Assembly (NCBI GenBank): GCA_030648255.1
Contig: JAUSHZ010000007.1
Coordinates: 24,404 to 88,403 of the forward strand
DNA length: 64,000 bases
Reading direction: 5' to 3'
Source of the DNA: a bacterium
GTDB taxonomy: Bacteria; Patescibacteriota; Minisyncoccia; Minisyncoccales; CG1-02-41-26
Shown here: one piece after another, positions 1 to 64,000 of the stretch
How the letters are laid out: every line of letters starts with the position of its first letter
Position numbering within the stretch: the first letter of the stretch is position 1
Notes under the pieces: generated by a model
The model's input: only the letters and a program-made list of their open reading frames with translations
The model's database searches: none
What the model was told of the DNA's origin: nothing
Position numbers and translations under genes: made by a program

Positions 1-617
1 TCCTCTGGTGTAATAACGCCATTTGTTTCAACCTCTAAAATCACTTTGTCAAAGTCAGTCCTTTTCCCAACCCGCATATTTTCAACTGTAGAGTTTACCT
101 TTCTCACTGGGGTAAAAATTGCATCCATTGGAAAAACTCCAACTTCAGACTTTCCACCTTCTCTTTTTTCTAAGGGTTGATAGCCAATGCCTTTTTCAAC
201 AACTGCGTCAATCTCTAATTCAGAAGTTGACTTTGTTAATGTGGCAATATGAGCCTCTGGATTTGCTAACTTTAATTGAGCAGTGAGCTTAAAGTCTTTT
301 GCCTTTACGTCTTTTTCACCTTTAATTTTTAAAGTTATTGTTTGAGGTTCGTCGCTGTAATTCTTAAAATTCAATTTTTTAAGGTTTAAAATAATCATTA
401 TCACATCTTCCATAACACCGCTTATTGCTGAAAACTCGTGAGGAGCTCCTTTTATTTTAACTTGAGTAATAGCTGCCCCCTCCAAAGAAGAAAGCAAAAC
501 TCTTCTCATAGCGTTTCCAATAGTAACTCCATAGCCGGGATAAAGGCCTTCTATTTCAAAAAAAGCGGTATTTCCTTCCTGAGTGCTTATTTTTGGTTTT
601 GATGGTAATGGAATCAT
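1..617 (-). CDS. rpoA: DNA-directed RNA polymerase alpha subunit, N-terminal part; 3' end cut by window edge
   Basis: rc translation starts MIPLPSKPKISTQEGNTAFFEIEGLYPGYGVTIGNAMRRVLLSSLEG; follows rpsD as in alpha operon. Confidence 0.9.
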   Translation of the reverse strand, partial: MIPLPSKPKISTQEGNTAFFEIEGLYPGYGVTIGNAMRRVLLSSLEGAAITQVKIKGAPHEFSAISGVMEDVIMIILNLKKLNFKNYSDEPQTITLKIKGEKDVKAKDFKLTAQLKLANPEAHIATLTKSTSELEIDAVVEKGIGYQPLEKREGGKSEVGVFPMDAIFTPVRKVNSTVENMRVGKRTDFDKVILEVETNGVITPE

Positions 618-641
618 ATAGTTTTTAATTTAATTATTTTT

Positions 642-1277
642 TTAGCGAGAATAGAACTCAAAAATAGATGAAATATCAATATTATTAACGTCTTCTGCTG
701 TGGGCTCGGCCATAATTTTACCTTCCATTTTTTCTTTATCTAAATCCAGCCATTTTGGCTGTTGATAATTTTTTAAGGCAGAAGAAAGATTCTTAAAAAT
801 CACTTTTCCTTTTTTATTCTCCTTAAAAGAAATGGCTAATCCTTTTTTAGTAGCAAAAGATGATATATTAACTGGTTTTCCATTTACTAAAAAATAACCA
901 TGAGAAACCATCTGCTTTGCCTCTCTCCTTGATTTAGCAAAACCTAATCTAAAAACAACATTGTCTAGCCGTCTTTCCAATTCTTTTAACAAAAACAGGG
1001 TAGCATCGCCTCCTTGCCCTCTTTTTTTCAAAACAAATTTAACATGGTTTCTAAACTGGCGCTCTCCCAAACCATAGTAGTTTCTTAATTTTTGTTTTTC
1101 TTTTAATTGTTTCGCAAACTCCGAAAAAGAGCCGCTTCTTCTTTTCTTTTTAGGGCCTGGGGCATATGGCCTTCTAATAAAAGGGCAGGTGGGGGAAAAG
1201 CATTTCTCCCCCTTTAAAAAAGTTTTTTGGCCTAATCGCCTGCAAACCTTGCAATTTGTGATAGTTTTTTTCTGCAT
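642..1277 (-). CDS. rpsD: 30S ribosomal protein S4 (zinc-ribbon form)
   Basis: ORF track 211 aa; CxxC..CxxC N-term, S4 motifs; operon position. Confidence 0.93.
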   Translation of the reverse strand: MQKKTITNCKVCRRLGQKTFLKGEKCFSPTCPFIRRPYAPGPKKKRRSGSFSEFAKQLKEKQKLRNYYGLGERQFRNHVKFVLKKRGQGGDATLFLLKELERRLDNVVFRLGFAKSRREAKQMVSHGYFLVNGKPVNISSFATKKGLAISFKENKKGKVIFKNLSSALKNYQQPKWLDLDKEKMEGKIMAEPTAEDVNNIDISSIFEFYSR

Positions 1278-1489
1278 GTTAGAAGCTGTGTGAATTTTTA
1301 AATTTAATGATTTAAAAATTCATTACAGATTCTTACACCCCGTTAAGTGCGAGCGATGAGCGAGCTACTTAACTGGGGTTTGTTTGTATTCTTATCCACC
1401 CCAGTGAAGTAAAATTTGAGTACAAATTCACTTCACGGGGTTAAGCGATTGTATTTGTTCAGCCTCGGCTTCGGCTTCGCAAACAATCG
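1278..1489 (-). repeat. intercistronic structured repeat, copy rpsK|rpsD (leader Y', core A, tail R4)
   Basis: 13-bp hairpin tgaatttttaaat/atttaaaaattca; two CCCC..GGGG hairpins; 9-bp IR agcgattgt/acaatcgct at rpsK TAG. Confidence 0.9.
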
Positions 1490-1945
1490 CTAAACCCTTC
1501 TTGGTTTTCTTGGCCGACAGCCATTATGAGGAATTGGCGTTACGTCTCTTATTGATTCTATCTCCAAGCCTTGAGCGGCAATAGTTTTTAAAGCTGAATC
1601 TCTTCCGCCTCCAACCCCCTTAACAAAAACAGCAACTTCTTTAATTTTAAATTGTTCGCAAGCTAAAGCTACCGCTTGGGCAACTTTAGAGGCGGCAAAA
1701 GAAGTGCCTTTCTTTGTGCCCTTAAACCCAACATTTCCAGCAGACCTCCAAAATAAGACATTTCCTTTTTCATCAGCCAAGCTGACAATAGTATTGTTAT
1801 AGGTTGAAGAAATATAAATTCTGCCCTTTCTAAAAGAAGTTCTGGTAGAAGCAACATTCAAATCTTTTCCTAATTTCTTTTCAACTTTATCTGTTTCTTC
1901 AATAAGCTCTTTTTCTGTTTTTTGTATTACTCTTTTCTTTCCCAT
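1490..1945 (-). CDS. rpsK: 30S ribosomal protein S11
   Basis: MGKKRVIQK... S11 core; start placed at ATG directly after repeat (track's 12-aa prefix is repeat read-through). Confidence 0.92.
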   Translation of the reverse strand: MGKKRVIQKTEKELIEETDKVEKKLGKDLNVASTRTSFRKGRIYISSTYNNTIVSLADEKGNVLFWRSAGNVGFKGTKKGTSFAASKVAQAVALACEQFKIKEVAVFVKGVGGGRDSALKTIAAQGLEIESIRDVTPIPHNGCRPRKPRRV

Positions 1946-2136
1946 GTTAGTATTCGTTAATGAATGAAGTGGCTTTGCCACGAATGAATTTACGAAGACT
2001 TACACCCTGTGGAGTAGAAATTTGCTCTGCAAATTTCTGTTTTAAATTTTTAGTAAAAAATTTAAAACTACTCCACGGGGTAAATTCGTCGTAAGCTCTG
2101 GCTTCGCCTGCTGGCTTTCCCTCGCTAACGGCTCAT
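1946..2136 (-). repeat. repeat copy rpsM|rpsK (leader W, core B, tail R3)
   Basis: gtggc-ttt-gccac; ccctgtggagtag..ctactccacgggg with two inner hairpins. Confidence 0.9.
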
Positions 2137-2526
2137 TTACTTTGGCCCTGGGGCTGTTTTTCTTCCAGAACTTACAGTTCTCTTAACATTGCCCCTTACA
2201 GTTCTTGAATTCTTTTTTGTTTTTTGCCCTCTAACAGTCAAGCCCTTTATGTGCCTGGTTCCTCGCCAACACTTAATCTCTTTTAATCTTTTAATATGGG
2301 CCACGTGCTCTCTTCTTAAGTCTCCTTCAATCTTATAACTTGCATCAATAACCTCTTTTATCTTCATTGCTTCTTGCTCGGTTAAATCTTTAGCTTTTTT
2401 CTGTGGCTCTATGTTGCATTGCTTTAAAATTCTTAAAGCCAATGGCCTGCCAATGCCAAAAACATAAGTCAAAGAAATGGCTATTTGTTTATTATCTGGA
2501 ATTGTGATGCTTGCTATTCGTGGCAT
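2137..2526 (-). CDS. rpsM: 30S ribosomal protein S13
   Basis: MPRIASITIPDNKQ... S13; start at ATG after ...tctaac of repeat. Confidence 0.92.
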   Translation of the reverse strand: MPRIASITIPDNKQIAISLTYVFGIGRPLALRILKQCNIEPQKKAKDLTEQEAMKIKEVIDASYKIEGDLRREHVAHIKRLKEIKCWRGTRHIKGLTVRGQKTKKNSRTVRGNVKRTVSSGRKTAPGPK

Positions 2527-2751
2527 GTTAGAAGCTGTGTGAATTTTCAAATTTAATGATTTGAAAATTCATTACAGATTCTTACACCCCGTTAAGTGCG
2601 AGCGATTAGCAAGCTACTTAACTGGGGTTTGTTTATATTTCTATCCACACCCCAGTGAAGTAGAATTTAATTTCATTAAATTCACTTCACGGGGTAAATT
2701 CCGCCAACCGCTCAAACTTCGGCTCATCGCCTCGTTTTCGCGGGGCGTCAT
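2527..2751 (-). repeat. repeat copy rpmJ|rpsM (Y, A, R2)
   Basis: near-identical to 2869-3085. Confidence 0.9.
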
Positions 2752-2868
2752 TTATGCGCCTTGGCGCTGTTTGTGTTTTGGAGTTTTGCAAATAACATAA
2801 ACCCTCCCCTTTCTTCTGGCGATTTTACAATCCTTACATAATTTTTTTACTGATGGTTTAACCTTCAT
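2752..2868 (-). CDS. rpmJ: 50S ribosomal protein L36
   Basis: rc gives [38 protein letters not shown] (38 aa, CxxC..C..H); absent from ORF track (<60 aa). Confidence 0.9.
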
Positions 2869-3085
2869 GTTAGAAGCTGTGTGAATTTTTAAATTTAATG
2901 ATTTGAAAATTCATTACAGATTCTTACACCCCGTTAAGTGCGAGCGATTAGCAAGCTACTTAACTGGGGTTTGTTTGTATTTCTATCCACACCCCAGTGA
3001 AGTAGAATTTGAGTACAAATTCACTTCACGGGGTAAATTCCGCTTGCCAATCGCGCTTCGCCTGCTGGCTCGCACTCTTGGAGCG
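2869..3085 (-). repeat. repeat copy infA|rpmJ (Y, A, R1)
   Basis: as above; tail ..ggagcgtcattta abuts infA TGA. Confidence 0.9.
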
Positions 3086-3304
3086 TCATTTAAGTCTATA
3101 AACTATTCTGCCTCTTTTATCATCAATAGAGGCCATTTCAACCAACACCTTATCGCCCAACAAAATTTTTATGCGATTAATTCTAAGCTTCCCGGCCAAA
3201 TGCGCCAAAACCTCGTTTCCATTTTCCAATTGAATTTTAAATAAAAGACTAGGCAAAGCCTCTACAACTTGGCCTCTTTCTCTTATTGTATTAATTTGTT
3301 TCAT
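3086..3304 (-). CDS. infA: translation initiation factor IF-1
   Basis: 72 aa S1-like fold, MKQINTIRERGQVVEALP... Confidence 0.9.
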   Translation of the reverse strand: MKQINTIRERGQVVEALPSLLFKIQLENGNEVLAHLAGKLRINRIKILLGDKVLVEMASIDDKRGRIVYRLK

Positions 3305-3358
3305 CTCGTTACGATTGTCTAAAATAGCAAATTATTCAAAAAAGGTCAACCCCTTTGG

Positions 3359-4738
3359 CTAGAAAACCATTTCTATCTTTATCTTATCTAGGCTTTTTGG
3401 CGCTCTTTTTATCCAAAAAGGCCAAAATTGCGTGTCCAGTCGTTCAATTTGGGGGTAGCTATTATTCAATAAAATCTCCATATCTTCTTTAGATTTTCCA
3501 GCTAAATCCGCAATTAAGGCTGTTTGGTCAATATCATTATAAAGCTTGGCATCTGTTTTTAAATTAAAAATCAAACTCCCTTTTTCCGTAATGCTGCCTT
3601 TTGGAACTACGCTTGTCGCTAAGCTTTGTTCGTATAATTTCTTTGAAGAAGATAGTTTTGTATCAATAAAGCTTTTGGCCATATCCTGCAAATCTGATCC
3701 CTTAAAAACAATTGTCTTAGCTTTTATTTTTGCATAACAATTAAATTCAGCGAGGTTGGCGCCAACAGCTTGAGAACAAGAGAACTCGGGCTCGCCATAG
3801 TCAACTGATTCTTGGTTAAAAGAAAATCCAGCGGTTGTTTGCTCCTTCAAGCCCGAAACAGCCATTTTTTTTAACTCCCTAATCAAGCTTTCTTGAGCAT
3901 TATCCATATCTCCTTGAGTTACTTGATCAACTTCTTTCTGACCCCCGCCGTCAATTTTTTCTCTTGATTCACCCCAAACATTATAGTATAAAGCTGTTCC
4001 TGTTAATCCTGGAATAGAAAACTTAGCAGGGGCTATATTATATTCCTCTCCCTCCTGATCAGCGACAACCTGAACCTCTGTAATGCTTGGGGTTAATTTT
4101 CCATTAAACAATGTGGCTTGGGGCAAAGAAATCTTATTTTTTGCCCGATAAACCTTTCCATCTTTTGATGATATAAATCTTGTTCCTGCTTTTAAGTTTA
4201 AGGGCATTGGGGGATTAATATTATTGTAAACAAATATAGCGCCCGTTGCCCCAGATTGTTCTGTTTCTTTTCCAGTTGACTTAAATGTTTCCCATTTCTC
4301 TACTTCTTTTTCAATTACATTTCCGGGAATAATCTTTTTTTCAAAATCGATTTGCGCTTGAGAAAAAGAAACTTGAATCTCGTCTTTAATTGTAATTGGC
4401 TCTAATAGCGGTTTCACGCTTATTTCTGCTTTTGCCTGCATCGTTAAATATAAAAAGGCTCCCCCTAAAAGCAAAATGGCTACACCAATAACTATGGGAA
4501 TTTTTAGAGCAAGTCTTGGTAAAGTAAAAGAAACTCGAATTTCTTTTTTTCCCTTGCCACGTCGGAGTTCCGCAGGAACGGAGGCGGGTCTTTCTTTTTT
4601 CACCTCCCCCTTCTTCATCCCCTTTCTTGTAGGTGATTTTTTTTGAGGCTTAGTTGAAGCTAAAACAATTGGAAATTGTTCCTCTGTTTCTTCTGCTTCT
4701 TCCTCATCTGGATTTGTTATATCAATAATTTGCTTCAT
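3359..4738 (-). CDS. hypothetical membrane-anchored protein (acidic/basic N-term, single TM, large extracytoplasmic domain)
   Basis: 459-aa ORF; one hydrophobic helix IPIVIGVAILLLGGAFLYL; no recognisable family. Confidence 0.55.
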   Translation of the reverse strand: MKQIIDITNPDEEEAEETEEQFPIVLASTKPQKKSPTRKGMKKGEVKKERPASVPAELRRGKGKKEIRVSFTLPRLALKIPIVIGVAILLLGGAFLYLTMQAKAEISVKPLLEPITIKDEIQVSFSQAQIDFEKKIIPGNVIEKEVEKWETFKSTGKETEQSGATGAIFVYNNINPPMPLNLKAGTRFISSKDGKVYRAKNKISLPQATLFNGKLTPSITEVQVVADQEGEEYNIAPAKFSIPGLTGTALYYNVWGESREKIDGGGQKEVDQVTQGDMDNAQESLIRELKKMAVSGLKEQTTAGFSFNQESVDYGEPEFSCSQAVGANLAEFNCYAKIKAKTIVFKGSDLQDMAKSFIDTKLSSSKKLYEQSLATSVVPKGSITEKGSLIFNLKTDAKLYNDIDQTALIADLAGKSKEDMEILLNNSYPQIERLDTQFWPFWIKRAPKSLDKIKIEMVF

Positions 4739-4866
4739 GTTAGAAATTCTTAATTGAGTGGCGAATTTATGAGCCGTGAAATTTAGAAGTTTTTAGTCCT
4801 CCGTAAATTCAAACTTCGCCTACTGACTCGTTTTCATTAACGGATTACTTATTCTACCACAAAAAT
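4739..4866 (-). repeat. degenerate repeat copy alaS|hypothetical (leader X + tail R3; central hairpin missing)
   Basis: gttagaaattcttaattgagtggcgaatttatgagccgtgaaatttagaa..gtcctccgtaa..attaacggattacttat. Confidence 0.8.
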
Positions 4867-6615
4867 TTACTGCTGCAAAATCGCTTTAATTCGCCGAACG
4901 CCAGCTGAACTGGCTTCTTCTTTAATAATTTTAAATACGCCCAAAGTTTTGGTATTTTCAACATGAGGACCAGCGCAAATTTCTTTAGAGAACTCTCCTG
5001 CGGAATAAACTTTCACTTTTTCTGGATACTTGTGGCCAAAAACTCCTGTGGCCCCTTCATCAAATGCTTTTTGAGTTTCCATTTCACGGCAAACAACAGG
5101 CAACTCCTTTTTTATTTGCTCGTTAACTAAGTCCTCCACTTTTTTTATTTCTTCTGGGGTTAATTTTCTTTCAAAAGAAAAATCAAACCTTATTCTTTCA
5201 GAAGTAATATTGCTACCTTTTTGCTGAACATCCCCTCCCAAAACTTGCCTTAAAGCAGCCAGCATTAAATGAGTGGCTGTGTGGTATTTTGTGGTTTGTT
5301 CAGAATCATCAGCTAAGCCGGATTTAAACTGCCCAGCACTGGCTGTTCTAGACAACTCTTGATGCTTTTTTAATTCCTCTTGAAAACCTTTTTCGTCAAT
5401 TTCCTTGTCTTTCTCCTTGGCAATCTCTCTTGTTATTTCTAAAGGAAATCCGTAAGTTTGATAAAGATTAAAAACCTCTTCCCCAGAAATAATTGGCATA
5501 TTTATTTTTTCAAATTCTTTTAATCCCCTGTCTAAACAAGTTAAAAATCTTTCTTCTTCTTTTTGTAGTTCATTTAAAATAAACTCCTGATTTTCTTTCA
5601 GTTCTGGGTAAACATTTTCATACATAGCAATAATAACTTTAGCAATCTCGCCCGTAAAAGCGCTCTCAATACCCAACAGCTTGCCGTATCTTATTGCCCG
5701 CCTTATTAATCTCCGCAACACATATCCTCTTTCTGTGTTTGACGGAACAAGCCCATCGGCTAATATAAAAACGCTGGCTTTTATATGGTCTGCAATAATG
5801 CGAAAAGATTTTGTATTTTCCTCATATTGCTTTCCCGAAATTTCTGAAATTCTATTTATTATCGGAGTAAACAGCTCTGTTTCATAAACATTACTTTTTC
5901 CTTGCAAAACCATTGTAGTTCTCTCCAGGCCCATGCCAGTGTCCACATTTTTCTGCGATAATTCTTCAAACTTTCCGTCTGCAGTTTTGTTATACTGCAT
6001 AAAAACATTGTTCCAAATCTCCACCCATTTTTTATCGCTTGGGTCAAATTTTTCAGGAACTTCCCCCTCTCCAACCCAATAAAACATTTCTGTGTCTGGG
6101 CCGCAGGGCCCTGTACTTCCTGCTGGGCCCCACCAATTATCCTCACGGCCCAAATAAGCAATCCGCTCTGGCTTAACCCCCAAACCTTGCCAAAGATTAA
6201 AGGCCCCCTCGTCTTTTGGTATATTATTTTCTGTTTCACCTTCAAAAACCGTAAAAGCTAACTTTTCCAAAGGAATATTTAATTCTTTAGTTAAAAATTC
6301 AAAGCTCCATTCAATGGCCTCTTTTTTAAAATAATCCCCCAAACTCCAATTACCAAGCATTTCAAAAAATGTTCCATGGGTGTTGTCCCCCACATCATCA
6401 ATATCACCCGTTCTAATACATTTTTGGCTATTGCAAAGCCGTTTACCTAGGGGATGGTTTTCCCCAAGCAAATAAGGCACCAATGGGTGCATACCTGCTG
6501 TGGTAAATAAAACTGTTGGGTCGTTTTCTGGAATTAAAGGGGCAGATGGTATTCTTTTGTGTCCCTTGTTCTCAAAAAACTTTAAATATTTTTCTCGTAT
6601 TTCTTTAGCTGTCAT
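4867..6615 (-). CDS. alaS: alanine--tRNA ligase, short form (catalytic plus editing-like region, no C-terminal domain)
   Basis: MTAKEIREKYLKFFENKGHKRIPSAPLIPENDPTVLFTTAGMHPL...; HTATHLM motif. Confidence 0.85.
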   Translation of the reverse strand: MTAKEIREKYLKFFENKGHKRIPSAPLIPENDPTVLFTTAGMHPLVPYLLGENHPLGKRLCNSQKCIRTGDIDDVGDNTHGTFFEMLGNWSLGDYFKKEAIEWSFEFLTKELNIPLEKLAFTVFEGETENNIPKDEGAFNLWQGLGVKPERIAYLGREDNWWGPAGSTGPCGPDTEMFYWVGEGEVPEKFDPSDKKWVEIWNNVFMQYNKTADGKFEELSQKNVDTGMGLERTTMVLQGKSNVYETELFTPIINRISEISGKQYEENTKSFRIIADHIKASVFILADGLVPSNTERGYVLRRLIRRAIRYGKLLGIESAFTGEIAKVIIAMYENVYPELKENQEFILNELQKEEERFLTCLDRGLKEFEKINMPIISGEEVFNLYQTYGFPLEITREIAKEKDKEIDEKGFQEELKKHQELSRTASAGQFKSGLADDSEQTTKYHTATHLMLAALRQVLGGDVQQKGSNITSERIRFDFSFERKLTPEEIKKVEDLVNEQIKKELPVVCREMETQKAFDEGATGVFGHKYPEKVKVYSAGEFSKEICAGPHVENTKTLGVFKIIKEEASSAGVRRIKAILQQ

Positions 6616-6621
6616 ATATTT

Positions 6622-7377
6622 CTAAATATTTTTTACCATAGCAGTAAATTCTTTTATATTCAATGAAGCGCCACCAACTAAGAGGCCATCAATTGCTTCA
6701 TTTTCTAAATATTTATTTGCGTTGTCTGACCCAACGCTTCCACCGTATAAAACTCTTACTTTCTCTTTGGCTTTTCTGCCGTAAATTTCAGCTATTAATT
6801 TTTTTATATATAAAGCCATTGTTAAGGCGTCGTCGGGAGCACAGGTTAATCCTTGGTTTGTGCTAATTGCCCACAAGGGCTCATAGGCTATAACAAGCTC
6901 TCCTACTTGTTGTTTTTTAATAGCTTTTAAGCTTTCCCTTAGCTTTTTCTCAACAATTTGAAATGTTTTGCTTTGGTTTCTTTCTTCTAATGTCTCGCCA
7001 ATGCAAACAACTGGTGTTAAACCCGTGCTTAACACGGCTTTTACTTTTTTGGCAGTCATCTCATTTGTTTCTCCCATTACCATTACTCTTTCAGAATGAC
7101 CTAAAATAACATACTTAACTCCTAAATTTTTTAGCATTGTTGGCGAAACCTCGCCCGTGAATGCTCCTTGATTTTCCCAAAAACAATCTTGCGATCCAAT
7201 TTTTACTGCCCCAACTCCAAAAACTTTTTTTGCCTCTGCTAAATAAACAAAGGGGGGGCAAACCACAACTTCTATTTTATTGTTTTTTATCCCCGCTCTC
7301 AATCCAACCATCATCTTTTGCGCCTCTTTTAGGGTTGTTGGATTACACTTCCAATTTGCAATAATTAGCTTTTTCAT
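6622..7377 (-). CDS. tpiA: triose-phosphate isomerase
   Basis: IANWKCN, GHSERV, VCIGETLEER motifs. Confidence 0.9.
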   Translation of the reverse strand: MKKLIIANWKCNPTTLKEAQKMMVGLRAGIKNNKIEVVVCPPFVYLAEAKKVFGVGAVKIGSQDCFWENQGAFTGEVSPTMLKNLGVKYVILGHSERVMVMGETNEMTAKKVKAVLSTGLTPVVCIGETLEERNQSKTFQIVEKKLRESLKAIKKQQVGELVIAYEPLWAISTNQGLTCAPDDALTMALYIKKLIAEIYGRKAKEKVRVLYGGSVGSDNANKYLENEAIDGLLVGGASLNIKEFTAMVKNI

Positions 7378-7381
7378 AGAT

Positions 7382-8368
7382 TTAAATCTTTATCTTTCTT
7401 AAATATTCAGCGGCTTTTTCTGGAGGCATTGTTATTATTTCAATGCCACTTCCCAGCTCAAAGCCAGCCCACACAGAAATGCGGGGCATAATAGTGAAAT
7501 GCCAATGGAAAAAAGAGTACTCTTTGTCATCGCACGGGCTTGTGTGTAAATAAAAATTATAATCTGGAAACTCCAAACCATAACCAATCTTTTTTAAAAC
7601 CTCGCCAAAAATTTGGGCTAAATCGCTTTTTTCTTCTTTGGTTATTTTTTCAAAATAAGGCAAGTGGTTTTTTGGAGATATAACAACTTCAAAATTCACT
7701 TTTGAAGCAAAAGGACAAATGGCTAAAAAATTGCTGTTTTCAAAAACAATTCTTGTTTGAACTGATTTTTCCGCCCTATTTGTAGCGCAAAAAAGGCACT
7801 GGCTTTTTTCTTTAAAAAACTCGCGAGAGGAATTTAAAGAGATAGACAAGTCTTTATCAAAAAATGGAATAGCAATAATTTGAGAATGCGGGTGAATTAA
7901 AGAAGCCCCGGCCATCTTGCCATGATTGTGGAAAATAGAAACATAGTTAACAATTTTTTCTTTTGATAGTTCAGTGTATCTTTGCTGGTAAATGCCAAGC
8001 AATTCTTCCCAATCTATTTGAGAAAAATCAGTTAATTGCTTTGAGTGGTCATTAAAAACCACAACTTCATGAAAGCCATTTGAAGGCAATCTTTGGAACA
8101 AAGCGTTGTCAGTTTTTAGTAAATTATTTTTCTGTGGAAAAAATGCGGGAAACTTATTGGGTATTACTACAAAATTTTTATCCCTGAATTTTTCCTGCGC
8201 AAAATAATCACAAAAAGCGCAAGGCATGTTGTCTATCGCCTCGTCTGTTTTTTTCTTTTTAAAATCCTCTGGTCTCTTACCCCTCCCCTCTGCCACCACC
8301 ACCCAATCCTTGTTAATAATGTCGTATCTCAACTCGGATTTTGATTTTACTACTTTTTTGAAAAACAT
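7382..8368 (-). CDS. galactose-1-phosphate uridylyltransferase-like HIT-family protein
   Basis: CAFCDY.. zinc site, HNHGKMAGASLIHPHSQ His-triad. Confidence 0.7.
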   Translation of the reverse strand: MFFKKVVKSKSELRYDIINKDWVVVAEGRGKRPEDFKKKKTDEAIDNMPCAFCDYFAQEKFRDKNFVVIPNKFPAFFPQKNNLLKTDNALFQRLPSNGFHEVVVFNDHSKQLTDFSQIDWEELLGIYQQRYTELSKEKIVNYVSIFHNHGKMAGASLIHPHSQIIAIPFFDKDLSISLNSSREFFKEKSQCLFCATNRAEKSVQTRIVFENSNFLAICPFASKVNFEVVISPKNHLPYFEKITKEEKSDLAQIFGEVLKKIGYGLEFPDYNFYLHTSPCDDKEYSFFHWHFTIMPRISVWAGFELGSGIEIITMPPEKAAEYLRKIKI

Positions 8369-8395
8369 ATTTACTTATTATAGCAAAATCTTTAA
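8369..8395 (-). promoter_or_regulatory. sigma70-like promoter giving near-leaderless galT-like/tpiA/alaS mRNA
   Basis: TATAAT (rc of 8377-8382) only 8 nt before ATG; TTGTTT ~15 nt upstream. Confidence 0.4.
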
Positions 8396-8401
8396 ATAAA
8401 C

Positions 8402-8428
8402 AAAAAGGCAGGGTTAAATTCCCCCGCC
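8402..8428 (-). terminator. rho-independent terminator after small basic ORF (adk-map unit)
   Basis: minus: ggcggggg-aatttaa-ccctgcc + UUUUUGUUUAUUU. Confidence 0.6.
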
Positions 8429-8438
8429 AAATCATAGA

Positions 8439-8573
8439 TCAAAAGTCCTGATTTGCTCTTGATTCCATAATTTCTTTGGATCTATCAATCATGCGAATCC
8501 TCTCCAGATATTTTTTAAGTAAACGCTCACGACATGTCTCTCTTTTTTTTAAAGTTCTTCTTCTTTTGTTCAT
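8439..8573 (-). CDS. small highly basic protein (44 aa) with canonical SD
   Basis: AAGGAGG 7 nt upstream of ATG; MNKRRRTLKKRETCRERLLKKYLERIRMIDRSKEIMESRANQDF. Confidence 0.5.
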   Translation of the reverse strand: MNKRRRTLKKRETCRERLLKKYLERIRMIDRSKEIMESRANQDF

Positions 8574-8584
8574 TTGAAACCTCC

Positions 8585-9337
8585 TTATTTTGTAAGAATT
8601 TCTGCTCCTTTTCTTGTAATGGCTATGGTGTGCTCGAAATGGCAAGATAGGGAGCCGTCGGCTGTTTTATAGCCGAAGCCGTCATTAGCTTTTCTTAATT
8701 TCCAATTACCCATTGTTACCATTGGCTCAAGGCAAAAAACCATGCCAACCTCAATCTTTTCACCAGAGTTTCGCTTGCCATAGTTAGAAATTTTTGGGTC
8801 TTCATGCAATGCCTTGCCAATACCATGCCCGCACAAATCCCTAACCACATTAAACCCTTGGTATTCAACAAACCTTTGCACAATATTGCCAATATCTCCA
8901 AAAGTATTACCCGGCCTTGCTTTAGCAATGGCTAGTTTCAACGCTTTTTGCGTGGCTTTAATAAGCCGAATCTTTTCCGAATCCTCTGCTTCAGGCTTGC
9001 CCACCAGAGTAGAAAAAGCGTAATCAGAAAAATAATCTTGATATTTAATTCCTAAATCCAAACAAAGCAAATCGCCCTGCTTTAGAATATAACCATCGGG
9101 CACCCCATGCACCACCATATCATTAATAGAAATACAAGAAACACAAGGAAATCCTTCGTAATCTTTAAAGGCTGGTTCGGCCCTATATTCTAAAATAAGA
9201 TTTTCACACGCTCTGTCTAATTCTTTAGAAATAATGCCCGGAGCTATCATTGGCTTTATTTTTTCAATAATTTCAGCCAAAATTTTTCCAGCCTCTCGCA
9301 TTATTTTTATCTCATTTTCTGTTTTAATAATTATCAT
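8585..9337 (-). CDS. map: methionine aminopeptidase type I
   Basis: 250 aa, metal ligands D..D..H..E..E pattern. Confidence 0.9.
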   Translation of the reverse strand: MIIIKTENEIKIMREAGKILAEIIEKIKPMIAPGIISKELDRACENLILEYRAEPAFKDYEGFPCVSCISINDMVVHGVPDGYILKQGDLLCLDLGIKYQDYFSDYAFSTLVGKPEAEDSEKIRLIKATQKALKLAIAKARPGNTFGDIGNIVQRFVEYQGFNVVRDLCGHGIGKALHEDPKISNYGKRNSGEKIEVGMVFCLEPMVTMGNWKLRKANDGFGYKTADGSLSCHFEHTIAITRKGAEILTK

Positions 9338-10001
9338 TTTTCTTTCTCACTTCATCTAAAATATCTTGAAAAACTTTTTCAATTGCCTGTTCGCCATTTA
9401 TCTTAATAAGTCGCTTTTTCTTTTTAAAATATTTTATTACCTTGCTCACGTCTTTATCAAAATAATCAAGCCGATTATTTATGGCTTGGGGAATATCGTC
9501 TGCTCTTTCTTCTAAATCACCGCCGCACTTATCGCAAGCTTGCAAGCTTTTATAATCCCCAACCCAAGGAATAATCTGTCCGCAATTCTTGCAAATTCTT
9601 CTTTTAGTTAATCTATCAAAAGCCTCTTTTCTTGAAATATTAAGCAAAATAACCATAGTACTTTTTTTTCTATCTAAGTAATCCAAAAAATCGTCTAGGT
9701 CTTTTGCCTCCTGCAATCTTCTTGGCATTCCATCCATAATAATTCCTTGCCCCTCTTTAACATTAAAAGCAATTTCGTGCATCCATAAAGTAGTAGCAAT
9801 ATCGTCAAATGGCAAGCCACCCCCTTCAATCAATTCTTTAATATGATGGCCCATTTCTGTATCTTGCCCAGCTAATTTTCTAAATAAAGAACCTGAAGAA
9901 ATGTAATAAAGATTACCAAAATGCTCACCTAAAAGCTTAGCTTGCGTACCCTTGCCACACCCCGCCCTGCCAATTAGAACAAAATTTATAGGTTTATGCA
10001 T
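9324..10001 (-). CDS. adk: adenylate kinase (zinc-lid form)
   Basis: GRAGCGKGTQ P-loop, CxxC..CxxC lid. Confidence 0.9.
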   Translation of the reverse strand: MHKPINFVLIGRAGCGKGTQAKLLGEHFGNLYYISSGSLFRKLAGQDTEMGHHIKELIEGGGLPFDDIATTLWMHEIAFNVKEGQGIIMDGMPRRLQEAKDLDDFLDYLDRKKSTMVILLNISRKEAFDRLTKRRICKNCGQIIPWVGDYKSLQACDKCGGDLEERADDIPQAINNRLDYFDKDVSKVIKYFKKKKRLIKINGEQAIEKVFQDILDEVRKKNDNY

Positions 10002-10024
10002 ATTATTTAATGATAACAGAATTT

Positions 10025-10043
10025 AAAAAAGGGGCAAAGCCCC
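10025..10043 (-). terminator. rho-independent terminator after lipoprotein gene
   Basis: ggggctttgcccc + UUUUUU on minus. Confidence 0.7.
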
Positions 10044-10239
10044 TATCGCACATATTTAATATATCATAAAAAAACTAACTTTCAATACTTGTGGATAATT
10101 CGGGTTAAATATTTTGATTCACTTTTGCGACGACCGTCTCAGAATTGAATCGTTTGAGATTTATGTTTTTTTAGCTTGAAATAAAGAAAAACAGGCTGGT
10201 CAGACCTGTATATTAGTTAACTTAACGACCGACTTTATT

Positions 10240-10524
10240 TTATCGAAAAACTACAAAATACCCACAGTTGACCCCATAGGGTTGATCAGTTGAATCGTCT
10301 GCTATAGAAATAAGTGTAAGGTTAGAGTGATTGGCAATAAATTTAGATAAAGAATTACCAAATGCCGCTTGAGTGGCAGCGAAATAATATACACCATTCC
10401 CATAATTAACTGGGGAAATAGTTTCTGTGGAATTAACTTTTGTTTCTTTGCCCGCATTACTACCACAGCCACAAATTATAAGAACAAGAACCATTAGAGA
10501 TATCAATATCGCTATTTTTCTCAT
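10240..10524 (-). CDS. small lipoprotein
   Basis: lipobox LIICGC; SD GAGGAG upstream. Confidence 0.6.
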   Translation of the reverse strand: MRKIAILISLMVLVLIICGCGSNAGKETKVNSTETISPVNYGNGVYYFAATQAAFGNSLSKFIANHSNLTLISIADDSTDQPYGVNCGYFVVFR

Positions 10525-10682
10525 TTTTTAACTCCTCTTAGATAATTTACCTAAAGCCAGTTTAAAGTATTCACGACAACACAAATATTACTACTTAACC
10601 ACAAAAAATCAAGCCATGCTGTCAAAACCCGATTTTGGGCTCCCTAAAAATCGGATTTCAAGGGATCCTTGATTGAAATAAA

Positions 10683-10700
10683 CAAAAAACGCCTTTCGGC
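10683..10700 (-). terminator. rho-independent terminator ~240 nt after secY
   Basis: cgccgaaaggcg + UUUUUU on minus. Confidence 0.7.
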
Positions 10701-10937
10701 GAGATATATATTCTTTTTTCTCTTCACCCCCCAACAAGAAAACTTGGAGAAATGCGAGCTTGTTTGTTTTTCTTTGCCTTACGAAGAGAGATTAGAAAAT
10801 TTAGGAGCGAAACGAGGGAAAATAGTGGTAGGTCGCCGAAGGCGATCGGGCACCACGTAATTTTTCCGAAGTTTCGCGACTAAAATTTTCAAGCTCTTGA
10901 AGTTCAGCAAAGAAAAATAAATAAGCGAAGTCAGCTT

Positions 10938-12221
10938 CTACAAGTTTTCGTAGTCCCTCATTTCCATTTGGGCTTTTACTTGCCTCCAAATATCCAAAAC
11001 CACAGAAACCACAATCAATATGGCAGTTCCTCCAATTAAAAATTGAAAAGCCACCACCCCTGTTATCCCCTGAATAATTGAAGGCATTACCGCAATTAAG
11101 CTTAAAGATAAAGCGCCAATAAAAAGTGTGCGGTATAAAATCTTTTGCAAAAACTTGGCAGTTGATTCCCCCGGCCTAATGCCTGGCACAAAGCCACCCA
11201 TTTTTTGCAAGTTAGTGGCAATTGATTTTGGGTCAAAGGTAACGGCTGTGTAGAAAAAAGTAAACAGAAAAACCAAAACAAAAAATAGAGATCCGTTCAC
11301 CCAAACATTTGATAAAAATAATGAAACTGCCTTGGCGGTATTGGCAATAAAAGCGTTTCCTCCAACAGTTAAAAAATTAGCAATCATTGTAGGGAAAAGT
11401 AAAATGCTTAAAGCAAAAATAATAGGAATCACGCCAGCCGGGTTTAAATTAATTGGCAAATAAGTGGACACACCTCCATACATTTTATTGCCCCGCACTC
11501 TCTTGGCATAGTTAACTGGAATATTTCTTTTCGCTTCAGTTATTAAGACAACTCCAGCAATAATTACCAAAGCAATGATAAAAAATGCAATATATGGAAG
11601 CGCTTTTGAAGAGTCCCAACTTAAAGCAATTTGTCTGATTTGCGAAGGCGTATCAGCCACAATGCCAGCAAATATCAAAATTGAAACACCATTACCAACA
11701 CCCTTTTCAGTAATAAGTTCGCCAAGCCACATTAAAAATAACGCCCCCCCAGTAATTGTGATAATAGAGGTAATCATTTGCCACGCTGGCAAAACAGCAA
11801 TGGCTCCCTGTTTCTGAAATAGCATTAACATTGCGTAGGCCTGTAATACTGCTAAAGGCACTGTTAAAATTCTGCCATATTTATTAAACCTGGCTCTGCC
11901 TGCTTCTCCTTCTTCTTTATACATTTTTTCCAAAGCTGGAAAAATCATTGTTAAAAGCTGAATAATAATGGTTGAAGTGATATACGGGCCCAAGCCAAGC
12001 ATAACAATTGATAAATTAGAAAAAGCCCCCCCGACGAAAACATTTAAAAGCCCCAAAAGCTCGTTTTGGCTAAAAAATCTTTTTAAATTTTCTAAGTCAA
12101 TCCCTGGAATGGGAATGTTAGCGGCCAATCGTGAAACAGCCAACAAAGCCAAAACAAATAGAATTTTATTTCTTAATTGTTTGTCTTTAAATATTAATAA
12201 TAGTTTTTGAAACCACTCCAT
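10938..12221 (-). CDS. secY: preprotein translocase subunit SecY
   Basis: 427 aa, 10 TM, operon position. Confidence 0.93.
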   Translation of the reverse strand: MEWFQKLLLIFKDKQLRNKILFVLALLAVSRLAANIPIPGIDLENLKRFFSQNELLGLLNVFVGGAFSNLSIVMLGLGPYITSTIIIQLLTMIFPALEKMYKEEGEAGRARFNKYGRILTVPLAVLQAYAMLMLFQKQGAIAVLPAWQMITSIITITGGALFLMWLGELITEKGVGNGVSILIFAGIVADTPSQIRQIALSWDSSKALPYIAFFIIALVIIAGVVLITEAKRNIPVNYAKRVRGNKMYGGVSTYLPINLNPAGVIPIIFALSILLFPTMIANFLTVGGNAFIANTAKAVSLFLSNVWVNGSLFFVLVFLFTFFYTAVTFDPKSIATNLQKMGGFVPGIRPGESTAKFLQKILYRTLFIGALSLSLIAVMPSIIQGITGVVAFQFLIGGTAILIVVSVVLDIWRQVKAQMEMRDYENL

Positions 12222-12409
12222 GTTAGTAATTCTTAATTGAACGGCGAATTTATGAGCTGTGAAATTTAGAATTTCTTACACCCCGTGGAGTAGAAATTTG
12301 CTCTGCAAATTTCTATTTTAAATTTTTTACTAAAAATTTAAAATTACTCCACAGGGTAAATTCCGCTTGCCAATCGCGCTTCGATTACTCAGCACTCTTG
12401 GAGCGTCAT
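12222..12409 (-). repeat. repeat copy secY|rplO (X, B, R1)
   Basis: direct sequence match to family. Confidence 0.9.
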
Positions 12410-12841
12410 TTACTTTACTGTTCCTCCTGCTTTTTCTATTTTAACTTGAGCAGCTTTTGAAACCAAGCAATCCTCAATAGTAAGTGATTTAGTAAGTTCG
12501 CCATTTCCTAAAATTTTTACCAATGGAACTTTGCCTATAATTTTTCTAATTAATTTTTTATCAACTAAAACTTCCGGGGTAATTTTGTCTCCTTTTTCAA
12601 AATTCTTTTCTAAAACATTAAGATTTATAGAGGCTGTTTCTTCTCCTCTTAATTCCTGCCTGTATCCTCTTATTTTTGGATATCTTTTAATAATCTCTCT
12701 CATAAAGGGTTGCATTTTTCTCCCAGCCCTTGATTTTTGGCCTTTGCAACCCTTCCCACAGTAAGTTCCCTTCTTGCCTCCTCTGCCAATTCTTTTTCTA
12801 TCTTTTGTCTTATTATTTGGTTGTATTTCGTGAATTTGCAT
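12410..12841 (-). CDS. rplO: 50S ribosomal protein L15
   Basis: 143 aa, Gly/Arg-rich N-term. Confidence 0.9.
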   Translation of the reverse strand: MQIHEIQPNNKTKDRKRIGRGGKKGTYCGKGCKGQKSRAGRKMQPFMREIIKRYPKIRGYRQELRGEETASINLNVLEKNFEKGDKITPEVLVDKKLIRKIIGKVPLVKILGNGELTKSLTIEDCLVSKAAQVKIEKAGGTVK

Positions 12842-13040
12842 GTTAGTAATTCTTAATTGAACTGCGAACGATTAGTGAGCTGTGAAATTTAGAAGTACTT
12901 ACACCCTGTGGAGTAGAAATTTGCTCTGCAAATTTCTGTTTTAAATTTTTAGTAAAAAATTTAAAACTACTCCACGGGGTAAATTCCGCCTTCCACTCAA
13001 ACTTCGGCTAATCGCCTCGTTTTCGTGGGGCGTCATTTAA
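12842..13040 (-). repeat. repeat copy rplO|rpsE (X, B, R2); tail 13008-13040 is translated as rpsE C-terminus
   Basis: ..cggctaatcgcctcgttttcgtggggcgtcattta in frame with S5. Confidence 0.88.
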
Positions 13041-13526
13041 CTGTTGTAAGGCCGCTACTGTTGCCCGGGCGATATTTAATTTATTTCTTGATCTTGACAA
13101 TAACTTTGATGATATATTCCTAATTCCAGCTAAACTGCAAATAACTCTTACCTGGCCGCCAGCCACCAACCCCCTACCTTTTGCCTGAGGCCTTAACAAA
13201 ACCCTTGCTGGGCCATACTTTGCTGTAACCTCATGGGGAATTGTTTCCTCAAACATTGGAACAGAAATTAAATTCTTCTTGGCCAACCGAGTTGATTTTT
13301 CAACAGCAATTGCCACATCAGGCCCCTTGGCCACACCTAATCCAATTTTTCCCTTTTTATTGCCAACCACCACAACTGCCCTAAACCTCATTTGCTTTCC
13401 TCCCTTTGTTACTCTTGTAACTCTGGCTAAATCTAAAACCACCGAGTCGAACTCATCTTTCGGTTTTGCTGGAAATTGACCTCTTCTTTCTCTATTAAAT
13501 TTTCCTTGTTGTTGCTGTTGTTCCAT
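13008..13526 (-). CDS. rpsE: 30S ribosomal protein S5 (last ~11 aa encoded by repeat-derived sequence)
   Basis: S5 dsRBD plus C-domain; tail ..[10 protein letters not shown] read through the cgtcattta motif. Confidence 0.9.
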   Translation of the reverse strand: MEQQQQQGKFNRERRGQFPAKPKDEFDSVVLDLARVTRVTKGGKQMRFRAVVVVGNKKGKIGLGVAKGPDVAIAVEKSTRLAKKNLISVPMFEETIPHEVTAKYGPARVLLRPQAKGRGLVAGGQVRVICSLAGIRNISSKLLSRSRNKLNIARATVAALQQLNDAPRKRGD

Positions 13527-13720
13527 GTTAGTAATTCTTAATTGAACGGCGAACGATTAGTGAGCTGTGAAGTTTAGAAGTACTTACACCCTGTGGAGTA
13601 GAAATTTGCTCTGCAAATTTCTGTTTTAAATTTTTTACTAAAAATTTAAAACTACTCCACGGGGTAAATTCCGCTTGCCAATCGTGCCTCACCTGCTGGC
13701 TCGCACTCTTGGAGCGTCAT
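13527..13720 (-). repeat. repeat copy rpsE|rplR (X, B, R1)
   Basis: sequence match. Confidence 0.9.
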
Positions 13721-14065
13721 TTAAAATTGTAGCCCACCTTCTCTCGCTCCTTCAGCCAACGCTTTTATTCTACCATGATATTTAAAGCCTCCTCTATCAA
13801 AAACAACTTTTTTAATCTTTTTTTCTATTGCTAATTTAGCAATTTCCTTACCAACATTAAAAGCCTTTTCTAATTTTTTCAGTTTTTTCTCTTTTGAATC
13901 GTTTGCTGAAATAATAGTTTTGCCTTTTGTGTCGTCAATTATTTGAGCATAGATATGCTGGTTTGATTTAAATACGCAAAGCCGAGGCGCGGTTGGTGTG
14001 CCAATGACTTTTGCCCTGATTCGGCTGTGTCTTCTTGTTCTTTTTTGTTGTTTTGTCTGTTGCAT
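13721..14065 (-). CDS. rplR: 50S ribosomal protein L18
   Basis: 114 aa. Confidence 0.9.
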
Positions 14066-14258
14066 GTTAGTAGTCGTTAATGAATGAGTGGCGATTAGCC
14101 ACGAGTGAATTTACGAATTCTTACACCCTGTGGAGTAGAAATTTGCTCTGCAAATTTCTGTTTCAAATTTTTAGCAAAAAATTTGAAACTACACCACGGG
14201 GTAAGTCCTCCGTAAGCTCTGGCTTCGGCTAATCGCCTTGCCATCGCTAACGGATTAC
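14066..14258 (-). repeat. repeat copy rplR|rplF (W, B, R3)
   Basis: sequence match; gtggc-gatta-gccac. Confidence 0.9.
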
Positions 14259-14819
14259 TTATTTTCCAGCTTTCTTGCCCTCTTTCTTGCGGACAATTTC
14301 ACCAAAATATCTAACGCCCTTGCCTTTGTATGGCTCTGGCTTTCTTAAAGCTCTTATTTTTGCTGCAAACTGGCCAACCTGTTGCTTGTCAAAACCAAAA
14401 ATATTTATAAATTGTTTTTCTATTTTTATAGACAAACCCCCTGGAATCTCCATAAAAATAGGGTGAGAAAAACCCAAGTCCAATCTTATTTTCGATTCTC
14501 CCTCCATAGCAGCCTTGTATCCAACTCCCCTAAGCTCTAATTTCTTTTCAAATCCAACTGAGACGCCATGAACATGGTTCAATAATAAAGCAGTGGTTAA
14601 CCCCCAGAGAGCAGGAATTTCTTTGCTCTCTTTTTCCTGTCTGCCGACAGGCAGGGCTGGCTTTACAACTAAAATATTACCTTGTTGTTCCACAACAATA
14701 CCAACAGGAATTTCCTGTTTTATCTCTCCCTTAGGCCCTTTAAATAAAACATTATCTTTTTCAAGAATAACTGTTACGCCTTGGGGTATTTCTATTGGTT
14801 TTTTTCCTATTCTTGACAT
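14259..14819 (-). CDS. rplF: 50S ribosomal protein L6
   Basis: MSRIGKKPIEIPQGV...; track prefix MKTHTISNM is artefact. Confidence 0.92.
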   Translation of the reverse strand: MSRIGKKPIEIPQGVTVILEKDNVLFKGPKGEIKQEIPVGIVVEQQGNILVVKPALPVGRQEKESKEIPALWGLTTALLLNHVHGVSVGFEKKLELRGVGYKAAMEGESKIRLDLGFSHPIFMEIPGGLSIKIEKQFINIFGFDKQQVGQFAAKIRALRKPEPYKGKGVRYFGEIVRKKEGKKAGK

Positions 14820-15021
14820 GTTAGAAATTGTGTGAGTTTTCAAGCTATAATCTTTTTTATGGCTTGAAAACTCATTACAAGTTCTTACACCCTGTGGAGT
14901 AGAAATTTGCTCCGCAAATTTCTGTTTTAAATTTTTTACTAAAAATTTAAAACTACTCCACGGGGTAAGGTATCCGTAAGCTCGGGCTTCGCCTGCTGGC
15001 TCGCCCTCGCTAACGGCTACC
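14820..15021 (-). repeat. repeat copy rplF|rpsH (Z, B, R3)
   Basis: 13-bp hairpin tgagttttcaagc/gcttgaaaactca. Confidence 0.9.
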
Positions 15022-15411
15022 TTACCACACTTCCACCATTAATTCACCTCCGACTTTATCTTTTCTGGCTTGCTTATCTGTTAATAAACCATTGGTGGTT
15101 GAAACAATAGATAAGCCATAGCCACTTCTTACCTTTGAAATCTCGTCTGCTTTTTTATAAATTCTTTGCCCTGGCTTTGAAATCCTTTTAAACCCAGAGA
15201 CGGCTGGCATCTTTTCATTATATTTTAACTGTATTTTTATAATTTGAAACGGCTTTTTCCCTTTTTTCTTGCAATCCAAAATAAGCCCCTCTGCTTTTAA
15301 AATTTCAGCAATTGAGTATCTTAGTTTTGAAAAAGGAACATCGGTTGTTTTATGGAAAACAACTTGAGCGTTCCTTATTCTATTAAACATGTCTGTTATT
15401 GGATCGGTCAT
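15022..15411 (-). CDS. rpsH: 30S ribosomal protein S8
   Basis: MTDPITDMFNRIRNA... Confidence 0.92.
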   Translation of the reverse strand: MTDPITDMFNRIRNAQVVFHKTTDVPFSKLRYSIAEILKAEGLILDCKKKGKKPFQIIKIQLKYNEKMPAVSGFKRISKPGQRIYKKADEISKVRSGYGLSIVSTTNGLLTDKQARKDKVGGELMVEVW

Positions 15412-15612
15412 ATTAGAAGTTGTGTGAGTTTTCAAGCTATAATTTTTTTTATGGCTTGAAAACTCATTACAAATTCTTATACCCCGTGGAGTAGAAATTT
15501 GCTCTGCAAATTTCTGTTTTAAATTTTTTACTAAAAATTTAAAACTACTCCACAGGGTAAGTCCTCCGTAAGCTCTGGCTCGGCTGTTGCCTCGCCATAG
15601 CTAACGGATTAC
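15412..15612 (-). repeat. repeat copy rpsH|rpsN (Z, B, R3)
   Basis: sequence match. Confidence 0.9.
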
Positions 15613-15798
15613 TTACCAAGACGACTTCTTAATCCCGGGTATTTCTCCTTTACTTGCCATTTCCCTAAAACAAATTCTGCACAAACCAAAGTCCCTTATA
15701 AATCCCCTGTACCTTCCGCACTTAAAACATCGCCTCACTATTCTTGAAGAAAACTTTGGTTTTCGGTTTGATTGATTAATTAATGATTTTTTTGCCAT
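15613..15798 (-). CDS. rpsN: 30S ribosomal protein S14 type Z (zinc)
   Basis: 61 aa, CxxC..CxxC. Confidence 0.9.
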
Positions 15799-16020
15799 GT
15801 TAGTGATTCTTAATTGAACGGCGAGCGATTAGCGAGCTGTGAAATTTAGAATGACTTACACCCCGTTAAGTGCGAGCGATTAGCGAGCTACTTAACTGGG
15901 GTTTCGTTGTATTCTTACCCCACCCCAGTGAAGTAGAATTTGAGTACAAATTCACTTCACGGGGTAAGGCTCTGCTACCGCTCAACCTTCGCCTTCGGCT
16001 CGGCTTCACGGGCAGAAGCC
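15799..16020 (-). repeat. repeat copy rpsN|rplE (X, A, R2-like); tail 15975-16020 translated as rplE C-terminus
   Basis: taccgctcaaccttcgccttcggctcggcttcacgg ~ R2 consensus. Confidence 0.85.
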
Positions 16021-16577
16021 TTAAATGGAAACCCCAGCAATCTTAATAATGCAGCGCCTTCTTCCTTTGTTTTGGCTGTTGTTGAAATTGTTACTTCTAA
16101 TCCAAAAATGCCTTTCTCTTTTTCAACTTTCAATTCAGGAAATGGAACATACTCTTTAAATCCAACTGTAATATCTCCTTGGCTTGTCATAGATTTCTCT
16201 TCAACGCCCCTAAAGTCTCTAGACCTTGGCAAAACAACCCAAATCAACTTCTCTAAAAAATCATACATTCTTTTCTTTCTTAAGGTGCAGCTGGCTCCAA
16301 CCGCCATACCTTCTCTTAGCTTGAAAGCAGCAATTGATTTTTTTGCTTTATTTAGAGATGGTTTTTGCCCGGTAATAGCGGCTATTGATTGAGCAATATA
16401 TTCTTCCGCTTTTTCTCTCTCACTGGCGCTTTTTCCAATAACCATTTTGCCAAAACCGCAATTAACAACAATCTTCTTTATTTTTGGCACAGCCATAACA
16501 GAACTATACCCGAATTTCTTCGTCATTTCAGGAATAACTATTTTATTGTATTGCTCTTGTAATTTCATATTTTTCAT
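15975..16577 (-). CDS. rplE: 50S ribosomal protein L5 (C-terminal ~14 aa encoded by repeat-derived sequence)
   Basis: start taken at MKNMKLQEQYNKIVIPEM after 22-bp hairpin; tail ASAREAEPKAKVER. Confidence 0.85.
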   Translation of the reverse strand: MKNMKLQEQYNKIVIPEMTKKFGYSSVMAVPKIKKIVVNCGFGKMVIGKSASEREKAEEYIAQSIAAITGQKPSLNKAKKSIAAFKLREGMAVGASCTLRKKRMYDFLEKLIWVVLPRSRDFRGVEEKSMTSQGDITVGFKEYVPFPELKVEKEKGIFGLEVTISTTAKTKEEGAALLRLLGFPFKASAREAEPKAKVER

Positions 16578-16586
16578 GAAGCTGTC

Positions 16587-16641
16587 GAAGCTGTTGAAAC
16601 CGAGCTTCTGGAAGCCCTTGAAGCTCGGTTTCAACAGCTTC
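16587..16641 (-). repeat. perfect 22-bp inverted repeat (distinct from main family) directly upstream of rplE
   Basis: gaagctgttgaaaccgagcttc-tggaagccctt-gaagctcggtttcaacagcttc. Confidence 0.9.
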
Positions 16642-16655
16642 AGGCTCCATAGCTT

Positions 16656-16961
16656 TTAAATATCAGCTTTGCATTTCTTGCAAATTCTAACTTTATTTTC
16701 TCCTTCTACCTTATAGCCAATTCTTGTGGGTTTATTGCACTTAGGACATAAAGCCTGCGCTTTGGAGGCATTCATTGGAAAAGAAATTTCCACAATTTGC
16801 CCTTTTTCTCCTTGTTTTTTTGGCTTTTTATGCGTCTTTTTTATATTAACTCCTTCAACCAAAATCATTTCCTTAGATGGAAAGCTTTTTAAAACCTTGG
16901 CTTTCTTGCCTTTATCCTTGCCAGCGATTATTAAAACATTGTCTCCTTTTTTGATTCGCAT
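16656..16961 (-). CDS. rplX: 50S ribosomal protein L24 with C-terminal zinc ribbon
   Basis: MRIKKGDNVLIIAGKDKGKK..; CPKC..CKKC. Confidence 0.9.
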   Translation of the reverse strand: MRIKKGDNVLIIAGKDKGKKAKVLKSFPSKEMILVEGVNIKKTHKKPKKQGEKGQIVEISFPMNASKAQALCPKCNKPTRIGYKVEGENKVRICKKCKADI

Positions 16962-17177
16962 GTTAGAAATTGTGTGAGTTTTCAAGCTATAATCTTTTTT
17001 ATGGCTTGAAAACTCATTACAAGTTCTTACACCCTGTTAAGTGCGAGCGATGAGCGAGCTACTTAACTGGGGTTTGTTTATATTATTCTCATACCCCAGT
17101 GAAGTAGAATTTGATTACAAATTCACTTCACGGGGTTAAGCGATTGTAATGCTCGGCTATCGCCTCGCAGACAATCG
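16962..17177 (-). repeat. repeat copy rplN|rplX (Z, A, R4)
   Basis: sequence match; IR agcgattgt/acaatcgct at rplN TAG. Confidence 0.9.
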
Positions 17178-17546
17178 CTAAACAACATCTTTAGCCATGG
17201 TTATTATGGCATCAAATCCTTTTTCTTTTAATTCTCGAGGAACCGGCCCTAAAATTCTATTTCCTTTAGGCTGTTTCTGATCATTTAAAATACAGCAAGC
17301 ATTGTCATCAAATCGCAAATAGGAACCGTCTTTTCTTCTAAACGGACTCTTTTGCCTTACAATAACGGCCTTAACAACCTGATGTTCCTTAACATCGCGC
17401 CTTGGCTCTGCTTTTTTAACCGCTGCAACAATTATGTCGCCAATTCTTGCATATTTCTTTCTTGTGCCTCCAGGCACCCCAAAACACTGAACTATCTTAG
17501 CTCCAGTATTATCTGCCACATTTAACATTGTTCTTAACTGAATCAT
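17178..17546 (-). CDS. rplN: 50S ribosomal protein L14
   Basis: MIQLRTMLNVADNTGAK. Confidence 0.93.
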   Translation of the reverse strand: MIQLRTMLNVADNTGAKIVQCFGVPGGTRKKYARIGDIIVAAVKKAEPRRDVKEHQVVKAVIVRQKSPFRRKDGSYLRFDDNACCILNDQKQPKGNRILGPVPRELKEKGFDAIITMAKDVV

Positions 17547-17550
17547 GGGT

Positions 17551-17778
17551 TTATTTTTTTACTACTTTCCAACACTTATCTTTACTCAAAGGCCTTGACT
17601 CTTCTATTAAAACCTTGTCTCCAATTTCAAAAATATTGCCCGCTGTATCTGCCTTATACTTTTTCGAAGATGTGTATCGCTTTCTGTATTTTGGATGCAC
17701 CTTTATTGTTTCCACTTTCACCACAACAGTGTTTGTCATTTTATTGGAAACTATTTGTCCTTTTAATATCTTTTTCAT
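17551..17778 (-). CDS. rpsQ: 30S ribosomal protein S17
   Basis: 75 aa. Confidence 0.9.
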   Translation of the reverse strand: MKKILKGQIVSNKMTNTVVVKVETIKVHPKYRKRYTSSKKYKADTAGNIFEIGDKVLIEESRPLSKDKCWKVVKK

Positions 17779-17966
17779 TTTTTTATTAAAGTTAATATGC
17801 GAGCTATATTTCTTCTTGATGTTCTTATCTGTCTAATATCCTTTATTTTTCCAGCAGCCAAATCAAATCTAAAAACTCGAAGATTTTCTTGCTTTTCCCT
17901 CAATGATTTTTGCAAATCATCTTTGCTTAATTTTGAAAGCTCTTTTAGCGCTTCTTGTCTTTTCAT
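17775..17966 (-). CDS. rpmC: 50S ribosomal protein L29
   Basis: 63 aa coiled coil. Confidence 0.88.
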   Translation of the reverse strand: MKRQEALKELSKLSKDDLQKSLREKQENLRVFRFDLAAGKIKDIRQIRTSRRNIARILTLIKK

Positions 17967-17967
17967 A

Positions 17968-18375
17968 CTATTTTTTTACAAATTTAACTTTAATTGGCAA
18001 TTTATCTGAGGCCTTGCCAAACGCCTCAACAGCAATCTTTTCATCCACTCCATCAATTTCAAATATCACTCTACCAGGTTTTATCGGAAAAACATAATGG
18101 TCAACAGCCCCCTTGCCTCCACCCATTCCAACTTCTCCGCCTTTTTGCGTAATTGGTTTTTGGGGGAATATCCTAATCCATAGCTTACCCTTTCTTTTCA
18201 TTGCTTTTGTAATAGCTTTTCTAGCTGATTCCATTTGGTTGGCTGTAATCCATTTTGTTCCCATTGATTTCAATCCAAAAGAACCATAGGAAACTTCTGT
18301 TCCTCTTGTATCATTTCCTTTGCTTGTGCCCTTATGCCATTTCCTATGTTTCATTTTTCTTGGTTGTGTCAACAT
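17968..18375 (-). CDS. rplP: 50S ribosomal protein L16
   Basis: MLTQPRKMKHRKWHKG... Confidence 0.92.
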   Translation of the reverse strand: MLTQPRKMKHRKWHKGTSKGNDTRGTEVSYGSFGLKSMGTKWITANQMESARKAITKAMKRKGKLWIRIFPQKPITQKGGEVGMGGGKGAVDHYVFPIKPGRVIFEIDGVDEKIAVEAFGKASDKLPIKVKFVKK

Positions 18376-18566
18376 GTTAGAAGCTGTGTGAATTTTCAAA
18401 TTTAATGATTTGAAAATTCATTACAGATTCTTACACCCCGTGGAGTAGAAATTTGCTCTGCAAATTTCTGTTTTAAATTTTTAGTAAAAAATTTAAAACT
18501 ACTCCACAGGGTAAATTCCGCTTGCCAATCACGCTCGCCTGCTGGCTCGCGCTCTTGGAGCGTCAT
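18376..18566 (-). repeat. repeat copy rpsC|rplP (Y, B, R1)
   Basis: sequence match. Confidence 0.9.
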
Positions 18567-19226
18567 TTAATTAAAGCGTTCTCCCTTATACATCCAAACC
18601 TTAACGCCAATAACCCCATAAGTGCAGTGTGCCTCGCATGAGCCATATTCAACTATGGCTCTTATTGTTTGAAGCGGAAGTCGCCCATCTTTTAACCATT
18701 CTCTTCTGGAAATTTCAACTCCATTTAACCTACCTGATACCTCAACCTTCACGCCTTTTATTTCTTTTTGCTCAGCTGTTTTGCTTATTGCCATTTTCAA
18801 AACTCTTCTAAACGGCACTTGCTTTTCGATTTGGCCAGCCATCCATTGAGCTGTTAAGCTGGCTGAAAGCCATGGGTTTCTTATTTCAATAATTTCTATT
18901 TTAATGCTGTTTTTATCTGTTTTTATCTTCCCCTTTACTTTTGATATTGCTTTTTCAATTCCCATTTTCAAATCCTCAACTCCTTTGCCCCCCCTGCCGA
19001 TAATCAAAGCGGGTCTGGAAGTTTTAATAATAATTTTTAAGGCAGCGGATGTTCTCTCTATCTCTACTTCCTGAATAATACCCGCGGGTAGCTTCTTAGT
19101 GATAAACTGCCTAATTATAAAATCCTCCTCTAAGTAAACAGGAAAATTGTTCTTATAAAAGCCTCTTGAAAGCCAGTCTTTCATTTCTCTTATCTTAAAA
19201 GATTTTGGGTTGACTTTATGGCTCAT
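18567..19226 (-). CDS. rpsC: 30S ribosomal protein S3
   Basis: KH domain, 219 aa. Confidence 0.93.
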   Translation of the reverse strand: MSHKVNPKSFKIREMKDWLSRGFYKNNFPVYLEEDFIIRQFITKKLPAGIIQEVEIERTSAALKIIIKTSRPALIIGRGGKGVEDLKMGIEKAISKVKGKIKTDKNSIKIEIIEIRNPWLSASLTAQWMAGQIEKQVPFRRVLKMAISKTAEQKEIKGVKVEVSGRLNGVEISRREWLKDGRLPLQTIRAIVEYGSCEAHCTYGVIGVKVWMYKGERFN

Positions 19227-19576
19227 ACTTTTGATTTATCTTGTTTAAAAATATCTAAATTTAAAGTAATATTAGAAGTTTTCTTTTCTATTCTACAAGC
19301 CCTGCCCCTAGCTCTGGCCCTCCATCTTTTAAGGGTTCTGCCCTCATCAACTTTAATTAAGGAAATAAACAAATCTTTTTCTTCTAATTTAAAATTGTTT
19401 TTAGCGTTGGCCACTGCTGAATCCAAAAGCTTTTTTAAAGGCAAGGCTCCTTTTTTAATGCAAAATCCTAAAGATGCTTGGGCTTTCCCAGCAGATTTTC
19501 CTCTAACCATATCAGCCACCAAGCGAACTTTTCTGGGTGATATTCTTAAATTGTTTAATTTTGCTATAACTTGCAT
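19223..19576 (-). CDS. rplV: 50S ribosomal protein L22
   Basis: MQVIAKLNNLRISPRKVRLVADMVRGK; 18-aa track prefix is repeat read-through. Confidence 0.9.
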   Translation of the reverse strand: MQVIAKLNNLRISPRKVRLVADMVRGKSAGKAQASLGFCIKKGALPLKKLLDSAVANAKNNFKLEEKDLFISLIKVDEGRTLKRWRARARGRACRIEKKTSNITLNLDIFKQDKSKV

Positions 19577-19776
19577 GTTAGAAATTGTGTGAGTTTTCAA
19601 GCTATATTTCCTTATGGCTTGAAAACTCATTACAAGTTCTTACACCCCGTGGAGTAGAAATTTGCTCCGCAAATTTCTGTTTTAAATTTTTAGTAAAAAA
19701 TTTAAAACTACTCCACAGGGTAAATTCCGCTTGCCAATCGCGCTTCGCCTGCTGGCTCGCGCTCTTGGAGCGTCAT
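19577..19776 (-). repeat. repeat copy rpsS|rplV (Z, B, R1)
   Basis: sequence match. Confidence 0.9.
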
Positions 19777-20103
19777 TTATTTCTTTACTGGTACTGGTGC
19801 TTTAGGTTGGGTTTGAGTTTGCACTTTTGATTCTTGCTCTCTTTGCATTTTTCCGCCATGCCTGCCAAACTTCGTGGTTGGGGAAAATTCTCCTAATTTA
19901 TGGCCAACCATATCTTCTGAAACATAAACGGGAATATGCTCTTTTCCATTATGGACTCCAAAAGTAAAGCCAACCATTTCTGGTGTAACAGAACACTCGC
20001 GAGACCATGTCTTAATAACTTTTTTCTCGCCAGCTTTCTGGTTGATGACTTTTTTTATTAATCTTTCGTCCACAAAAGGACCCTTTTTTAGTGATCGTGG
20101 CAT
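19777..20103 (-). CDS. rpsS: 30S ribosomal protein S19
   Basis: [15 protein letters not shown]. Confidence 0.93.
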
Positions 20104-20107
20104 AAAA

Positions 20108-20902
20108 TTATTTGTGCTTCTTCTGAATTCGTCTTTTTAAAATTAACCTACTTGTCCAGCTTTTCCTTCTGGTTTTAACTCCCAAGGCTGGTTTTCCCCA
20201 AGGAGTTCTTGGGTGGCGGCCAATTGGCTGTTTGTTCTTTCCACCTCCATGAGGGTGGTCGCAAGCATTCATAGCTGAACCTCTCACAGTTGGACGGTGG
20301 CCCATTTTTCTGGCAGTGCCTGCTTTCCCAATTTGCTTAAATCTGTGTTCCGGATTTGAAACCTGACCAATTGAGGCAAAACATTCGTTTAAAACTTTCC
20401 TTACTTCAGTGGAAGGCATTTTTAACTGGCTATACTTTCCCTCGTGGCCCATAATAACAATGCCACTTCCAGCGGATCTTGCCATTTTACCCCCAGCCAT
20501 TGGAAATAGTTCAATATTATGGACAATTGAACCAACGGGAATATTTTTTAAACGCATTCTGTTGCCGGCCTTAATCGGAGTTAAGTCCGAACAAACTAGT
20601 TCATCGCCAACGGTTAATCCATCTGGAGCAATAATATATTTCTGTTCGCCATCATTATACTTTAATAAAGCAATATGGCAAGTTCTATTTGGGTCATATT
20701 CAAGAGATTGGACAACCGAAGATTCATTAATTCTTGATTGGCCAAAATCAACCATTCGATACATCCTTTTTACCCCGCCTCCTTTATGGTGTACAGTAAT
20801 ACGGCCGGTATTATTTTTACCGCCTGTTTTTTTCAACACCCTTAATAAACTCTTCTGGGGCTTGTTCTTTGATAAAATTGTTTTTTTTCTGTGTAAAGCC
20901 AT
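20108..20902 (-). CDS. rplB: 50S ribosomal protein L2
   Basis: 264 aa. Confidence 0.93.
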
Positions 20903-20904
20903 AA

Positions 20905-21348
20905 TTATCGCGGAATTATTTCAATCTCTTGCCCCTTCTTAATAGTAACAATTGCTTTTTTATATCCTTTTTTCCAGCCGGTTGTTCTGCCCAATCTTTT
21001 TTTCTTCCTGTCAACATTAATTATTCTTACTTTTTCAACGACAACACCATAAACCTCTTGGACTGCTTTTTTTACTTCTGGCTTGGTGGCTGTTTTAAAA
21101 GCTTGAAAAATATATTGGTTTTTTTCCATTAAAAAAGTGGCTTTTTCAGTAATTTGAGGCCTGCTTAAAACGCTTGGAGCTAATTTTATATCCACTTTTT
21201 TTGCTTTGCCCGCCGTAGTTTTAATAGGGGCGGACTTTTCCTCTACAACTTTCCTTTCCTTCTTGTCCGCCGAAGCTTTAGCGGAGGTGGACTTTTTCTT
21301 ATCTTTAAAGCTTTCCTCTTTTTTTGTTTTTTTAAAAAATAATGACAT
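20905..21348 (-). CDS. rplW: 50S ribosomal protein L23 with Lys-rich N-terminal extension
   Basis: 147 aa. Confidence 0.85.
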   Translation of the reverse strand: MSLFFKKTKKEESFKDKKKSTSAKASADKKERKVVEEKSAPIKTTAGKAKKVDIKLAPSVLSRPQITEKATFLMEKNQYIFQAFKTATKPEVKKAVQEVYGVVVEKVRIINVDRKKKRLGRTTGWKKGYKKAIVTIKKGQEIEIIPR

Positions 21349-21349
21349 A

Positions 21350-21988
21350 CTACTTCTTTTCTTTTATAAATAAATCCTGCATAACCTTTATACTTTCCTT
21401 GGGCATAATTAAATATTTGTTGTTCAAAACATCTAAAGCATTCAGGTCTTTTACTTGCATAATTTTTGTTTTGTCTATATTTCTAGAAGCCAAAATAAAG
21501 TCATTGTCCATTTCAGGTAAAGCAATTAAAGTTGTCTTGCCAAGAGTTGGCATTTTTTCTAAAATACCAGCTGCTAATTTTGTTTTAGCAGTTTTTATTT
21601 TTAAATCCTCTATTAAAATTACAAAATTATTCTTAGCTTTTTCAGTCAAAGCCATAAATAGAGCTGCTCTTTTTATTTTCTTTGGCACAATTTTTTTATA
21701 AACTTTTTCGTTTGTGGGGCCAAAAGTAACACCTCCGCCCTTCCAAATAGGAGACCTGGTGGAGCCAGCTCTGGCTCTGCCTGTTCCTTTTTGACGCCAT
21801 GGTTTTTTGCCTCCCCCAGAAACATCGCCTCTGTCTTTTGTGTGGGCGTTGCCTTGCCTTCTGTTTGCCATCTGGGAAACAGCCACTTGATGCAACAAAT
21901 CCTTAGATAATTTCACATCAAAAATCTCCTTCGGCAATTCCGCCTGGCCTGTTTTCTCACCCATTTGATTGTATATATCGATTTTCAT
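21350..21988 (-). CDS. rplD: 50S ribosomal protein L4
   Basis: 212 aa. Confidence 0.92.
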   Translation of the reverse strand: MKIDIYNQMGEKTGQAELPKEIFDVKLSKDLLHQVAVSQMANRRQGNAHTKDRGDVSGGGKKPWRQKGTGRARAGSTRSPIWKGGGVTFGPTNEKVYKKIVPKKIKRAALFMALTEKAKNNFVILIEDLKIKTAKTKLAAGILEKMPTLGKTTLIALPEMDNDFILASRNIDKTKIMQVKDLNALDVLNNKYLIMPKESIKVMQDLFIKEKK

Positions 21989-22014
21989 GTTGGCTATTTT
22001 CTATCCACTGCTTA

Positions 22015-22641
22015 CTATTTACTCTTTTTCTTATTTACTATTGAACTTGTAATCTCTACAAGCGTTCCTCGCCTGCCAGGGATGGCGCCTTTTACTGCAA
22101 TCAAATTATTTTCCAAATCAATTTTAACAATTTTTAAATTTCTCACCGAAATTCGCACAAATCCCATATGGCCTGGCATTCTCTTGCCCGGGAAAACTCT
22201 ACCCGGGTCAGTAGCACCAACCGAACCAATTGTTCTTACTTCATGCTTTGTGCCATGGGTTGTGTGATGCCCCCTAAAATTATATCTCTTAACACCTCCT
22301 TGAAACCCTTTGCCCTTGCTAATACCTGAAATTTTAACTTTATCTCCTTCTTGAAAAACAGAGGCATTAATCTCCTGCCCTAATTCATAATTCTTAATTC
22401 CTGATTCCTGAGGCCTGAACTCTTTTAAATATCTATACTCTTTGCCTTTCTCGGTTTTCTTAATTTTTCTAGCTTTTTTTTCAAAACCAATCTGAACCGA
22501 TTCATAGCCATCTTTGCTTTCCTTGGTCTTATTTTGTAAAACAACACAAGGCCCAGCTGTAATCAAAGTTACTGGGACTGCATCTCCCTTTTCATTAAAT
22601 ATTTGAGTCATCTCTAATTTTTTTCCAAGAATAAATGACAT
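22015..22641 (-). CDS. rplC: 50S ribosomal protein L3
   Basis: 208 aa. Confidence 0.92.
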   Translation of the reverse strand: MSFILGKKLEMTQIFNEKGDAVPVTLITAGPCVVLQNKTKESKDGYESVQIGFEKKARKIKKTEKGKEYRYLKEFRPQESGIKNYELGQEINASVFQEGDKVKISGISKGKGFQGGVKRYNFRGHHTTHGTKHEVRTIGSVGATDPGRVFPGKRMPGHMGFVRISVRNLKIVKIDLENNLIAVKGAIPGRRGTLVEITSSIVNKKKSK

Positions 22642-22941
22642 GTTAGAAGCTGTGTGAATTTTTAAATTTAATGATTTAAAAATTCATTACAGATTCTTAC
22701 ACCCTGTGAAGTAAAATTTGAGTACAAATTTTAATTTTAAATTTTTTACTAAAAATTTAAAATTACTTCACGGGGTTAATAATCCGTAAGCTCAAGCTTC
22801 GCCTGCTGGCTCGCTCTCGCTAACGAATTATTAAAAACACGAGGCATTAACTCCCCGCATTTTTGTTAAAAACTCAAGGGTTAAATTCTTCCCACTTTCA
22901 AGGGTTAAACTAATTAAGTTTTACCTTGAACTCTATATTAA
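22642..22941 (-). repeat. repeat copy rpsJ|rplC (Y', A/B hybrid core, R3) plus ~110-nt unique tail with tttaacccttga direct repeat
   Basis: ccctgtgaagtaaaatttgagtacaaatt..ttactaaaaatttaaaattacttcacgggg. Confidence 0.88.
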
Positions 22942-23280
22942 TTAAATCGTTTTAATTTCAATTTCCACGCCCGCTGGCAAGGTTAAATCACGAAGCGACT
23001 CAATAAATCTTTGGTTTGGATTTGTTACTTCTATCAATCGCTTGTGCACTCTCATTTCAAATTGCTCTCTAGCATCTTTGTGAACAAATGTTGACCTGTT
23101 TACTGTGTATTTTTTTATTTCTGTTGGCAAAGGCACAGGCCCAACCATTTCCACGCCCGACCTGCCCGAAATTTCTGTAATCTGATGGCACGAAGCGTCA
23201 ACCACCTTGCTATCATATGATTTTAGCTTAATTCTTAGCTGAACCGCCTGCTCCACTGGTTTTTCTTTTACTGTTGCCAT
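22942..23280 (-). CDS. rpsJ: 30S ribosomal protein S10
   Basis: start overlaps tuf stop (TAATG). Confidence 0.9.
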   Translation of the reverse strand: MATVKEKPVEQAVQLRIKLKSYDSKVVDASCHQITEISGRSGVEMVGPVPLPTEIKKYTVNRSTFVHKDAREQFEMRVHKRLIEVTNPNQRFIESLRDLTLPAGVEIEIKTI

Positions 23281-24479
23281 TATTTTATTATCTTTGAAAC
23301 CACCCCAGCGCCAACTGTTCGCCCGCCCTCTCTAATAGCAAATTTCTGTTTCTCTTCTAAGGCAATTGGGGTAATCAATTTAACTGTCACACTGATCGTA
23401 TCTCCCGGCATAACCATTTCAACTCCCGCTGGCAAAATAACATCTCCTGTTACATCGCAAGTTCTAATAAAGAACTGTGGCTTGTATCCAGAGAAAAACG
23501 GAGTGTGCCTTCCGCCTTCATCTTTAGTTAAGGCGTAAATTTCTGCTTCAAATTCAGAATGAGGAGTCACAGAGCCTGGCTTAGCAAGCACTTGCCCCCT
23601 TTCAATATCTTCCTTTTTAAACCCTCTCAACAAAATACCCACGTTATCGCCAGCTCTGCCTTCATCAAGAATTTTGTTAAACATTTCCACGCTTGTGGCA
23701 ATAGTTTTTTGAGTGGCTCTTAAGCCAACAATTTCCACCTCCTCTCCGCCCTTCACAATACCTCTTTCTACTCTGCCAGTAGCCACTGTGCCTCTGCCTT
23801 CAATAGAAAAAACATCTTCCACAGCCATTAAAAATGGCTTGTCAGTAGCTCTTACGGGTTCGGGAAAGAAAGAATCAATCTTTTCAAATAATTCAGCAAT
23901 TGGCTTCATATCCTCATCATCCGCTGATTCGGCCGCCACTGCTTTTAATGCTGAGCCTCTAATAATTGGGGTTGTGTCTCCCGGGAAATCGTATTTCTTT
24001 AACAACTCTCGCAATTCTGATTCCACTAATTCAATCATTTCTGGGTCATCCACCTGATCGCATTTATTTAAAAAGATAAGCAAATTTGGCAAACCCACTT
24101 GATTGGCAAGCAAAACGTGCTCTCTGGTTTGAGGCATAGGGCCTTCGGCCGCAGACACAACCAAAATACCTCCGTCCATTTGAGCGGCGCCAGTAATCAT
24201 ATTTTTGATATAATCAGCGTGGCCCGGGCAGTCAATCAAAGCGTAGTGCCTGTTAGCTGTTTCAAATTCGTTGTGTGAAATGTTAATCGTTACGCCTCTG
24301 GCTTTTTCTTCTGGAGCTGAATCAATTTCATCAATTGATTTATTTGAAGATTTAAAACCTTTTAAGTGGGCGTACTTCAACATAGCTGCTGTTAAAGTAG
24401 TTTTGCCGTGGTCAACATGGCCAATAGTGCCAATATTTAAGTGCGGCTTAGTTCTTTCGAATTTTTGTTTCTCTGCCAT
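23280..24479 (-). CDS. tuf: elongation factor Tu
   Basis: [19 protein letters not shown]. Confidence 0.97.
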
Positions 24480-24535
24480 AGATTTAAATTATTTTATTAT
24501 GTTTATTATATTGATTAAAAAAATAAAGTCAATGC

Positions 24536-24805
24536 TTAAAACGGTAAATCATCTAAAGTTAGATCAGCTGTGGGCTTTTCTGACGCTGAAATTTTTTCTA
24601 ATTGCGATTCTGGTTTTGCTTCTAACTCTATTTCTTCAACTGTAATGGGCGTTTTTGATTCTAATAAAGCCGAAGTTAAATCTAAATTTTTTCTTTTTGT
24701 TTTTTCGTACTCGTTAAAAGACATAACCACCATAATATCGTCATTGTCAATTATGAGAACCTTTCCCTCTTCAGAAACAATTTGTTTTATTTTAAATAAA
24801 TCCAT
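24536..24805 (-). CDS. Phd/YefM-like antitoxin-fold domain protein with acidic tail (orphan)
   Basis: KVLIIDNDDIMVVMSFNEYEK resembles YefM core; no adjacent toxin. Confidence 0.45.
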   Translation of the reverse strand: MDLFKIKQIVSEEGKVLIIDNDDIMVVMSFNEYEKTKRKNLDLTSALLESKTPITVEEIELEAKPESQLEKISASEKPTADLTLDDLPF

Positions 24806-24810
24806 AATCT

Positions 24811-24889
24811 TAGAAACCAGAATTCCGAAACCAGAATTCCGAACTTTAATAACTAGAAATTTTTCGGATTTCGGATTTCGTGCTTCGGA
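24811..24889 (-). promoter_or_regulatory. inverted arrays of TTCCGAA (x2) and TTCGGA (x3) flanking an AT-rich core upstream of YefM-like ORF
   Basis: aaaccagaattccg x2 at 24814-24841; ttcgga at 24863, 24870, 24884. Confidence 0.5.
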
Positions 24890-24898
24890 TTTTTATTG

Positions 24899-27001
24899 TT
24901 ATATTCTTTTTCCTTCCACTATTTCTTGCGCTATGTTACTTGGCACTCTTTCATAATGATCAAATTCCATTGTAAAAGCTCCTCTGCCTTGAGTCAATGA
25001 CCTAAGCGAAGTGGCATAGCCAAACATTTCTGACAAAGGCACCTTGCCTTTAATTATTTTTTGGCCAACTCTGTCATCTGTTTCTTCAATCAATCCCCTT
25101 CTTCTATTTAAATCGCCAATTACATCGCCAAAAAATTCTTCTGGGCAAGCTGCTTCAAGTTTCATGATTGGTTCCAAGACAATTGGAGTAGCTTTTTTAC
25201 AAGCTGCCTGAAACGCCATAGACGAGGCAATTTTAAAAGCGATTTCTGACGAATCAACGTCATGATAAGAGCCATCATACAAAGTTATTTCAATATCCAC
25301 CACTGGATACCCCGCCACAACGCCCTTGTTAGTAGCTTCTTTAACTCCTTTCTGAACGCCTGGAATAAACTCTTGAGGAATAGCCCCTCCTTTAATAGCA
25401 TTGATAAATTCATAGCCAAGCCCTCTTTCTTTTGGCTTAACTCTCAAATACACATGGCCATATTGACCTCGCCCGCCTGACTGCTTAATATATTTTCCTT
25501 CAGCTTCGGCCTGGGCCATAATTGTTTCTTTGTAGGCCACTTGGGGCTTGCCAGTATTGGCCTCAACGCCAAATTCTCTTTTCATTCTTTCAACTAAAAT
25601 ATCTAAATGCAATTCTCCCATACCCGACATAATTGTCTCCCCAGTTTCCAAATCCTCTTTAATCCTAAAAGTTGGGTCTTCATCAGATAACTTCTTTAAG
25701 GCAATAATAAGCTTTTCTTGGTCTGCCTTTGTTTTTGGCTCAATTCTAATAGAAATAACTGGCTCTGGGAATACTGGCTTTTCTAAAATAATTTGATTAG
25801 CTTCATCACATAAAGTGTGACCTGTGCCAGTTCTTCGCAAGCCCACGGTGGCTGCAATATCTCCGGCCATAATCTCATCAATATCTTTTCTGGAATTTGC
25901 ATGCATTTGCAAAATTCGGCCAATTCTTTCTTTTTCACCAGTAATTGGATTTAATAAATAAGAACCTTTTGTTAAAGTTCCAGAATAAACCCTAAAATAA
26001 GCCAAACTGCCCACAAATGGGTCGGTGGCAATTTTAAAAACTAAAGCTGAAAATGGCTCTGTGTCATCTGCTTTTCTGGTAATTTCTTTTTCAGTTTTTG
26101 GGTCAAGGCCCTTAACTGGTGGCAAGTCGGCTGGGCTTGGCAAATAATAGCAAACAGCGTCAAGCATTAGTTGAACGCCTTTATTTTTTAAAGCTGAACC
26201 CGCCATCACTGGAATAAGCTTATAAGCTAAAACTGATTTTCGTAAAGATGCCCTCACTTCGTCCACTGAAATTTCTTTACCTTCCACAAACCTGTCTAAT
26301 AAATCTTCGTCTTCTGAAGCAATTTTTTCCATCATATTATGCCTCCATTCTTTGGCTTTTTCTTTTAGGTTTTCCGGGATTTCATTTTCAATAACTTTTT
26401 CTCCTTTTTCTCCCTCAAATGTATAATATTTTTGCGTAATTAAGTCCACAATGCCTTTAAATCTTTCCTCGTGGTCATCGGGAAATTGAATAGCCACAGA
26501 CGACTTGGTAAGTTTTTGTTCAATAGAAGCCAAGCATTTATCAAAACTTGCTCCCATTCTGTCCAGTTTATTAACAAAACAAATTCGGGGCACTTTATAA
26601 TTGTCGGCCTGTCTCCAAACAGTTTCAGATTGAGCTTCCACTCCAGCTACTCCATCAAACACAACCACAGCCCCATCTAAAACCCGCAAAGATCTTTGCA
26701 CCTCGGCTGTAAAATCAATGTGGCCGGGAGTATCAATTAAATTAAATCTAAATAAATTGTCTTTTTCTTTTTCCATTCCAGTGGGCGTCCAATAACAAGT
26801 GGTAGCAGCTGATGTAATAGTAATGCCCCTTTCTCTTTCTTGTTCCATCCAATCCATTACTGCCTCGCCTTCGTGCACTTCGCCAATTTTATGGGAAATG
26901 CCGGTATAAAACAAAACCCGCTCCGAAACGGTTGTTTTTCCTGCGTCAATATGAGCAATAATGCCAATATCCCTTGTTTTTTCTATAGAAAATTCTCGCA
27001 T
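24899..27001 (-). CDS. fusA: elongation factor G
   Basis: AHIDAGKTT, 700 aa. Confidence 0.97.
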   Translation of the reverse strand: MREFSIEKTRDIGIIAHIDAGKTTVSERVLFYTGISHKIGEVHEGEAVMDWMEQERERGITITSAATTCYWTPTGMEKEKDNLFRFNLIDTPGHIDFTAEVQRSLRVLDGAVVVFDGVAGVEAQSETVWRQADNYKVPRICFVNKLDRMGASFDKCLASIEQKLTKSSVAIQFPDDHEERFKGIVDLITQKYYTFEGEKGEKVIENEIPENLKEKAKEWRHNMMEKIASEDEDLLDRFVEGKEISVDEVRASLRKSVLAYKLIPVMAGSALKNKGVQLMLDAVCYYLPSPADLPPVKGLDPKTEKEITRKADDTEPFSALVFKIATDPFVGSLAYFRVYSGTLTKGSYLLNPITGEKERIGRILQMHANSRKDIDEIMAGDIAATVGLRRTGTGHTLCDEANQIILEKPVFPEPVISIRIEPKTKADQEKLIIALKKLSDEDPTFRIKEDLETGETIMSGMGELHLDILVERMKREFGVEANTGKPQVAYKETIMAQAEAEGKYIKQSGGRGQYGHVYLRVKPKERGLGYEFINAIKGGAIPQEFIPGVQKGVKEATNKGVVAGYPVVDIEITLYDGSYHDVDSSEIAFKIASSMAFQAACKKATPIVLEPIMKLEAACPEEFFGDVIGDLNRRRGLIEETDDRVGQKIIKGKVPLSEMFGYATSLRSLTQGRGAFTMEFDHYERVPSNIAQEIVEGKRI

Positions 27002-27088
27002 AAGTTAATCGGTTTAGTCATTCTGAGCCAACGGGCGAAGAATCTCGGCCGAGACCCTTCGCTAATCACTTAGGGTGACAACAATATT

Positions 27089-27550
27089 TTATCGGGCTAG
27101 ATAAGCAAAAGCTTTGTTGGCTTCGGCCATTTTATGGACATTGATTTTCTTTTTCACTGCCTCGCCCTCCCCCTTGCTTGCCTGCATAATTTCTTCAGCT
27201 AATCTGCTGGCCATATCTTTGCCTTTTTTCTTTTGGGCAGATGAAATAAGCCATCTCATGGCCAAGCTCAAAGCCCGTTTGTCTTTAACCTCTCTGGGCA
27301 CCTGATAAGTAGCTCCCCCAACACGCTGTGGCCTCACTTCAACTTTTGGAGCAGCTTCTTCTAAAGCTTTTTCAAAAATATCCATTGGCTCTTGTTTGGT
27401 TTGCTCTTTGACAATATCAAAAGCGCTATAAACAATTTTTTGGGCAATGCTTTTTTTGCCTTGAGTCATTACAGTGTTTATAAATTTTGCAACAATAACG
27501 CTGTCATAAGATGAATCAGGCAATATTTCTCTTGTTTTAAATTTAGCCAT
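27089..27550 (-). CDS. rpsG: 30S ribosomal protein S7
   Basis: 153 aa. Confidence 0.93.
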   Translation of the reverse strand: MAKFKTREILPDSSYDSVIVAKFINTVMTQGKKSIAQKIVYSAFDIVKEQTKQEPMDIFEKALEEAAPKVEVRPQRVGGATYQVPREVKDKRALSLAMRWLISSAQKKKGKDMASRLAEEIMQASKGEGEAVKKKINVHKMAEANKAFAYLAR

Positions 27551-27814
27551 GTTAGTAATCGTTAATGAATGAGTGGCGATTAGCCACGAGTGAATTTACG
27601 AGGACTTACACCCTGTGAAGTAAGATTTGAGGTCTCTTCCAAAAAGTGTATTCTCTTAAACTTTTAACTATTTTTCTCTCGCATCAATTGTTAATAATCG
27701 TACCCTCAAATCTTAATTTTAAATTTTTTACTAAAAATTTAAAATTACTTCACGGGGTAAATTCCGCCAACCGCTCAAACTTCGGCTCATCGCCTCGTTT
27801 TTGCTGGGCGTCAT
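27551..27814 (-). repeat. repeat copy rpsL|rpsG (W, B-type hairpin carrying ~80-nt insertion, R2)
   Basis: ccctgtgaagtaagatttgagg..[insert]..cctcaaatc..attacttcacgggg. Confidence 0.88.
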
Positions 27815-28231
27815 TTAACTTTTAACTCTTTTTGCTCCGTATTTAGATCTTCCATTTTTTCTGCCAGCCACCCCTGTGGTATCTAAATGTCCTCTAACAA
27901 TATGATATCTCACGCCGGGTAAATCTTTAACCCTTCCCCCTCTCACCAAAACCATTGAGTGCTCTTGTAGGTTGTGGCCTTCCCCGCCAATATAAGCAGA
28001 AACTTCTTTGCCATTTGATAGCTTAACCCTGGCTACTTTTCGTAAAGCCGAGTTTGGTTTTTTTGGAGTAACTGTGAAAACCTTAGTGCAAATTCCTCTC
28101 TTAAATGGAGACGCGTAGTCCTGTGGCCTGTTTTTTAAAACATTAAAACCATAAGTCAAAGCTCTCATCTTGATTGTTTTTTTCACTGGCTTTCTTGGCT
28201 TTTTAATTAATTGATGAATTGTTGGACACAT
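27815..28231 (-). CDS. rpsL: 30S ribosomal protein S12
   Basis: [11 protein letters not shown], 138 aa. Confidence 0.95.
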
Positions 28232-28280
28232 AAATAATAAAAATAAATAAAAAATAAATCACTCTTTCACAAGTAAATTT

Positions 28281-28309
28281 AATTTACCAAATAAAAAATT
28301 TAATGTCAA
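28281..28309 (-). promoter_or_regulatory. promoter of rpsL-led ribosomal operon
   Basis: minus: TTGACA-17-TAAATT about 45 nt before rpsL ATG. Confidence 0.6.
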
Positions 28310-28323
28310 CAATGCTTGAACTA

Positions 28324-28356
28324 AAACTCAGCAGATATCTGCTGAGTTTAGTTTTT
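28324..28356. terminator. bidirectional palindromic terminator
   Basis: 26-nt perfect palindrome aaactcagcagat|atctgctgagttt flanked by T/A runs. Confidence 0.6.
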
Positions 28357-28366
28357 AAAATAATTT

Positions 28367-29317
28367 TTACTTACACTGCTGGGGTTTCACAGAGGTGCAG
28401 GTCAATGTTCCGTCAAGTGCTGTGCACCAAGTAATTCCTGCTTTGTCTGTATCTCCAATTCCCAAACAGCCAGTCAACGCTCCACTTCCTATCATAACTG
28501 TTGTCGAAGCAGAAGACGACACCTCCAAATTATACGCCGGCGTTGTCGTCCCAATCCCGATATTACCCTTCAATATTGTTTTCGTAATACTAGTATTTCC
28601 TAAAGTTACAGAATTGCTGCCATTGCCTATAGCACTCGCTCCTATTACTATTTCATTGGTATTCCCGTCTGCTCCAGCCATTGCGTTATAACCCTCATAA
28701 ACAGAGTTACTGGAAGTTGTATTGGCGGTAACACCATCGGCAATATAAACACCAGCCTTCGTGCCATTGGCGGTGTTTTGATAACCAGTATTATAGTAGA
28801 GAGCCTGCATACCGTTAGCGGTATTTTGATAACCAGTAGTGTTTGAGAAAAGAGCCTGCATACCGTTAGCGGTATTGTAATCGCCAGCAGTATTAGAATA
28901 AAGGGCATACACGCCATTAGCTGTATTTGTATATCCTGTAGTGTTAGAGTAGAGAGATCTATAACCAACAGCAGTATTATAACCCGCTTCATTTGTACTG
29001 GCTGTTGAACTTGCCATCCCCGCTTGATAGCCAACAAAAGTATTGTATAAGGATACATCATAATGACCTGCCTGGTAGCCAATATTAGTTTTAAAGCCAA
29101 TATTATTAAAATCAATTAGATCAGTAACCGCTATACCAAGAGAGGTTAGATATGTAGTAGTAGTTGTAGCTAATGTGCTAGTACTAAAAACATCTAGAGC
29201 TCCCCCAATAGAAACATTATTACCAATTGTGGTAACAGCTTGGGCGACTATAACTACGCAAAAAACCGTTGTTATGACGCTCACTACTACAGTAAAAATT
29301 TGCTTTTTATTATTCAT
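28367..29317 (-). CDS. membrane-anchored surface protein with GYxNTANG repeats (tail-fibre / YadA-head-like) and Cys-rich C-terminus
   Basis: N-terminal TM; ~8 tandem ~14-aa repeats NTANGxxALYSNTxGY; GNIGIGTTTPAYNLEV resembles tail-fibre neck motif. Confidence 0.55.
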   Translation of the reverse strand: MNNKKQIFTVVVSVITTVFCVVIVAQAVTTIGNNVSIGGALDVFSTSTLATTTTTYLTSLGIAVTDLIDFNNIGFKTNIGYQAGHYDVSLYNTFVGYQAGMASSTASTNEAGYNTAVGYRSLYSNTTGYTNTANGVYALYSNTAGDYNTANGMQALFSNTTGYQNTANGMQALYYNTGYQNTANGTKAGVYIADGVTANTTSSNSVYEGYNAMAGADGNTNEIVIGASAIGNGSNSVTLGNTSITKTILKGNIGIGTTTPAYNLEVSSSASTTVMIGSGALTGCLGIGDTDKAGITWCTALDGTLTCTSVKPQQCK

Positions 29318-29448
29318 AGCTTCTTCATTCTTAATTTTTTAGTTTATATCCTATACTACCTTTTACACTTAGTCAAACAAAAAACTAACACTTTTTGTTA
29401 GTTAAATTTTTACTTCACTTTACCCGCGGTCGCCGGTATTTTGAAGCA

Positions 29449-29478
29449 TTGACAAATGACTTTGAAATTTGCTATTAT
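29449..29478 (+). promoter_or_regulatory. consensus sigma70 promoter
   Basis: TTGACA-18-TATTAT. Confidence 0.65.
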
Positions 29479-29484
29479 TTAAAT

Positions 29485-29611
29485 AACCTGCTGGATGCCT
29501 TAGTGACCACCGCTCGTAATTGACGGTCTGAGCTAAGGATTACTTGGGCACAGACCCAAGTCGATCCCTGCAGAACGAAGCCCGCGGCTATTTAAGCCGT
29601 GGTTTTCGTTT
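29485..29611 (+). ncRNA. candidate small RNA (~125 nt), convergent with and overlapping 3' end of ORF 29588-30103
   Basis: stems ccttag/ctaagg, cttggg/cccaag; terminator cccgcggct-attta-agccgtgg + UUUUCGUUU. Confidence 0.45.
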
Positions 29612-30103
29612 ATCTGAAGAAAAAATGTCTAAAACATTATTGGCTTTTACTACAACATCTGGCTTTCTTTCACCTCGGAAAACAGCGATGGCCTCTTGAT
29701 GCGCTTTACTTTTCTTGCCTATTTGGCTAAAAGACACCTTTGGCGATTTAATTTTATTTTTATCAAACAAAGAAAGTAAGATGCTTCTAATTACGGCTTC
29801 GTGACCTGGGTATTCTCTATCAATAATTAAAGAATCAATTTTTTCGTTTTTAATTAGTAAAAATACTAAACCAGCAAAAATTCTAAATACAAAATTTTTG
29901 TGGGGCCTGTCTATCTCTCGCATAACAATTAAAACCTTTCGTTTTTCTTTAGCGCTAATCAAAAGAGTTCTCGCCTTACCATTAGCAAAACAAACTACCG
30001 TTAGTTTCCTAGTATCTTCAACTTTTCCTGATTGATCAATTTCTATAGGCATAAAGTTATCATAATTTATTCTAATTCTAACATAAGGATTTTTACAAAA
30101 CAA
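29588..30103 (-). CDS. hypothetical protein (171 aa)
   Basis: ORF only; no family recognised. Confidence 0.4.
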   Translation of the reverse strand: MFCKNPYVRIRINYDNFMPIEIDQSGKVEDTRKLTVVCFANGKARTLLISAKEKRKVLIVMREIDRPHKNFVFRIFAGLVFLLIKNEKIDSLIIDREYPGHEAVIRSILLSLFDKNKIKSPKVSFSQIGKKSKAHQEAIAVFRGERKPDVVVKANNVLDIFSSDKRKPRLK

Positions 30104-30340
30104 AACCGCCCTAATAAAATCAAAAGCGGAATTTTGTTTAGTATTTTATTTTTTTATTTCGCTGGGAAGGCTGGAATATTTGGTCTTATCTGGATTGACT
30201 GGGCGGTGATGCTGCCGTCATAGCTAGCGATTTTTCATCACCTTTCAAGTTGTGGAAATATCATACCATTTTTCACCCAAAATTCAAACCCTAAAATACA
30301 ACAACGTTCGGAGTTCCGAACGCTGTCTAATATGCAAAGC

Positions 30341-30436
30341 TCATTTAATATTATGATTTTTGCCAAAAAATTGGCTAAAAAACACAACACACAAAACAAG
30401 AATACTAGCAATTAAAGTACTATAATTAATGGTCAT
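30341..30436 (-). CDS. 31-aa hydrophobic peptide (type I toxin-like or membrane leader peptide)
   Basis: AAGGAGG 10 nt upstream; MTINYSTLIASILVLCVVFFSQFFGKNHNIK has one TM then polar tail; not in ORF track. Confidence 0.45.
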   Translation of the reverse strand: MTINYSTLIASILVLCVVFFSQFFGKNHNIK

Positions 30437-30518
30437 TATTTACGCCTCCTTTTAAGTTAAAGAGCCCTTACTTAAGACACAAAAGAAATTGCTATACTTT
30501 AGCAACTTTTTTTGTGGC

Positions 30519-31142
30519 TCAAACGATTTTTGTTCCAACCAAAAACTGAAAAATCTCCATCAAATAACTTCCAAAATACGGGAATACAAAATAAATAAAC
30601 ATAATAAGAAAAAATATTCCAAATTGGTTTAAAAAAGCTATGGCGTTTTCTGCTGATTTTGGTAAAAAAGCAAACAAAATATGCGAGCCGTCAAGCGGAG
30701 GTATCGGCACCAAATTAAAAAATGCCAATAGTAAATTTATCCAAACAACTTCCAAGAAAATCGCCCCTAAATTTTGGCTAAATAAAGAACTGCCCAATGG
30801 TAAAAAGCGCAAAACTAAAGTAAAAATCAAAGCCACAGAAATATTAGCCAAGGGACCTGCCATAGCCACCTTAGCTTCGCCATATTTTCTATCTCGCAAG
30901 GCATACGGATTTATTGGCACTGGTTTTGCCCAGCCAATCAACATACTGCTATGAGATATTACCAAAAGCAAAGGCACAATTATTGAGCCAAACAAATCAA
31001 TGTGTTTTATGGGGTTTAAGGTTATTCTCCCCATATCTCTGGCGGTTCTATCTCCCAAGCGTTCAGCCATGGCTCCATGGGCCACTTCGTGGATAATAAT
31101 AGAAAAAACCAAAACAATTACGCTAAAAATAATATCAATCAT
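30519..31142 (-). CDS. site-2 protease family (peptidase M50) zinc metalloprotease
   Basis: HEVAHG ... NLVPIPPLDGSH. Confidence 0.85.
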   Translation of the reverse strand: MIDIIFSVIVLVFSIIIHEVAHGAMAERLGDRTARDMGRITLNPIKHIDLFGSIIVPLLLVISHSSMLIGWAKPVPINPYALRDRKYGEAKVAMAGPLANISVALIFTLVLRFLPLGSSLFSQNLGAIFLEVVWINLLLAFFNLVPIPPLDGSHILFAFLPKSAENAIAFLNQFGIFFLIMFIYFVFPYFGSYLMEIFQFLVGTKIV

Positions 31143-31191
31143 TGTTTTTTCTTACATATTATACTAATATGATTAAAACTACAAATTAAAT

Positions 31192-31310
31192 GGTGGGCTA
31201 CCCCAGCTCAAATTTTGCGAAGTAATGCGGGGGCAACCCGCTTCGCCCACCGCCAGCTGGCGGTAAGGGATGGGGCTATTCGCCCCACGCAGGTTGCAAG
31301 ATATTTTTTT
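31192..31310. ncRNA. multi-stem structured element between M50 gene and rpmB (strand ambiguous; leader or sRNA)
   Basis: outer 7-bp ggtgggc/gcccacc; inner hairpins cgaag..cttcg, gcggg/cccgc, palindrome ccgccagctggcgg, ggggc-tatt-cgcccc. Confidence 0.4.
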
Positions 31311-31401
31311 AAGTTTAATTAAATTTTATATAAAGTGGTGTTAGCGGAGGCAAAATTTGAGCGGGGTGCTCATTTTGTTAATTCGCTTCGCTCAAAACAA
31401 A

Positions 31402-31686
31402 ATGGCAAAAGTATGTACAATATGTGGCAAGGGCTCATTAATGTTTGGAAAATTAAACAAGTTAAGGGGAAAATATAACCCAGCCCCAAAAGTAAGAAAA
31501 TACCCAAACCTTCAATGGCTAACTGTGCCAAAAGATGTTCGCAATAAAAAATTCACTAAGCTTGCTGGCCAAAGAATCGAGGCCTGTACTAAGTGTATTA
31601 AAACTTTATCTAAGCCCGTGCGACAGAAAAAGCAAAAAGAATCTCCAAAAGAAGAAGTAAAAGAACCCGCAAAAATCGGGGCATAG
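31402..31686 (+). CDS. rpmB: 50S ribosomal protein L28 with Lys-rich C-terminal extension
   Basis: MAKVCTICGKG...YPNLQ; start at 31402 rather than track's 31357. Confidence 0.75.
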   Translation: MAKVCTICGKGSLMFGKLNKLRGKYNPAPKVRKYPNLQWLTVPKDVRNKKFTKLAGQRIEACTKCIKTLSKPVRQKKQKESPKEEVKEPAKIGA

Positions 31687-31756
31687 TATATCAGTATTAT
31701 GCAGGGCTGGGGGTCCTGTGAGCTGGGTGCGATTCCCAGTGCCCCGACTGTAAAGC

Positions 31757-31784
31757 CCGCCAAACCAAAAACCGCCGAAAGGCG
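31757..31784. terminator. bidirectional terminator after rpmB
   Basis: aaaaaccgccgaaaggcggttttt. Confidence 0.75.
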
Positions 31785-31832
31785 GTTTTTGGTTAAATTA
31801 TTACACTGGTAAGACCTGTGTAAAACTTTATC

Positions 31833-31862
31833 TTGACAATGGTTATATTTTTTTGCTAATAT
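31833..31862 (+). promoter_or_regulatory. consensus sigma70 promoter
   Basis: TTGACA-18-TAATAT. Confidence 0.65.
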
Positions 31863-31868
31863 AACAGT

Positions 31869-32060
31869 GTGCTTGTGGGGCGTCAGCCCTATTCGGCTAA
31901 TTCCTAAGCTGAAGGCAGGCACATTTACATCTTCTTGCGGGGCTGAAATGCAGAAAATCGGCTCTACTGCGGGGTGCGAGTAGTCCCTTTACGGGGTATC
32001 CAAAGCGCTACGAGGGAGGGTTGCCGTCCTCCCAGCTCCACAAGAGGATGTATTTTTTTA
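31869..32060 (+). ncRNA. candidate ~190-nt small RNA (ends base-paired, 6S-like architecture; identity unknown)
   Basis: 5' gcttgtgg pairs with 3' ccacaagc; gggagg-gttgccgt-cctccc hairpin then U-run 32052-32059. Confidence 0.45.
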
Positions 32061-32247
32061 TATAATCGTTATCTCGCAATCTAAATGCTGTGGCAATTTG
32101 AATTTCTTCTAATTCTATTCCATCGCATAATATTTTTACAGCTTCAATGGAGCATAAATAATCTAAACTTCCAATTCTTTTCACCAAGCAATACCCACCC
32201 CGTTTGCTTGTTTTATTTTGGTAAATTTTATCTGGATACTTAACTAT

Positions 32248-32436
32248 TTATTCCTCAACCTCAACCCCACACTCCCGACAAAAAATCTTAAAATCATTTA
32301 TGTTCTCGGTATGGTCAACCTGAAGCTGGCCATCAGAAAAAGTCAAAATGTCGTATTGATTCGGCTCACTAACAAACTCCCCCGCCCCACACTTCGCACA
32401 ACACCCATCAACTATTTTAAAAAACTTTTTTGACAT
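32248..32436 (-). CDS. small zinc-ribbon protein
   Basis: CCAKCGAG ... CRECG. Confidence 0.5.
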   Translation of the reverse strand: MSKKFFKIVDGCCAKCGAGEFVSEPNQYDILTFSDGQLQVDHTENINDFKIFCRECGVEVEE

Positions 32437-32440
32437 GAGT

Positions 32441-32983
32441 TTAAAATATTCTAAAAATAAAAAAATCTTGTGGTAAAAAAGAAACTAGAATAACCGTAGT
32501 GCCAATGACAAATAAAATTAGTAAAACATTTAATGCGGTAGTTCCATAATTTTCCTGTTCTTTTGGTTGCTTCATTGTGTTTGCTAAATTTATCGTTTTT
32601 TCTTTTAATTGTTCCATTCTAATTTCTATCAAATCCTTTGACACTATTTGCATTCTTGCCTCAATGATTTTACCTAATTCCTTAATCCATTTTTTATATT
32701 TTCCAGCTTCATCAATAAAAGTTCTCTTCACCCAAAAAATTGCGTATGCGATAGATAAAAATAATATAAATTGTCCAAGTAGCCATAATTCTAAATGTTT
32801 TGCAAAAGATAATGCTGTAAAGCCAAAACCAGCTATTAAACCAAACACTTGGACTAATTTATATACATAATCAAGTGCCCTTTCCCTCACTTTCTCGTGT
32901 GCTTGCACTATTTCTTCCTGTAATTTTATATCCTCGTGAAGATAATATAAATTATCTTTGAGTAATTGTGTGTATTCTTTCAT
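32441..32983 (-). CDS. hypothetical membrane protein
   Basis: 2-3 TM helices. Confidence 0.45.
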   Translation of the reverse strand: MKEYTQLLKDNLYYLHEDIKLQEEIVQAHEKVRERALDYVYKLVQVFGLIAGFGFTALSFAKHLELWLLGQFILFLSIAYAIFWVKRTFIDEAGKYKKWIKELGKIIEARMQIVSKDLIEIRMEQLKEKTINLANTMKQPKEQENYGTTALNVLLILFVIGTTVILVSFLPQDFFIFRIF

Positions 32984-33036
32984 ATTTTAAAAACCTTCTT
33001 TGCCATAGATTTAATTAGCTGGAATCTAAAAGAAAT

Positions 33037-33285
33037 TTACCTATATTTTTCTGGCATAAATTTTGCTTCTTCCTGCCAAGTCAAATTAAATACATCTTCG
33101 CCAATTCTATGAAATTCAAATAGACAATCTCCATCTACACATCCATCTTCTTCGTCCCATTCCTCAACACTAACCATATTTTCGTCTTTTAAACAATCAA
33201 CCGTACCTAATCCATTTTTTTCGCAAATGTCTGCTATATCGTCAAAAGAATACTTTTTATCTTTTGTAAAAATTTCCATAATCAT
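33037..33285 (-). CDS. small acidic protein
   Basis: ORF only. Confidence 0.35.
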   Translation of the reverse strand: MIMEIFTKDKKYSFDDIADICEKNGLGTVDCLKDENMVSVEEWDEEDGCVDGDCLFEFHRIGEDVFNLTWQEEAKFMPEKYR

Positions 33286-33457
33286 AATTAAGAAATATTT
33301 CTTTTACATCTTTTTTTGAGTATCTCTCAATAACAACACTCTTATTCCAAACTTGTAGATCTTTTCCCTCGTACTCCAAATAATCAAACGGCTCAGTAGT
33401 CGTTTTGAAATACGAATAAATTTTATTGTATTGAGATTCTAATTTTTTATAATTCAT
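33257..33457 (-). CDS. small hypothetical protein (overlaps next ORF by 29 nt)
   Basis: ORF only. Confidence 0.3.
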   Translation of the reverse strand: MNYKKLESQYNKIYSYFKTTTEPFDYLEYEGKDLQVWNKSVVIERYSKKDVKEIFLNYDYGNFYKR

Positions 33458-33462
33458 AATTT

Positions 33463-34305
33463 TTATGAAAAATCTGTTAAAAACTTGATTTGGTTTGCTT
33501 GTTGCACATTAAAGTTTATTTTATTTTTGATAAATTCCAAACGATATTCTGGAGAAATTTCCCCGCCATTTGCCAACCTATCTAAAATCATTTGATAATA
33601 TTTAGGATGTATTTCACAAGAAACAAAATCTCTCTTAAGTTCTTTACATTTTAGTAGCTCTGAACCACTCCCACCAAACAACACAAAAATATTGTCGCCT
33701 TCTTTGGTGCTTGATTTTATCAACATTTCAACTAAGCTCAAAGGTATTTGGCAAGAATGAAAAGTTTTATCTTTAGAAACATTTTTAACTAAATCAAAAT
33801 AAAACCAAGAGTATGGCATCCTTCCAGCACTTCCATTTTTAATTCTTCCCTGTATTCTTTTATCGGTTGGATTTTGATAGGGTAAAGCAACTTGATCTTT
33901 ATAAAAATTATTATTTTTTGTTTTTGTAGCGTGTAAAATAACTCTATGGGCAGTGGTAAATTTTTTATCGCTATGGCCAATATTTGAGTTATAAACCCAA
34001 ACATAGTCATTTACTAAAAAGGCATTGTCGTCTAGAAATTTTACTCTTAAATAGGCATTTTGTTTTGGGTAATTCATCATAAATAAATTCCCTGTCGGTT
34101 TTAAAACCCTCATACATTCTTTCGTAAGCTCAATATACCAATCAATATACTCATTCCATTTAGCGGTAAATTTTTTACCAGCATAATTTATGCCCACATT
34201 ATAATCTGGGTCACCATATACCATATCAACCGAATTATCTGGCATTTTCTTTAGAGTAACTAGAATATCGTCATTAAAAATTTTGTTTATAAAATTTTCT
34301 ATCAT
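33463..34305 (-). CDS. DNA methyltransferase, beta-class N6A/N4C
   Basis: DPDY (motif IV-like) near N-term, FVLFGGSGSE (motif I) near C-term. Confidence 0.75.
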   Translation of the reverse strand: MIENFINKIFNDDILVTLKKMPDNSVDMVYGDPDYNVGINYAGKKFTAKWNEYIDWYIELTKECMRVLKPTGNLFMMNYPKQNAYLRVKFLDDNAFLVNDYVWVYNSNIGHSDKKFTTAHRVILHATKTKNNNFYKDQVALPYQNPTDKRIQGRIKNGSAGRMPYSWFYFDLVKNVSKDKTFHSCQIPLSLVEMLIKSSTKEGDNIFVLFGGSGSELLKCKELKRDFVSCEIHPKYYQMILDRLANGGEISPEYRLEFIKNKINFNVQQANQIKFLTDFS

Positions 34306-35141
34306 TTTTTGTTTTGATTTATTAAGTTATACCTAACTGACTTTAAAAATTTAATTGAAGTTATGTCTTGGGGATTAGTAAAAGTATAAGCATACAAATT
34401 AAGTGCATCAAACCCCTTTTGCCTTTCCCTGACCACATAGATACAAACAATTTCTTTTATTTTTGTTTTTAATTCTGGTTTTTGTTTTGCCTGCCAATAA
34501 TAAAGAAAGGGGTGGTAAATTTGGTATATCGAAAAATTCGTTGGCTTACCATTTTTTGCTTCAAAAATCCCTATTTTGCCCATAAATTCAATCGTTAAAT
34601 CAATCTCAATCTGAACTTTATTTAGTTTTATCCCTACATTTTTACCAAAACCATACCCTAAATTAGCTTTTGTTCTATGGGGAAAATATGTTTTTGGTCT
34701 ACTGGCAATGTCCGAATTATCAAACTCTTTGTCTTGACCAAATAAAAAGTGATGCAAAATTCGCTGATTGTTTGCAACCGACAAAATATTCGATTCGCTG
34801 GTGTTGTATTGGTTTAAAATTGATTTTTTATATTGCCAATCAATTATCTTTTGTATTGGCTCAAAATTATGATAAATTTTTTCTATATCTTTAATAAACT
34901 GGTGCTTTCCACTTCCTAAATGAATAAGAGCAAAATCTTCTTTTTGCAAAGCAACAGGCAGTCTTTCTTTGGTATCTAGTTTTGTAGCGTCGAAATGATT
35001 TTGAAATCCTACTTTTTTAGAAACCGCTTTAACTAAGTCATTGTCAAAAACAAAATCGTTTTTATCTTTACAAATTTTAAAAATCATCGACAAAACCTTT
35101 TTCTTTTTATTTTCTTTTTGTGAAGCTTTTTTGGTACTCAT
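34302..35141 (-). CDS. putative type II restriction endonuclease (PD-(D/E)xK-like)
   Basis: 4-nt overlap with the methyltransferase gene; EIDLT..IFEAK could be a D..ExK core. Confidence 0.45.
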   Translation of the reverse strand: MSTKKASQKENKKKKVLSMIFKICKDKNDFVFDNDLVKAVSKKVGFQNHFDATKLDTKERLPVALQKEDFALIHLGSGKHQFIKDIEKIYHNFEPIQKIIDWQYKKSILNQYNTSESNILSVANNQRILHHFLFGQDKEFDNSDIASRPKTYFPHRTKANLGYGFGKNVGIKLNKVQIEIDLTIEFMGKIGIFEAKNGKPTNFSIYQIYHPFLYYWQAKQKPELKTKIKEIVCIYVVRERQKGFDALNLYAYTFTNPQDITSIKFLKSVRYNLINQNKK

Positions 35142-35165
35142 AATTTTATTTTTACTATATCAAAA

Positions 35166-35786
35166 TTAAATACTTTTGTCTTTCACTACATCTGTGAAAT
35201 TTCTCAAAACACTGATGACTTTGCCTTGGATTATTACGGTTTTAACATATAGGGGTTTTAAGGCGGGGTTGGCGGGTTGGAGGCGGATGCGGGTTTTTTC
35301 TTTAAATATCTTTTTTAAAGTAACTTCGTTGCCGTTTATCAACGCCACAGCTGTTTCCCCATTTTCTACGGTGTTTTGTTTGCGGATTATCACAGTATCC
35401 CCATCAAAAATACCTTCGTCAATCATACTGTTGCCTTTTACCCCCAAAGCAAAATGTTCGCCCGAGACAGCCACCATATTTTGAGGCACGGTTATAGTTT
35501 CGTGTTCTTCAATAGCTTCAATTGGCTCACCTGCGGCAATGTATCCCTTAAATGGAATGCTAACACTTGACTCCTGCTTGCCAACTTTTACAGCTCTAGC
35601 GATATTTTTTTCTCGCGTAATATAACCCTTTCCTTGCAAGACCTGCATATAGTGGTTCACTGTTGAAACAGACGCCAACTTAAAATGTTTTCTTATTTCC
35701 TCGTGCGATGGGCTATACCCATTTTTTTCAAAACAATTTTGAATATAATCCAAAAACTTTTTTTGTTTTTTAGTAAGTGAAAACAT
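35166..35786 (-). CDS. lexA: LexA repressor (S24 peptidase)
   Basis: winged HTH N-term, GNSM...K catalytic dyad; start at MFSLTKKQKKF. Confidence 0.8.
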   Translation of the reverse strand: MFSLTKKQKKFLDYIQNCFEKNGYSPSHEEIRKHFKLASVSTVNHYMQVLQGKGYITREKNIARAVKVGKQESSVSIPFKGYIAAGEPIEAIEEHETITVPQNMVAVSGEHFALGVKGNSMIDEGIFDGDTVIIRKQNTVENGETAVALINGNEVTLKKIFKEKTRIRLQPANPALKPLYVKTVIIQGKVISVLRNFTDVVKDKSI

Positions 35787-35957
35787 ATGAATACTTTTAT
35801 TCACTGTAATAGAACAAAAATAGAAAATCAAGCCAAGTTATCCACAGCAACCAAAAAGACGGCTTTAGCCGTCATTAGACAAAAACACCCCTTAAAAAAT
35901 TTTACAGAAACTTTGAAAATTCTGCTGGCGAAACATTTATTTCCCGCAAAATTTGTC

Positions 35958-36155
35958 TTAATAATTTAGGCTGTACTTAGGATTTGTTTTCGCTACTTCA
36001 AGGCAAAGCAAGATTGCTTCGCGAATTCTTTCTTTTAAATCCCCTAATGTTTTTGCTTGCGTATGACAACCAGGCAGGGCTGGCACAGAAGCCACGAAAT
36101 AGCCGTCTTCATCCTGCTCAATAATAATTTTATATTGATTGATTTTTTTAGCCAT
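35958..36155 (-). CDS. HicB-family antitoxin-like protein (solo)
   Basis: YKIIIEQDEDGYFVASVPALPGCHTQAKTLGDLKERIREAI. Confidence 0.7.
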   Translation of the reverse strand: MAKKINQYKIIIEQDEDGYFVASVPALPGCHTQAKTLGDLKERIREAILLCLEVAKTNPKYSLNY

Positions 36156-36225
36156 AAGTTTATTTTTATGTTAGACAAAAAATTCCCCAAAGTCAAATTT
36201 TCCGCCAAAATACCATTAACTCATC

Positions 36226-36552
36226 TTAAACTCCCAAATCCCTTTTCTTCTCCTCAAATTCTTTTTTATCTATTTCACCTTTCGCGTATCGTTCTTTCAA
36301 AATCTCAAGCGGAGATTTTTCATGCGCGCCATCGCTATGGTTGTGTCCGCACATATGACCCTTTCCAGAACCTCCTCTTATTAAAGCTATAATCCCCCAA
36401 ATTATGAGGCCCCAAAAAACCAGCATAAAAATCCAACCGAATCCGCCAAAAGGCGTAAATCCAAAATTCATCATACCTTGCGCAAGGGAGAAAGTCGGCA
36501 AAACAAAACTTAAAATAAAAATAAAAGTTGTGATAAAAAATATTTTTTTCAT
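36226..36552 (-). CDS. SHOCT-domain membrane protein
   Basis: C-terminal EILKERYAKGEIDKKEFEEKKRDL. Confidence 0.6.
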   Translation of the reverse strand: MKKIFFITTFIFILSFVLPTFSLAQGMMNFGFTPFGGFGWIFMLVFWGLIIWGIIALIRGGSGKGHMCGHNHSDGAHEKSPLEILKERYAKGEIDKKEFEEKKRDLGV

Positions 36553-36562
36553 AAATTTATTG

Positions 36563-36955
36563 TTATCTAAACCACTCCTTTAAACTTTTTGGAATTTCCA
36601 ACAGATATAAAAGCGCCAACGGCGCGCCGATATTGGCAAATCGTTCTACAAAGTCCCAAATGGGTTCTCCGGCTATTGGCCGAATAAGCGCGGTGGCAAA
36701 TGCCCAAAACGTCATCCAGAGCAAAGCTATTCTAACTGGTTTTATCAGAATTAAAATGGCAAGGGCTATATCTAAAGCGCCGATAAGCGGTAAAAGAGTA
36801 ACGGCGGTATCCGCCGAAATGCCCACCGAAGTAAAATAAGGAATCCAGCCTTGCTTTGCTTGCAAGCCAAATACGCCATGGCCGATAAACTCGCCAGCCA
36901 CGGCTACCCGCAGAATCCATTCAATTTTTTTAGAGTTTTCCATATTTTTATTCAA
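36563..36955 (-). CDS. DoxX-family membrane protein
   Basis: 130 aa, 4 TM. Confidence 0.55.
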   Translation of the reverse strand: MNKNMENSKKIEWILRVAVAGEFIGHGVFGLQAKQGWIPYFTSVGISADTAVTLLPLIGALDIALAILILIKPVRIALLWMTFWAFATALIRPIAGEPIWDFVERFANIGAPLALLYLLEIPKSLKEWFR

Positions 36956-37282
36956 TTAACCGAAAACTAAAACTTTATCCGAGTCCTCGACCATTTTTAG
37001 CAAGTCGGGCATCGTGGAAACAGGACACACCTTGCTTTCCTCTTTGCCACGAACTTTTAGACAAGTTCCGCAAGCATAAATTTCACCTTTTGACTCTTTA
37101 AACTCCGCCACTTTCATGGATATGTCAAAATTCTCGCTGTCTGGAATAATATCAAGTTCTGACCCCTCGTTCATTAAAAAAATTTTCACTTGATGGCTTG
37201 CTTTTAAAGCGGTAATTCCAAAACGAAATGTATTCCACACATGTTCAGGTTTATTTGATTGCAAGATAATACCGAGTTTCAT
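36956..37282 (-). CDS. DsrE/DsrF-like sulfur-relay family protein
   Basis: 108 aa, ACGTC motif. Confidence 0.55.
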   Translation of the reverse strand: MKLGIILQSNKPEHVWNTFRFGITALKASHQVKIFLMNEGSELDIIPDSENFDISMKVAEFKESKGEIYACGTCLKVRGKEESKVCPVSTMPDLLKMVEDSDKVLVFG

Positions 37283-37863
37283 AATTTAATATGTTGTTTT
37301 GATTCTTTTATAATTTTAACCGAAAAATATAAAACCAATCCAGCCATTCCCATTCCAACGATTATATCAGGCCACATAGAGTTGAAGTAGCCAACCAAAA
37401 TTCCAGCTCCAATAACGCTGATGTTTCCATACACATCATTTCTGGAGCAAATCCAGGCAGACTTCATATTTATGTTTTTATCTCTATATCTTGTTAGAAG
37501 GAAAAAACATACGACATTGGCTACAAGGGCCAAAATACCAATCAGCGTAATAGTTTGCGCCGATGGAACTACTGGATAAAACACTCTATAAAATGATTGC
37601 CAAAGAACATACAAACCTACTGTAAGCATTATAACACCTTTTATTAGAGACGCCCTCGCTTGGGTTTTATGGTTTTTAGATAAAACAAATAAACTAAGCC
37701 CGTACACAAACGCGTCCCCAAACATATCCAAAGAATCAGCGATCAATACATTAGAGTGAGCCACTATTCCGCTTGCCAATTCAGTAAAGAACATCCCGGC
37801 GTTGATAAAAAAAGCTACATAAAGCACCCACTTTATCCTCGGCTCTATATTACAGCAATCCAT
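37279..37863 (-). CDS. cation diffusion facilitator transporter (membrane domain only)
   Basis: HSNVLIADSLDMFGD. Confidence 0.7.
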   Translation of the reverse strand: MDCCNIEPRIKWVLYVAFFINAGMFFTELASGIVAHSNVLIADSLDMFGDAFVYGLSLFVLSKNHKTQARASLIKGVIMLTVGLYVLWQSFYRVFYPVVPSAQTITLIGILALVANVVCFFLLTRYRDKNINMKSAWICSRNDVYGNISVIGAGILVGYFNSMWPDIIVGMGMAGLVLYFSVKIIKESKQHIKL

Positions 37864-37867
37864 AATT

Positions 37868-38800
37868 TTAGAATATTATAAATTTTTTAATCTCGGTTCT
37901 GTAAACACGGTATGGCTTGGGCCCTACGAAAGCTTTGCCATTGATAAAAACTGTCGGGGTGCCATAGAGATGGGTTTTTTGCAGCTGTTCGAGCTGATAC
38001 TCTACTGCGTCAACGGTTTCTGAATTATTAAGGCATTGATTAATTTTATTTACATCAAACTCAAAATTATCCAAGATTCTTTCCATATAATCCTTGCCAT
38101 AAATTGCCACTTTATCTACTGTAAATAAATAATCGTTAAACTGCCAAAATCGTTCACCATATTCTTTATACACGCAATATCCAATCTCCGACAAGTAATT
38201 TGTGGTTTCTTTAGCGGGATAGTGGGCAAAAGTATAATTGGTTTTTTGTTCTTTCACTAATTTTTGAATATCGGGATATGCCTTTCGAGTATAGTCACAC
38301 TCATAACACCCTATTAAAACAACTGTATTTTTTGAACCGATATTTTTAGTTGGAAAACTTGATAAATCTACATTGTCAAGAGTTACATTTTCCTCTTTCT
38401 TTTCTACCTCCGGGCACTGAACGTTAATTTCAGTCACTTTATTGTTTTCGCCTTTTGGGTCAAAAGCGCAAAAACCGCTTTGGTTGAGGCCATTACAGCT
38501 GCCATAAAGATAATAATTATATCCGCCTTTTACCACCCAAAAAGTGCTGGCTACCATTAAGATAAGAAATGCCCAGGAAAAAACTTCAAAGTATTTATTG
38601 AAAATACGAGCGGCAAAAACAGACCTGTTTAACAGTCGGGCGACTAATTGACTTTTTATTTTTTCATTGAATCCGGTGTTGCACGGACGGAGTGTTACTC
38701 TTCTAAATACGCAGTCTAACGCCTCTTTAGCTAACACTCGGTGCGTAGCGCTGAAAATTCCGAGTATAGAAAATACAATCAAAGCTATAATACAAATCAT
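37868..38800 (-). CDS. membrane-anchored DsbA-family thiol:disulfide oxidoreductase
   Basis: CYEC active site, GTPTVFING. Confidence 0.7.
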   Translation of the reverse strand: MICIIALIVFSILGIFSATHRVLAKEALDCVFRRVTLRPCNTGFNEKIKSQLVARLLNRSVFAARIFNKYFEVFSWAFLILMVASTFWVVKGGYNYYLYGSCNGLNQSGFCAFDPKGENNKVTEINVQCPEVEKKEENVTLDNVDLSSFPTKNIGSKNTVVLIGCYECDYTRKAYPDIQKLVKEQKTNYTFAHYPAKETTNYLSEIGYCVYKEYGERFWQFNDYLFTVDKVAIYGKDYMERILDNFEFDVNKINQCLNNSETVDAVEYQLEQLQKTHLYGTPTVFINGKAFVGPKPYRVYRTEIKKFIIF

Positions 38801-40005
38801 AATATTTTAATTATTTTATTGAATGTTTCAATAAAAATTTTTGCCTCATCCATAGTATTATAAAAATACAAAGACACCCGAGCAGAATTTTTAATCTTTC
38901 TATCATTAAACCAAGAATGGACGCAATGCTGGCCAGACCTAATCATTACATTGGACATCTCATCTAGTATTAAAGTGGTCTGGTGCATATCCGTACCATC
39001 AATATAAAAAGAAATAATGCCCGACCTTAAAGCCGAATCGCTAGGGCCAATGATTTTAATTTTTGGAAATTTGCTTATTTCTTCGGTAATATAGCGATTT
39101 AGTTTCAACTCCTGCTCTCTTATATTATCAAATCCTATGGCTTCAAGGTACTTAATCGCCTCGCCAAGCCCTATAATTCCAGCGTAATCCTGAAGTCCGG
39201 CCTCAAATTTTTCTGGCGATTGCAACATTTTGTGGTCAGTATAAGTAGAATATTCTACTGTGTCTCCCCCAACCATAAATGGTTCTAATTTTTCAAGTAA
39301 GTTATATTTTCCATAAAAAACACCTGTGCCAGTCGGCCCCAACATTTTATGCCCAGAAAAAGCCATAAAATCAACATCTAAATCCCTTACATCAATTTTT
39401 TTATGCGGAGCGCTTTGCGCCGCATCCAAAAATACTAAAGCGCCATTTTCGTGGGCAATTTTAATAATTTCTTTAGCTGGAATTGTCGCGCCATCTAAAT
39501 TTGAAGTGTGAACCATTGACACCAATTTTACCCCCCTTACCAATTCTTTGTACTTTTCAAAATTAAAAACACTGTCGTCGTTTGATTTGACTATCTCATG
39601 ACGAATTCCTTTCTTCTTAATCAATACTTGCCACGGAATCAAATTGGAATTGTGCTCCTTGTCGGTAGTTAAAACCAAGTCCCCGTTTCTTAGATCTAAT
39701 GAGTTGGCTAACAAATTGATTCCTTCGGTGGTGTTTCTCGTAAAAACGATTTCTTGTTCGTCAGCGTTAATAAACCTGGCAACTGCCTGTCTCGCTCCTT
39801 TTATTTTCTTTGTAACCAATTCGCCTAGACGATGCGAACTTCTACCCGCACACGCTGGAAATTCAAAATAATATTCGTTCATCGCTTCAATAACCTGCCT
39901 CGGCTTCAAGCTCATACAAGAACTGTCAAAATAAATTATCTTTTTATCATTTATCTGCTTACTCAATAATGGAAAATCATTTTTAATTTTTTCGTAATTT
40001 AACAT
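38797..40005 (-). CDS. cysteine desulfurase (SufS/NifS class V aminotransferase)
   Basis: SGHKMLGPTGTG. Confidence 0.85.
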   Translation of the reverse strand: MLNYEKIKNDFPLLSKQINDKKIIYFDSSCMSLKPRQVIEAMNEYYFEFPACAGRSSHRLGELVTKKIKGARQAVARFINADEQEIVFTRNTTEGINLLANSLDLRNGDLVLTTDKEHNSNLIPWQVLIKKKGIRHEIVKSNDDSVFNFEKYKELVRGVKLVSMVHTSNLDGATIPAKEIIKIAHENGALVFLDAAQSAPHKKIDVRDLDVDFMAFSGHKMLGPTGTGVFYGKYNLLEKLEPFMVGGDTVEYSTYTDHKMLQSPEKFEAGLQDYAGIIGLGEAIKYLEAIGFDNIREQELKLNRYITEEISKFPKIKIIGPSDSALRSGIISFYIDGTDMHQTTLILDEMSNVMIRSGQHCVHSWFNDRKIKNSARVSLYFYNTMDEAKIFIETFNKIIKIL

Positions 40006-40017
40006 TTTTTACAGGAT

Positions 40018-42663
40018 TTAGCTCATTTTGCTCAAGCGAGCGAAGAGAAAGAAAATTAAAGTGAATATTATGGCCATGGCAAACGGGGCTACACTAGAAA
40101 GCCAGTTGCGTTTGTTTGGCTTAAAGCCACGCAAAAATAATGAATTAGAAACCACCGAAACCGAGCTCAAAGCCATAGCCAGGCCTGCCAATTCGGGTTT
40201 TAAAACAATGCCCAGCCCCACCAAAACTCGAGCCGCAATTGGAATGCCCATTACATTATAAAACAAAGCAAAAAACATATTTTGTTTTATTTTGCTCATT
40301 GTTTCTTTGCTTAACTGTATGGCAGTTAACACATCTCGCAAATCATCTTTGATTATCACAATGCCCCCTGCCTCCATTGCCACGTCTGTGCCACTGCCCA
40401 TAGCAATGCCCAAATCCGCTTGGGCTAAAGCTGGAGCGTCATTTATGCCATCTCCCACCATTGCCACTTTAATACCTGTATCTTGCAATTTTTTAATTTC
40501 ATTGGCTTTATCTTGAGGCAGAACTTCAGCTAAAACATTTTTTATGCCAGCCTGTTTAGCGATAGCTTGGGCTGTTCTTTGATTGTCCCCTGTTATCATA
40601 TAAACGGCTATGCCTCTTTTTTGTAATAAAGAAACTGTTTCTGCTGATGTTTCTTTAATAGTGTCAGCCACCGCCACCAATCCCAAAATTTCCTGGCTTG
40701 AAGCCAAGATCATTACGGTCTTTCCTTCTTCTTCTAAGCGTTTCATCTTTCTTTCGATGCCTTCCACTTTAAAGCCAGCGATATCCATAATTAACTTACG
40801 ATTGCCCAAATAATATTTATTAGCATTGATAACTCCCTCAACACCATGCCCGGGAATTGCTTTAAAATTACTTGCTTCTTTTATAGTAATTGCCTCTTCT
40901 CCTGCGTATTTAACAATGGCTTCAGCTAATGGATGTTCGGATAATTTTTCCAAGCTTGCTGCTATAGCGATAACTTCGTCTTCGTCAATTGAGGTAACTC
41001 CAACAATATCTGTAACCTCTGGCTTGCCTTTAGTTAAAGTGCCTGTTTTATCAAAGACAATCGCCCTTACTTTACAAGCCGCTTCCAATGGCTCCCCTCC
41101 TTTAATTAAAATACCGCTTTCAGCGCCCTTGCCAGTTCCTACCATAATAGCGGTTGGCGTGGCTAATCCCAAAGCACAAGGGCAGGCAATAACAATTACC
41201 GAAGTAAATGCCATTAAAGCAAAACTCAAGCTAGAACCTAATATAAAAAACCAAATTAAAAATGTTAAAACAGATATTCCCAAAACAATAGGCACAAACT
41301 TAGCGGAAATTTTATCAGCCACCGCCTGAATAGGGGCTTTAGAGCCTTGGGCGTCTTCAATTAAGCGGATAATTTGCGCTAACGCAGTTTCTTTGCCAAC
41401 TTTAGTGGCTTTAAATTCAAAACTGCCATTTTTGTTAATAGTGGCGCCAATAACCATATCCCCAATATTTTTTTCTTTGGGAATGCTCTCCCCTGTTAGC
41501 ATTGACTCGTCCACCGATGACTGGCCTTTAACAATAACACCGTCAACTGGAATTTTTTCACCCGGCCGAACCACCACAATATCCCCTGCCATTACTTGGT
41601 CCACTGGAATATCAACTGTTGAACTGCCACGAGTCACTCGAGCTGTTTTTGGCTGCAAGCCAACCAGCTTTTTAATGGCTTGAGAAGTTCTGCCTTTGGC
41701 TTTTGCCTCAAGAAACTTTCCTAAAGAAACAAAAGTAATTAAAAAAGCGGCTGTTTCAAAATAGAGTTCTGGTATTTTGGCGCCAGCCAATCCGATTACA
41801 GAATTATTTACAACAATATAATTAATAAACTGCCACAAGCTATAGAAAAAAGCGGTGCTGGTGCCAATGGCAATCAAACTATCCATATTAAAGGTTTTCA
41901 TTTTCAGCCCGCTCCAAAACCCTTTGTAAAATCCCTTGCCAATAATAAACTGGACAGGCAAAGTTAAAATTAAAGAAATAATGCCAATGTAGGGTAAAAA
42001 AGCAACGCCTCCCGGTAAGAACTTAAAAAAGTCCAAGAACATAAAGTAAAGCATTGGGGCAGACAACACTGCTCCCCAGATAAATTTCCTCCACAATGAT
42101 TTTATATGCTTTTCTTTGTTAGCGCTTTCTTCCTCTGTGTTTGCCTCCTCGTGTACAGATGCTTTATAGCCAGCTTTATTAACAGCAGAAATTAAATTTT
42201 CAACTGAAGAAACCGAGCTATCAAAAATAACCCGGGCTTTTTCCGCGGCAAAGTTAACCGAAGCGGTTTTAACCCCAGGCGTTTTTTTAATTGCTCTTTC
42301 AATAATACCTGCGCACGAAGCGCAATGCATTCCGCCTAAAATTAAGCTAATATGTTCTTCTCCTTTGCTTTTTGTTGAAGAGGAATCTGGCAATGAGTCG
42401 TGATGGGGCATTTGAGGTGGCTGCAGAACAACCCCAGAGCTAATATTTTGGGTTGATTTAACATCCCCAGAAAAAATACTGAACAACTGGCTAATTTTTG
42501 AAGAGTGAATTAAATTTTCAACAATTTTATCAATGTCTTCTCGGCCTTGGGGCACCTCAAACTCGCCTTTTTTATAATGCTTAACCTTACCTTCAAAATT
42601 TGGAATGTCATTTTTAGAAGAAAAGCTACCTTCTGCTTCCACCATTGACTCCACCTTCATTTT
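40018..42663 (-). CDS. copA: copper-translocating P1B-type ATPase
   Basis: [32 protein letters not shown]; start trimmed to MKVESMV after copZ stop. Confidence 0.9.
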
Positions 42664-42676
42664 AAAAGGCGCGTCG

Positions 42677-42970
42677 CTATTTACCGTTTTTTTTTTCCAG
42701 AGAAATTTGCGACTCTTCATTGGCGCTGTTATTGCTATTGTTTTGATTGCCCTCTTCGTTGGCAATCTCTGCTTTATAGCCAGCTTTTTCTATTGTCTGT
42801 AAAACAGCTTGCTCGCTAACAAGACCGCTGTCTATTTCTAATTCCCCAACTCCAGATGTAGAATCTATTTTTATATTGCTTACCCCTGGCAATTCGCCAA
42901 GCTCCATAGTGATAATTTTTTCACAAGAAGCGCAGTGCATACCGCTAATTTTTAGAATTATTTTTTTCAT
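42677..42970 (-). CDS. copZ: CopZ-like heavy-metal-associated chaperone
   Basis: GMHCASCEK. Confidence 0.8.
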
Positions 42971-42983
42971 AAATTTTTTTTGT

Positions 42984-43211
42984 TTAAATCCATATCTTAA
43001 AATTTTGACCCAAAACCGCTAAAGCAAAATGAACGAGAAAGAACACTACTGCCAAATAAATAATCTTTTTGTGGTATTTTTGGGCTAAATTGAAAAATTT
43101 ATTTCTCGCCAGCCGTAAATTGCAACAGCAGCCCAAAAAGCTAAGAACGAAAAATATGCCTGTTAGCATGCCCGACCAATAAACCAAGCTTTTATCAAAG
43201 ATTGTTATCAT
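42984..43211 (-). CDS. small membrane protein with CCC motif
   Basis: ORF only. Confidence 0.35.
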   Translation of the reverse strand: MITIFDKSLVYWSGMLTGIFFVLSFLGCCCNLRLARNKFFNLAQKYHKKIIYLAVVFFLVHFALAVLGQNFKIWI

Positions 43212-43215
43212 TGCA

Positions 43216-43644
43216 TTATTTCACTATCAACTTGCCTTGCATGGCTCTATGCCCTTCCCCGCACATATTAGTACAGTACCAAGAAAATTCTCCAACCTGG
43301 TCTGCTGTAAATTCTAATACTTCATTACCGCTTATTCCCAAGTCCGGAATTCTCATCCCATGAAGGACATCTGTATTCTCTATATTAATTTTTATTTTTT
43401 CGCCCTTTGTTGCATTAATAACATTTGGCTCATAGCCAAACCGAAACGCTTTTATACTTACCTCTCTTGGTGGCTGTTCTTTTCCTTTTTGAACTTCTTG
43501 TTGAACTTCTACCGGCTTTTTTTCTAAAGCCAAGTTAGTATTGGCTGTCTTGGGGATATTTCCTTTTAAAAGTGATAAAAATGCTATTCCACCTATAAAA
43601 ATAATTCCCACCACAGCTGAAATAATTTTTTGATTTTTTGTCAT
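43216..43644 (-). CDS. cupredoxin-like copper-binding protein (CuA-type H..C..C..H..M site)
   Basis: HGMRIPD...WYCTNMCGEGHRAM. Confidence 0.65.
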   Translation of the reverse strand: MTKNQKIISAVVGIIFIGGIAFLSLLKGNIPKTANTNLALEKKPVEVQQEVQKGKEQPPREVSIKAFRFGYEPNVINATKGEKIKINIENTDVLHGMRIPDLGISGNEVLEFTADQVGEFSWYCTNMCGEGHRAMQGKLIVK

Positions 43645-43670
43645 ATGTTTTTTTTCTTTAAATGATTTGA

Positions 43671-44504
43671 TTAAAAAAGATTAGAAACTTGCTCAATATC
43701 GGCCTGTTCTATAATTATTTTACCATCTTGTAATTGTAAATTGGGGTTTATTGGCCCGGGATTGCACCCGCCCTTTTCTGTGGCGATTTTTTCTATAGGA
43801 TAGCGATTGCCACAATTATTGCAAACAATTTCATCTCCTTCTTGGCGGAATCCTTTTCGCTCTCCGAAACAAACTTGGCAAGCATCTGCGGCGGCTCGAT
43901 AAACTCCTTTCTTATCCTTAATCACAAAAAAACGAACTATCTTCCCATCAGGCATCTCCACATTATAAAAACGAGCTTTGTTATCATTAAATTGCGTGGC
44001 TTCCAACCTAATTTCTTTGTTCTCAAAAACCACTTTTTCGCCCTTTTGGCCAAAAAAAGATTTTTCTGTTTGAACTTGAACTGCAGGCAAAGAAACAGAT
44101 GTGGAGGACGGTTGATTTTCAGCTTGATAGCCATCGCCTACCGGGCAAGAAAGCAATTCTTTTATTTCATCAAAAGTTCTGTAGCCCTCATAAACTTTTT
44201 CATTAATAATAAAAGTGGGCACCCCTGTAAACTTATAGCGAACAGGGCCCACAGAGGCATTTATTTTATTTATCTTAATGCCTAACCCCTCTATTTTCTC
44301 CAATGTGCCCTCTGATTTTACTTTATTACACCATTCACAGCCGTCAAGATAGTAAAAAGTTATTTCTTTAATTGCGCAAATAGAAGAAGCATTGCCTCCT
44401 TGTTTTCCCTGCTCTCCTGGCTTGGCAAAAAGAAAATAACCAGCCATAGCAACTGCCACAGCCACAATAATAATGCTAATAATAAAATTTCGTTTTATTT
44501 TCAT
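43671..44504 (-). CDS. thioredoxin-like (CEWC) plus C-terminal Cys4 zinc-ribbon protein
   Basis: CEWC; CQVC..CNNC. Confidence 0.55.
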   Translation of the reverse strand: MKIKRNFIISIIIVAVAVAMAGYFLFAKPGEQGKQGGNASSICAIKEITFYYLDGCEWCNKVKSEGTLEKIEGLGIKINKINASVGPVRYKFTGVPTFIINEKVYEGYRTFDEIKELLSCPVGDGYQAENQPSSTSVSLPAVQVQTEKSFFGQKGEKVVFENKEIRLEATQFNDNKARFYNVEMPDGKIVRFFVIKDKKGVYRAAADACQVCFGERKGFRQEGDEIVCNNCGNRYPIEKIATEKGGCNPGPINPNLQLQDGKIIIEQADIEQVSNLF

Positions 44505-44507
44505 AAA

Positions 44508-45482
44508 TTATTTCAACAAACTATCAATGGCTTCTTTAAAGGTGGCGTAAGGCAATGCTCCGCTAATTAACTGACCATTTATAAAAGTAGCTGGCGTGCC
44601 ATCCACTCCTTTTTCTTGGCCTTCTTTGGCATCGGCTTGAACTTTTTGAGCGTATTTTCCAGAATCAAGACAGTTATTAAACTGGCTACTCTTTAAGCCC
44701 AAATCACTGGCCCATTTTTTGAAATTTTCAACGCTATAACTGCTCTGGTTTTCGAATAGTTTATCGTGATATTCCCAAAAGCCGTCTTGTTCGCTAGCAC
44801 ACTCTGACGCTTCAGCCGCTTTTTGAGCGTATTGATGAAAACCCAAAGGAAAATGCTTATAAACCAACCTTATTTCTTTTGGATATTCTTTTTGTAACTG
44901 CTTTAAAGTTTGATATTGCTTTTCGCAAAATGGACACTGAAAATCAGAAAATTCCACCAAAGTAATATTAGCATTTGAGTTGCCTCTAATATGGTCGTCT
45001 TTGGTAATAGTAAAGGTTTGTACTGTTTGGGCGTCTTGAATGATGCCCGCATCTTGAGCTTGTTTTTGAGGTAGATTGTTATTTTTTGCAGAATCCGCTT
45101 TTGCTTGCAAAGATGATTGCTTATACGAAACGCTAAAAAATATATTTAATAACAAAAAAACAGCTACCCCGCCCGCTAAAAGCCCTTTTAAAAAGGACTT
45201 GGAAAAAGTAGGCGTTGCATTTTGACCATCTGCTTTATCTTGGCCATCGCTATCGCCAAGTTCTTGGGCTTGATAATCTCCCGCTTTTTTAACAGCGTCA
45301 AAAATGCCTTGCTTTTGTATTTTTGTTTTATCATACATAACCAAGCCGGAATTGGATTCAAAATCAACTTTGGCCTCAATAACTCCATGCTGTTCTTTCA
45401 ATTCTTTAGTAATTAATTGAACGCAAGCATTACAGCTCATTCCTCTTATTTTAAAATTTATTTTATTCATATGATTTAGCAA
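44508..45482 (-). CDS. HMA domain fused to DsbA-family oxidoreductase
   Basis: GMSCNACV; CPFC. Confidence 0.7.
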   Translation of the reverse strand: MLNHMNKINFKIRGMSCNACVQLITKELKEQHGVIEAKVDFESNSGLVMYDKTKIQKQGIFDAVKKAGDYQAQELGDSDGQDKADGQNATPTFSKSFLKGLLAGGVAVFLLLNIFFSVSYKQSSLQAKADSAKNNNLPQKQAQDAGIIQDAQTVQTFTITKDDHIRGNSNANITLVEFSDFQCPFCEKQYQTLKQLQKEYPKEIRLVYKHFPLGFHQYAQKAAEASECASEQDGFWEYHDKLFENQSSYSVENFKKWASDLGLKSSQFNNCLDSGKYAQKVQADAKEGQEKGVDGTPATFINGQLISGALPYATFKEAIDSLLK

Positions 45483-45494
45483 TATAACCTTGAT

Positions 45495-47045
45495 TTATTT
45501 CCCGCCACAGCTACTACCACCTCCCCCCCCACAGCCACAGCCCTTAGCCCCAGACGGGACAACATCCGTATTATTTACAGCGATATTAGCATTACCGCTA
45601 TTTCCGCTTGGAGCTGAATTTACATCCACCACCTCCATAATCCCCGAAACCATTCCCATCCAGCAGGAAAATTTAAACTTTCCTGTTTTTTTAGGCGTAA
45701 ACTCTTTAACACTGGTTTGCCCGGGAGTTAAACCAATCTGCCCGCTAAATAAACTATTAGAGATAACCGCATTAGTACAACCGCTTGTGCCTTTGTCAGT
45801 AATTTCCCATCTAACTGGCACGCCAACCCTTACTTTAAAATAATTAGGACTATACCCCGAAGAAGAAGCGTCCATCTTTATCACCTGCTTGCCATCTACA
45901 ATTGCCGGCAAGCCCTCTTCGTTATTGCTATTATTATTTTGAGTTTTGTTGCTTGCTGATTGAGTTGTCTTGCCAAGAAAATCGCCAATACCCGAATAGC
46001 CCAAAACATTCATTTGGTTATTGGCATTAAATAGGGCAAAAAATAGAACCACCACTCCAGCTGTTTTCAAAAACCTTTCTGATAACTTCCTATTGTTTAC
46101 AAGCTTAGCGCTAGAAAGCCCAATAAACAACAAAACCGGCAAAGTTCCCAAAGCAAAGGCCAACATAATTAAACTGCCTTGTAAAAAACTCCCGGAAATT
46201 AAAGCCAAGCCCTGCGCGGTTATAGTGAACCCGCAAGGCAAAAAGAAAGTTAAAGCGCCCATTACAAGAGGCATATATTTGCCCTTAAAATTTTTCTCGT
46301 TAGCCACATAGCGAGTCATTGACTTTGGCATAGTTATCTGGAAACGCTGAAAAGCCTTAACCCCTATCATTTGCAAAGCCAAAAATAGCATTAAAACCGA
46401 AACCCCTAAAACCAAAAGAGCCGAAAAGCTGGGCGATAATTGCAGCTTGCTTCCAATAGCGCCTAATATGCCTCCCAATAAAGCGTACGAAACTAAACGG
46501 CCAGCATTAAACATTAAATGAGGAGTTGATTTTTGCTTGTTGCTTCCGCCTGCGTAGGCCTCATTCCATTGTTTGGACATAGAAAGCACTAAACCCCCAA
46601 CCAAGGCCGCACAAGTAGAAAGCCCAGCCAACAGCCCAAATAGCATAAAAGCTGGCAAGGAAGATTTCTCGCCCACATTAACCCATCTTGAAAGCCCTAA
46701 TTTATTTAAAAATAGAAACCCTAAAAATACGAACGCCCCTATCACAACAGCCATGATAATATTATAAGAGCTGTTAGAATTTTTTTCTTCCTCGCCACGC
46801 CGAACCCCCGCAGGGACGGAGACGGTTTTTTCTTTTTCCGAAAAAATATAACCGTCTTTTTCAAATAGCTTATTCAAATGATGGGCAGAGGGCTTTTCGC
46901 CTGTATATTCAACTAAAACCTCGCCCCTTTGGTTTGATGCCTCCACTGCTTCTATGTTTTTTTCTTCAAGTAATTTTTTCTCAATTAAAATTTCACAGCT
47001 CGCACAATGAGTTCCCTTAACGAAATATTTTTGTTCTTTTATCAT
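45495..47045 (-). CDS. HMA domain + CcdA/DsbD-like (TauE-like) membrane protein + cupredoxin-like C-domain with Cys/Gly-rich tail
   Basis: HCASCE; LSTCAAL; tail GCGCGGGGGSSCGG. Confidence 0.6.
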   Translation of the reverse strand: MIKEQKYFVKGTHCASCEILIEKKLLEEKNIEAVEASNQRGEVLVEYTGEKPSAHHLNKLFEKDGYIFSEKEKTVSVPAGVRRGEEEKNSNSSYNIIMAVVIGAFVFLGFLFLNKLGLSRWVNVGEKSSLPAFMLFGLLAGLSTCAALVGGLVLSMSKQWNEAYAGGSNKQKSTPHLMFNAGRLVSYALLGGILGAIGSKLQLSPSFSALLVLGVSVLMLFLALQMIGVKAFQRFQITMPKSMTRYVANEKNFKGKYMPLVMGALTFFLPCGFTITAQGLALISGSFLQGSLIMLAFALGTLPVLLFIGLSSAKLVNNRKLSERFLKTAGVVVLFFALFNANNQMNVLGYSGIGDFLGKTTQSASNKTQNNNSNNEEGLPAIVDGKQVIKMDASSSGYSPNYFKVRVGVPVRWEITDKGTSGCTNAVISNSLFSGQIGLTPGQTSVKEFTPKKTGKFKFSCWMGMVSGIMEVVDVNSAPSGNSGNANIAVNNTDVVPSGAKGCGCGGGGGSSCGGK

Positions 47046-47088
47046 ATGTTTTTAGCTTTAATAACATTATTACAACCAAAAACAAATT

Positions 47089-47622
47089 TTATTCCACACC
47101 ACAACTTCCTCCCGCTTGGCCGCCACCCCCAGAACAGCCACAGCTTGGCTGTGGTTTAGTTTCTTTAGGTAAAGAACAAATATGGCTAGTTGAGCAGCCA
47201 CAGCCACATTGATACAGCGGAGAAATAATTGGAATATTATTTACTTGGACATATTCCATTATTTTTTGGTGAAAAGGGGTTAAGAAAACCGCCAAGCTCA
47301 CCATGGCTATAGATATTAAAATAATCGTTAGGCCCAGCAATAAGGGCTTTTTATAAAAAGCAGGAAATTTTTTAGATAAAACCCAGGCCAGCACCACAAA
47401 TAAAGCGACTGCTAAAATTATGGCTATTAAAAAAGGAGAGTAGCCCTTTACCTTTAAAGCAAATCCAATAAAGCTGGTGCCAAAAACCGCAAAAACCATA
47501 GCAACGATTGCCAGAAAAAGCAAAGCAATCGCCTGAAAAACAAACAGTGCTTTGGGCTTCATTTTAACTTTGCCCGCTTTTATTTTCTCTATTACTTTTT
47601 GGGAAATATTATTTGTTTGCAT
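47089..47622 (-). CDS. anti-sigma-factor-like membrane protein with Cys/Gly-rich C-terminal tail
   Basis: overlaps sigma gene stop; CGCGCS..CGCSGGGGQAGGSCG. Confidence 0.5.
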   Translation of the reverse strand: MQTNNISQKVIEKIKAGKVKMKPKALFVFQAIALLFLAIVAMVFAVFGTSFIGFALKVKGYSPFLIAIILAVALFVVLAWVLSKKFPAFYKKPLLLGLTIILISIAMVSLAVFLTPFHQKIMEYVQVNNIPIISPLYQCGCGCSTSHICSLPKETKPQPSCGCSGGGGQAGGSCGVE

Positions 47623-48205
47623 ATATTTTTCCGCCAGAGGCGGATCCGCCTTTGGCGGAGGCGATTTCTTTTATGGCTTCTTTGGCTCTTTTAATTCGAA
47701 CGCCAACCGTGGCTATGGGAATTTTTAACACCTCGGCTATTTCTTGATAAGACAGTTCCTGAAAATAATAAAGTAAAATAACTTCTTTTTGCTTAAAATT
47801 AAGCTCGTTAATAAATTCTTCTATTTTTGGAGGAAATAATTTTTTTTCTGCTTCATTTTCAATATCTTCTTTGTCAATATTATAGCGGGGTAAAAAAACA
47901 TCAAAATCAAATAAAGGCAAGGGCTTTTTCTTTTTTAAATAATTTACAGTTTCATTGTGGGCAATTCTATAAACCCAAGGAGAGAATCTTTGTTTGGTAT
48001 CAAATCCTTTAATATTTTCAAACGCTTTTAAAAAAACATTTTGGGTAATGTCGTTTGGCTCATCTGGACCCTGCACCATTCTTCTAACATATTTTTTTAT
48101 CTTATCTTGATATTTCTCAATCAAAAAACCAAAGGCCTCCACATTGCCCTGCTGAGTCAACAGCGCCAATTGCTCGTCTGTTTTTCCCAAAAACTCCTCC
48201 ATCAT
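47609..48205 (-). CDS. ECF-type RNA polymerase sigma-70 factor
   Basis: regions 2 and 4; start taken at MMEEFLG. Confidence 0.8.
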   Translation of the reverse strand: MMEEFLGKTDEQLALLTQQGNVEAFGFLIEKYQDKIKKYVRRMVQGPDEPNDITQNVFLKAFENIKGFDTKQRFSPWVYRIAHNETVNYLKKKKPLPLFDFDVFLPRYNIDKEDIENEAEKKLFPPKIEEFINELNFKQKEVILLYYFQELSYQEIAEVLKIPIATVGVRIKRAKEAIKEIASAKGGSASGGKIYANK

Positions 48206-48215
48206 ATTATTACAA

Positions 48216-48956
48216 TTAAACACCCTTTTTATTACTAACCCACAACATCTCAAACACCTGCTTTTGCATCTGGCTAAATTCCGCATTTTCAATAACCACG
48301 GCCAAAAACTCTTTTTGCTTGCCCGATACCATTATAACTTTTTCATTATAAATAAACATTGTAGCTGAAAAAGAAAATTCTTTTGGTAAAAACCTAATTT
48401 CTCTCAAGCCCTTTTTCCCTTCGCTGACTCTTGCTTGAACTGATGGTGTCTCAAAGTCCAGCCAACGCAAAAAAACGCCTTGCTTTATTCGTTTTTGTGT
48501 CCAGCTTTCTTCGTATTGCTCGTCAATATGTTTTTTAAAATTTTCATAAGAAGCAATCCCGAGTAATTCTTTTGGCTTTTCTTTTAAGATGTTTCCATAA
48601 ACTGCTAAATAGCCTTCTTGCCCCTCAAAAAATCTCACTTTGGGCTTGTTGCCTGTTATGTTGTAAATCGATTTTAACTCTGGCAAGGACTCTTTAAACA
48701 TTTGAGCTCGCCTGTCTGCTATTTGCCCCAAAATTTCCGGGCTTTCAGCCACTAAGAATGTTTTAGCTCCTTTTTTAATTTGGCTAATAATGCCCTTTTC
48801 TTTTAAGCCATCGATGGCCGTATAAACAGTGGTGCGCCTAACCCCCGACTTTTTGCCCAATTCTTGCACTGTGGCCTGACCTAATTCCAAGGCCGCTAAA
48901 TAAACCTTTGTTTCATTGTCGCTCAAACCTAATTGTTTTAATGTTTCTATTGACAT
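48216..48956 (-). CDS. TrmB-family transcriptional regulator
   Basis: N-terminal winged HTH. Confidence 0.65.
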   Translation of the reverse strand: MSIETLKQLGLSDNETKVYLAALELGQATVQELGKKSGVRRTTVYTAIDGLKEKGIISQIKKGAKTFLVAESPEILGQIADRRAQMFKESLPELKSIYNITGNKPKVRFFEGQEGYLAVYGNILKEKPKELLGIASYENFKKHIDEQYEESWTQKRIKQGVFLRWLDFETPSVQARVSEGKKGLREIRFLPKEFSFSATMFIYNEKVIMVSGKQKEFLAVVIENAEFSQMQKQVFEMLWVSNKKGV

Positions 48957-49115
48957 ATTTTTTTATTATATTATAATTATATTAGAGCTGGCAATAATAG
49001 CTTTTAGGAGACCACGAGGGTACCCTCCGCGCATGTGGAGGTCTTAATACTTGTGGTAAATCCTAGGAGACGCCACTCTATAAAAATCATCTCTTTTGAG
49101 GTGTTTTTTATTATT

Positions 49116-49784
49116 TTATTTTTTGTTAAATTCTTTCCAATAATCTTTAAATAATTCTTGTGAAGCAATAATATTACTGTGTAAAATTTCATAAAACTTT
49201 TTTCCAAATGGTCGGTTAGTGTAATAGCGATATAATGCCCCGCAAATCCAGTCGGCAATTTGTATATTAGAATCAGTTGCAGAATCAACAGTATTTACAT
49301 AAACGCTCGCTTTTTTAGATAGTTGCAAGATAATATGCAAACGCAAGTTTTCTTTAAATTCTTTTTGTGAAACTTTTTTCAAACTTCTATGGTCTAAATT
49401 AAGAATAATTTGTGGCTCTGCGTTAGGAAAAATAATATCAAGAGTTTTAGCTATTATCTCAGTATAAAGACGGCCCGACTCAACAGCGCTTTTTCTTCTA
49501 AATTCCAAAGGAATATTTTCTGATTTTAGAAAAGAATAAAAAATACGGATATTTTGTTGAGCTAAATATAATAGTGTTTCAGCGCGCAATTTATCAGTTA
49601 AACGAGCATCGGTGAACTTAACTTCCCTGCGGAATTTAAGTTTTTTGTTAGCAAATTTTGCGTCTTGCCACTTGCGAAACGCTTTGGCAGTGGTTCGTTG
49701 ATTGCCAATAATAAACCCGCCGACTATGAAAAGTTTTTCTTTATCACCTTGAAAATTACCAGATTCATCAATAAAAATATACAT
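49116..49784 (-). CDS. DUF3800 family protein
   Basis: MYIFIDESGNF hallmark. Confidence 0.65.
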   Translation of the reverse strand: MYIFIDESGNFQGDKEKLFIVGGFIIGNQRTTAKAFRKWQDAKFANKKLKFRREVKFTDARLTDKLRAETLLYLAQQNIRIFYSFLKSENIPLEFRRKSAVESGRLYTEIIAKTLDIIFPNAEPQIILNLDHRSLKKVSQKEFKENLRLHIILQLSKKASVYVNTVDSATDSNIQIADWICGALYRYYTNRPFGKKFYEILHSNIIASQELFKDYWKEFNKK

Positions 49785-50040
49785 GCTATTAAGTAAATGT
49801 TGTCAGTTATGTCGACAAAACTAATCCACAAACTCATTATAATACTAATTAAAAACCTGTCAACCCCTTTTATTAACAGCATACAGCTAATATATCCAAA
49901 ACCCATATTTTGCCAAAAAACTTGTCAAACCCCTTGACAAGTTTTAAGGTATATGCTATCTAAAAATAAAAGACGAGCGCGTTCCAACTCAACTGCCCCA
50001 CCCAAGACATACAAGGAGATAGAAAATTAATAATAACAAA

Positions 50041-50286
50041 ATGTTAGTAATCTGTTGCGATAGCCACAGGGACTGGACAGAAAAAAGTCTGTCTAGGATT
50101 TATCCTCAGATAGAAAAAAAAGAGATCCTTTCCATACACAACGAAGAGTTACATCAACTTCCCGATGACGGGAAAGTTAATGTGATACTCATAGTATGCC
50201 ACGACCTGTTCCATATTATTGAGTTGTTAAGGAAACGTTACAAAAAAACTGCTGTAATAAAAATCGGGGAGAGAATACCCGACTAG
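50041..50286 (+). CDS. small hypothetical protein
   Basis: ORF only. Confidence 0.3.
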   Translation: MLVICCDSHRDWTEKSLSRIYPQIEKKEILSIHNEELHQLPDDGKVNVILIVCHDLFHIIELLRKRYKKTAVIKIGERIPD

Positions 50287-50351
50287 TGACATGAGGCAAC
50301 GCATAAGCTCACAGAATACTAATCTGTGGGCTTTTCATTTATTTTTTAATC

Positions 50352-51041
50352 TTATTTCTGTAAGTAAGCTAACCAATAATTTCTTTTATAGCTTTGGTTT
50401 TGAAATTTCGCATAGCCGGATTTTTTAATCAATTTTTCAATTTTAAAATACTTTCCATAAAATTCTTTAAAATCCTTTTCACTAAAAACTCTTTCCATCA
50501 AATCTAGTTCTTTAATAATGTAAGTATCGTATTCTTTCCCAGGGGAAAGTTTTAATAAATTTTTTGCGTTTTTATCACCATCTTTGCACAGCCCTCTTAT
50601 AAATAAGTATCCGCCTTTTTTAAGTGTGCGATAAACCTCCTTAATATAAATATCTCTTTCTTTTTCGTTTAACGAGTTTGACGAAGTTATGTCCAAAACT
50701 AAATCAAAATAATTATCAGCAAACGGATAGCTTTCCCCCATATCTCCAACAACATAGCTTACTTTATCGCCAATCTGCATTTCATTGGCTCGGTTTTTTG
50801 CTATATCAATTGCTGTTTTTGAAATGTCCACACCAACAACCGTGTTGCCAAGCGAGGCCAAATAATTAGAATTTCTGCCTGTTCCACATCCCAAATCTAA
50901 AACACTCAAGCCATTCAATTCAACCTTCTCCTCTTTTTTTAAATATCTTAAAAACCGCAAAACATCCTTTTGAGGTTCTGGCTTTTTAGTTACCAGTTTA
51001 GAGTTTCTATATTCGTTTTCCCAAACTTGAATTTGAGCCAC
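50352..51041 (-). CDS. class I SAM-dependent methyltransferase
   Basis: VLDLGCGTGRN. Confidence 0.8.
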   Translation of the reverse strand: MAQIQVWENEYRNSKLVTKKPEPQKDVLRFLRYLKKEEKVELNGLSVLDLGCGTGRNSNYLASLGNTVVGVDISKTAIDIAKNRANEMQIGDKVSYVVGDMGESYPFADNYFDLVLDITSSNSLNEKERDIYIKEVYRTLKKGGYLFIRGLCKDGDKNAKNLLKLSPGKEYDTYIIKELDLMERVFSEKDFKEFYGKYFKIEKLIKKSGYAKFQNQSYKRNYWLAYLQK

Positions 51042-51049
51042 AAATTTGA

Positions 51050-51382
51050 TTACTTTACTCTCGCCCCATTAGGGACTTTTTTATCGGGCTGTAATAAAAT
51101 TGGAACGCCAGCTTCATTAGCCGCCAATAACATCCCTTGGCTTTCTTGGCCCATTAAAGTTTTTGGCTCCAAGTTAGCCACAATAATAATTTGCTTGCCA
51201 ACCAAATCTTCTGGCGTATAGACCAAGCCAATGCCAGCCACAATTTGGCGCTGGCCCATTTCCACACCCAAATCAATTTGCAACTTTACCAGTTTATCAG
51301 AGCCCTCCACTTTTTCAGCTTGCAAAATAGTGGCTACCCGCAAATCGGTTTCTTTAAATTTTTCGAAAGTTATATTTTCCAT
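51050..51382 (-). CDS. tRNA-binding domain protein (CsaA / MetRS C-terminal-like)
   Basis: 110 aa OB fold, DLRV...IVANL. Confidence 0.7.
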   Translation of the reverse strand: MENITFEKFKETDLRVATILQAEKVEGSDKLVKLQIDLGVEMGQRQIVAGIGLVYTPEDLVGKQIIIVANLEPKTLMGQESQGMLLAANEAGVPILLQPDKKVPNGARVK

Positions 51383-51386
51383 AAAA

Positions 51387-52160
51387 TTAGATAATAAAAA
51401 TTAAAAATATTATAGCTAATATAATTCTATAAACCCCAAAGCCAATAAAGCTATACTTTTGGATAAACTTAATTAAAAATTTGATTGAAAACAAAGCCAC
51501 CACAAAAGAAACTAAAATGCCAACAAGCAACACCCAAACCTGATTGGCAGAAAAGCTGGCTCCTGATTTTAACAAATCATATCCTGTGGCTGCTATCATT
51601 GTTGGCACAGCCAAAAGAAAAGAAAACTCCACAATGGCTTTCCTTGAAATATTGCTTAAAAGCCCCCCCATAATAGTGGCTCCGCTTCTGGAAACCCCAG
51701 GAATCATAGCCAATGATTGAAAACACCCAATTAAAAAGCATTTTTTAAAAGGAATGTTTAATGGCTCGTCAATAAGGTTTTCTTTTTGCTTGGACTTAAA
51801 AAATAATTCAAGCAAAATTAAGGCCACCCCACCCAAAAGCAAAGCCCACAAAACAATTGCTTCGCTATTTAATAAATAACCCTTGATTATCTTATAAAGC
51901 AAAAACCCTAAAATAGCGGTGGGTAAAAAGGCCACAAAAAGCCGCTTTAAAATTTCTTTGTTTAAAAATGCTTTCCAGTACAAAGCCACCACCGACAAAA
52001 TTGCCCCCCCCTGTATGGCGATTTCAAAAGTTTTAGCAAAATCGGTTTGTGAAAGGCCTAAAATTTTATTGGCTAAAATTAAATGCCCAGTGGAAGAAAT
52101 TGGTAAAAATTCAGTTATGCCTTCAACCACCCCCAAAATAATTGTTTGTAAAATATCCAT
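51387..52160 (-). CDS. uppP: undecaprenyl-diphosphatase
   Basis: PGVSRSGATI. Confidence 0.88.
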   Translation of the reverse strand: MDILQTIILGVVEGITEFLPISSTGHLILANKILGLSQTDFAKTFEIAIQGGAILSVVALYWKAFLNKEILKRLFVAFLPTAILGFLLYKIIKGYLLNSEAIVLWALLLGGVALILLELFFKSKQKENLIDEPLNIPFKKCFLIGCFQSLAMIPGVSRSGATIMGGLLSNISRKAIVEFSFLLAVPTMIAATGYDLLKSGASFSANQVWVLLVGILVSFVVALFSIKFLIKFIQKYSFIGFGVYRIILAIIFLIFII

Positions 52161-52180
52161 TCGAACATTATAATATAAAT

Positions 52181-53167
52181 ATGATTATTGAACAATTAAA
52201 ACAAAGCGGGCTTTTGGGCAGAAGTGGCAGTAATTTTCCTGTTTGGAAAAAATGGGAAGCAGTAAAAAATATTTCTGCGGATAAAAAATTTGTAATATGT
52301 AATGCTTCAGAAGGTGAACCTGAGGTTTTCAAAGACGCATTTATTTTAGAAAATTATTTACCCGAAGTTATTGATGGCGTAAAAATCGCTTTGCAAGAAA
52401 TTGGCGCCTCAACCGCCTATATTTATTTAAATAAAAATTTTTATTTAAAATACAAAAATAAACTTTTACAACTAATAGAAAATTCACCTATTGAGCTTTT
52501 TGAAAAACCATCCGGATATTTAGCGGGAGAAGAAACTGCAATTTTAAGCACTATTGAAGGCAGAAGAGTAGAGCCAAGAATAAAACCACCATTCCCGACG
52601 GAAAAAGGTTTGTGGGGGAAACCCACTTTAATAAATAATGTGGAAACATTTTATTGGGTAAACAAAATCGCCAAGGGAGAATACAGTCATAATCGTTTTT
52701 ACTGCATCAGCGGAGATACTCCAAATCCAGGTGTTTATGAACTGCCAGAAACTTTTACTATTAAACAGACATTGGAGCGAACTACTAACTATCAACTACC
52801 AGCTACTAACTATTTTTATCAAATTGGGGGAGGAGCAGTTGGTGAAATTCTATTAGACACCGAACTAAGCCAACCTATTAAGGGGTTGGCTTCTATTATT
52901 ATTTTTAATAAAGAAAAAGAAAACCCGATTGATTTAATGAAAAATTGGGTTCAATTTTTGATGTTGCAAAACTGCGACCAATGCGCTCCCTGCCGAGAAG
53001 GGCTTTACCGCATAAACGAAATCCTCCAGCAAATTAAAGAAAAACCAACAGAAGAACAGCTTAAAACTTTATCAGACATTTTTGATGTTTTGGAAAAGTC
53101 TTCGCTTTGCCCTTTCGGCCACACTGCCTACCTGCCATTTAAAACAGCAATAGAAAAACTCACTTGA
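52181..53167 (+). CDS. NuoF-like NAD(P)H-binding flavoprotein/4Fe-4S subunit (hydrogenase diaphorase-type)
   Basis: GRSGSNFPVWKKWE; CDQCAPCREG. Confidence 0.75.
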   Translation: MIIEQLKQSGLLGRSGSNFPVWKKWEAVKNISADKKFVICNASEGEPEVFKDAFILENYLPEVIDGVKIALQEIGASTAYIYLNKNFYLKYKNKLLQLIENSPIELFEKPSGYLAGEETAILSTIEGRRVEPRIKPPFPTEKGLWGKPTLINNVETFYWVNKIAKGEYSHNRFYCISGDTPNPGVYELPETFTIKQTLERTTNYQLPATNYFYQIGGGAVGEILLDTELSQPIKGLASIIIFNKEKENPIDLMKNWVQFLMLQNCDQCAPCREGLYRINEILQQIKEKPTEEQLKTLSDIFDVLEKSSLCPFGHTAYLPFKTAIEKLT

Positions 53168-53230
53168 GACCCGACCTCCAAAAATCTGAGCCCCAGTTTT
53201 GGGGAGGTCGGGTCTCGGTCAGCTTTATTT

Positions 53231-54922
53231 ATGATTCAAATAACCATTAACAACAAAAAAATAGAAACCGAAAAAGACAAAACTATTTTAGAAATTGCCA
53301 GAGAAAATAATATTTACATTCCCACTCTTTGCTTTCACTCGGATTTAACTGCCCATGCTTCGTGCCGGCTTTGTTTGGTTAGTATTAAGGGCATTAACAA
53401 CCCCCAAACTGCTTGTTCAACAATAGTTGAAAATGGAATGGAAATTGAAACTGAAAATCCAGAAATTGCTAAATTGCGAAAAACTAACCTTGAACTTTTA
53501 TTCGCCCAGCACAAAGAAGAATGCTCGGACTGCGTTTTATTATATAACTGCCAATTTTTAAAATTAGCCAAAGAACTAAATGCTAACATTTCAAGGTTTT
53601 CTGACCGCAAAAAAGATTTTCCTGCCATAGAGTTTGGTCCTAGCGTAGTTTTTGATTCTTCAAAATGTATTGACTGTCGCAATTGTGTTGAAGTTTGCCA
53701 AAATCAAGCTGTTGGTTATTTAGAAGTGGGAGGGAAAGACAGTTTTTACCAAATAACTCCCTCACCCACCAAATCCTGCATTTATTGTGGCCAATGCATT
53801 GCTCATTGCCCAGTTGGCGCTTTTGAAGCAAAAAGCGAATTTGAACAAATCGAGGAACCTTTAAATAATAAAAATAAGATTCTGGTTTTCCAATTTGCTC
53901 CCTCAATTAGAAGCTCAATTGGGGAAGAGTTTGAAATGCCCCATGGCACCATTGTAACCGAACAATTAGTTGGCGCTATTAAACAGCTTGGGGCTGATTA
54001 TGTTTTTGATGTTTCGGTTGGGGCTGACTTTACCACTTTTGAAGAAGCTAAAGAAATAGTGGAAAAATTTAAGTCAAACAAACCCTCTTTGCTAATGTCC
54101 TCTTGCTGCCCTTCTTGGGTAAGGTTTGTGGAAAAATATTATCCAGAATTTATTCCCAATATTGCAACAGCCAAGCCCCCGCACATAATTTTGGGCGGAT
54201 TGATTAAAACTTATTGGGCCTCTTGCGAAAAAATAAGCCCAAAGAAAATTTTTGTGGTTTCCGTGATGCCCTGTGTGGCTAAAAAATATGAGATCGTCAG
54301 GAAAGAAATGCTTTTTAAATACAACGGCACAAGCTATGCGCCGGTTGATTATGTTTTAACCACCAGAGAGTTAGCTTATTTATTAAAAAAACGGGGCATT
54401 GATTTGGCCAAGGCCAAGCCCCAAAAAGCAGACAACCCATTTGGCGATCCGTCGGGTAGCGGTGTTATTTATGGAGCTTCGGGGGGTGTAATGGAATCAG
54501 CTATTAGAACTGCCTTAAAAATTTTAGGAGCTTACAGCGCTCCGAGTGCTGTAAAATCTATAAGAGGTCAAGAAGGAATAAAAGTTAGCCAAGTAGAAAT
54601 AAATGGAAAAATTTTAAATGTGGCAGCTGTTAATGGCACAGGTAATGCTAAAATTATTTTAGAGCAATTAAGGAAAAACCCAGGCCTATATCAATGCGTT
54701 GAAGTAATGGCTTGTCCGGGTGGATGTATTGGCGGGGGCGGACAGCCCTTGCCCAATGATAAAACAATAAGAACTAAAAGAGCTCAAGCTCTTTACGATA
54801 TTGATGAACAAAAAAAAGTGCGCACCGCCTTTGACAATCCTGATTTACAAAAAGTTTATAAAGAATTTCTAAAAAACGAAAAGATAATAAAACAAATATG
54901 CCATACAAAATACTCACTCTAA
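53231..54922 (+). CDS. hydA: [FeFe]-hydrogenase catalytic subunit HydA-like
   Basis: 2Fe-2S + two 4Fe-4S N-term; H-cluster motifs SSCCPSW, MPCVAKKYE, EVMACPGGCIGGGGQP. Confidence 0.85.
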   Translation: MIQITINNKKIETEKDKTILEIARENNIYIPTLCFHSDLTAHASCRLCLVSIKGINNPQTACSTIVENGMEIETENPEIAKLRKTNLELLFAQHKEECSDCVLLYNCQFLKLAKELNANISRFSDRKKDFPAIEFGPSVVFDSSKCIDCRNCVEVCQNQAVGYLEVGGKDSFYQITPSPTKSCIYCGQCIAHCPVGAFEAKSEFEQIEEPLNNKNKILVFQFAPSIRSSIGEEFEMPHGTIVTEQLVGAIKQLGADYVFDVSVGADFTTFEEAKEIVEKFKSNKPSLLMSSCCPSWVRFVEKYYPEFIPNIATAKPPHIILGGLIKTYWASCEKISPKKIFVVSVMPCVAKKYEIVRKEMLFKYNGTSYAPVDYVLTTRELAYLLKKRGIDLAKAKPQKADNPFGDPSGSGVIYGASGGVMESAIRTALKILGAYSAPSAVKSIRGQEGIKVSQVEINGKILNVAAVNGTGNAKIILEQLRKNPGLYQCVEVMACPGGCIGGGGQPLPNDKTIRTKRAQALYDIDEQKKVRTAFDNPDLQKVYKEFLKNEKIIKQICHTKYSL

Positions 54923-55455
54923 ACAAAACAAAAATTCTTTCTCTCATTTATTTCACCGCCCTGCTGGGTGTGTCTATAGTTGCGCCATTGTTTCACTTTC
55001 AGCCAATTACTGGCCCCATTGTTAACGCTTGCTTATTTATTGCCACAGCTATTTTGGGCGTTCAGGCTGGCATTATGCTTGGGCTTTTGCCAAGCTTGGT
55101 TGCTTTATCAGTTGGCACCTTGCCAGCTCCCCTAGCCCCAATGGTGCCTTTCATTATGGCCAGCAACGCTATCATGGTTGTTGTTTTCGCCGAAGCCACC
55201 GAGTGGCTTCGGAGGACGAAGCCACTCGGTGGCTTCCAAAATTCTTTTCGTTTTTTTACAGGCGTTATTTTGGCAAGTGTTTTAAAATTCTTATTTTTAT
55301 TCTCCACCAGCTATATTGTTATTCACTTAATCGCTCAAAAACCAATTGCCCAAAAAGCATCTGTAATGATGTCCTGGCCCCAGCTCACCACCGCCCTCCT
55401 GGGCGGCCTCCTCGCTTTTGCTGTTCTAAAAGTTTTCCACAATCAAAAATCTTGA
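54898..55455 (+). CDS. polytopic membrane protein (ECF-transporter S-component-like)
   Basis: 5-6 TM helices. Confidence 0.45.
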   Translation: MPYKILTLNKTKILSLIYFTALLGVSIVAPLFHFQPITGPIVNACLFIATAILGVQAGIMLGLLPSLVALSVGTLPAPLAPMVPFIMASNAIMVVVFAEATEWLRRTKPLGGFQNSFRFFTGVILASVLKFLFLFSTSYIVIHLIAQKPIAQKASVMMSWPQLTTALLGGLLAFAVLKVFHNQKS

Positions 55456-55480
55456 CATTTTCTTTTAATTTGGTATTATA
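55452..55480 (+). promoter_or_regulatory. sigma70 promoter
   Basis: TTGACA-17-ATTATA. Confidence 0.6.
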
Positions 55481-55486
55481 CGGGCA

Positions 55487-55695
55487 ATAGGCAATGCTCG
55501 CATTACGAGCTATAGTTGCGTGTCAACAAAAGGGACCTTTTGCAAAAACGGTCTTTTTTGTTATAATAAAACCGTGGATCTGGGCCCGTAGTGCATAAAG
55601 TAGCATATTGCCTTTGACACGCAATAAAGGGAGTGCAAGTCTCCCCGGGTCCACACCAAAAATTCTTTCTTTACAGAAAGAATTTTTGATTATTT
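55487..55695 (+). ncRNA. candidate small-RNA locus with second internal promoter (TTGCAA-16-TATAAT at 55540-55567) and 12-bp AU-rich terminator
   Basis: long-range IR ttgcgtgtcaa/ttgacacgcaa; terminator aaaattctttct-ttac-agaaagaatttt + U-rich. Confidence 0.45.
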
Positions 55696-55822
55696 TTATT
55701 TTATTTATTATTTATTAAATTTTTTGCAATAAAAAAGAAGTTTTGTTGTCAGGGAACAAAACCTCTTTATATTTAGTGTTATTTTTAATGAATTTCCCGC
55801 TCCCGACAGCGGAATTTCCTAG

Positions 55823-56119
55823 TTAGTTAAGGGAATATCCTAGCCCGACATTTACCCCTAACTCCGTATATTTTTTGCGAACCACTGACCTGTAGTACTC
55901 GGTCCCTAGGTCAGGTTTCCCCTGAACCCAGTCTGCCATTTTTAAATCGATGGCAGGAAAGGAGACATACATAACCTCTTCGAAAGCCTTGACGGCTTCC
56001 TCGAAGGCAGCGTTTTCTCTATCCGCTTTCCTGTATTCTACCTGTTTGCCCTTATCATAATAGTAAGAGCCGACCATCCAAACGCCAAAAAGCAACAAAA
56101 ATGCAAATAATACGCCCAT
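55823..56119 (-). CDS. small membrane-anchored protein
   Basis: start at MGVLFAFLLL with AGGAAAGGAAG upstream. Confidence 0.4.
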   Translation of the reverse strand: MGVLFAFLLLFGVWMVGSYYYDKGKQVEYRKADRENAAFEEAVKAFEEVMYVSFPAIDLKMADWVQGKPDLGTEYYRSVVRKKYTELGVNVGLGYSLN

Positions 56120-56261
56120 GGTAACTTCCTTTCCTGAGGTGGCACTCCGTGCCAAAAAATGAAAAACGCTTCCGATTTCTCTTATACCATACCACTATAT
56201 TTATAAATTGTCAATATGGCGGGGGTTGCTTGCTGTGCTACAATGATAATACTAAAAAATT

Positions 56262-57902
56262 ATGAAAAACAAAAAAAGATTTATTTTAATTGCTTCGGGG
56301 GTGGTTGTTGTACTGGCTATTACCGCTGGGATTGTAGTTGGGCAAATAAATAAGCCTTTGCCTTATGAATTTGTTATTGTTAAAAAACAAAATGTTATTC
56401 AAGAAGTTTCGGTAACAGGCAAAGTCAAGCCAGCCCAATCAGTGGACTTGGCTCTTGAGCGGGGTGGAAAAATAAAGTCATCCCCTATCCAAGTTGGCGA
56501 TTTGGTGACCGAAGGGCAAATTTTAGTGTCTTTAGACAAGTCTGAACTTCAGGCCCAATTAGCTCAAGCCCAAGCTAATTTAGAAAGCCAGCAAGCCCAA
56601 TTAAATCAATTACAAAACGGCACCAGGCCAGAACAACTACAGCTTTACCAAACAAAATTAGCCAATGCTCAAAAAAATTTTGAAGATGAGAAAACAAACT
56701 TAACTAATGTTCAAACTAAAGCCACTTCTGATTTAGCCAATCTTTATGATGATGTAAAAGATTCTCTAAACGATGCTTATGTCAAAGCTGATGACGCTGT
56801 CAATAAACAAACTCAAGAACTTTTTTCTAATGCTAATACTAACAGCCCCCAACTAACTTTTTATTGCTCTAGTTATCAGTTAGTGATAGATAGCCAAAAT
56901 AAAAAAGTTTTGGCTAATAATTCTGTAGCGAATTTAAAAGCAAACGACAACTCGCTAGACAAAGCTCTTGCTGACCTAAACCAAATAAGCGATTTTTTGA
57001 ACACGGTTGATAGCGCCCTAAGTAATGCTTCTGGCTTGTCTGCTTCAGTTATTTCAACCTACAAGGGTTATGTTAATACTGGCCGAACAAATATTAACAC
57101 TATCCTCACAAGCATTAATGCCTTAAAGCAATCGATTTCTTCTCAAAAAATAACCAACCAAAAAAATATTGATACCCAACAATCAGTTTATAACTCTGCC
57201 AAAAGTGCCTTAGATGTAGCTCAAAACGAGTTAGAACTGCAATTGGCTGGCTCCACTCTTGAGGCTATCCAATCTCAAGACGCCTTAACAAAGGCGGCCC
57301 AAGCCAGTGTGGATAATATTTCAGCCCAAATAACCAAGGCCACCTTAAAAGCGCCTATTACTGGCATTATTATCTTGCAAAACGCCAAGCCCGGAGAAAT
57401 CGCCCAAGCTGGGGCAAAAATAGTATCTTTAATCTCTCAAGCAGAATTTGAAATTGAAGCCAATATTCCCGAGGCCGATATTGCTAAAATAAAACTAGGC
57501 GATATTGCCACCGCTACCTTAGATGCTTATGGGCCAGATGTTAAATTCCAAGCTAAAATTGCTAAAGTAGACCCAGCGGAAACAATACTTGAAGGCGTAG
57601 CGACCTACAAAACCACTTTGCAATTTACCCAAAAAGATGAACGGATAAAATCTGGCTTCACAGCTAATATTGATATTTTAACCAATCAAAGAGAAAATGT
57701 TTTGGCCGTGCCCTATCGTGCGGTTATAACTAAAAATGGCGATAAAATTGTTAAAGTTGTCAACCCTTCGGCACGCTCAGGGCAAGCAAAAATTGAAGAA
57801 AGAAAAGTTGCTTTAGGTCTGCGAGGGTCAGATGGAAATGTGGAAATTTTAAACGGCATTAGCGAAGGAGAAAAAGTTATCACTTTTGAAAAAGCAAAAT
57901 AA
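56262..57902 (+). CDS. HlyD/MacA-family periplasmic adaptor with long coiled coil
   Basis: N-term TM, coiled coil, beta-barrel C-term. Confidence 0.8.
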   Translation: MKNKKRFILIASGVVVVLAITAGIVVGQINKPLPYEFVIVKKQNVIQEVSVTGKVKPAQSVDLALERGGKIKSSPIQVGDLVTEGQILVSLDKSELQAQLAQAQANLESQQAQLNQLQNGTRPEQLQLYQTKLANAQKNFEDEKTNLTNVQTKATSDLANLYDDVKDSLNDAYVKADDAVNKQTQELFSNANTNSPQLTFYCSSYQLVIDSQNKKVLANNSVANLKANDNSLDKALADLNQISDFLNTVDSALSNASGLSASVISTYKGYVNTGRTNINTILTSINALKQSISSQKITNQKNIDTQQSVYNSAKSALDVAQNELELQLAGSTLEAIQSQDALTKAAQASVDNISAQITKATLKAPITGIIILQNAKPGEIAQAGAKIVSLISQAEFEIEANIPEADIAKIKLGDIATATLDAYGPDVKFQAKIAKVDPAETILEGVATYKTTLQFTQKDERIKSGFTANIDILTNQRENVLAVPYRAVITKNGDKIVKVVNPSARSGQAKIEERKVALGLRGSDGNVEILNGISEGEKVITFEKAK

Positions 57903-57905
57903 AAA

Positions 57906-58625
57906 TTGATGCCACTTATAGAAGTCCACAATTTAGAGAAAATTTATTCGGAGGGCGAAACTAAAACTCGCGCTTTATGTGGGGTTTCTTTTGATGTAGA
58001 AGCGGGCGAGTTTGTGGCTGTAATGGGGCCTTCGGGTTCTGGTAAATCCACTCTTTTACATATTTTAGGGTTTTTGGATAGGCAAACAAAAGGCAGCTAT
58101 CTGTTTGATGGCAAAGAGTTAAACGAATATACAGATAATGAAGTGGCAAGAGTCCGCAATGAAAAAATGGGCTTTGTTTTTCAATCCTTTAATTTATTGG
58201 CTCGAACTTCTGTTTTGGAAAATGTAAAATTACCCTTGCTTTATTCAACAACTCCCCAATCAAAATGGGAGACGTTAGCTAAAAAAGCTATTGACCAAGT
58301 AGGGCTTTCTCATCGCCTAAACCATTTAACTTCTCAACTATCTGGCGGTGAAAAACAAAGGGTGGCAATTGCTAGGGCTTTAATCAACGAGCCAAAAATT
58401 ATATTCGCTGACGAGCCAACTGGCAATTTAGATTCAAAATCTGGCAGCGGTGTAATGGAAATTATAGGGGACTTAAACAATCAAGGCCACACGATTATTT
58501 TAATTACCCACGAAACATACACGGCTCAATATGCGCAAAGAATCATAACCCTTCGCGATGGAGAGATAGAAAGCGACCACAAAGTTGATCAAAGGCGGGC
58601 AGGTAAGGAAAACTTTATAAAATAA
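57906..58625 (+). CDS. ABC transporter ATP-binding protein (MacB/LolD-type)
   Basis: GPSGSGKST, LSGGEKQR. Confidence 0.9.
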   Translation: MMPLIEVHNLEKIYSEGETKTRALCGVSFDVEAGEFVAVMGPSGSGKSTLLHILGFLDRQTKGSYLFDGKELNEYTDNEVARVRNEKMGFVFQSFNLLARTSVLENVKLPLLYSTTPQSKWETLAKKAIDQVGLSHRLNHLTSQLSGGEKQRVAIARALINEPKIIFADEPTGNLDSKSGSGVMEIIGDLNNQGHTIILITHETYTAQYAQRIITLRDGEIESDHKVDQRRAGKENFIK

Positions 58626-58629
58626 ATGT

Positions 58630-59868
58630 ATGACCCTAAAAAACAGCTTTAAAACTGCGATAAAAGGACTGCGGGCAAACAAATCCCGCTCAGCTTTAAC
58701 TATTTTGGGAATTATTATTGGCATCACTTCTATTATTTTAATTATGTCTTTGGGCAAAGGAGCCCAAGAGCTTATCTTAAACCAAGTAAGGGGCCTGGGC
58801 TCTGCCACTATTATTATTGAGCCAGGCAGAGAACCCAAAGGCCCTTCTGACTTTAGCGCTTTTTTTACTGACTCTTTGAAAGAAAGAGAGGTTCAAGCAC
58901 TTTTAAATCCTTCCAATGTGCCAGGCCTTGAAAGTTTATCTCCAATTGTTTTGGTTTCTGGAACTGTTGCTTATCAAAACGAAGTCCACAATTTTAGCGT
59001 GGTTGGTGCCTCTGAATTATTAGCCCAAATAGTAAATGTTTATCCCGAAACCGGCCAGCTTTTTTCTGATGAACAAACTCAAGACCTTTCAGCCGTGGCT
59101 GTTATTGGCTATGAAGTTAAAGATAAACTTTTTGGAGAATCAGACGCTATTGGCGAAACAATAAAAATAAAAAATAAAGCATTTAAAGTTTTTGGCGTTT
59201 TCCCCAAAAAAGGCCAGGTGGGAATGCTTGATGTTGATAACACTATTATTATCCCCTACACCACTGCTCAAAAATATCTGGCTGGAGTTAATTATTACCA
59301 AGAAATTATCGCTAAGGCCAAAACAGAAGCGCTTGTGCCTCAAACAGTTGAAGATATTAAAATTACTTTGCGCAATTTGCACAATATAACTGACCCCGCC
59401 AAAGATGATTTCCATGTAGTGACCCAAGAGGATATTGCCCAAAGAGTGGGCATGGTTACTTCTATTTTAACCATATTTTTATCAGCCATCGCCGCTATTT
59501 CCTTGGTGGTTGGTGGTATTGGTATTATGAATATTATGCTTGTGTCTGTTACTGAAAGAACTCGTGAAATTGGCTTGCGTAAGGCCTTGGGGGCCACCAC
59601 TAAAAATATTTTAACTCAATTTTTATTAGAGTCAGTTATTTTAACTTTGTTAGGTGGTGTTATTGGAATTTTGTTAGGAATTTTCTTTTCGTTTGTCTCT
59701 GCTCTAATTTTAAGCAAAGTGGTAGGCTCGGGCTGGCAATTCGCCATCTCTATTCAGGCGATTCTTTTGGGATTGGGTGTCTCTGCTTTTGTTGGCCTTG
59801 TTTTTGGCCTTTACCCAGCCCAACAAGCCTCCAAAAAATCCCCTATTGAGGCCCTTCGCTATGAATAA
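58630..59868 (+). CDS. ABC transporter permease, FtsX/MacB family
   Basis: N-term TM, large periplasmic domain, 3 C-term TM. Confidence 0.85.
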   Translation: MTLKNSFKTAIKGLRANKSRSALTILGIIIGITSIILIMSLGKGAQELILNQVRGLGSATIIIEPGREPKGPSDFSAFFTDSLKEREVQALLNPSNVPGLESLSPIVLVSGTVAYQNEVHNFSVVGASELLAQIVNVYPETGQLFSDEQTQDLSAVAVIGYEVKDKLFGESDAIGETIKIKNKAFKVFGVFPKKGQVGMLDVDNTIIIPYTTAQKYLAGVNYYQEIIAKAKTEALVPQTVEDIKITLRNLHNITDPAKDDFHVVTQEDIAQRVGMVTSILTIFLSAIAAISLVVGGIGIMNIMLVSVTERTREIGLRKALGATTKNILTQFLLESVILTLLGGVIGILLGIFFSFVSALILSKVVGSGWQFAISIQAILLGLGVSAFVGLVFGLYPAQQASKKSPIEALRYE

Positions 59869-59894
59869 CTTATCCCCATAAAGCCATTGACTCG

Positions 59895-59925
59895 ACATAG
59901 CGTATATGCTATACTCAACAAATAA
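59895..59925 (+). promoter_or_regulatory. promoter with overlapping palindrome for Gp49/XRE toxin-antitoxin operon
   Basis: TTGACT-17-TATACT; gtata-tgc-tatac over -10. Confidence 0.55.
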
Positions 59926-59941
59926 CATCGGTGATAAAAAA

Positions 59942-60319
59942 ATGTTTAGTGAAAATTATGAAGTTTTTTATTACAAAAACAACCGTACACAAAAAATCCC
60001 TGTCCAAGAGTATATTTCTTGTCTCCCCAAAAAAGAAAGAGCTAAAATTTTTAAATATATTGATTTTTTAGCTATAAGTAAAGGTTATTTAGATGAGCCA
60101 TACTCCAAACATATTATGGGAAAAATTAGAGAATTAAGAGTTGATTTTTCCCACAACAAACACCGAATTTTTTACTTTACTTTTGTAGGACGAAAAATTA
60201 TTCTTCTACATAGCTTTCTTAAAAAGACAAGCAAAACCCCACAGCAAGAAATTAACCGAGCGCTACAGAATCTTTCTGATTGTGAAATTAATAAATCTTT
60301 CGTGCAATATGAACACTAA
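59942..60319 (+). CDS. Gp49-like (HigB/RelE-superfamily) toxin
   Basis: start after TTGACT-17-TATACT promoter; Gp49 family hallmarks. Confidence 0.6.
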   Translation: MFSENYEVFYYKNNRTQKIPVQEYISCLPKKERAKIFKYIDFLAISKGYLDEPYSKHIMGKIRELRVDFSHNKHRIFYFTFVGRKIILLHSFLKKTSKTPQQEINRALQNLSDCEINKSFVQYEH

Positions 60320-60614
60320 AAAAAATAAAAAAATTATATATCCGTCTTTTAGTAAACATCTTAAAAAAGAATTAAAAGATCCTGAATTCAAAAAATATTT
60401 TGATGAATACGGCAAACAACTGGAAATTTCCTACAAAATTTTGCAATTGCGCAAAAAGCAAAAGCTTAGCCAAGAAGAGCTTGCTAAAAAATTAAATACC
60501 ACGCAAAGCGTAGTAGCTCGCATAGAAGCTGGAAAACAAAACATTACCCTTGAGACCCTCCAAAAAATCGCTTCAGCTTTTAAACGCGAATTAAAAATTG
60601 ATTTTGTGGGATAG
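60309..60614 (+). CDS. XRE-family HTH antitoxin (HigA-like)
   Basis: LRKKQKLSQEELAKKLNTTQSVVARIEAG; overlaps toxin stop. Confidence 0.7.
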   Translation: MNTKKNKKIIYPSFSKHLKKELKDPEFKKYFDEYGKQLEISYKILQLRKKQKLSQEELAKKLNTTQSVVARIEAGKQNITLETLQKIASAFKRELKIDFVG

Positions 60615-60626
60615 CAATGGCTGATT

Positions 60627-61232
60627 ATGCCTATCACTGAAATACTAATCCAATACATAACCGCTTTAATTTCCTTGGGGGGATATTTTTTTGTTTTCTT
60701 GGCAATGTTTTTAGAAGGCATTATTTTCCCTATACCCAGCGAAGCTGTTTTGGCTTTCACTGGTTTTTTAGTGGCTAAAGGAACTTTTTCTTTTTGGATA
60801 GCAGTTATTGTTAGCTCTATAGGCAGTTTTTTGTGCGCTTTAGTTTATTATCTTATTGGCTATTTTGGCTTTAAGCCATTTATTTTGAAATACGGTAAAT
60901 ATGTTTTTTTAAAATCAAAAGATATTGAAAAAACCGAAAAATTTTTTGATAAGCACGGCCAAAAAGCTATTTTTTTAAGCCGCTTTGTGCCAATTATCCG
61001 CCAGCTTGGCGCTTTACCAGCTGGGGGAGCTAAAATGAATTTTGGCAAATTTTCTTTTTTTACAATATTGGGCGCTTTTATTTGGAACAGCGTTTTTATT
61101 TTGCTTGGCATTTCTTTAAAACAAAACTGGCAAAAACTTGAGCAATACACCAAATACTTTGACTATATATTTTTAATAGCCATAATAATCGCCCTAATAA
61201 TTTTCATCATAAAAAGAAAAAGAGCCATCTGA
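60627..61232 (+). CDS. DedA-family membrane protein
   Basis: SRFVPIIRQLGALPAGG. Confidence 0.8.
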   Translation: MPITEILIQYITALISLGGYFFVFLAMFLEGIIFPIPSEAVLAFTGFLVAKGTFSFWIAVIVSSIGSFLCALVYYLIGYFGFKPFILKYGKYVFLKSKDIEKTEKFFDKHGQKAIFLSRFVPIIRQLGALPAGGAKMNFGKFSFFTILGAFIWNSVFILLGISLKQNWQKLEQYTKYFDYIFLIAIIIALIIFIIKRKRAI

Positions 61233-61293
61233 TCTATTGACCGATGCTCCTTTTTACCCCTTTTCTTTTTTCGCATTTACTATGCTGGAGGAC

Positions 61294-61674
61294 CTATGCC
61301 TCCTTTTTTTCTTTTAACACCTCCTCTATTATATTTTTTAAGTCCCTTGGCCAATATGGCTTTGGTAGAGTTGCATCAAAGCCGTCAACCTTTTCACCCT
61401 CGAACAAATAACCCGAAGAAACCACTGCCATGCCTCCGTAACCTATTTGAAGGAGATTCCTTAGTGTCTCTACTGCCCCCATCCTATTTTTAACATTCAA
61501 ATCAAGTATCACAACATCTGGGGGGGGTTCTTCGGAAAATTTGACTAATAAATCTTCGCCACTTGCGAAGGTTGAAACATCAAACTCCATCAAAAAAAGA
61601 GACCCCTCGACCAATTCTCTTAAGTCGGGTTCTTCGTCCATGAACCATATCTTTTTCTTTTCTGTCATTGTCAT
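61294..61674 (-). CDS. single-domain response regulator (CheY-like receiver)
   Basis: DD..D..K receiver pattern. Confidence 0.6.
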   Translation of the reverse strand: MTMTEKKKIWFMDEEPDLRELVEGSLFLMEFDVSTFASGEDLLVKFSEEPPPDVVILDLNVKNRMGAVETLRNLLQIGYGGMAVVSSGYLFEGEKVDGFDATLPKPYWPRDLKNIIEEVLKEKKEA

Positions 61675-61876
61675 TTCCCTCAAACAAAAAATGGAGCATT
61701 AAGCTCCGTTATTAAAATCGAACACTAGTTGTTTTATACCACAGATGTGGAAAAAATGCAACCCCGTAGTAGAATTTCATCTGCCCCTTGGGCAAAAATA
61801 ATGATGAAATTCACTACAAGGCTAACCCCAAAAGCGTAGCCACTTGTGCCGATCGGCACGGATGACTACACTTTTA

Positions 61877-62641
61877 CTATTCAGTTATATAAAGTTTCAT
61901 TGTTAACATTAGTAAAATACCTAAAATAAAAACGCAGAAGTAGCCGAGGGCTTTGGCTGGGGCAAAGTCCTTTTTAATTTCAGGAATTAAATCCGAGCAA
62001 GCAATATAGATAAAATTACCGGCGGCAAAAGGCAATAAATAAACAATATTAAAGCCAATTTTTTCTGCTAAGAAAAATCCAACCAACCCCCCAAGCACTG
62101 CCAGTAAAGCCGACAAAAAGTTAAACAATAATGCCTTACTTTTCGTTAACCCGCCATAAACCAAAACGCCAAAATCCCCCAGCTCTTGAGGTATTTCGTG
62201 CAAAGCCACAGCTATTGTGGTTGCTACTCCGCTAATCGGAGAAACAACAAAACTGCCCGCAATTATTAAGCCATCTAAAAAATTGTGCAGTCCGTCAGAA
62301 AACAAAATTAAATACGAAAACGGTCTTATGCACTCCTCTTTTGAGTGGCTAGTTGAATGATGGTGGTGCCATTTTATAAATTCTTCTAGAATATAAAACA
62401 AACAAAAACCAACTAAAACAAACACAAAAACTTTTAAAATATTTTCTACTCCTGCTGTTTCAACCGCCTCTGGTAATAAATGCAAAAAAGCGCCCCCCAA
62501 TAAAGCGCCAGCAGAAAACGCCACTAAAACCAAAAGGATTTTATTTAAAAACTTTTCTTTAAAAAATAAACTCAAAGTGCCAACAAACGAAATCAAGCTC
62601 ACCAGAAAAGCGCTTAACAAAATGTAAAAAAGAATGACCAT
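61877..62641 (-). CDS. zupT: ZIP-family metal transporter
   Basis: HEIPQELGDF. Confidence 0.85.
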   Translation of the reverse strand: MVILFYILLSAFLVSLISFVGTLSLFFKEKFLNKILLVLVAFSAGALLGGAFLHLLPEAVETAGVENILKVFVFVLVGFCLFYILEEFIKWHHHHSTSHSKEECIRPFSYLILFSDGLHNFLDGLIIAGSFVVSPISGVATTIAVALHEIPQELGDFGVLVYGGLTKSKALLFNFLSALLAVLGGLVGFFLAEKIGFNIVYLLPFAAGNFIYIACSDLIPEIKKDFAPAKALGYFCVFILGILLMLTMKLYITE

Positions 62642-62979
62642 AAACAGGTGTCAACCCCAGTTTTAATTTTGCGGGATTATTCTAATGGCGAAGCGCATGC
62701 GCTTCGCGATTGCTACCTATACCCATTGTAATGCAATATTTATCTACTTTGCAATGGCAAAATCAAAACGGGGTTATTGTTTGTTTCGCCATTTGTCTTT
62801 GCAGTAGCAAAGCCCTCTGGCGACAAACAATAAAAAAAGACTCTGGCGCCTCCTAGTTAATATATTTGGGACTTGAATCCAAGTGGGTGCTCTATTACCC
62901 TGCCCAAGGGTAGGGCAAAAATAAGCTCCCATGCAAATATTTGTTCCTCAATTAATCTAGAAAGTCCAGAGCCAAGTAC

Positions 62980-63008
62980 ATTATACTACTTAATTCCCAG
63001 TGCTTCAA
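62980..63008 (-). promoter_or_regulatory. promoter for long zupT leader, overlapping stop of upstream kinase gene
   Basis: minus: TTGAAG-17-TATAAT. Confidence 0.5.
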
Positions 63009-64000
63009 CCAGTTGTTTTATCAAGGAAACCACCACAGCTGGGGGCATTAAACTATAAGAAGCAACCCCCTCATCATCAGTTACCTGCCATGGCTTTTCG
63101 CCTACTTTTATACTCCCGTCGGCTTGCAATTCATAAGTATATTCCGGAGTTATTTCATAACTATCAAGCATCTCCCCAGCCTTATCAACTGGCACAGAAT
63201 TTCGCAAGAGAATCTTTGGCACACCATAAAGAGTTGTGGCTTGCTTCATTAATTCTTCATCAGTCTTTAACCGTTCTTTGATTGGCTCAATGCCAAGCTC
63301 GTCACCCTCCTTAGTGCCCATTCTTGCTCCAGCGCATTCTGGGTTGTCGCAGTTTAAATAAAACTTTTCTGTTTCTTTATCATAGCCGGGCTTTGTGGTG
63401 GCTAACAGCTTCAAATTTCTTGATGTTTTACATAATGGGCAAATCAACCTGTATTTTATCCTTTCATCAATTACTGTTTCTGGAACATCAATCATCACAA
63501 AAACATCCGGATCATCTCGATAACCCATTAAATCCCTAAAAAACAATGAGTAAGAAACTTGGTCCATGCTTCTTGGAAAGCCGTCAATAAAAATAGCTTT
63601 CTTTGGCATATCAGCTATTTTCTTTTTAACTAAAGCCAAAATAAGTTCAGAGGGCAAAAGCACTTTTGTGCTTCTTCCCTCCAAGGCCTCCATAATTTCA
63701 TCTAAATGCAAATAGCCCCTATAGTTTTTTTCTAAAAATGCTACTAAGTCCTTTTTCTTTTCTGGGTCAGCAACTACCTCATCAAGGTCTCTTATCATGT
63801 CTCCAACCGACAAATGGACAATTTTATCATTGCCCACAATTTCAGCCAACATTTTAGCGTAAGTACCTTTGCCAGAATTTTTTTTGCCCAATAAATAAGC
63901 AATAAAACTACCCTCTCTTAGATAATCTCTTAACTTTCTTATTTCAGGCCCAGCTTTGGCTTGAAAATATTCAGCTCTGCCAGAGGGCGAAGTTACATCA
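62986..64000 (-). CDS. adenylate-kinase-family NMP kinase with extra N-terminal region; 5' end beyond window
   Basis: frame stays open upstream of track's TTG start: ..FIAYLLGKKNSGKGTYAKML; zinc lid CPLC..C..C. Confidence 0.6.
   Translation of the reverse strand, partial: DVTSPSGRAEYFQAKAGPEIRKLRDYLREGSFIAYLLGKKNSGKGTYAKMLAEIVGNDKIVHLSVGDMIRDLDEVVADPEKKKDLVAFLEKNYRGYLHLDEIMEALEGRSTKVLLPSELILALVKKKIADMPKKAIFIDGFPRSMDQVSYSLFFRDLMGYRDDPDVFVMIDVPETVIDERIKYRLICPLCKTSRNLKLLATTKPGYDKETEKFYLNCDNPECAGARMGTKEGDELGIEPIKERLKTDEELMKQATTLYGVPKILLRNSVPVDKAGEMLDSYEITPEYTYELQADGSIKVGEKPWQVTDDEGVASYSLMPPAVVVSLIKQLVEALGIK

Follow-up and report, generated by a model that had tools for sequence, protein, structure and literature searches.

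The window analyzed here, a stretch of 64,000 nucleotides (contig JAUSHZ010000007.1 of assembly GCA_030648255.1, positions 24,404 to 88,403 of the forward strand), comes from a low-GC Patescibacteria (CPR) genome and carries a ribosomal-protein superoperon (rpsL ... rpoA) on its minus strand, with no rpmD between rpsE and rplO. The tuf gene shares 98% identity with its counterpart in MAG GCA_043797465.1, and the best L5 matches include 'Candidatus Pacebacteria'. Within the spc operon, rplE (uL5) is located between rplX (L24) and rpsN (S14), as identified by tblastn against the genes of the relative L007, and its open reading frame spans 15975-16634 on the minus strand, with an alternative ATG at 16575-16577. 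The core of the protein, residues 1-183 (MKLQEQ...GFPFK; 16020..16568, minus strand), was assigned from its position between L24 and S14, from L5 matches in a phmmer search of the PDB (best E = 8e-50, aligned over residues 2-183), and from the presence of PF00281 and PF00673 (Ribosomal_L5 and Ribosomal_L5_C) in 120/120 L5 homologues. Solved bacterial L5 chains all align up to residue 183 and end 0-1 residue later, and among 165 related L5 loci from genomes and metagenomes usually 0-3 residues follow the PF[KQR] motif; judged by these alignments, GFPFK is the canonical L5 C-terminus. In the window, no stop codon follows it: after K183 (AAG, 16020-16022) come 14 more codons (ASAREAEPKAKVER; 15978..16019, minus strand), a tail that is missing from orthologues without the repeat element described below, and then a TAG at 15975..15977, the translation ending ...LLRLLGFPFKASAREAEPKAKVER. 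The original prediction had described a 14-aa C-terminal extension with the canonical end just upstream, and the reading frame, the coordinates, the TAG, the solved chains and the 165 loci all agree with it. In the spacer upstream of the gene (L24-L5, 84 nt; window 16578-16655, minus strand) we also observed a near-perfect GC-rich hairpin of ~22 bp (GAAGCTGTTGAAACCGAGCTTC ... GAAGCTCGGTTTCAACAGCTTC), which is not detected by the hairpin-A model introduced below; the same junction measures 4 nt in L007.

An alternative genetic code as the source of the tail was ruled out: TGA, TAA and TAG each stop translation at the C-termini of orthologues throughout the operon, TGA thus being a working stop, and therefore the standard code applies. 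The same L5 junction arrangement is found on four independent metagenome contigs (L001-L004), so the tail is not a sequencing artefact. When a 45-aa tail query was used in a protein search, only short L5 fragments were matched.

The spacer between L5 and S14 is made up of one copy of a three-part, sense-oriented element, consisting of modules A, B and C followed by TAAC and the ATG of rpsN. Module A (15965..16023, minus strand) is a GC-rich hairpin of four stems (P1-P4) with GA/GA-type internal loops between them, recognized by a covariance-model match, by its fold and by covariation, and its segments read, in order, UAAGGCU-U-CUGC-CCGU-GA-AGCC-GA-GCC-GAA-GGC-GAA-GGUU-GA-GCGG-UA-GCAG-AGCCUUA. 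Compared in dot-bracket form with the other copies, this hairpin fits the stem-loop architecture of the family exactly, and it scores 68.1 bits (E = 2e-18) against the hairpin-A covariance model, a mid-range score for a copy that was itself among those used to build the model. Module B (15860..15964, minus strand) is predicted to fold here into two hairpins, B1 at 15923-15964 (CCCCGTGAAGT..ACTTCACTGGGG) and B2 at 15860-15902 (ACCCCAGTTAAGT..ACTTAACGGGGT), and the same module B subtype occurs upstream of rpsD, rpsM, rpmJ and rplX. Module C (15803..15859, minus strand) is a further predicted hairpin whose stem closes 4 nt short of the start codon of S14, followed by the TAAC spacer (15799-15802) and the ATG of rpsN (15796-15798; together 15796..15802, minus strand), an ending shared with the other copies of the family. 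The downstream gene, rpsN (S14, 61 aa; 15613..15798, minus strand), encodes a protein 98% identical to L007 S14. The whole element has a predicted fold of -92 kcal/mol (z = -6.4), and a second whole-element fold compared with shuffled sequence gave z = -6.6.

The L5 tail and module A overlap almost entirely. The first three nucleotides of hairpin A, the element's TAA (16021..16023, minus strand), consist of the last T of TTT (F182) and the AA of AAG (K183), i.e. ttT AAg; the tail codons then span the 5' arm, the inner stems with the loop, and part of the 3' arm; and the TAG used by rplE is the 2-nt 3' bulge (UA) of the hairpin together with the G that opens the next stem. As the element's TAA is one base out of frame at rplE, translation stops only at this UAG.

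Seventeen gene junctions of the superoperon hold an element of this kind, 170-250 nt in length and always in the sense orientation. The 17 elements fall within window positions 1275-27817 (minus strand), at superoperon junctions plus the secY, infA and alaS-orf477 junctions, with their 3' ends (the C of CTAACATG) at 1282, 1950, 2531, 2873, 4743, 12226, 12846, 13531, 14070, 14824, 15416, 15803, 16966, 18380, 19581, 22646 and 27555, all on the minus strand. Sixteen copies end in CTAACATG and the 17th in a variant, CTAATATG, and in every case the element finishes as CTAAC-ATG (CTAAT-ATG before rpsH), the ATG being the start codon of the next gene. Module A opens with P1 (UAANN/NNUUA), which begins with TAA and ends with a TTA adjoining the CCCC of module B; P1 is followed by an optional GA/GA loop (present in the commonest subtype), P2a, a 2-nt 3' bulge, P2b, a GA/GA loop between P2 and P3, GA/GA(A) between P3 and P4, and a terminal loop. 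In module B, a long stem (TTACCCCGTG...CACGGGGTGTAAG) is topped by variable hairpins, and module C, of which there are four subtypes in the window, closes 4 nt ahead of the ATG. Individual elements are mosaics of module subtypes, which suggests recombination among element copies.

Across 20 copies of module A, 89% of cells are paired, with compensatory changes at 15/20 pairs, compared with at most 46% paired in slid controls. G.U pairs outnumber A.C mismatches (27 vs 10), an excess expected for sense-strand RNA. The hairpin-A covariance model gave 16 credible matches in the window, which all lie on the minus strand between 1 and 28 kb; window 28-64 kb has none, and the plus strand has a single weak match (22-bit) over module C. 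An Rfam search of the elements returned nothing at the gathering threshold, and an E-value search gave only chance matches to microRNA-precursor hairpins far below gathering; elsewhere in the window (48983-49080, plus strand) there is an Rfam match to DUF3800-V RNA at 41.9 bits, above its gathering score. Mimicry of tRNA or tmRNA was rejected because ARAGORN finds nothing in the elements, and a conserved small open reading frame (e.g. TAA-ATG ACG CTC...) was rejected because indels among the copies shift both frame and stop positions. No intrinsic terminator is predicted on the element sense strand, terminator-like hairpins being found only antisense, in module B. On the plus strand of window 12285-19684, terminator-like hairpins with T-runs number 27 vs 7.3 expected, mostly antisense to the operon and in module B. 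A scan of viral contigs with the module B core gave 0 matches, and in the literature on intercistronic or structured repeats in CPR/Parcubacteria ribosomal-protein operons we found no description of such an element. Just upstream of rpsL, four tandem 51-nt units (window 28739-28939) lie within an open reading frame of 323 aa (28367-29338, minus strand).

In 10/16 detected copies, the TAA formed by the first three nucleotides of hairpin A is the stop codon of the upstream gene (offset 0); in addition, a TAG at the hairpin base is the stop of two junction genes, infA stops at the TGA of TAAATGA, and two junction genes stop upstream of the element. In two genes the reading frame continues into the element, by 29 nt in rpsE (offset -29) and by 46 nt in rplE (offset -46). 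The S5 run-on (rpsE; 13008-13039, minus strand) enters an R2-type hairpin A via tTA AAT GAC and ends at a TAG where two other R2 copies have GAG, and the native S5 tail known from relatives has been replaced in the window. The original prediction had called L5 a second case of an element-derived extension in an essential ribosomal protein, and S5 bears this out. Of the junction proteins compared with their element-free L007 orthologues, all except L5 and S5 end at, or within a few residues of, the end of the orthologue. At the S5-L15 junction of L007, a relative otherwise element-free, the sequence at about 12600-12665 resembles a collapsed element, its 5' part (aaggacgccccc) being similar to aatgacgcccca and its 3' part (gtaagaattactaaaATG) to ttaagaattactaacATG, which suggests, from sequence likeness, a past loss of the element by internal deletion.

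It had further been claimed that the tail is encoded by repeat sequence, and specifically that the 3' end of rplE matches the tail of the R2 repeat. The first claim stands, given the 68.1-bit membership in hairpin A, the shared architecture and the covariation. The second stands in part: the similarity is real (alignment score 19, with shuffles scoring 3.8 +/- 1.6 and 0/5000 shuffles as high), but in a structural alignment the R2-type copies, although the nearest subtype in the window, are only 61-64% identical to the L5 hairpin, whereas the copies in L001-L004 share 70-97% identity with it. Judged by these alignments, the L5 hairpin is a distinct subtype within the same structural family, rather than a copy of R2.

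A comparison of 120 L5 homologues and 165 L5 loci showed a homologous tail only in the window and in four relatives (P0001/L001, P0008/L002, P0009/L003 and P0075/L004), making it lineage-specific. The L5 of P0001 is 91% identical to that of the window and has an identical tail, and the tails of the remaining carriers read ASARETESRIKAER (P0008), ASTREAETKVKAER (P0009) and GLVREDEPKAKSER (P0075). A structured element lies directly 3' of L5 in 4/4 of these loci, and the rplE-type stop is at the same position in each, as TAG in L001-L003 and as TAA in L004. Relatives without an element at the L5-S14 junction (L005/6, L007/L010, L008, L009, L091) have L5 proteins 77-87% identical to that of the window and no tail; their L5 ends in GFPFK followed by K, KK, KS, KP or Q, with a spacer of 2-8 nt to S14. 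A tail kept in relatives that lack the repeat family was looked for and not found: the model detected no hairpin-A copy in L007/L010, and L007 has no copy anywhere in 20 kb and no tail. The sharpest comparison is between L003, with tail and element, and L009, with neither, as their L5 cores are 95% identical at the amino acid level and 89% at the nucleotide level. The loci with a tail do not group as nearest relatives of one another, which together with the L003/L009 contrast implies that gain, loss or exchange of the element-plus-tail allele takes place over short times.

When the hairpin-A model was applied to 171 ribosomal-protein loci (1.94 Mb), copies were found in the closest relatives only, with 15/15 matches on the sense strand. 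The ribosomal-protein operon of the window holds 17 copies of the element vs 0-2 in relatives. A scan of GTDB genomes, among whose species representatives the clade is sparse, yielded one close relative only, which is the same contig as L007. In the ribosomal-protein operon of another close relative (L005, 4442-4907), a hicB/hicA toxin-antitoxin pair is located between rplC and rplD.

The tail region could be under constraint as peptide, as RNA, or as both, and the pattern of substitutions speaks to this. Pairing holds for 90.5% of cells in the five L5-type copies, and double compensatory changes occur at 8/19 stem pairs, for example CUGCC...GG-UA-GCAG to CCACC...GG-UA-GUGG, and these changes alter the amino acids of the tail (ASA, AST, GLV). 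Variable columns are distributed over codon positions as 5:7:9 in the tail vs 73:49:133 in the L5 core, so that position 2 of the tail codons is about as variable as position 3, and the ratio of synonymous to non-synonymous codon differences is 21:48 in the tail vs 481:450 in the core (Fisher p = 7e-4). Six tail residues are invariant (R-E..E...K.E-R), and they correspond to invariant nucleotides (CGN-GAA, GAG, AAG, GAR-CGN) that build the hairpin's GA loops and stem bases. Between the window and L001, 1 of 42 tail nucleotides differs while the core differs by 12%, a near-identity that fits constraint on the RNA, but also a dual constraint or a recent exchange. L004 still has the tail although its L5 core is only 58% identical, and with six residues invariant a peptide function under selection may add to the constraint on the RNA. 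Taken together, these comparisons support the view that the region evolves as an RNA helix and not as a peptide, with the constraint acting on the RNA, and the most plausible view of the peptide is that it is a by-product of the hairpin which is tolerated. In an AlphaFold2 model built from a 53-sequence alignment, the core has a pLDDT of ~90, whereas residues 187-197 fall below 50 with no secondary structure, and the tail is therefore predicted to be disordered.

Comparable run-ons occur at other junctions in related genomes. At L5 of L170 (ttT AAG TCA GCC GTT AGC...), a 22-aa run-on passes through a different hairpin-A subtype (1591-1663), and at L5 of L171 the out-of-frame TAA is read as aTA AAg (about 1020-1130); in both, the element TAA is out of frame within the last two L5 codons, and the resulting tails (SAVSEGKRSEAKPELTDDLPST and NPLAKASPDVHRGVRTRKFTRA) derive from other element subtypes. 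S17 has a run-on of ~13 aa (KQLLSEGKPQAKPED-like) in L005, L008, L009 and L090 at the S17-L14 junction (gTA AAG...), through hairpin A copies at 9104-9163, 9097-9181, 244-303 and 7068-7126, respectively, and ends at a TAG in the same 3' bulge of hairpin A as L5; the S17-L14 junction of the window has no element. From their sequences, the run-ons with out-of-frame TAA at L5 (L170, L171), S17 and S5 appear as independent recurrences of the rplE arrangement.

Very probably, then, the L5 tail is a by-product of translating hairpin A, with the element's UAA having been joined one base out of frame. Normally the UAA that starts hairpin A, within stem P1, would serve as the stop of the upstream gene. 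At rplE, the element would have been joined with this UAA lying over the last two conserved L5 codons (UUU AAG), one base off frame, and ribosomes would then read 14 further codons through the hairpin, and terminate at the UAG formed by the 2-nt 3' bulge and the following G. The tail is presumably made, as the sequence has no earlier in-frame stop. That it recurs across five lineages, and that solved ribosomes include longer uL5 C-termini, suggests that it is harmless, presumably a tolerated, disordered appendage on the central protuberance of the ribosome.

We weighed three other accounts of the tail. It could be a selected, functional extension of uL5, e.g. a charged arm to 5S/23S rRNA or a CPR-specific feature, with the likeness to the hairpin a secondary matter, or with the 3' end of L5 as the source that seeded the repeats. 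Such a function would be in keeping with the persistence of the tail across five lineages whose L5 cores share 58-91% identity, with its invariant R-E..E...K.E-R residues, and with the longer C-termini of uL5 in solved ribosomes such as 8crx_f (210 aa). Yet the tail is missing in ~160/165 related L5s, including that of L009, whose core is 95% identical to that of the carrier L003; its second codon positions vary like its third and its non-synonymous changes predominate, unlike in the core; its conserved residues coincide with the invariant GA loops and the stems of a hairpin that recurs at 16 further junctions; it is predicted to be disordered; and other hairpin subtypes yield unrelated tails on L5, S17 and S5. 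We therefore consider a selected peptide improbable.

We think it very improbable that the tail is not, or only rarely, made, with the mRNA being cleaved in or before hairpin A, or a frameshift at UUU AAG leading onto the UAA, and mature L5 ending approximately canonically. The great stability of the element, its placement, resembling that of intercistronic processing sites elsewhere, and the presence of an out-of-frame UAA exactly at the canonical L5 end would all suit such an outcome. The in-frame stop is nevertheless conserved at the same bulge in five L5-type copies and in the S17 run-ons, as expected only if ribosomes reach the bulge, and cleavage upstream of the stop would give non-stop mRNAs for an essential protein. 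A programmed -1 frameshift onto the out-of-frame TAA was rejected, because no X XXY YYZ slippery heptamer is present in the zero frame of L5 around CCA UUU AAG GCU. The possibility that the repeat once lay downstream of an intact stop codon, later mutated or mis-sequenced, is hardly credible: metagenome assemblies may hold errors in repeats, but four contigs assembled from different samples show this junction independently, nothing remains of the native K/KK-stop-spacer, and the hairpin begins inside the F-K codons.

As for how a translated hairpin came to adjoin L5, the comparisons with relatives suggest that the arrangement arose via acquisition or exchange of the element, and not by evolution of the L5 end in situ. 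The element is not flanked by the junction sequence of element-free relatives (aag aag taa taa ttttt ATG); the native K-stop-spacer has been replaced and not displaced, which argues against a simple insertion. No terminal inverted repeats are apparent, as the predicted folds pair within modules and leave the termini unpaired with each other, and the only possible target duplication (TAA or TAG at the element 5' end, TAA inside the 3' CTAAC) is not a clear one. Presence/absence polymorphism is seen between close relatives (L003 vs L009), but copies in both orientations or at dispersed sites, as in MITEs or RPEs, are not seen in the window or in the loci of relatives.

Repeat-derived coding sequence in housekeeping proteins is already known from the RPEs of Rickettsia, whose in-frame fusions have been reviewed (PMC10969869). 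Like RPEs and intragenic MITE-type repeats (ERIC, BOX), the element described here is a palindromic repeat on the scale of ~150 nt with many copies per genome, and like RPEs it gives coding sequence to housekeeping proteins without destroying them. RPEs insert inside open reading frames, add internal segments and are scattered over unrelated genes, whereas the window element is strictly intercistronic, always sense, within the window confined to the superoperon, and directly abuts stop and start codons; a coding contribution arises only where its TAA falls out of frame, no terminal inverted repeats are apparent, and its helices covary like RNA. A second resemblance is to REP/BIME sequences, which likewise place stable hairpins immediately 3' of stop codons within operons. 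REP/BIME are enterobacterial extragenic palindromes found just after stop codons; individual REPs measure ~35 nt, occur in both orientations, are mobilized by RAYT transposases, and were reportedly found by Liang, Rudd and Deutscher in 2015 to affect the stability of upstream mRNA and, when very near the stop, translation termination. Unlike REPs, the window element is 170-250 nt long and three-part, its first stem includes the stop codon, and 4 nt separate its end from the ATG. Structured RNAs placed exactly between cistrons are also known as the RNase III sites of phage T7 and as mitochondrial 'tRNA punctuation', the latter abutting stop and start codons. The likeness of our element, which is known here from sequence, to these processing signals is one of placement, and thus an analogy only, and its modules, unlike the mitochondrial ones, are not tRNA-like and have no Rfam family. 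With regard to the tail itself, PDB 8crx chain f (210 aa) and chloroplast uL5c likewise tolerate residues after PF[KQR], a likeness in the presence of extra residues, and we know of no case in which such lineage-specific uL5 tails derive from repeats.

The strict sense orientation, boundaries that coincide with stop and start codons, and covarying helices point to selection at the RNA level, and candidate roles for the element include intercistronic processing or stability, or translational coupling kept by looping out. A wider interpretation, which we offer tentatively and hold to be possible though doubtful, is that the elements form a hitherto undescribed class of sense-strand, structured intercistronic RNA modules of a Patescibacteria clade, serving as operon 'punctuation' and spread by a route of RNA or recombination instead of classical transposition, with the L5 tail as their footprint. 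Each module would bring its own stop (the UAA in P1) and end 4 nt before the AUG, and its three hairpins, joined by linkers of 0-1 nt, would loop out ~170-250 nt and thereby keep stop and start close. Such modules might act as processing or stability sites, or as devices coupling termination to reinitiation, and the lineage of the window would have expanded them to 17 junctions.

For the organism, the L5 tail is a small and probably neutral change to an essential ribosomal protein, and the element family is the more unusual and more novel object of the two. The tail illustrates how the spread of a structured repeat can alter the ends of core translation proteins, i.e. L5 and S5 here, and S17 and L5 variants in relatives. 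'Lineage-specific extensions' of CPR ribosomal proteins may accordingly be RNA-encoded by-products, and not adaptations, which matters for annotation and for phylogenomic trimming. The L5 tail also offers a simple proteomic or ribosome-profiling handle on the element, and the family is a promising candidate for a novel type of intercistronic RNA module among bacteria with reduced genomes.

Follow-up and report, generated by a model that had tools for sequence, protein, structure and literature searches.

A promoter at position 29449 that points at the 3′ end of a gene for a protein of no recognized family raises two questions: does it drive a small RNA gene in its own right, and what would such an RNA do beside that protein? 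We addressed both in the 64,000-nt stretch of patescibacterial DNA analysed here (the window) and in homologous loci from other genomes.

A small RNA gene and its convergent neighbour

The elements of the locus, in window coordinates, are as follows:

29449–29478, plus strand: sigma-70-type promoter of the small RNA, 11/12 consensus score
29486–29575, plus strand: conserved RNA core ('type A'), a three-way junction, scored by covariance model R1 at 81.1 bits (E = 2.7e-20)
29488–29496 / 29564–29573, plus strand: helix P1, from the fold
29498–29504 / 29532–29538, plus strand: helix P2, from the fold, enclosing an inner hairpin at 29509–29527
29542–29561, plus strand: helix P3, from the fold
29574–29611, plus strand: intrinsic terminator hairpin and U-tract, the hairpin (29574–29610) being separate from the core
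29588–30052, minus strand: gene for the 154-aa partner protein, from the start used by its homologues; the mechanical ORF reaches a TTG at 30103
30069–30098, minus strand: candidate promoter of the protein gene (TTGTAA, 18-nt spacer, TAGAAT), weak at only 9/12
29410–30220, no strand assigned: the two-gene module, delimited by homology with locus L001 (blastn block, 86% identity)

The promoter on which the first-pass annotation had built its reading stands: TTGACA (29449–29454) and TATTAT (29473–29478) are separated by an 18-nt spacer, with TG before the −10 element. It is not the best promoter match in the window, as had been claimed, since two sites score 12/12 (48950–48977 on the plus strand and 49863–49836 on the minus strand); five other sites share its score of 11/12. 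The sequence downstream agrees with the approximately 125 nt, three stems and terminator described at first: P1, P2 and P3 are followed by the terminator hairpin, and the 132 nt at 29484–29615 fold with an energy of −56 kcal/mol (z = −6.5 relative to dinucleotide shuffles, 0/200 of which were as stable). The core stem of the terminator occupies 29582–29602 and is followed by TTTTCGTTT. Because the stop codon of the convergent ORF (29588–30103, minus strand) lies at 29588–29590, the terminator covers the stop and approximately seven codons of that ORF, an overlap that had been anticipated, and no conserved plus-strand ORF was found downstream of the promoter, again as reported. The convergent 171-aa ORF does contain a gene, but its start had to be revised: homologues are 146–156 aa long and begin at M18 of the ORF, so that M18 is the most likely start (29588–30052, 154 aa). 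With its own promoter, its own intrinsic terminator and a strand backed by G–U pairs, the approximately 125-nt RNA, made up of core and terminator, is confirmed at the sequence level as a promoter-driven, independent small RNA gene on the plus strand.

Conservation of the RNA and its linkage to the protein gene

Using homology to the protein, we retrieved 80 genome loci. Searches with the window RNA by blastn and nhmmer matched 14 of them, in every case on the strand opposite the protein gene and immediately after its stop codon, with a TTGACA...TATAAT-like promoter of its own approximately 6–12 nt ahead of the structure at each locus; a near-consensus promoter is found at the equivalent position in nearly all homologous loci. 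A separate terminator hairpin is present only in the window and in L001, and in most relatives a U-run directly follows the 3′ strand of P1. In a curated alignment (A3; 15 sequences, 26 consensus pairs), compensatory double changes occur at 19 of the 26 pairs and 93.6% of cells are paired, values reached by 0/500 shuffles; sliding the 3′ partners as a control lowered pairing to 26–46%. G–U pairs outnumber A–C pairs by 38 to 5, an excess that indicates a functional RNA on the promoter strand. Conserved in the type-A core are the unpaired UGACC / CUGAG segments and a CGUAAU hairpin loop, and variation falls on the paired, covarying positions and on a short AU-rich 5′ leader.

The covariance model R1, built for this RNA, found 17 of the 80 fetched loci, all convergent to the protein. 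The reverse approach, an RNA-first pattern scan of metagenomes, gave mostly chance matches and three true ones (L099, L103 and L118), and in all three the protein gene is convergent and abutting; the RNA-pattern scan of viral contigs returned chance matches only and no true copy. Type-A RNA and protein gene thus occur together in 21/21 loci (the window and 20 others, three of which were found RNA-first), which bears out the functional tie to the convergent ORF suspected at first. The closest relative, L001, from a Candidatus Paceibacterota MAG, has an RNA core 96.7% identical to that of the window and a terminator region 94.4% identical with differences confined to the loop; over the CDS, identity is 88.2%, with 79.2% for third codon positions alone, and the partner protein is 90% identical. 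On these comparative grounds, the RNA is genuine, structured and strongly conserved across loci; by the same measure, it evolves under purifying selection and is co-inherited with the protein, to which it is convergent at every type-A locus.

Comparison with L001 also delimits the module: homology stops at an unrelated flank at one end and, at the other, at a 316-aa ORF that L001 lacks. The rpsL-rpsG-fusA genes on one side are syntenic between the two loci, and it is on this side that the window has the inserted ORF. The 316-aa ORF itself (28367–29317, minus strand) separates the RNA promoter from rpsL in the window and has no counterpart in L001, which is syntenic in other respects. Its product gave no Pfam match and combines a hydrophobic N-terminal segment with repeats rich in Asn, Thr and Gly. 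No conserved third gene was found near the module in homologous loci, and a repeat search around 29410–30220 found neither terminal inverted repeats nor target-site duplications. The distribution of the module is patchy and its contexts are variable, with two or three modules in several MAGs or contigs. In some loci a second RNA gene or a whole second module lies within 1–3 kb (L064, ~3440–3650; L057, 4610–4672; L059, 2583–2645; L058, 874–936; L077, 3523–3589); in L064 two RNA genes stand in tandem, each preceded by a promoter-like site, and L057 has one type-A and one type-B RNA.

Type B belongs to the loci with more divergent proteins, which carry other small RNAs at this position, with near-consensus promoters and U-runs. 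A second covariance model, R2, places type-B RNAs at 51 sites spread over 47 loci. Every one of these sites is on the strand convergent to the protein gene, and almost all lie immediately behind its stop codon. Compensatory changes affect 18 of 19 pairs, and 89% of cells are paired, in an alignment that was fitted to the model. Together, R1 and R2 account for 63/80 loci, and most of the remainder appear by eye to carry further RNA types. There was no cross-detection of type-B RNAs by R1 or of the window RNA by R2. Inspection by eye suggests a layout common to the types (a helix, an internal loop GACC / CU(U/G)A(A)G and a hairpin loop often containing GUAA), which we treat as a lead and not as established homology. 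As a supporting feature, the RNA–protein pairs co-diversify across loci. Five loci on contigs binned as archaeal (L061, L069, L070, L071 and L080; Woesearchaeota and similar lineages) have, by eye, a different convergent structured RNA of the pattern GGGUGC...GCUGAYUGUG...GCUCGCUGUAGGC...CCCC, with an AT-rich TATA-like element, also recognized by eye, in place of the bacterial promoter.

Known families and the comparison with DUF3800

A whole-window cmscan of Rfam 15 at gathering thresholds gave no match at 29449–29611; elsewhere in the window it reported only one tRNA and one DUF3800-V RNA. A permissive scan of 29300–29750 returned chance-level matches only (≤18 bits), of which the best looking was DUF3800-V (RF02964) at 29467–29561, with 16.4 bits and E = 2.3 against a gathering threshold of 37.4 bits. 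Because this match was reproduced neither in the type-A locus L013 nor in the type-B locus L026, we treated it as chance. Rfam searches of L013, L026 and 20 further loci gave no family match, so the statement in the first-pass annotation that the RNA matches no recognized family survives the cmscan that it had proposed as a check. Literature searches found no paper describing the RNA–protein module. Both the RNA and its partner protein are absent from the Rfam, Pfam, NCBIfam and PADLOC libraries searched.

For the protein, a word-indexed search returned 116 homologues, and an exhaustive profile search returned 1179 representatives of 50%-identity clusters (E <= 1e-3); the homologues of approximately 150 aa come from Patescibacteria (CPR) and DPANN MAGs. 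Twelve residues are invariant in the protein alignment (A1): D6, Q7, S8, E12, T14, F59, D78, E80, Y81, S115, A117 and H118. The partner protein matched nothing in Pfam, NCBIfam, PADLOC or the PDB sequences, a Pfam search of 40 family members at E = 10 gave nothing, weak matches included, and a search of the longer homologues revealed no added Pfam domain. An AlphaFold model (pLDDT 90.7) has the order β1-β2-β3-α1-α2-β4-α3-β5-α4. Foldseek searches of PDB and BFVD place RNase H domains at the top, every match being weak (TM 0.41–0.46, E ~3e-3), and one DUF3800 phage protein appears at rank 13. On the secondary structure, D6 ends β1, the mostly acidic position 36 lies on α1, D78 and E80 follow β4, and H118 lies on α4. 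In the model, D6, position 36, D78/E80 and H118 would form the canonical RNase-H-like arrangement and a plausible metal-binding catalytic set; the fold is thus predicted to be RNase-H-like and the protein to be a putative nuclease.

An RNase-H-like protein beside a structured RNA calls to mind the DUF3800 family, described as RNase-H-like and as a type VII retron effector (PMC10910872; PMC7736814) and characterized by DE and QxxD motifs (PMC7736814). Eleven dissimilar RNA motifs, several with terminators, have been associated with DUF3800 genes (PMC5737381); the named motifs comprise DUF3800-I to -XI, drum and skipping-rope. The window itself holds such a module at 48950–49863:

48950–48977, plus strand: promoter of the DUF3800-V module, 12/12
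48983–49080, plus strand: DUF3800-V RNA, Rfam 41.9 bits
49088–49103, plus strand: terminator following the DUF3800-V RNA
49116–49784, minus strand: convergent DUF3800 gene, with its own 12/12 promoter at 49863–49836

The order of consensus promoter, RNA, terminator and convergent gene is the same in the two modules. Like DUF3800 pairs in general, the pair studied here consists of a small structured RNA, often self-terminated, locked to a protein with an RNase-H-like fold (predicted in our case), with many dissimilar RNA structures per protein family and no third conserved gene. The differences lie in the RNA, which matches no DUF3800-x covariance model; in the size of the protein, approximately 150 aa compared with approximately 220 aa for the DUF3800 protein of the window; and in geometry, the RNA studied here being strictly convergent and abutting, whereas DUF3800-I, drum and skipping-rope RNAs are reported to precede or follow their associated genes, in either orientation (Weinberg et al. 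2017, PMC5737381).

Could the pair nevertheless be a divergent DUF3800-V RNA (RF02964) with a degenerate DUF3800 protein? The weak cmscan match at 29467–29561, the true DUF3800-V module of identical gene layout in the same window, the DUF3800 phage protein among the structural matches and the likeness of the N-terminal IEIDQSGK to IFIDESGN of DUF3800 would speak for it. Yet the RNA match scores far below the gathering threshold and is missing from L013 and L026, and the type-B model R2 gives no match to the DUF3800-V RNA. At the protein level, PF12686 was not matched by the partner protein or 39 homologues even at E = 10, and hhalign of A1 against a 29-sequence DUF3800 alignment (A5) gave a non-significant probability of 0.9%, with approximately 12 N-terminal residues alone aligning convincingly; BLASTP and hhalign against a single DUF3800 sequence likewise limited the resemblance to approximately 12 N-terminal residues. 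In place of the DE and QxxD motifs, present as DESG and QIAD in the true DUF3800 protein of the window, the family studied here has DQ (D6-Q7-S8) and S115-x-A117-H118. Among the hallmarks of DUF3800, the RNase-H-like fold was the only one found, and weakly (TM 0.41–0.46); every sequence hallmark was missing. We consider the DUF3800-V reading very improbable, and on sequence evidence membership of the pair in DUF3800 is largely refuted. Since each of the sequence comparisons fails, the module would work like a DUF3800 RNA–protein pair and yet stand outside that family, and the best reading, by analogy, is a counterpart of the DUF3800-associated RNAs built around a distinct protein family.

Possible roles of the RNA–protein pair

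The role that we favour, with slightly more than even confidence, is that of a ribonucleoprotein partner of the cognate RNase-H-fold protein. A strong constitutive promoter would yield an approximately 90-nt structured RNA plus terminator, and this RNA would be the dedicated binding partner of the 154-aa protein, the two forming a ribonucleoprotein in which the protein would contact the invariant unpaired UGACC / CUGAG nucleotides and the CGUAAU loop, with the covarying helices as scaffold. In the version that we prefer, the abundant RNA would restrain the putative nuclease or set its specificity, in a manner resembling type III toxin–antitoxin or defence systems. We infer physical binding between RNA and protein, and an inhibitory or regulatory direction. 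A covarying scaffold with a few invariant unpaired nucleotides points to an RNA that is recognized by a protein or adopts a tertiary structure, and not to a simple antisense RNA; this signature, together with the variable overlap, the lack of pairing with the mRNA start and the lack of a guide or transposon ends described below, favours a ribonucleoprotein module. Given the small size of the module, its multiple copies, its variable contexts, its spread over bacteria and archaea and the co-diversification of its parts, a toxin–antitoxin-like or defence-like role is most likely.

Type III toxin–antitoxin systems (ToxIN, CptIN, TenpIN) are similar in that a putative nuclease and a cognate structured RNA make up a small two-component module, present in several copies per genome and in variable contexts, whose RNA and protein co-diversify. 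They differ in that their antitoxin consists of tandem repeats, processed by the toxin and encoded upstream of it on the same strand, whereas the RNA studied here comes from a single convergent gene with its own promoter; it is single, downstream and convergent in the window and likewise in the other loci, except for the two tandem RNA genes of L064. ToxN, moreover, has a Kid/MazF-like fold, unlike the RNase-H-like one. Besides this mismatch with type III antitoxins, several points weigh against the ribonucleoprotein reading: the RNase H fold match is weak (TM 0.41–0.46, E ~3e-3), the sequence link to DUF3800 is missing (hhalign 0.9%; no weak Pfam match among 40 members), and the strictly convergent, abutting geometry would be superfluous if the RNA acted through protein binding alone, which hints at an extra transcriptional or antisense component.

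That geometry speaks for the cis-antisense role proposed in the first-pass annotation. Expression of the protein would then be lowered either by pairing of the RNA with its mRNA, at the 3′ end or in the 3′ UTR, or by transcriptional interference from the strong RNA promoter. Without exception, the R1 matches (17 among the fetched loci) and the R2 matches (51) lie opposite the protein strand, and the RNA 3′ end falls at the stop codon or at most 42 nt inside the ORF. No protein-strand intrinsic terminator was found between the stop codon and the RNA 5′ end in 19 type-A loci, so the mRNA could read antisense through the whole RNA gene; combined with the invariant convergence, this leaves room for an added layer of antisense control or transcription interference. 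Type I pairs with 3′ overlap exist, for example txpA/RatA, and pairs such as txpA/RatA and bsrG/SR4 share with our module a convergent RNA, overlapping 3′ ends and a strong RNA promoter. Their toxins, however, are small hydrophobic peptides, whereas the partner protein is predicted to be a soluble α/β protein of 154 aa, and here the overlap with the CDS is short and not conserved, ranging from none, as in many loci, to 42 nt. The selected structured core and unpaired loops fall outside the overlap in most loci, and neither a covarying three-way junction of tertiary type nor specific unpaired nucleotides would be necessary for perfect cis-complementarity. Nor did complementarity between the RNA and the 5′ or translation-start region of the protein mRNA give a consistent signal (z-scores around 0). 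The tie to the convergent ORF therefore stands, but with so variable an overlap cis-antisense pairing is not the best-fitting mechanism, and we judge it unlikely.

A guide-like or element-borne RNA comparable to the omega RNAs of TnpB and IscB or the bridge RNAs of IS110 is an improbable alternative that rests on a similar gene pairing, a structured non-coding RNA whose gene directly adjoins that of a nuclease from the RNase-H-like superfamily; the presence of the module in multiple copies, in varied contexts and in both bacterial and archaeal MAGs suggests horizontal spread. The protein, however, is two to three times smaller than those of the omega and bridge RNA systems, a single domain of only approximately 150 aa without extra domains; the variable RNA positions are mostly paired and covarying and offer no variable single-stranded guide-like segment; and the module lacks the terminal inverted repeats and target-site duplications that would mark transposon ends, while the RNA-pattern scan gave no true copy on viral contigs. 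The other suggestion of the first-pass annotation, a housekeeping small RNA, and its variant, a terminator or 3′ UTR element of a neighbouring gene, could appeal to the strong promoter beside the rpsL-rpsG-fusA operon, but we find them hardly credible. Rfam gives no match to SRP, 6S, tmRNA, RNase P or any further family, and the RNA accompanies a single, non-housekeeping family of proteins throughout, across unrelated contexts and in multiple copies; the G–U and A–C counts, the promoter and the U-run place it opposite the ORF strand, at odds with a 3′ UTR. A module that is patchy, context-variable and present in several copies per genome excludes a housekeeping RNA, and that suggestion is withdrawn.

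Returning to the ribonucleoprotein reading, its widest form is a tentative one, which we hold possible but not probable: a new minimal class in CPR and DPANN genomes, in which a dedicated structured RNA would control or program an RNase-H-fold nuclease of approximately 150 aa, several unrelated RNA folds having been recruited to the one protein scaffold. DUF3800-associated RNAs have been a puzzle since 2017, with many unrelated elaborate structures accompanying one RNase-H-like protein. The same design recurs here around a second protein family, one whose sequences show no detectable kinship with DUF3800; it comprises approximately 1,200 clusters at 50% identity and carries at least two RNA families defined by covariance models as well as further types recognized by eye. 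If true, this class would be a sister phenomenon of the DUF3800 RNAs, and it might represent a new mechanism of RNA-antitoxin action or of immunity, or else an RNA-dependent nuclease of a new kind. With a module of approximately 0.8 kb and a protein of approximately 150 aa, it offers an attractive minimal system for RNA–nuclease pairs, and it enlarges the 'dark matter' of CPR and DPANN genomes by an RNA gene and a protein family that had escaped annotation.

Elsewhere in the window, a tRNA of 72–73 nt at 55582–55654 with the anticodon UGA (tRNA-Ser by ARAGORN) scores 43 bits with Rfam in a local scan and was missed by the whole-window gathering scan. Upstream of it lie an 11/12 promoter (55452–55479) and a leader of approximately 80 nt ending in a hairpin and U-run near 55531–55560, and this arrangement (55452–55654) may represent an attenuator-like leader or else a small RNA in its own right. 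The window also contains at least 15 copies of a modular intergenic repeat family with three kinds of module, namely a hairpin (GCTACTTAACTGGGG...CCCCAGTGAAGTAG), AT-rich palindromes and a CACGGGGTAAATTCCGC... module. Examples are:

1364–1444, 2613–2755, 2955–3092, 12939–13045, 13623–13723 and 15887–16002: repeat copies
17058–17139, 18470–18572, 19679–19782, 22725–22804 and 27714–27830: further repeat copies

The related MAG locus L001 has copies of these intergenic repeats too, and the rpsL-rpsG spacer contains one.

Follow-up and report, generated by a model that had tools for sequence, protein, structure and literature searches.

The window, by which we mean the whole 64,000-nt stretch of DNA that was analysed, carries a gene for an M50 (site-2 protease family) protein and, 82 nt downstream of it on the same strand, a small open reading frame (ORF) encoding a 31-aa peptide. 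The small ORF is preceded by a Shine-Dalgarno (SD) sequence and followed by a terminator-like hairpin. An earlier sequence-only reading of the DNA had given no strand; all features of the locus (the SD, the ORF, the hairpins, the promoter and the gene relic) lie on the minus strand, and they are listed here from the M50 gene downstream.

30519..31142, minus: M50/site-2 protease family gene, 207 aa, HEVAHG motif (Pfam PF02163, E 1.4e-17)
30478..30516, minus: hairpin of 16 pairs without a U-tract, directly after the M50 stop (-15.5 kcal/mol, z -3.4)
30445-30451, minus: SD AAGGAGG, 8 nt before the ATG of the small ORF, read directly
30341..30436, minus: small ORF, ATG to TGA with the stop included, 31 aa, MTINYSTLIASILVLCVVFFSQFFGKNHNIK, read directly
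30290..30327, minus: terminator-like hairpin (30327..30300) with a U-rich tail, 12 pairs including G-U, six of them G-C (-18.4 kcal/mol, z -5.9 against shuffles), tail GTATTTTAGG
30252..30289, minus: conserved promoter TTGAAT, 16 nt, TGgTATGAT (promoter scan match 30287..30260), orphaned here
30224..30248, minus: remnant of a sigma gene's 5′ end, AAAGGTGATGAAAAATCGCTAG, codons for ..KGDEKSL.. (matched collinearly by three relatives in blastn)

A 31-aa hydrophobic peptide behind AAGGAGG, as proposed by the sequence-only reading, is indeed encoded here, and its hydropathy amounts to 2.39 over 18 residues and 2.71 over 15; the spacer between the SD and the ATG is 8 nt, not 10. The peptide consists of a short N-terminal tail, a single hydrophobic helix and a tail containing Lys and His (..VVFFSQFFGKNHNIK), and Pro, Gly and Asn are absent from the predicted helix TLIASILVLCVVFFSQFF. 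In the predicted RNA structure, pairing of the SD is weak at most (MFE fold) or absent (centroid).

An exact-sequence look-up in public assemblies returned no gene on record with this 31-aa product, and the peptide matched no family in Pfam or NCBIfam, where nothing was found at E up to 1 in NCBIfam and the best Pfam entry, an apicomplexan microprotein family, stayed below threshold (13.3 bits vs. a cut-off of 27). The sole phmmer match among 1.84 billion representatives, P0121, was discarded as spurious, being an 834-aa protein of tandem repeats with 11 occurrences of a 15-residue match. When the peptide was compared by tblastn with 161 M50 loci, only one was hit, L001 from one other assembly, whose contig (contained in SRR13727527) is identical to the window over its whole 3183 nt; since this only other copy is identical, selection on the 31 codons has no comparator. 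Thus, the search for homologous peptides in related genomes, suggested by the sequence-only reading, yielded an identical copy and positional counterparts in the cassettes described below, but no true phmmer homologue among the 1.84 billion representatives.

The M50 protein has thousands of homologues, which in Pacebacteria/Patescibacteria MAGs go by the name “site-2 protease family protein”, and they place the genome among uncultured Patescibacteria (Pacebacteria/Paceibacterota). It is a minimal 207-aa form without PDZ domains, PF02163 being its sole Pfam match. Between the M50 stop and the small ORF, the promoter scan detected nothing promoter-like, and the terminator-like hairpin starts 13 nt after the stop of the ORF; a hairpin at this place had been claimed before, and it proved to be real and stronger than described, with 12 pairs and the U-rich tail. 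The simplest reading is that the M50 gene, the small ORF and the terminator are carried by one transcript, the small ORF being the last cistron of a putative two-gene operon that would comprise the M50 gene, a hairpin, the SD, the 31-aa peptide and an intrinsic terminator.

The hairpin directly after the M50 gene has counterparts at the same place in two relatives (L163, 4628-4669; L164, 4226-4267) and is absent in L162, L082 and L002. It is followed by AGGGCTCTTTAA, which matches the 3′ end of the M50 gene of L082, so that positions 30462-30518 (minus) hold the hairpin together with a copy of an M50-like 3′ end; the M50 C-terminus reads ..GTKIV* here and ..GVRAL* in L082. In sequence, this region looks like an insertion that swapped out the last M50 codons. 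We rejected the view of the hairpin as a dispersed mobile repeat, as there is no other copy in the window and elsewhere it occurs only at the same site in L163 and L164. Likewise rejected was the origin of the small ORF as a split-off C-terminal helix of the M50 protein, the homologues listed being nearly all about 200-215 aa long.

DNA downstream of the small ORF

The surrounding 400 nt had been described as otherwise non-coding, a view that does not hold. Positions 30252-30308 are 87.7% identical over 57 nt to L162 (E 1e-14) and contain the conserved promoter, which in most relatives follows the terminator (TTGAAT, 16-17 nt, TGgTATGAT) and has the ATG of an ECF-type sigma-70 gene only a few bases behind it. 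Such a promoter with its sigma gene was found in L162, L165/167 and L172; in L163 another gene intervenes, and L173 has a truncated sigma copy. The next positions in the window, 30224-30248, matched the sigma genes of L082 (91% over 23 nt), L162 (89% over 19 nt) and L173 (90% over 20 nt) by blastn. Elsewhere, the window has a single sigma-like gene, a paralogue with 32% identity at about 47.6-48.2 kb. Judged from these alignments, the ECF sigma gene present in relatives is lost from this genome, and the promoter and a 5′ relic of about 25 nt remain.

The ggtgatg..catcacc stem noted earlier in this DNA is in fact located at 30205-30242, about 10 nt off, and its folding energy is unexceptional (z -0.74 and -0.77). 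As a functional hairpin it was rejected, because 43 and 38 of 200 shuffles folded as well and half of the stem is the coding sequence of the sigma relic.

The orphaned sigma promoter may now feed an unknown 153-aa gene (29588..30049). The sigma gene of L173/L174 is disrupted too: an N-terminal stub of 31 aa is left behind the promoter (2475-2570, plus strand), and separate r2 and r4 sigma pieces lie inverted upstream of the M50 gene (288-838, minus strand). This arrangement suggests recurrent rearrangement at the locus. Further downstream in the window (28367..29317, minus) there is a gene for a 316-aa protein rich in Asn, Thr and Gly, with an N-terminal TM or signal segment and tandem repeats of about 51 nt (YNTANG-like units), for which Pfam gave no match.

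Two other elements of the window were recorded. A DUF3800-V RNA (RF02964) is present at 48983-49080 on the plus strand (a gathering-level Rfam match, 41.9 bits). In addition, a structured element of about 200-260 nt is repeated between the ribosomal-protein genes in at least 15 copies on the minus strand, at the following approximate positions.

1275-1492, 1904-2146, 2523-2765, 2865-3100, 12180-12422, 12803-13045, 13488-13735 and 14025-14262, minus: repeat copies
14789-15020, 15409-15607, 15790-15994, 16959-17165, 18335-18580, 19544-19790, 22632-22945 and 27548-27830, minus: further repeat copies

The element extends from the stop codon of the previous gene (TAAATGACGC..) to ..TTCTAAC directly before the next ATG, and at its core ACCCCGUGGAGUA / UACUCCACGGGGU close a three-way junction, with compensatory changes at 15 of the 54 predicted pairs when nine copies were aligned. 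It has no match in Rfam even at E up to 1, and its conserved core was not found in the 174 related loci. The element may serve in processing or translation or be a mobile RNA, and it is probably more interesting than the 31-aa ORF.

Small-ORF cassettes behind the M50 gene in relatives

To collect relatives, we used the M50 gene as an anchor, which gave 174 loci. All ten distinct related loci with enough downstream sequence, whose M50 proteins are 74-88% identical to that of the window, bear one to three short one-helix ORFs between the M50 stop and a hairpin (L162, L082/083, L002, L163, L165-168, L169/170, L171, L172, L173/174 and L175). Most of these cassette ORFs have an AGGAGG-type SD 5-9 nt upstream of the start, and in their products a single hydrophobic helix precedes a basic tail that often contains His, for instance ..FFARWVMRHKHK, ..LFFKHKQNNRRHKHV, ..SRITKKQKHA and ..IVELKGRRKKNA. 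Three types recur, “A” (29-35 aa), “B1” (with an ..EWL.. N-terminus) and “B2” (..ARWV.HHKH), and several of the ORFs share a conserved Pro (..NIPYG.., ..WPVLI..). The genes vary in number and diverge fast, yet they are under selection: in close pairs within each of the three types dN/dS is 0.12-0.47, the value for an A-type pair of 33-35 aa being 0.12. Therefore, the cassette ORFs of the relatives are genuine protein-coding genes.

Some of them have already been called by NCBI as hypothetical proteins (e.g., PHW31_01140, PHY72_00675; P0122-P0126). A profile of nine cassette peptides searched against 5.8 billion proteins gave five matches, essentially the members of the query itself, unnamed or “hypothetical”, and five of the relatives' peptides had no match in Pfam, the BofA family included. 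We considered whether M50 genes are generally accompanied by small TM ORFs, in distant homologues too, and rejected the idea: a first-pass scan flagged none behind M50 genes below 74% identity, a result that is indicative only, as the scan considered just the first start codon of each frame and overlooked some loci within the clade as well. The cassette would be specific to a narrow Pacebacteria (Patescibacteria) clade with M50 at least 74% identical, and the ORF of the window would be its local version.

The data obtained support the sequence-only proposal of a membrane micro-protein, since the slot holds one-helix genes in each of the ten distinct sister loci with enough downstream sequence, most with an AGGAGG-type SD, and close pairs of these genes are under purifying selection.

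The window ORF as a candidate cassette gene

The window ORF occupies the same slot, bounded by the M50 stop and the hairpin terminator and in the orientation of the M50 gene; it has an AGGAGG-type SD within the range of 5-9 nt upstream in a genome that is otherwise SD-poor, and it encodes one TM helix followed by a basic/His tail. Its SD and start (AAGGAGGCGTAAATAATG) resemble AAGGAGGCGATAAAAATG of L175 and AAGGAGGTGATAAAATTG of L162, both of which precede B1 cassette ORFs. A hairpin is found at the equivalent position in relatives, and that of L162 shares the stem ends ACAGCGTT / AACGCTGT, so that the SD/start region, the position of the terminator and the downstream promoter are all collinear with the relatives. 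The window copy is the shortest cassette ORF, about 30 codons shorter than the B1 genes with a similar SD/start context, and short cassette ORFs of 33-37 aa are present in relatives.

Within the body of the ORF, blastn found no similarity to any relative. At the protein level, a B-type profile built from eight peptides gave the window peptide 6.5 bits, far from significant in absolute terms, which nevertheless ranked fourth among 503 window decoys. The best single partner was the 37-aa cassette ORF of L163 (MVINAGVIIVLIFILAIPWFQS..), with a score of 36, rank 2 among 276 TM-like decoys and a shuffle p of 0.0014; rank 3 in this comparison was another cassette ORF, and L163 also shares the post-M50 hairpin with the window. 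Homology to the A-type peptides of 33-35 aa was rejected, as the A-type profile gave no signal (rank about 29 of 503). The similarity of the window peptide to the cassette peptides is thus weak, with an empirical p of about 0.001-0.008. From these sequence comparisons we conclude that the window ORF probably derives from the cassette, keeping all its shared features and lacking the N-terminal segment of about 25 residues found in the B-type; its SD and start appear to be of the B1 type, and its body seems most like the L163 ORF. The Pacebacteria hypothetical proteins have in common with it the slot after M50, an AGGAGG-type SD, one helix, a K/H/R tail and a hairpin terminator; they differ in being 54-82 aa long and in having about 25 additional residues at the N-terminus, acidic or amphipathic in character, which are missing from the window peptide, and the similarity to them is marginal.

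To estimate what could be expected by chance, we ran 300 first-order Markov simulations of the window. The composite signal, in which AAGGAGG is followed after 5-10 nt by an ATG that opens a frame of at least 30 codons with a TM-like stretch, was seen once in the window vs. 0.003 times expected. Its components are less telling when taken singly, as would suit an ORF that arose by chance in AT-rich intergenic sequence behind an accidental purine-rich run: AAGGAGG shows no overall enrichment (11 observed vs. 9.8 expected), and hydrophobic small ORFs are common, 41 of the 503 small ORFs of the window (8%) passing the hydropathy threshold of the 31-aa peptide, so that hydrophobicity by itself is weak evidence for a gene. 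However, the rarity of the composite, the presence of cassette ORFs, most of them SD-led, in the same slot of ten independent relatives and the resemblance of the SD/start sequence to that of their cassette genes leave a chance origin scarcely credible, and the ORF is almost certainly not a chance ORF.

The use of the SD sequence points in the same direction as regards the cassette. In the window, just 5 of the 67 long minus-strand ORFs pass even a loose 4-mer test for an SD, and A/T-rich sequence stands before the start codons of rpsL, rpsG, fusA, tuf and the M50 gene as well as of almost every other long ORF; in the relatives' loci, an SD core precedes 3 of the 60 long ORFs. The relatives have 16 AGGAGG hexamers that are followed by a start codon within 4-10 nt; 12 of them precede cassette ORFs, and the other four lie before one pilin-like gene and three very short ORFs. 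In 64 kb of the window, AAGGAGG with an ATG is found before free-standing ORFs only twice, at 30341..30436 and before a 44-aa ORF at 8439..8573. Judging from these sequences, the genome is essentially SD-free, the strong AGGAGG plus start being placed mainly before tiny ORFs and one pilin-like gene.

Some further observations concern translation signals. The window contains 35 AGGAGG hexamers, every one on the minus strand. Several promoters are located a few bases from an ATG, which looks like leaderless expression (the window, L002, L082, L162-L173). The second SD-led mini-ORF, 8439..8573 (minus), has AAGGAGGT 6 nt before its ATG and encodes a 44-aa peptide that is very basic and not hydrophobic (MNKRRRTLKKRETCRERLLKKYLERIRMIDRSKEIMESRANQDF). 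It comes right after a 250-aa gene (8585..9337) and is followed by a GC hairpin with a T-run, so that it shares with the 31-aa ORF the layout of a last small cistron plus terminator.

The main rival to a functional cassette gene is a dead remnant: deletions would have taken most of the cassette and the sigma gene, and while the SD and the ATG survived, the 31 codons would be free of selection. Such decay is visible in the same stretch, where the sigma gene is reduced to a 25-nt relic, the 3′ end of the M50 gene is rearranged and the cassette is down to one short ORF. The shortening relative to the B1 genes by about 30 codons and an ORF body that blastn cannot align would also suit a remnant, and from base frequencies we estimate at about 10% the chance that a frame stays open for 30 codons after an ATG at this base composition, 8% of the small window ORFs being TM-like. 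Against this, all shared cassette features are kept, from the strong SD at 8 nt and the ATG to the one helix and the basic/His tail ending just before the terminator. The composite signal would arise by chance 0.003 times per window, the residual similarity to cassette ORFs beats about 99% of decoys, and cassette ORFs of 33-37 aa occur in relatives, where the short A-type pair is clearly constrained (dN/dS 0.12). We consider the remnant a possibility to be taken seriously, though on the unlikely side, and the reading that we prefer, with modest confidence, is that the ORF is probably a translated small membrane protein of a lineage-specific cassette linked to M50, as suggested by the sequence comparisons.

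Possible roles of the peptide

The sequence-only reading had seen in the ORF a candidate type I toxin, i.e., a membrane-damaging peptide whose translation would be curbed by an antisense RNA from the opposite strand. The toxins of the Fst, Ldr and TisB-like kind are small and have one TM helix with a polar/charged tail, and the 31-aa peptide resembles them, as well as TxpA and Hok, in length and in this layout. A weak plus-strand promoter-like site at 30270-30297 (9 of 12 matches) points into the ORF; such sites, however, are at the shuffled expectation (6 found, 5.7 expected). No toxin family was matched in Pfam or NCBIfam (Fst, Ldr, Hok, TisB, Ibs, ShoB, TxpA/BsrG and others), and Rfam revealed nothing relevant to the locus, either at the gathering threshold over the whole window or at E up to 10 for 30050-30560, where no antitoxin or sRNA rose above noise. 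A type I toxin gene is transcribed independently, usually behind a structured 5′ UTR that conceals the SD; the ORF trails the M50 gene by 82 nt in the same orientation, no promoter specific to it having been detected by the scan, and its SD is little paired in the predicted folds. The space thought to leave room for an antisense RNA is accounted for by the same-strand orphaned promoter and gene relic, and in relatives the tandem arrays of up to three such genes would not accommodate antisense genes. A toxin paired with a protease is conceivable, since an S2P protease can detoxify the type I toxin HokB, one of the small membrane proteins degraded by RseP (PMC10470546). Taken together, the results speak against the type I proposal, which we regard as highly improbable.

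Alternatively, the small ORFs might encode precursors or immunity-type peptides of an exported product, with M50 as the processing protease and the sigma and membrane-fusion/efflux genes of relatives completing the system. M50 proteases do process peptides in RiPP-like loci, and sigma and MFP (YknX/HlyD-like) genes lie downstream in relatives; variable gene number and fast divergence under continued selection would suit such peptides, and the window M50 weakly matches the daptide M50 model. This last score is far below the cut-off (29.8 bits vs. 300). Beside the window cassette we saw neither modifying enzymes nor an ABC transporter; the window and L169-L171 lack the sigma/MFP block, M50 and small ORFs nevertheless persisting in L169-L171; and the peptides, with 20 hydrophobic residues and a basic tail, look like membrane anchors rather than leader-core precursors. 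A role as exported or processed peptides is thus improbable.

For the small membrane protein that we prefer, the topology can be predicted. Because its positive charge is all in the C-terminal tail (K26 and K31, plus H28), the peptide is expected from the positive-inside rule to insert with its N-terminus outside and the K/H tail in the cytoplasm (N-out/C-in). From the adjacency of the genes and by analogy, we infer only that it may be a partner of the co-encoded M50 protease, acting on or with it. The favoured role would be that of a membrane-embedded modulator or occupant of the protease cleft, in the manner of BofA for SpoIVFB. In Bacillus subtilis, BofA and SpoIVFA act as membrane-bound inhibitors of SpoIVFB; BofA is an example of a small membrane protein acting on an M50 intramembrane protease, its transmembrane segment filling the active-site cleft and blocking substrate access (PMC9042235), and the likeness is proposed here as an analogy. 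The His tails of the cassette peptides adjoin the helix and could reach the zinc site from the cytoplasmic side. BofA itself comprises 87 aa and two TM segments, whereas the window peptide has one, and neither this peptide nor those of five relatives matched the BofA family in Pfam; moreover, bofA is not adjacent to spoIVFB.

A role as an S2P substrate appears less likely. Such substrates are generally N-in/C-out, a type II orientation being required (PMC10470546). The predicted N-out/C-in orientation of the 31-aa peptide is opposite to this, and its helix, without Pro, Gly or Asn, lacks the helix-destabilising residues that are the other canonical feature of S2P substrates; for both reasons the role of a substrate is disfavoured. 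The single-pass small membrane proteins of E. coli (under about 50-100 aa), several of which are cleaved by RseP (PMC10470546), resemble the peptide in having one TM helix, in being very short and in having been missed by annotation. They show no sequence relationship to it, and the RseP substrates have an N-in/C-out orientation as opposed to the one predicted here. The tie to M50 consists here in gene adjacency, whereas the E. coli proteins are not encoded beside rseP.

A more far-reaching view would be that the minimal M50 and its mini-gene cassette belong together as a fast-evolving, dedicated membrane module of two parts, peculiar to this Patescibacteria clade, in which the peptides would be regulators (blocking the cleft, or reaching the zinc with their His tails) or dedicated substrates, coupled in relatives to an ECF sigma factor and bearing the only strong SDs for privileged translation. 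As a whole, we think this unlikely to be correct, and offer it tentatively.

On present evidence, the ORF probably encodes one more unannotated small membrane protein, of a kind, the bacterial small membrane proteins, that is already known. Genome annotation systematically overlooks such proteins, and in the Candidate Phyla Radiation they are almost entirely uncharacterised. If the peptide works with M50, the locus would offer a compact natural system for the control of minimal intramembrane metalloproteases. Moreover, the selective use of a strong SD for mini-genes in a lineage that otherwise ignores this signal would inform our view of translation initiation in reduced genomes.

What the first reader, a model, noticed from the sequence alone, without database searches (positions are those of the whole stretch)
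31833..32060. Second consensus-promoter small RNA (~190 nt) with paired termini
TTGACA-18-TAATAT is followed by an RNA whose 5' gcttgtgg pairs with 3' ccacaagc, closing a long irregular hairpin. It ends in gggagg..cctccc plus a U-run. No ORF with a start or SD is present. The architecture recalls 6S RNA, but no specific family match can be asserted from sequence alone.
Basis: partly seen in the sequence, partly recalled or inferred. Interest (0 to 1): 0.55.

Follow-up and report, generated by a model that had tools for sequence, protein, structure and literature searches.

The report
Orphan partner RNA of RNase toxin
The small RNA gene is real but is not a 6S RNA: its 124-nt core belongs to a widespread, uncatalogued family of four-armed structured RNAs that always sits tail-to-tail with, and overlaps, a predicted RNase toxin gene, and here that toxin gene is truncated, so the RNA is most likely a left-over antitoxin-type RNA.

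Summary
The promoter (TTGACA-18-TAATAT with TG), a stable fold (z = -4.5) and the U-run are all present.

Homologues show the transcript has two parts:
- a lineage-restricted 5' Y-shaped domain (31867-31923);
- a conserved 124-nt core (31929-32052) forming a four-way junction.

The fold has strong covariation: 19 of 28 pairs show compensatory changes, and 0 of 500 shuffles reach the observed score.

The core is coupled to a roughly 150-aa PBECR3 (colicin-D-like BECR) predicted RNase gene on the opposite strand. The last 12 or so codons of that gene overlap the RNA's 3' helices.
- Of 55 loci found through the protein alone, 54 carry the RNA; the 55th contig ends inside the gene.
- The RNA also occurs without the protein, including inside phage tRNA arrays.
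- The protein has no conserved protein neighbour.

In this window only the C-terminal 79 residues of the RNase remain, and the catalytic Lys-His is gone.

Best reading: a toxin/RNA-antitoxin module, here an orphan antitoxin-type RNA in a variable slot downstream of tRNA-Pro. No function has been tested experimentally.

The parts
31833..31862 (+). Promoter: -35 TTGACA (31833-38), 18-nt spacer with TG at 31854-55, -10 TAATAT (31857-62)
   Evidence: Sequence and promoter scan, 10 of 12 matches with TG. Homologue L048 has an equivalent promoter before the same 5' domain, and most other homologues have TTGACA..TATAAT directly before the core.
31867..31923 (+). 5' accessory Y-shaped domain: closing stem plus two hairpins. 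It is not part of the conserved family core.
   Evidence: MFE -28.5 kcal/mol, z = -3.9. Found only in the window, L048 and L018/L025 among all loci (nhmmer). Stems differ compatibly in those three sequences, which is weak support.
31926..31945 (+). P1 5' strand: extension 31926-31938, core GGGGCUG 31939-31945
   Evidence: Pairs with 32033-32052. 8 of 10 modelled P1 pairs show compensatory changes.
31946..31972 (+). J1/2 AAAU; P2 GCAG/CUGC with loop AAAAUCGGCUCUA; J2/3 GG. This is the most conserved stretch.
   Evidence: Invariant in 31 sequences of A1, although 20 of these nt were the search word. In the protein-first set..GGCUCUA-CUGC-GG is still near-invariant, and the loop is usually the 10-nt AAAGGCUCUA.
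31973..32009 (+). P3 (GGUGC/GCGCU), internal loop (GAGUAGU / UAUCCAAA), distal hairpin P3b (31985-31996)
   Evidence: All 5 P3 pairs and all 4 P3b pairs covary.
32010..32032 (+). J3/4 ACGA(G) and P4 hairpin, whose loop carries the conserved G-Y-C-G
   Evidence: P4 pairs covary, GC<->AU in 13 of 31 sequences. The loop motif G-Y-C-R is conserved in 54 protein-first copies.
32033..32059 (+). P1 3' strand (32033-32052) followed by a U-run (32053-32059). P1 acts as the intrinsic terminator stem.
   Evidence: Most promoter-driven homologues show the same helix plus U-run arrangement.
31929..32052 (+). Conserved 124-nt core RNA as matched by the family covariance model
   Evidence: Model R1 scores 132.9 bits, E = 2.8e-35 on the + strand. 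Reverse-strand matches to the model at other copies score only 17.5-19.4 bits, and none was listed at the window copy. There is a single copy in the window.
32008..32247 (-). Remnant of the partner gene X (PBECR3-like RNase): C-terminal 79 residues only, no start codon, catalytic Lys-His region missing. The stop codon is at 32008-32010, and the last ~15 codons (32008-32052) overlap the RNA.
   Evidence: hmmsearch with the X profile gives E = 2.6e-34, matching profile positions 79-150 only. See also alignment A2 and the translation.

Best explanation
The window carries one copy of a previously uncatalogued structured RNA family. The RNA is the obligatory partner of a PBECR3-type (colicin-D-like BECR fold) predicted endoribonuclease, here called X.

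Shown:
- The RNA has its own promoter and terminator.
- It folds into a covariation-supported four-way junction (P1-P4).
- It is encoded tail-to-tail with X, so that about 45 nt of its 3' part are antisense to the last codons of X.

Inferred:
- X is a toxin, and the RNA is its antitoxin or immunity factor.
- The main mechanism is probably direct binding of the folded RNA to X, as in type III systems. The RNA's cloverleaf-like shape (helices of 7, 4, 5 and 5 bp) could present a substrate-like surface.
- The 3' antisense overlap may add type I-like control of X mRNA.
- It also physically locks the two genes together.

In this genome X has lost its N-terminal half, including the catalytic Lys-His. 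The RNA, with its intact promoter and a top-scoring fold, is therefore an orphan antitoxin-type RNA. It may be a relic, or it may be retained as protection against incoming copies of X. It sits in a variable slot just downstream of rpmB-tRNA-Pro.
For: RNA reality and strand:
- On a MAFFT alignment of 31 sequences, 94.7% of cells pair and 19 of 28 pairs have compensatory changes. None of 500 shuffles reaches this, and slid controls pair only 40-54%.
- RNAalifold finds 24 of 33 pairs compensated.
- The same holds in 52 distinct protein-first copies: 96.2% paired.
- There are 125 G-U against 20 A-C pairs. The model scores 133 bits on the + strand; reverse-strand matches to the model at other copies score only 17.5-19.4 bits.

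Coupling to X:
- X homologues were retrieved from GTDB genomes by protein patterns only, giving 55 loci across many Patescibacteria classes.
- 54 carry the RNA on the opposite strand overlapping the X stop. The 55th contig ends inside X.
- X has no conserved protein neighbour.

Asymmetry:
- RNA-first loci include 16 with intact X and 4 with degraded X (window, L024, L030, L050).
- At least 6 have no X at all.
- RNA-only copies sit inside tRNA arrays: 20 tRNAs in the viral contig L121, 9 in L058, and next to 13 tRNAs in viral contig L119.

X as an RNase:
- Pfam PBECR3 matches at up to 34.6 bits against a cutoff of 30, and the family is precomputed for most homologues.
- An AlphaFold model with pLDDT 90 matches MuF-C and polyvalent-protein domains in BFVD with probability 1.0.
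- Lys58-His59 and Thr128 are invariant. This fits the His-plus-Thr/Ser site described for PBECR and colicin D (PMC5512222; bioRxiv 10.64898/2026.08.28.747851).

Against a purely antisense role:
- The most conserved RNA segment lies outside the overlap.
- It has no conserved complement near the X start.
Against: - Nothing has been tested experimentally. PBECR3 RNase activity and toxicity are themselves only predictions.
- No solved structure matches X.
- Part of the RNA's 3' conservation is explained by the overlapping codons (Leu-Leu-Trp-Ser-Trp..Pro-Pro-Ser-stop).
- The RNA-first sample was drawn with an exact 20-mer, so it is biased towards one subfamily.
- The cloverleaf resemblance fails formal tRNA tests: the Rfam tRNA model gives no hit, and ARAGORN gives no call at default settings.
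- A cofactor role for the RNA would equally explain why X never occurs without it.
- In this window X is dead, so the RNA may have no current function.
Confidence: 0.55

Rival explanations
1. The RNA is a required cofactor or specificity subunit of X. Together they form a ribonucleoprotein effector in which the RNA scaffolds, activates or targets the RNase rather than inhibiting it.
For: X never occurs without the RNA (54 of 54 evaluable loci). The RNA has an elaborate conserved fold with invariant loops, typical of protein-bound RNAs. X has no other conserved partner.
Against: RNA-only copies are common, including in phage tRNA arrays with no X. That is hard to explain for a mere cofactor. 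A free-standing BECR RNase with no inhibitor would be unusual among known conflict systems (established knowledge; PMC5512222). Degraded X next to an intact RNA appears 4 times, which is the usual decay pattern of toxin-antitoxin pairs.
Confidence: 0.17
2. The system is purely type I-like. The RNA acts only as an antisense RNA against the 3' end of X mRNA, promoting decay or blocking translation. The conserved fold serves only stability and termination.
For: The arrangement is convergent, with about 45 nt of perfect complementarity at the 3' ends in every locus. Known type I systems such as TxpA/RatA and BsrG/SR4 use this layout (own knowledge).
Against: The strongest conservation (J1/2, P2, its loop, J2/3, the P3 internal loop) lies outside the overlap. 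It has no conserved complement in the X 5' region. The complementary part is buried in helices P4 and P1. RNA-only copies in tRNA arrays keep the whole four-way junction.
Confidence: 0.12
3. The RNA has an X-independent cellular or phage function related to tRNA biology, for example a tRNA-shaped decoy or processing signal. X is a mobile gene that merely lands on, or hitch-hikes with, it.
For: Copies lie inside tRNA arrays, in the same orientation as and directly abutting tRNAs (L058, L121). The junction has cloverleaf-like helix lengths. Many copies lack X.
Against: The closest relatives lack the RNA at the syntenic site, and it is a single copy in a variable slot, so it is not a core gene. 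The precise, invariant register of the X stop codon within J3/4 across distant classes argues for co-inheritance as one module. Formal tRNA tests fail.
Confidence: 0.1
4. It is a 6S RNA or another housekeeping RNA (SRP, RNase P, tmRNA) of a Patescibacteria genome, too divergent for the Rfam models.
For: Its size of about 190 nt, its own strong promoter, its high GC and its stable fold fit.
Against: No Rfam hit appears, even at E <= 10. The conserved core is a 124-nt four-way junction, not a closing stem, central bubble and terminal stem. The RNA is absent at the same locus in relatives with 78% nucleotide identity. It is tied to a mobile RNase gene.
Confidence: 0.02

Closest known systems
Type III toxin-antitoxin systems (ToxIN, CptIN, TenpIN)
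   Same: An endoribonuclease toxin is paired with a structured RNA rather than a protein antitoxin. They sit in defence and mobile contexts. There is precedent for phages carrying antitoxin-like RNA to escape (pseudo-ToxI; own knowledge). The RNA here is the only conserved partner of the RNase.
   Different: Type III antitoxins are tandem repeats upstream of the toxin on the same strand, and the toxin cuts them into units. Those toxins are not BECR/PBECR proteins (own knowledge). Here a single-copy 124-nt four-way-junction RNA has its own promoter, lies on the opposite strand and overlaps the toxin's 3' end.
Type I toxin-antitoxin systems with 3'-overlapping antisense RNAs (TxpA/RatA, BsrG/SR4; enzyme toxins SymE, RalR)
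   Same: The toxin gene and small RNA are convergent with complementary 3' ends, and each has its own promoter.
   Different: Typical type I toxins are small hydrophobic peptides, and their antisense RNAs lack a deeply conserved, covarying multi-helix fold. Here the most conserved RNA parts lie outside the overlap.
Colicin D with its immunity protein ImmD
   Same: X belongs to the colicin-D-like branch of the BECR fold, with the Lys-His motif (bioRxiv 10.64898/2026.08.28.747851). Colicin D is inhibited by a partner that mimics its tRNA substrate (own knowledge, Graille et al. 2004).
   Different: That inhibitor is a protein. Here the candidate inhibitor is an RNA, and substrate mimicry is only inferred from helix geometry.
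6S RNA (Rfam RF00013 and relatives)
   Same: It is a roughly 190-nt stand-alone RNA with a strong sigma-70-type promoter.
   Different: There is no model match, the architecture differs, the RNA is not conserved in close relatives, and it is coupled to a mobile gene.
tRNA and tRNA-like structures
   Same: It is a four-way junction with helices of 7, 4, 5 and 5 bp. It has a 10-nt loop A..GG..A on the second arm, a 7-nt loop on the fourth arm, a 4-5-nt spacer before the fourth arm and none after it. Some copies lie inside tRNA arrays.
   Different: The third arm is extended by an internal loop and a further hairpin. J1/2 is 4 nt, there is no CCA end, and P1 extends into a terminator. The tRNA covariance model and ARAGORN do not recognise it.

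Membership tests
6S RNA | Match to the Rfam 6S covariance models | tested here: not met
   No hit at gathering score in the window, none at E <= 10 over 31600-32300, and none in 20 homologous loci.
6S RNA | Long closing stem formed by the 5' and 3' ends, a large central bubble and a terminal stem | tested here: not met
   The conserved fold is a four-way junction. The 5'/3' pairing costs +15 kcal/mol with probability about 0. Most homologues lack the 5' segment entirely.
6S RNA | Housekeeping gene conserved in related genomes | tested here: not met
   It is absent from the syntenic slot in L001-L010, which have 78% nucleotide identity in the flanks. The model finds no copy in L001-L014. Only the fetched loci were tested, not whole genomes.
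SRP RNA / RNase P RNA / tmRNA | Match to the Rfam models, or an ARAGORN tmRNA call | tested here: not met
tRNA | Recognition by the tRNA covariance model or ARAGORN | tested here: not met
   The Rfam tRNA model has no hit on 31929-32052 at E <= 10. ARAGORN makes no call on 85 family members at default settings, even with introns allowed, and only scattered inconsistent calls at lowered thresholds.
tRNA-like structure (topology only) | Four-way junction with acceptor-, D-, anticodon- and T-like arm lengths, and coaxial continuity of the last arm with the first | tested here: inconclusive
   Helices of 7, 4, 5 and 5 bp, with 0 nt between P4 and P1. J1/2 is 4 nt and the third arm is extended. A loop-loop contact (GGC with GYC) is compatible but has no two-sided covariation.
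Type III toxin-antitoxin | Protein endoRNase toxin with an RNA as its only conserved partner | tested here: met
   Genomic association only: 54 of 54 evaluable X loci carry the RNA, and no protein neighbour is conserved. X matches PBECR3.
Type III toxin-antitoxin | Antitoxin encoded as tandem direct repeats upstream of the toxin on the same strand | tested here: not met
   There is a single copy per locus, on the opposite strand and downstream.
Type III toxin-antitoxin | The RNA binds and inhibits the toxin protein | not testable with these tools
   This needs co-expression, binding and activity assays.
Type I toxin-antitoxin | Antisense RNA complementary to the toxin mRNA | tested here: met
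   About 45 nt of 3' overlap on opposite strands in every locus. In the window this is 32008-32052.
Type I toxin-antitoxin | The antisense RNA represses toxin mRNA translation or stability | not testable with these tools
   No expression data are available.
PBECR3 (PF18812), for partner protein X | Pfam match above the gathering score, and the conserved His with a C-terminal Thr/Ser | tested here: met
   The L027 copy scores 34.6 bits against a cutoff of 30, while other copies score about 22 bits. PF18812 is precomputed for most homologues. K58, H59 and T128 are invariant. The window remnant lacks the His region.

The most novel reading that the evidence does not exclude
This is a new class of RNA antitoxin. 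A cloverleaf-shaped RNA directly inhibits a colicin-D-like BECR tRNase by imitating its tRNA substrate. The RNA is locked to the toxin gene by a dual-coding 3' overlap. Phages place the same RNA in their tRNA arrays as a counter-defence against this toxin.
Probability: 0.3. Interest if true: 0.85.

Novelty: new variant of a known kind. Interest (0 to 1): 0.72.

Why it matters
If correct, this adds a widespread RNase-toxin/RNA-antitoxin pairing with a layout unlike the described type I and type III systems. The RNA is a single-copy, convergent, overlapping four-way junction.

- It would give the large, uncharacterised PBECR3 family its first candidate immunity partner.
- It would supply a well-supported new structured RNA family for Patescibacteria, a group in which almost no non-coding RNAs are known.
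- It suggests that some non-tRNA genes in phage tRNA arrays are anti-defence RNAs.
- It is directly testable with two plasmids in E. coli.

For annotating this window, it replaces a tentative "6S-like" label with a specific, evidence-based one. It also flags a truncated toxin gene that ORF callers would miss.

Tried and rejected
- Rfam searches of the whole window, of the region at E <= 10, and of 20 homologous loci gave no family.
- Synteny via L28 homologues kept rpmB-tRNA-Pro, but the RNA was replaced by a NYN gene, so synteny gave no homologues.
- Exact look-ups of window proteins mostly returned nothing on record.
- No att-type repeat of the tRNA-Pro 3' end was found in the window.
- BLAST of the RNA against cultured phage records gave only a 33-nt chance match. 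Plasmids gave no match.
- A 17-mer scan of viral contigs gave one chance hit in a GC-rich phage.
- Four of seven gapped-pattern viral hits were coding-sequence coincidences, apparently in a phage structural gene.
- Protein X gave no PADLOC, NCBIfam or PHROGs hits.
- The P2 loop has no conserved complement near the X start codon, so a 5' antisense seed was rejected.
- The P3 internal loop is not a sarcin-ricin motif, because the would-be bulged G varies.
- Literature searches for PBECR, RNA antitoxins, tRNA mimics, Patescibacteria non-coding RNAs and the core sequence string found no description of this RNA.

Full report
**1. The observation**

The window is a 37% GC Patescibacteria-type chromosome. 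It carries an S12-S7-EF-G-EF-Tu-S10-L3 operon. The closest L28 homologues are labelled Paceibacteria, Nealsonbacteria or Gribaldobacteria.

At the reported place the sequence shows:
- TTGACA at 31833-38, an 18-nt spacer with TG at 31854-55, and TAATAT at 31857-62;
- a GC-rich (about 0.62) stretch;
- a GGGAGG..CCUCCC hairpin;
- seven U at 32053-59.

The 193-nt transcript folds at -83.1 kcal/mol, z = -4.5, and no shuffle does as well. The object is therefore real and non-random.

Two details are wrong.
- The 3' word is ccacaagA.
- The proposed closure by the two termini is not the fold. Forcing CUUGUGGGGC/GCUCCACAAG costs 15 kcal/mol, and it has essentially zero ensemble probability.

The minimum-energy fold has two domains. 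One is a 5' Y-shaped domain. The other is a multibranched domain closed by 31926-31945 paired with 32033-52, directly before the U-run.

**2. Known families**

Rfam 15 finds only tRNA-Pro(GGG) at 31677-31748 and a DUF3800-V RNA at 48983 in the window. At E <= 10, nothing overlaps 31860-32060. ARAGORN finds no tmRNA.

**3. Context**

Upstream lie rpmB (31402-31686), tRNA-Pro and a terminator (31762-95). All downstream genes are on the minus strand.
- A 59-aa ORF overlaps the RNA's 3' end.
- Next comes a 62-aa zinc-ribbon ORF.
- Then a methyltransferase/DUF6996-6997 pair sits in a 31% GC stretch, followed by a LexA-like gene.

The nearest relatives (L001-L010, 78% nucleotide identity) keep rpmB, tRNA-Pro, the terminator and the 62-aa ORF. 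In place of window 31824-32239 they carry a NYN-domain gene with a different short promoter-hairpin element. The RNA therefore sits in a variable slot, not in a conserved housekeeping position.

**4. Homologues**

An exact 20-mer from the largest predicted loop (31945-64) was scanned against JGI metagenomes. It returned 44 loci, against roughly 2 expected by chance by my own estimate from 4^20. About 40 are true homologues.

They share only the 3' domain of the window RNA. Most have a TTGACA..TATAAT promoter directly in front of it and a U-run after it. The window's 5' domain recurs only in L048 and L018/L025.

A MAFFT alignment of 31 distinct sequences (A1) gives a four-way junction.
- RNAalifold finds 24 of 33 pairs with compensatory changes.
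- For the 28-pair core, 94.7% of cells pair and 19 pairs have double changes. None of 500 shuffles reaches this, and slid controls pair 40-54%.

The covariance model R1 scores the window copy at 132.9 bits on the + strand. Reverse-strand matches to the model at other copies score only 17.5-19.4 bits, and none was listed at the window copy. There is no second copy in the window and none in L001-L014. G-U pairs outnumber A-C pairs by 125 to 20, which fixes the strand.

**5. Anatomy (window coordinates)**

| Element | Coordinates | Notes |
|---|---|---|
| P1 | 31926-45 with 32033-52 | Core GGGGCUG/CAGCUCC |
| J1/2 | 31946-49 | AAAU |
| P2 | 31950-53 with 31967-70 | GCAG/CUGC, loop AAAAUCGGCUCUA |
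| J2/3 | 31971-72 | GG |
| P3 | 31973-77 with 32005-09 | Internal loop GAGUAGU/UAUCCAAA, variable hairpin 31985-96 |
| J3/4 | from 32010 | ACGA(G) |
| P4 | 32015-19 with 32027-32 | Loop carries conserved G-Y-C-G |

No nucleotide separates P4 from P1. P1 doubles as the terminator stem.

In unbiased copies the P2 loop is usually the 10-nt AAAGGCUCUA, and the P4 loop is 7 nt ending G-Y-C-R.

Several features resemble a cloverleaf:
- the helix lengths (7, 4, 5 and 5 bp);
- the A..GG..A loop;
- the 4-5-nt spacer before P4;
- the zero spacer after P4.

A GGC:GYC loop-loop contact is compatible with the data. This remains an analogy only. The tRNA model and ARAGORN do not recognise the RNA, and the loop contact has only one-sided variation.

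**6. The partner gene**

The sequence downstream of the RNA is conserved with synonymous substitutions on the minus strand. It encodes the C-terminus of a 150-185-aa protein, X, which ends ..Leu-Leu-Trp-Ser-Trp-Glu-Asp-Asp-x-Pro-Pro-Ser-stop.
- Its last 12-15 codons are the reverse complement of P4 and the P1 3' strand.
- Its stop codon falls in J3/4.

Evidence that X is a PBECR3-type RNase:
- It matches Pfam PBECR3 at up to 34.6 bits against a cutoff of 30. The family is precomputed for most of 188 homologues, all labelled hypothetical.
- An AlphaFold model has pLDDT 90. It matches MuF C-terminal and polyvalent-protein domains of phages with probability 1.0, but no solved structure.
- Lys58-His59, Asp62 and Thr128 are invariant. 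This fits the helix His plus C-terminal Thr/Ser site proposed for PBECR and colicin D (PMC5512222; bioRxiv 10.64898/2026.08.28.747851).

In the window only profile positions 79-150 survive, at 32008-32247 on the minus strand (E = 2.6e-34). There is no start codon, and the Lys-His region is gone. The remnant begins right after the stop of the zinc-ribbon ORF.

**7. Strength and direction of the association**

*Protein-first test.*
- X homologues were fetched from one genome per GTDB species, using two peptide patterns only.
- This gave 55 loci in Falkowbacteria, Saccharibacteria, Paceibacterota, Wolfe-, Nomura-, Levyi-, Woese- and Collierbacteria among others, plus a few MAGs labelled Bacteroidetes or Gammaproteobacteria.
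- The model finds the RNA in 54 of them, always on the opposite strand across the X stop. The 55th contig ends inside X.
- In this independent set, 96.2% of cells pair and 18 of 28 pairs are compensated.

*RNA-first test*:
- 16 distinct loci have intact X;
- four have degraded X (window remnant, L024 internal deletion, L030 frameshift, L050 remnant);
- at least six have no X.

Three X-less copies lie in or next to tRNA arrays:
- L121 is a 102-kb viral contig with the RNA between two tRNA-Leu genes in a 20-tRNA array;
- L058 has the RNA inside a 9-tRNA array;
- L119 is a viral contig with a divergent copy next to 13 tRNAs.

One viral contig (L115) has X plus the RNA.

The neighbours of X are not conserved. 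Some loci are housekeeping contexts, while others are type I or II restriction-modification loci such as hsdM-X-RNA-hsdS in L029 and L047.

So X depends on the RNA, but the RNA does not depend on X. This is the asymmetry expected of a toxin and its antidote.

**8. Mechanism**

*Shown:* a separately transcribed, structured RNA is the sole conserved partner of a predicted RNase, with a fixed 3' overlap.

*Inferred:* X is toxic and the RNA neutralises it.

I favour direct RNA-protein inhibition, for three reasons.
- The most conserved RNA elements lie outside the overlap.
- They have no conserved complement near the X start.
- X-less copies keep the whole junction.

The overlap may add antisense control. 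It also guarantees that a deletion removing the 3' part of the RNA gene damages the X reading frame as well.

Copies in phage tRNA arrays fit a counter-defence role, analogous to phage-borne pseudo-antitoxin RNA in type III systems (own knowledge). That too is inference.

Rivals are a cofactor RNA, a purely antisense RNA, an independent tRNA-related function, and 6S or another housekeeping RNA. They are weighed in the rival section.

**9. Comparison with known systems and novelty**

The system works most like a type III toxin-antitoxin pair, but it fails that family's defining gene layout of same-strand upstream tandem repeats. It shares the layout of 3'-overlapping type I pairs, but neither their toxin type nor their unstructured antisense logic.

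The family is not in Rfam 15, and I found no description in the searchable literature. I rate it a new variant of a known kind.

The window copy is an orphan. Its RNA gene is intact (promoter, top-range model score), and its toxin gene is dead.

**10. Caveats**

- All functional claims are computational.
- The RNA-first sample is biased by the exact 20-mer.
- Alignment A4 is fitted to the model, although A1 is not.
- Some 3' conservation is due to the overlapping codons.
- MAG taxonomic labels outside Patescibacteria may reflect binning errors.
- The role of the window-specific 5' domain is unknown.

Noticed in passing
window 29449-29608 (+) and 29588-30103 (-): Another near-consensus promoter (TTGACA-18-TATTAT) drives a roughly 125-nt RNA with a terminator hairpin. 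It has MFE z = -5.8 and no Rfam hit. Its 3' end overlaps the stop of a convergent 171-aa ORF with no Pfam match. This is the same tail-to-tail RNA/protein layout as the module studied here.
   Followed up: partly
window 31188-31306 (+): A GC-rich (0.66) element ending in a U-run lies between the M50 peptidase gene and rpmB. It has z = -3.3 and no Rfam hit. Relatives L001, L011 and L013 have only 70-80 bp in this gap, so it is a lineage-specific insertion.
   Followed up: partly
L001 3440-3555 (+) with 3529-4125 (-); same in L002-L010: In the closest relatives the slot after tRNA-Pro holds a NYN-domain (PIN-like nuclease) gene. Next to it are a TTGACA..TATATT promoter and a roughly 75-nt hairpin RNA that overlaps the NYN stop. 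This may be a second nuclease plus convergent small RNA pairing at the same hot spot.
   Followed up: no
window 31867-31923 vs 31934-31943: The 5' accessory domain starts with CUUGUGGGGC, a near copy of the P1 5' strand CUUGCGGGGC. Both can pair with 32035-32044. The alternative is 15 kcal/mol worse and cannot form in L018. It could be a duplication scar or a switch; this is unresolved.
   Followed up: partly
L121 3835-6411; L058 98-1367; L119 7265-12206: Dense tRNA arrays of 20, 9 and 13 genes, two of them on IMG/VR viral contigs, carry the RNA as a non-tRNA member in the same orientation. It directly abuts neighbouring tRNAs and has no X gene.
   Followed up: partly
window 48983-49080 (+): There is a DUF3800-V RNA (RF02964) match at 41.9 bits. 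A DUF3800 gene lies next to the RNA family copy in L044, and a weak DUF3800 match appears in L013.
   Followed up: no
window 31677-31686: tRNA-Pro(GGG) begins 10 nt before the rpmB stop codon. The rpmB-tRNA-Pro arrangement is conserved in L001-L013.
   Followed up: partly
L013 3345-3410: A partial duplicate of a tRNA 3' half (..GATTCCGGGCAGCCCGA) follows tRNA-Pro, suggesting an integration scar. The window itself has no such repeat.
   Followed up: partly
window 32001-36000: A low-GC (0.31-0.32) stretch carries an N6/N4 DNA methyltransferase (33463-34305), a DUF6996/DUF6997 gene (34302-35141, a likely restriction partner) and a LexA-like repressor (35166-35831). This is a defence-island-like neighbourhood for the RNA.
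   Followed up: partly
L029 1093-5516, L047, L056: The X-RNA module is inserted between the hsdM and hsdS genes of type I restriction-modification loci in several unrelated contigs.
   Followed up: partly
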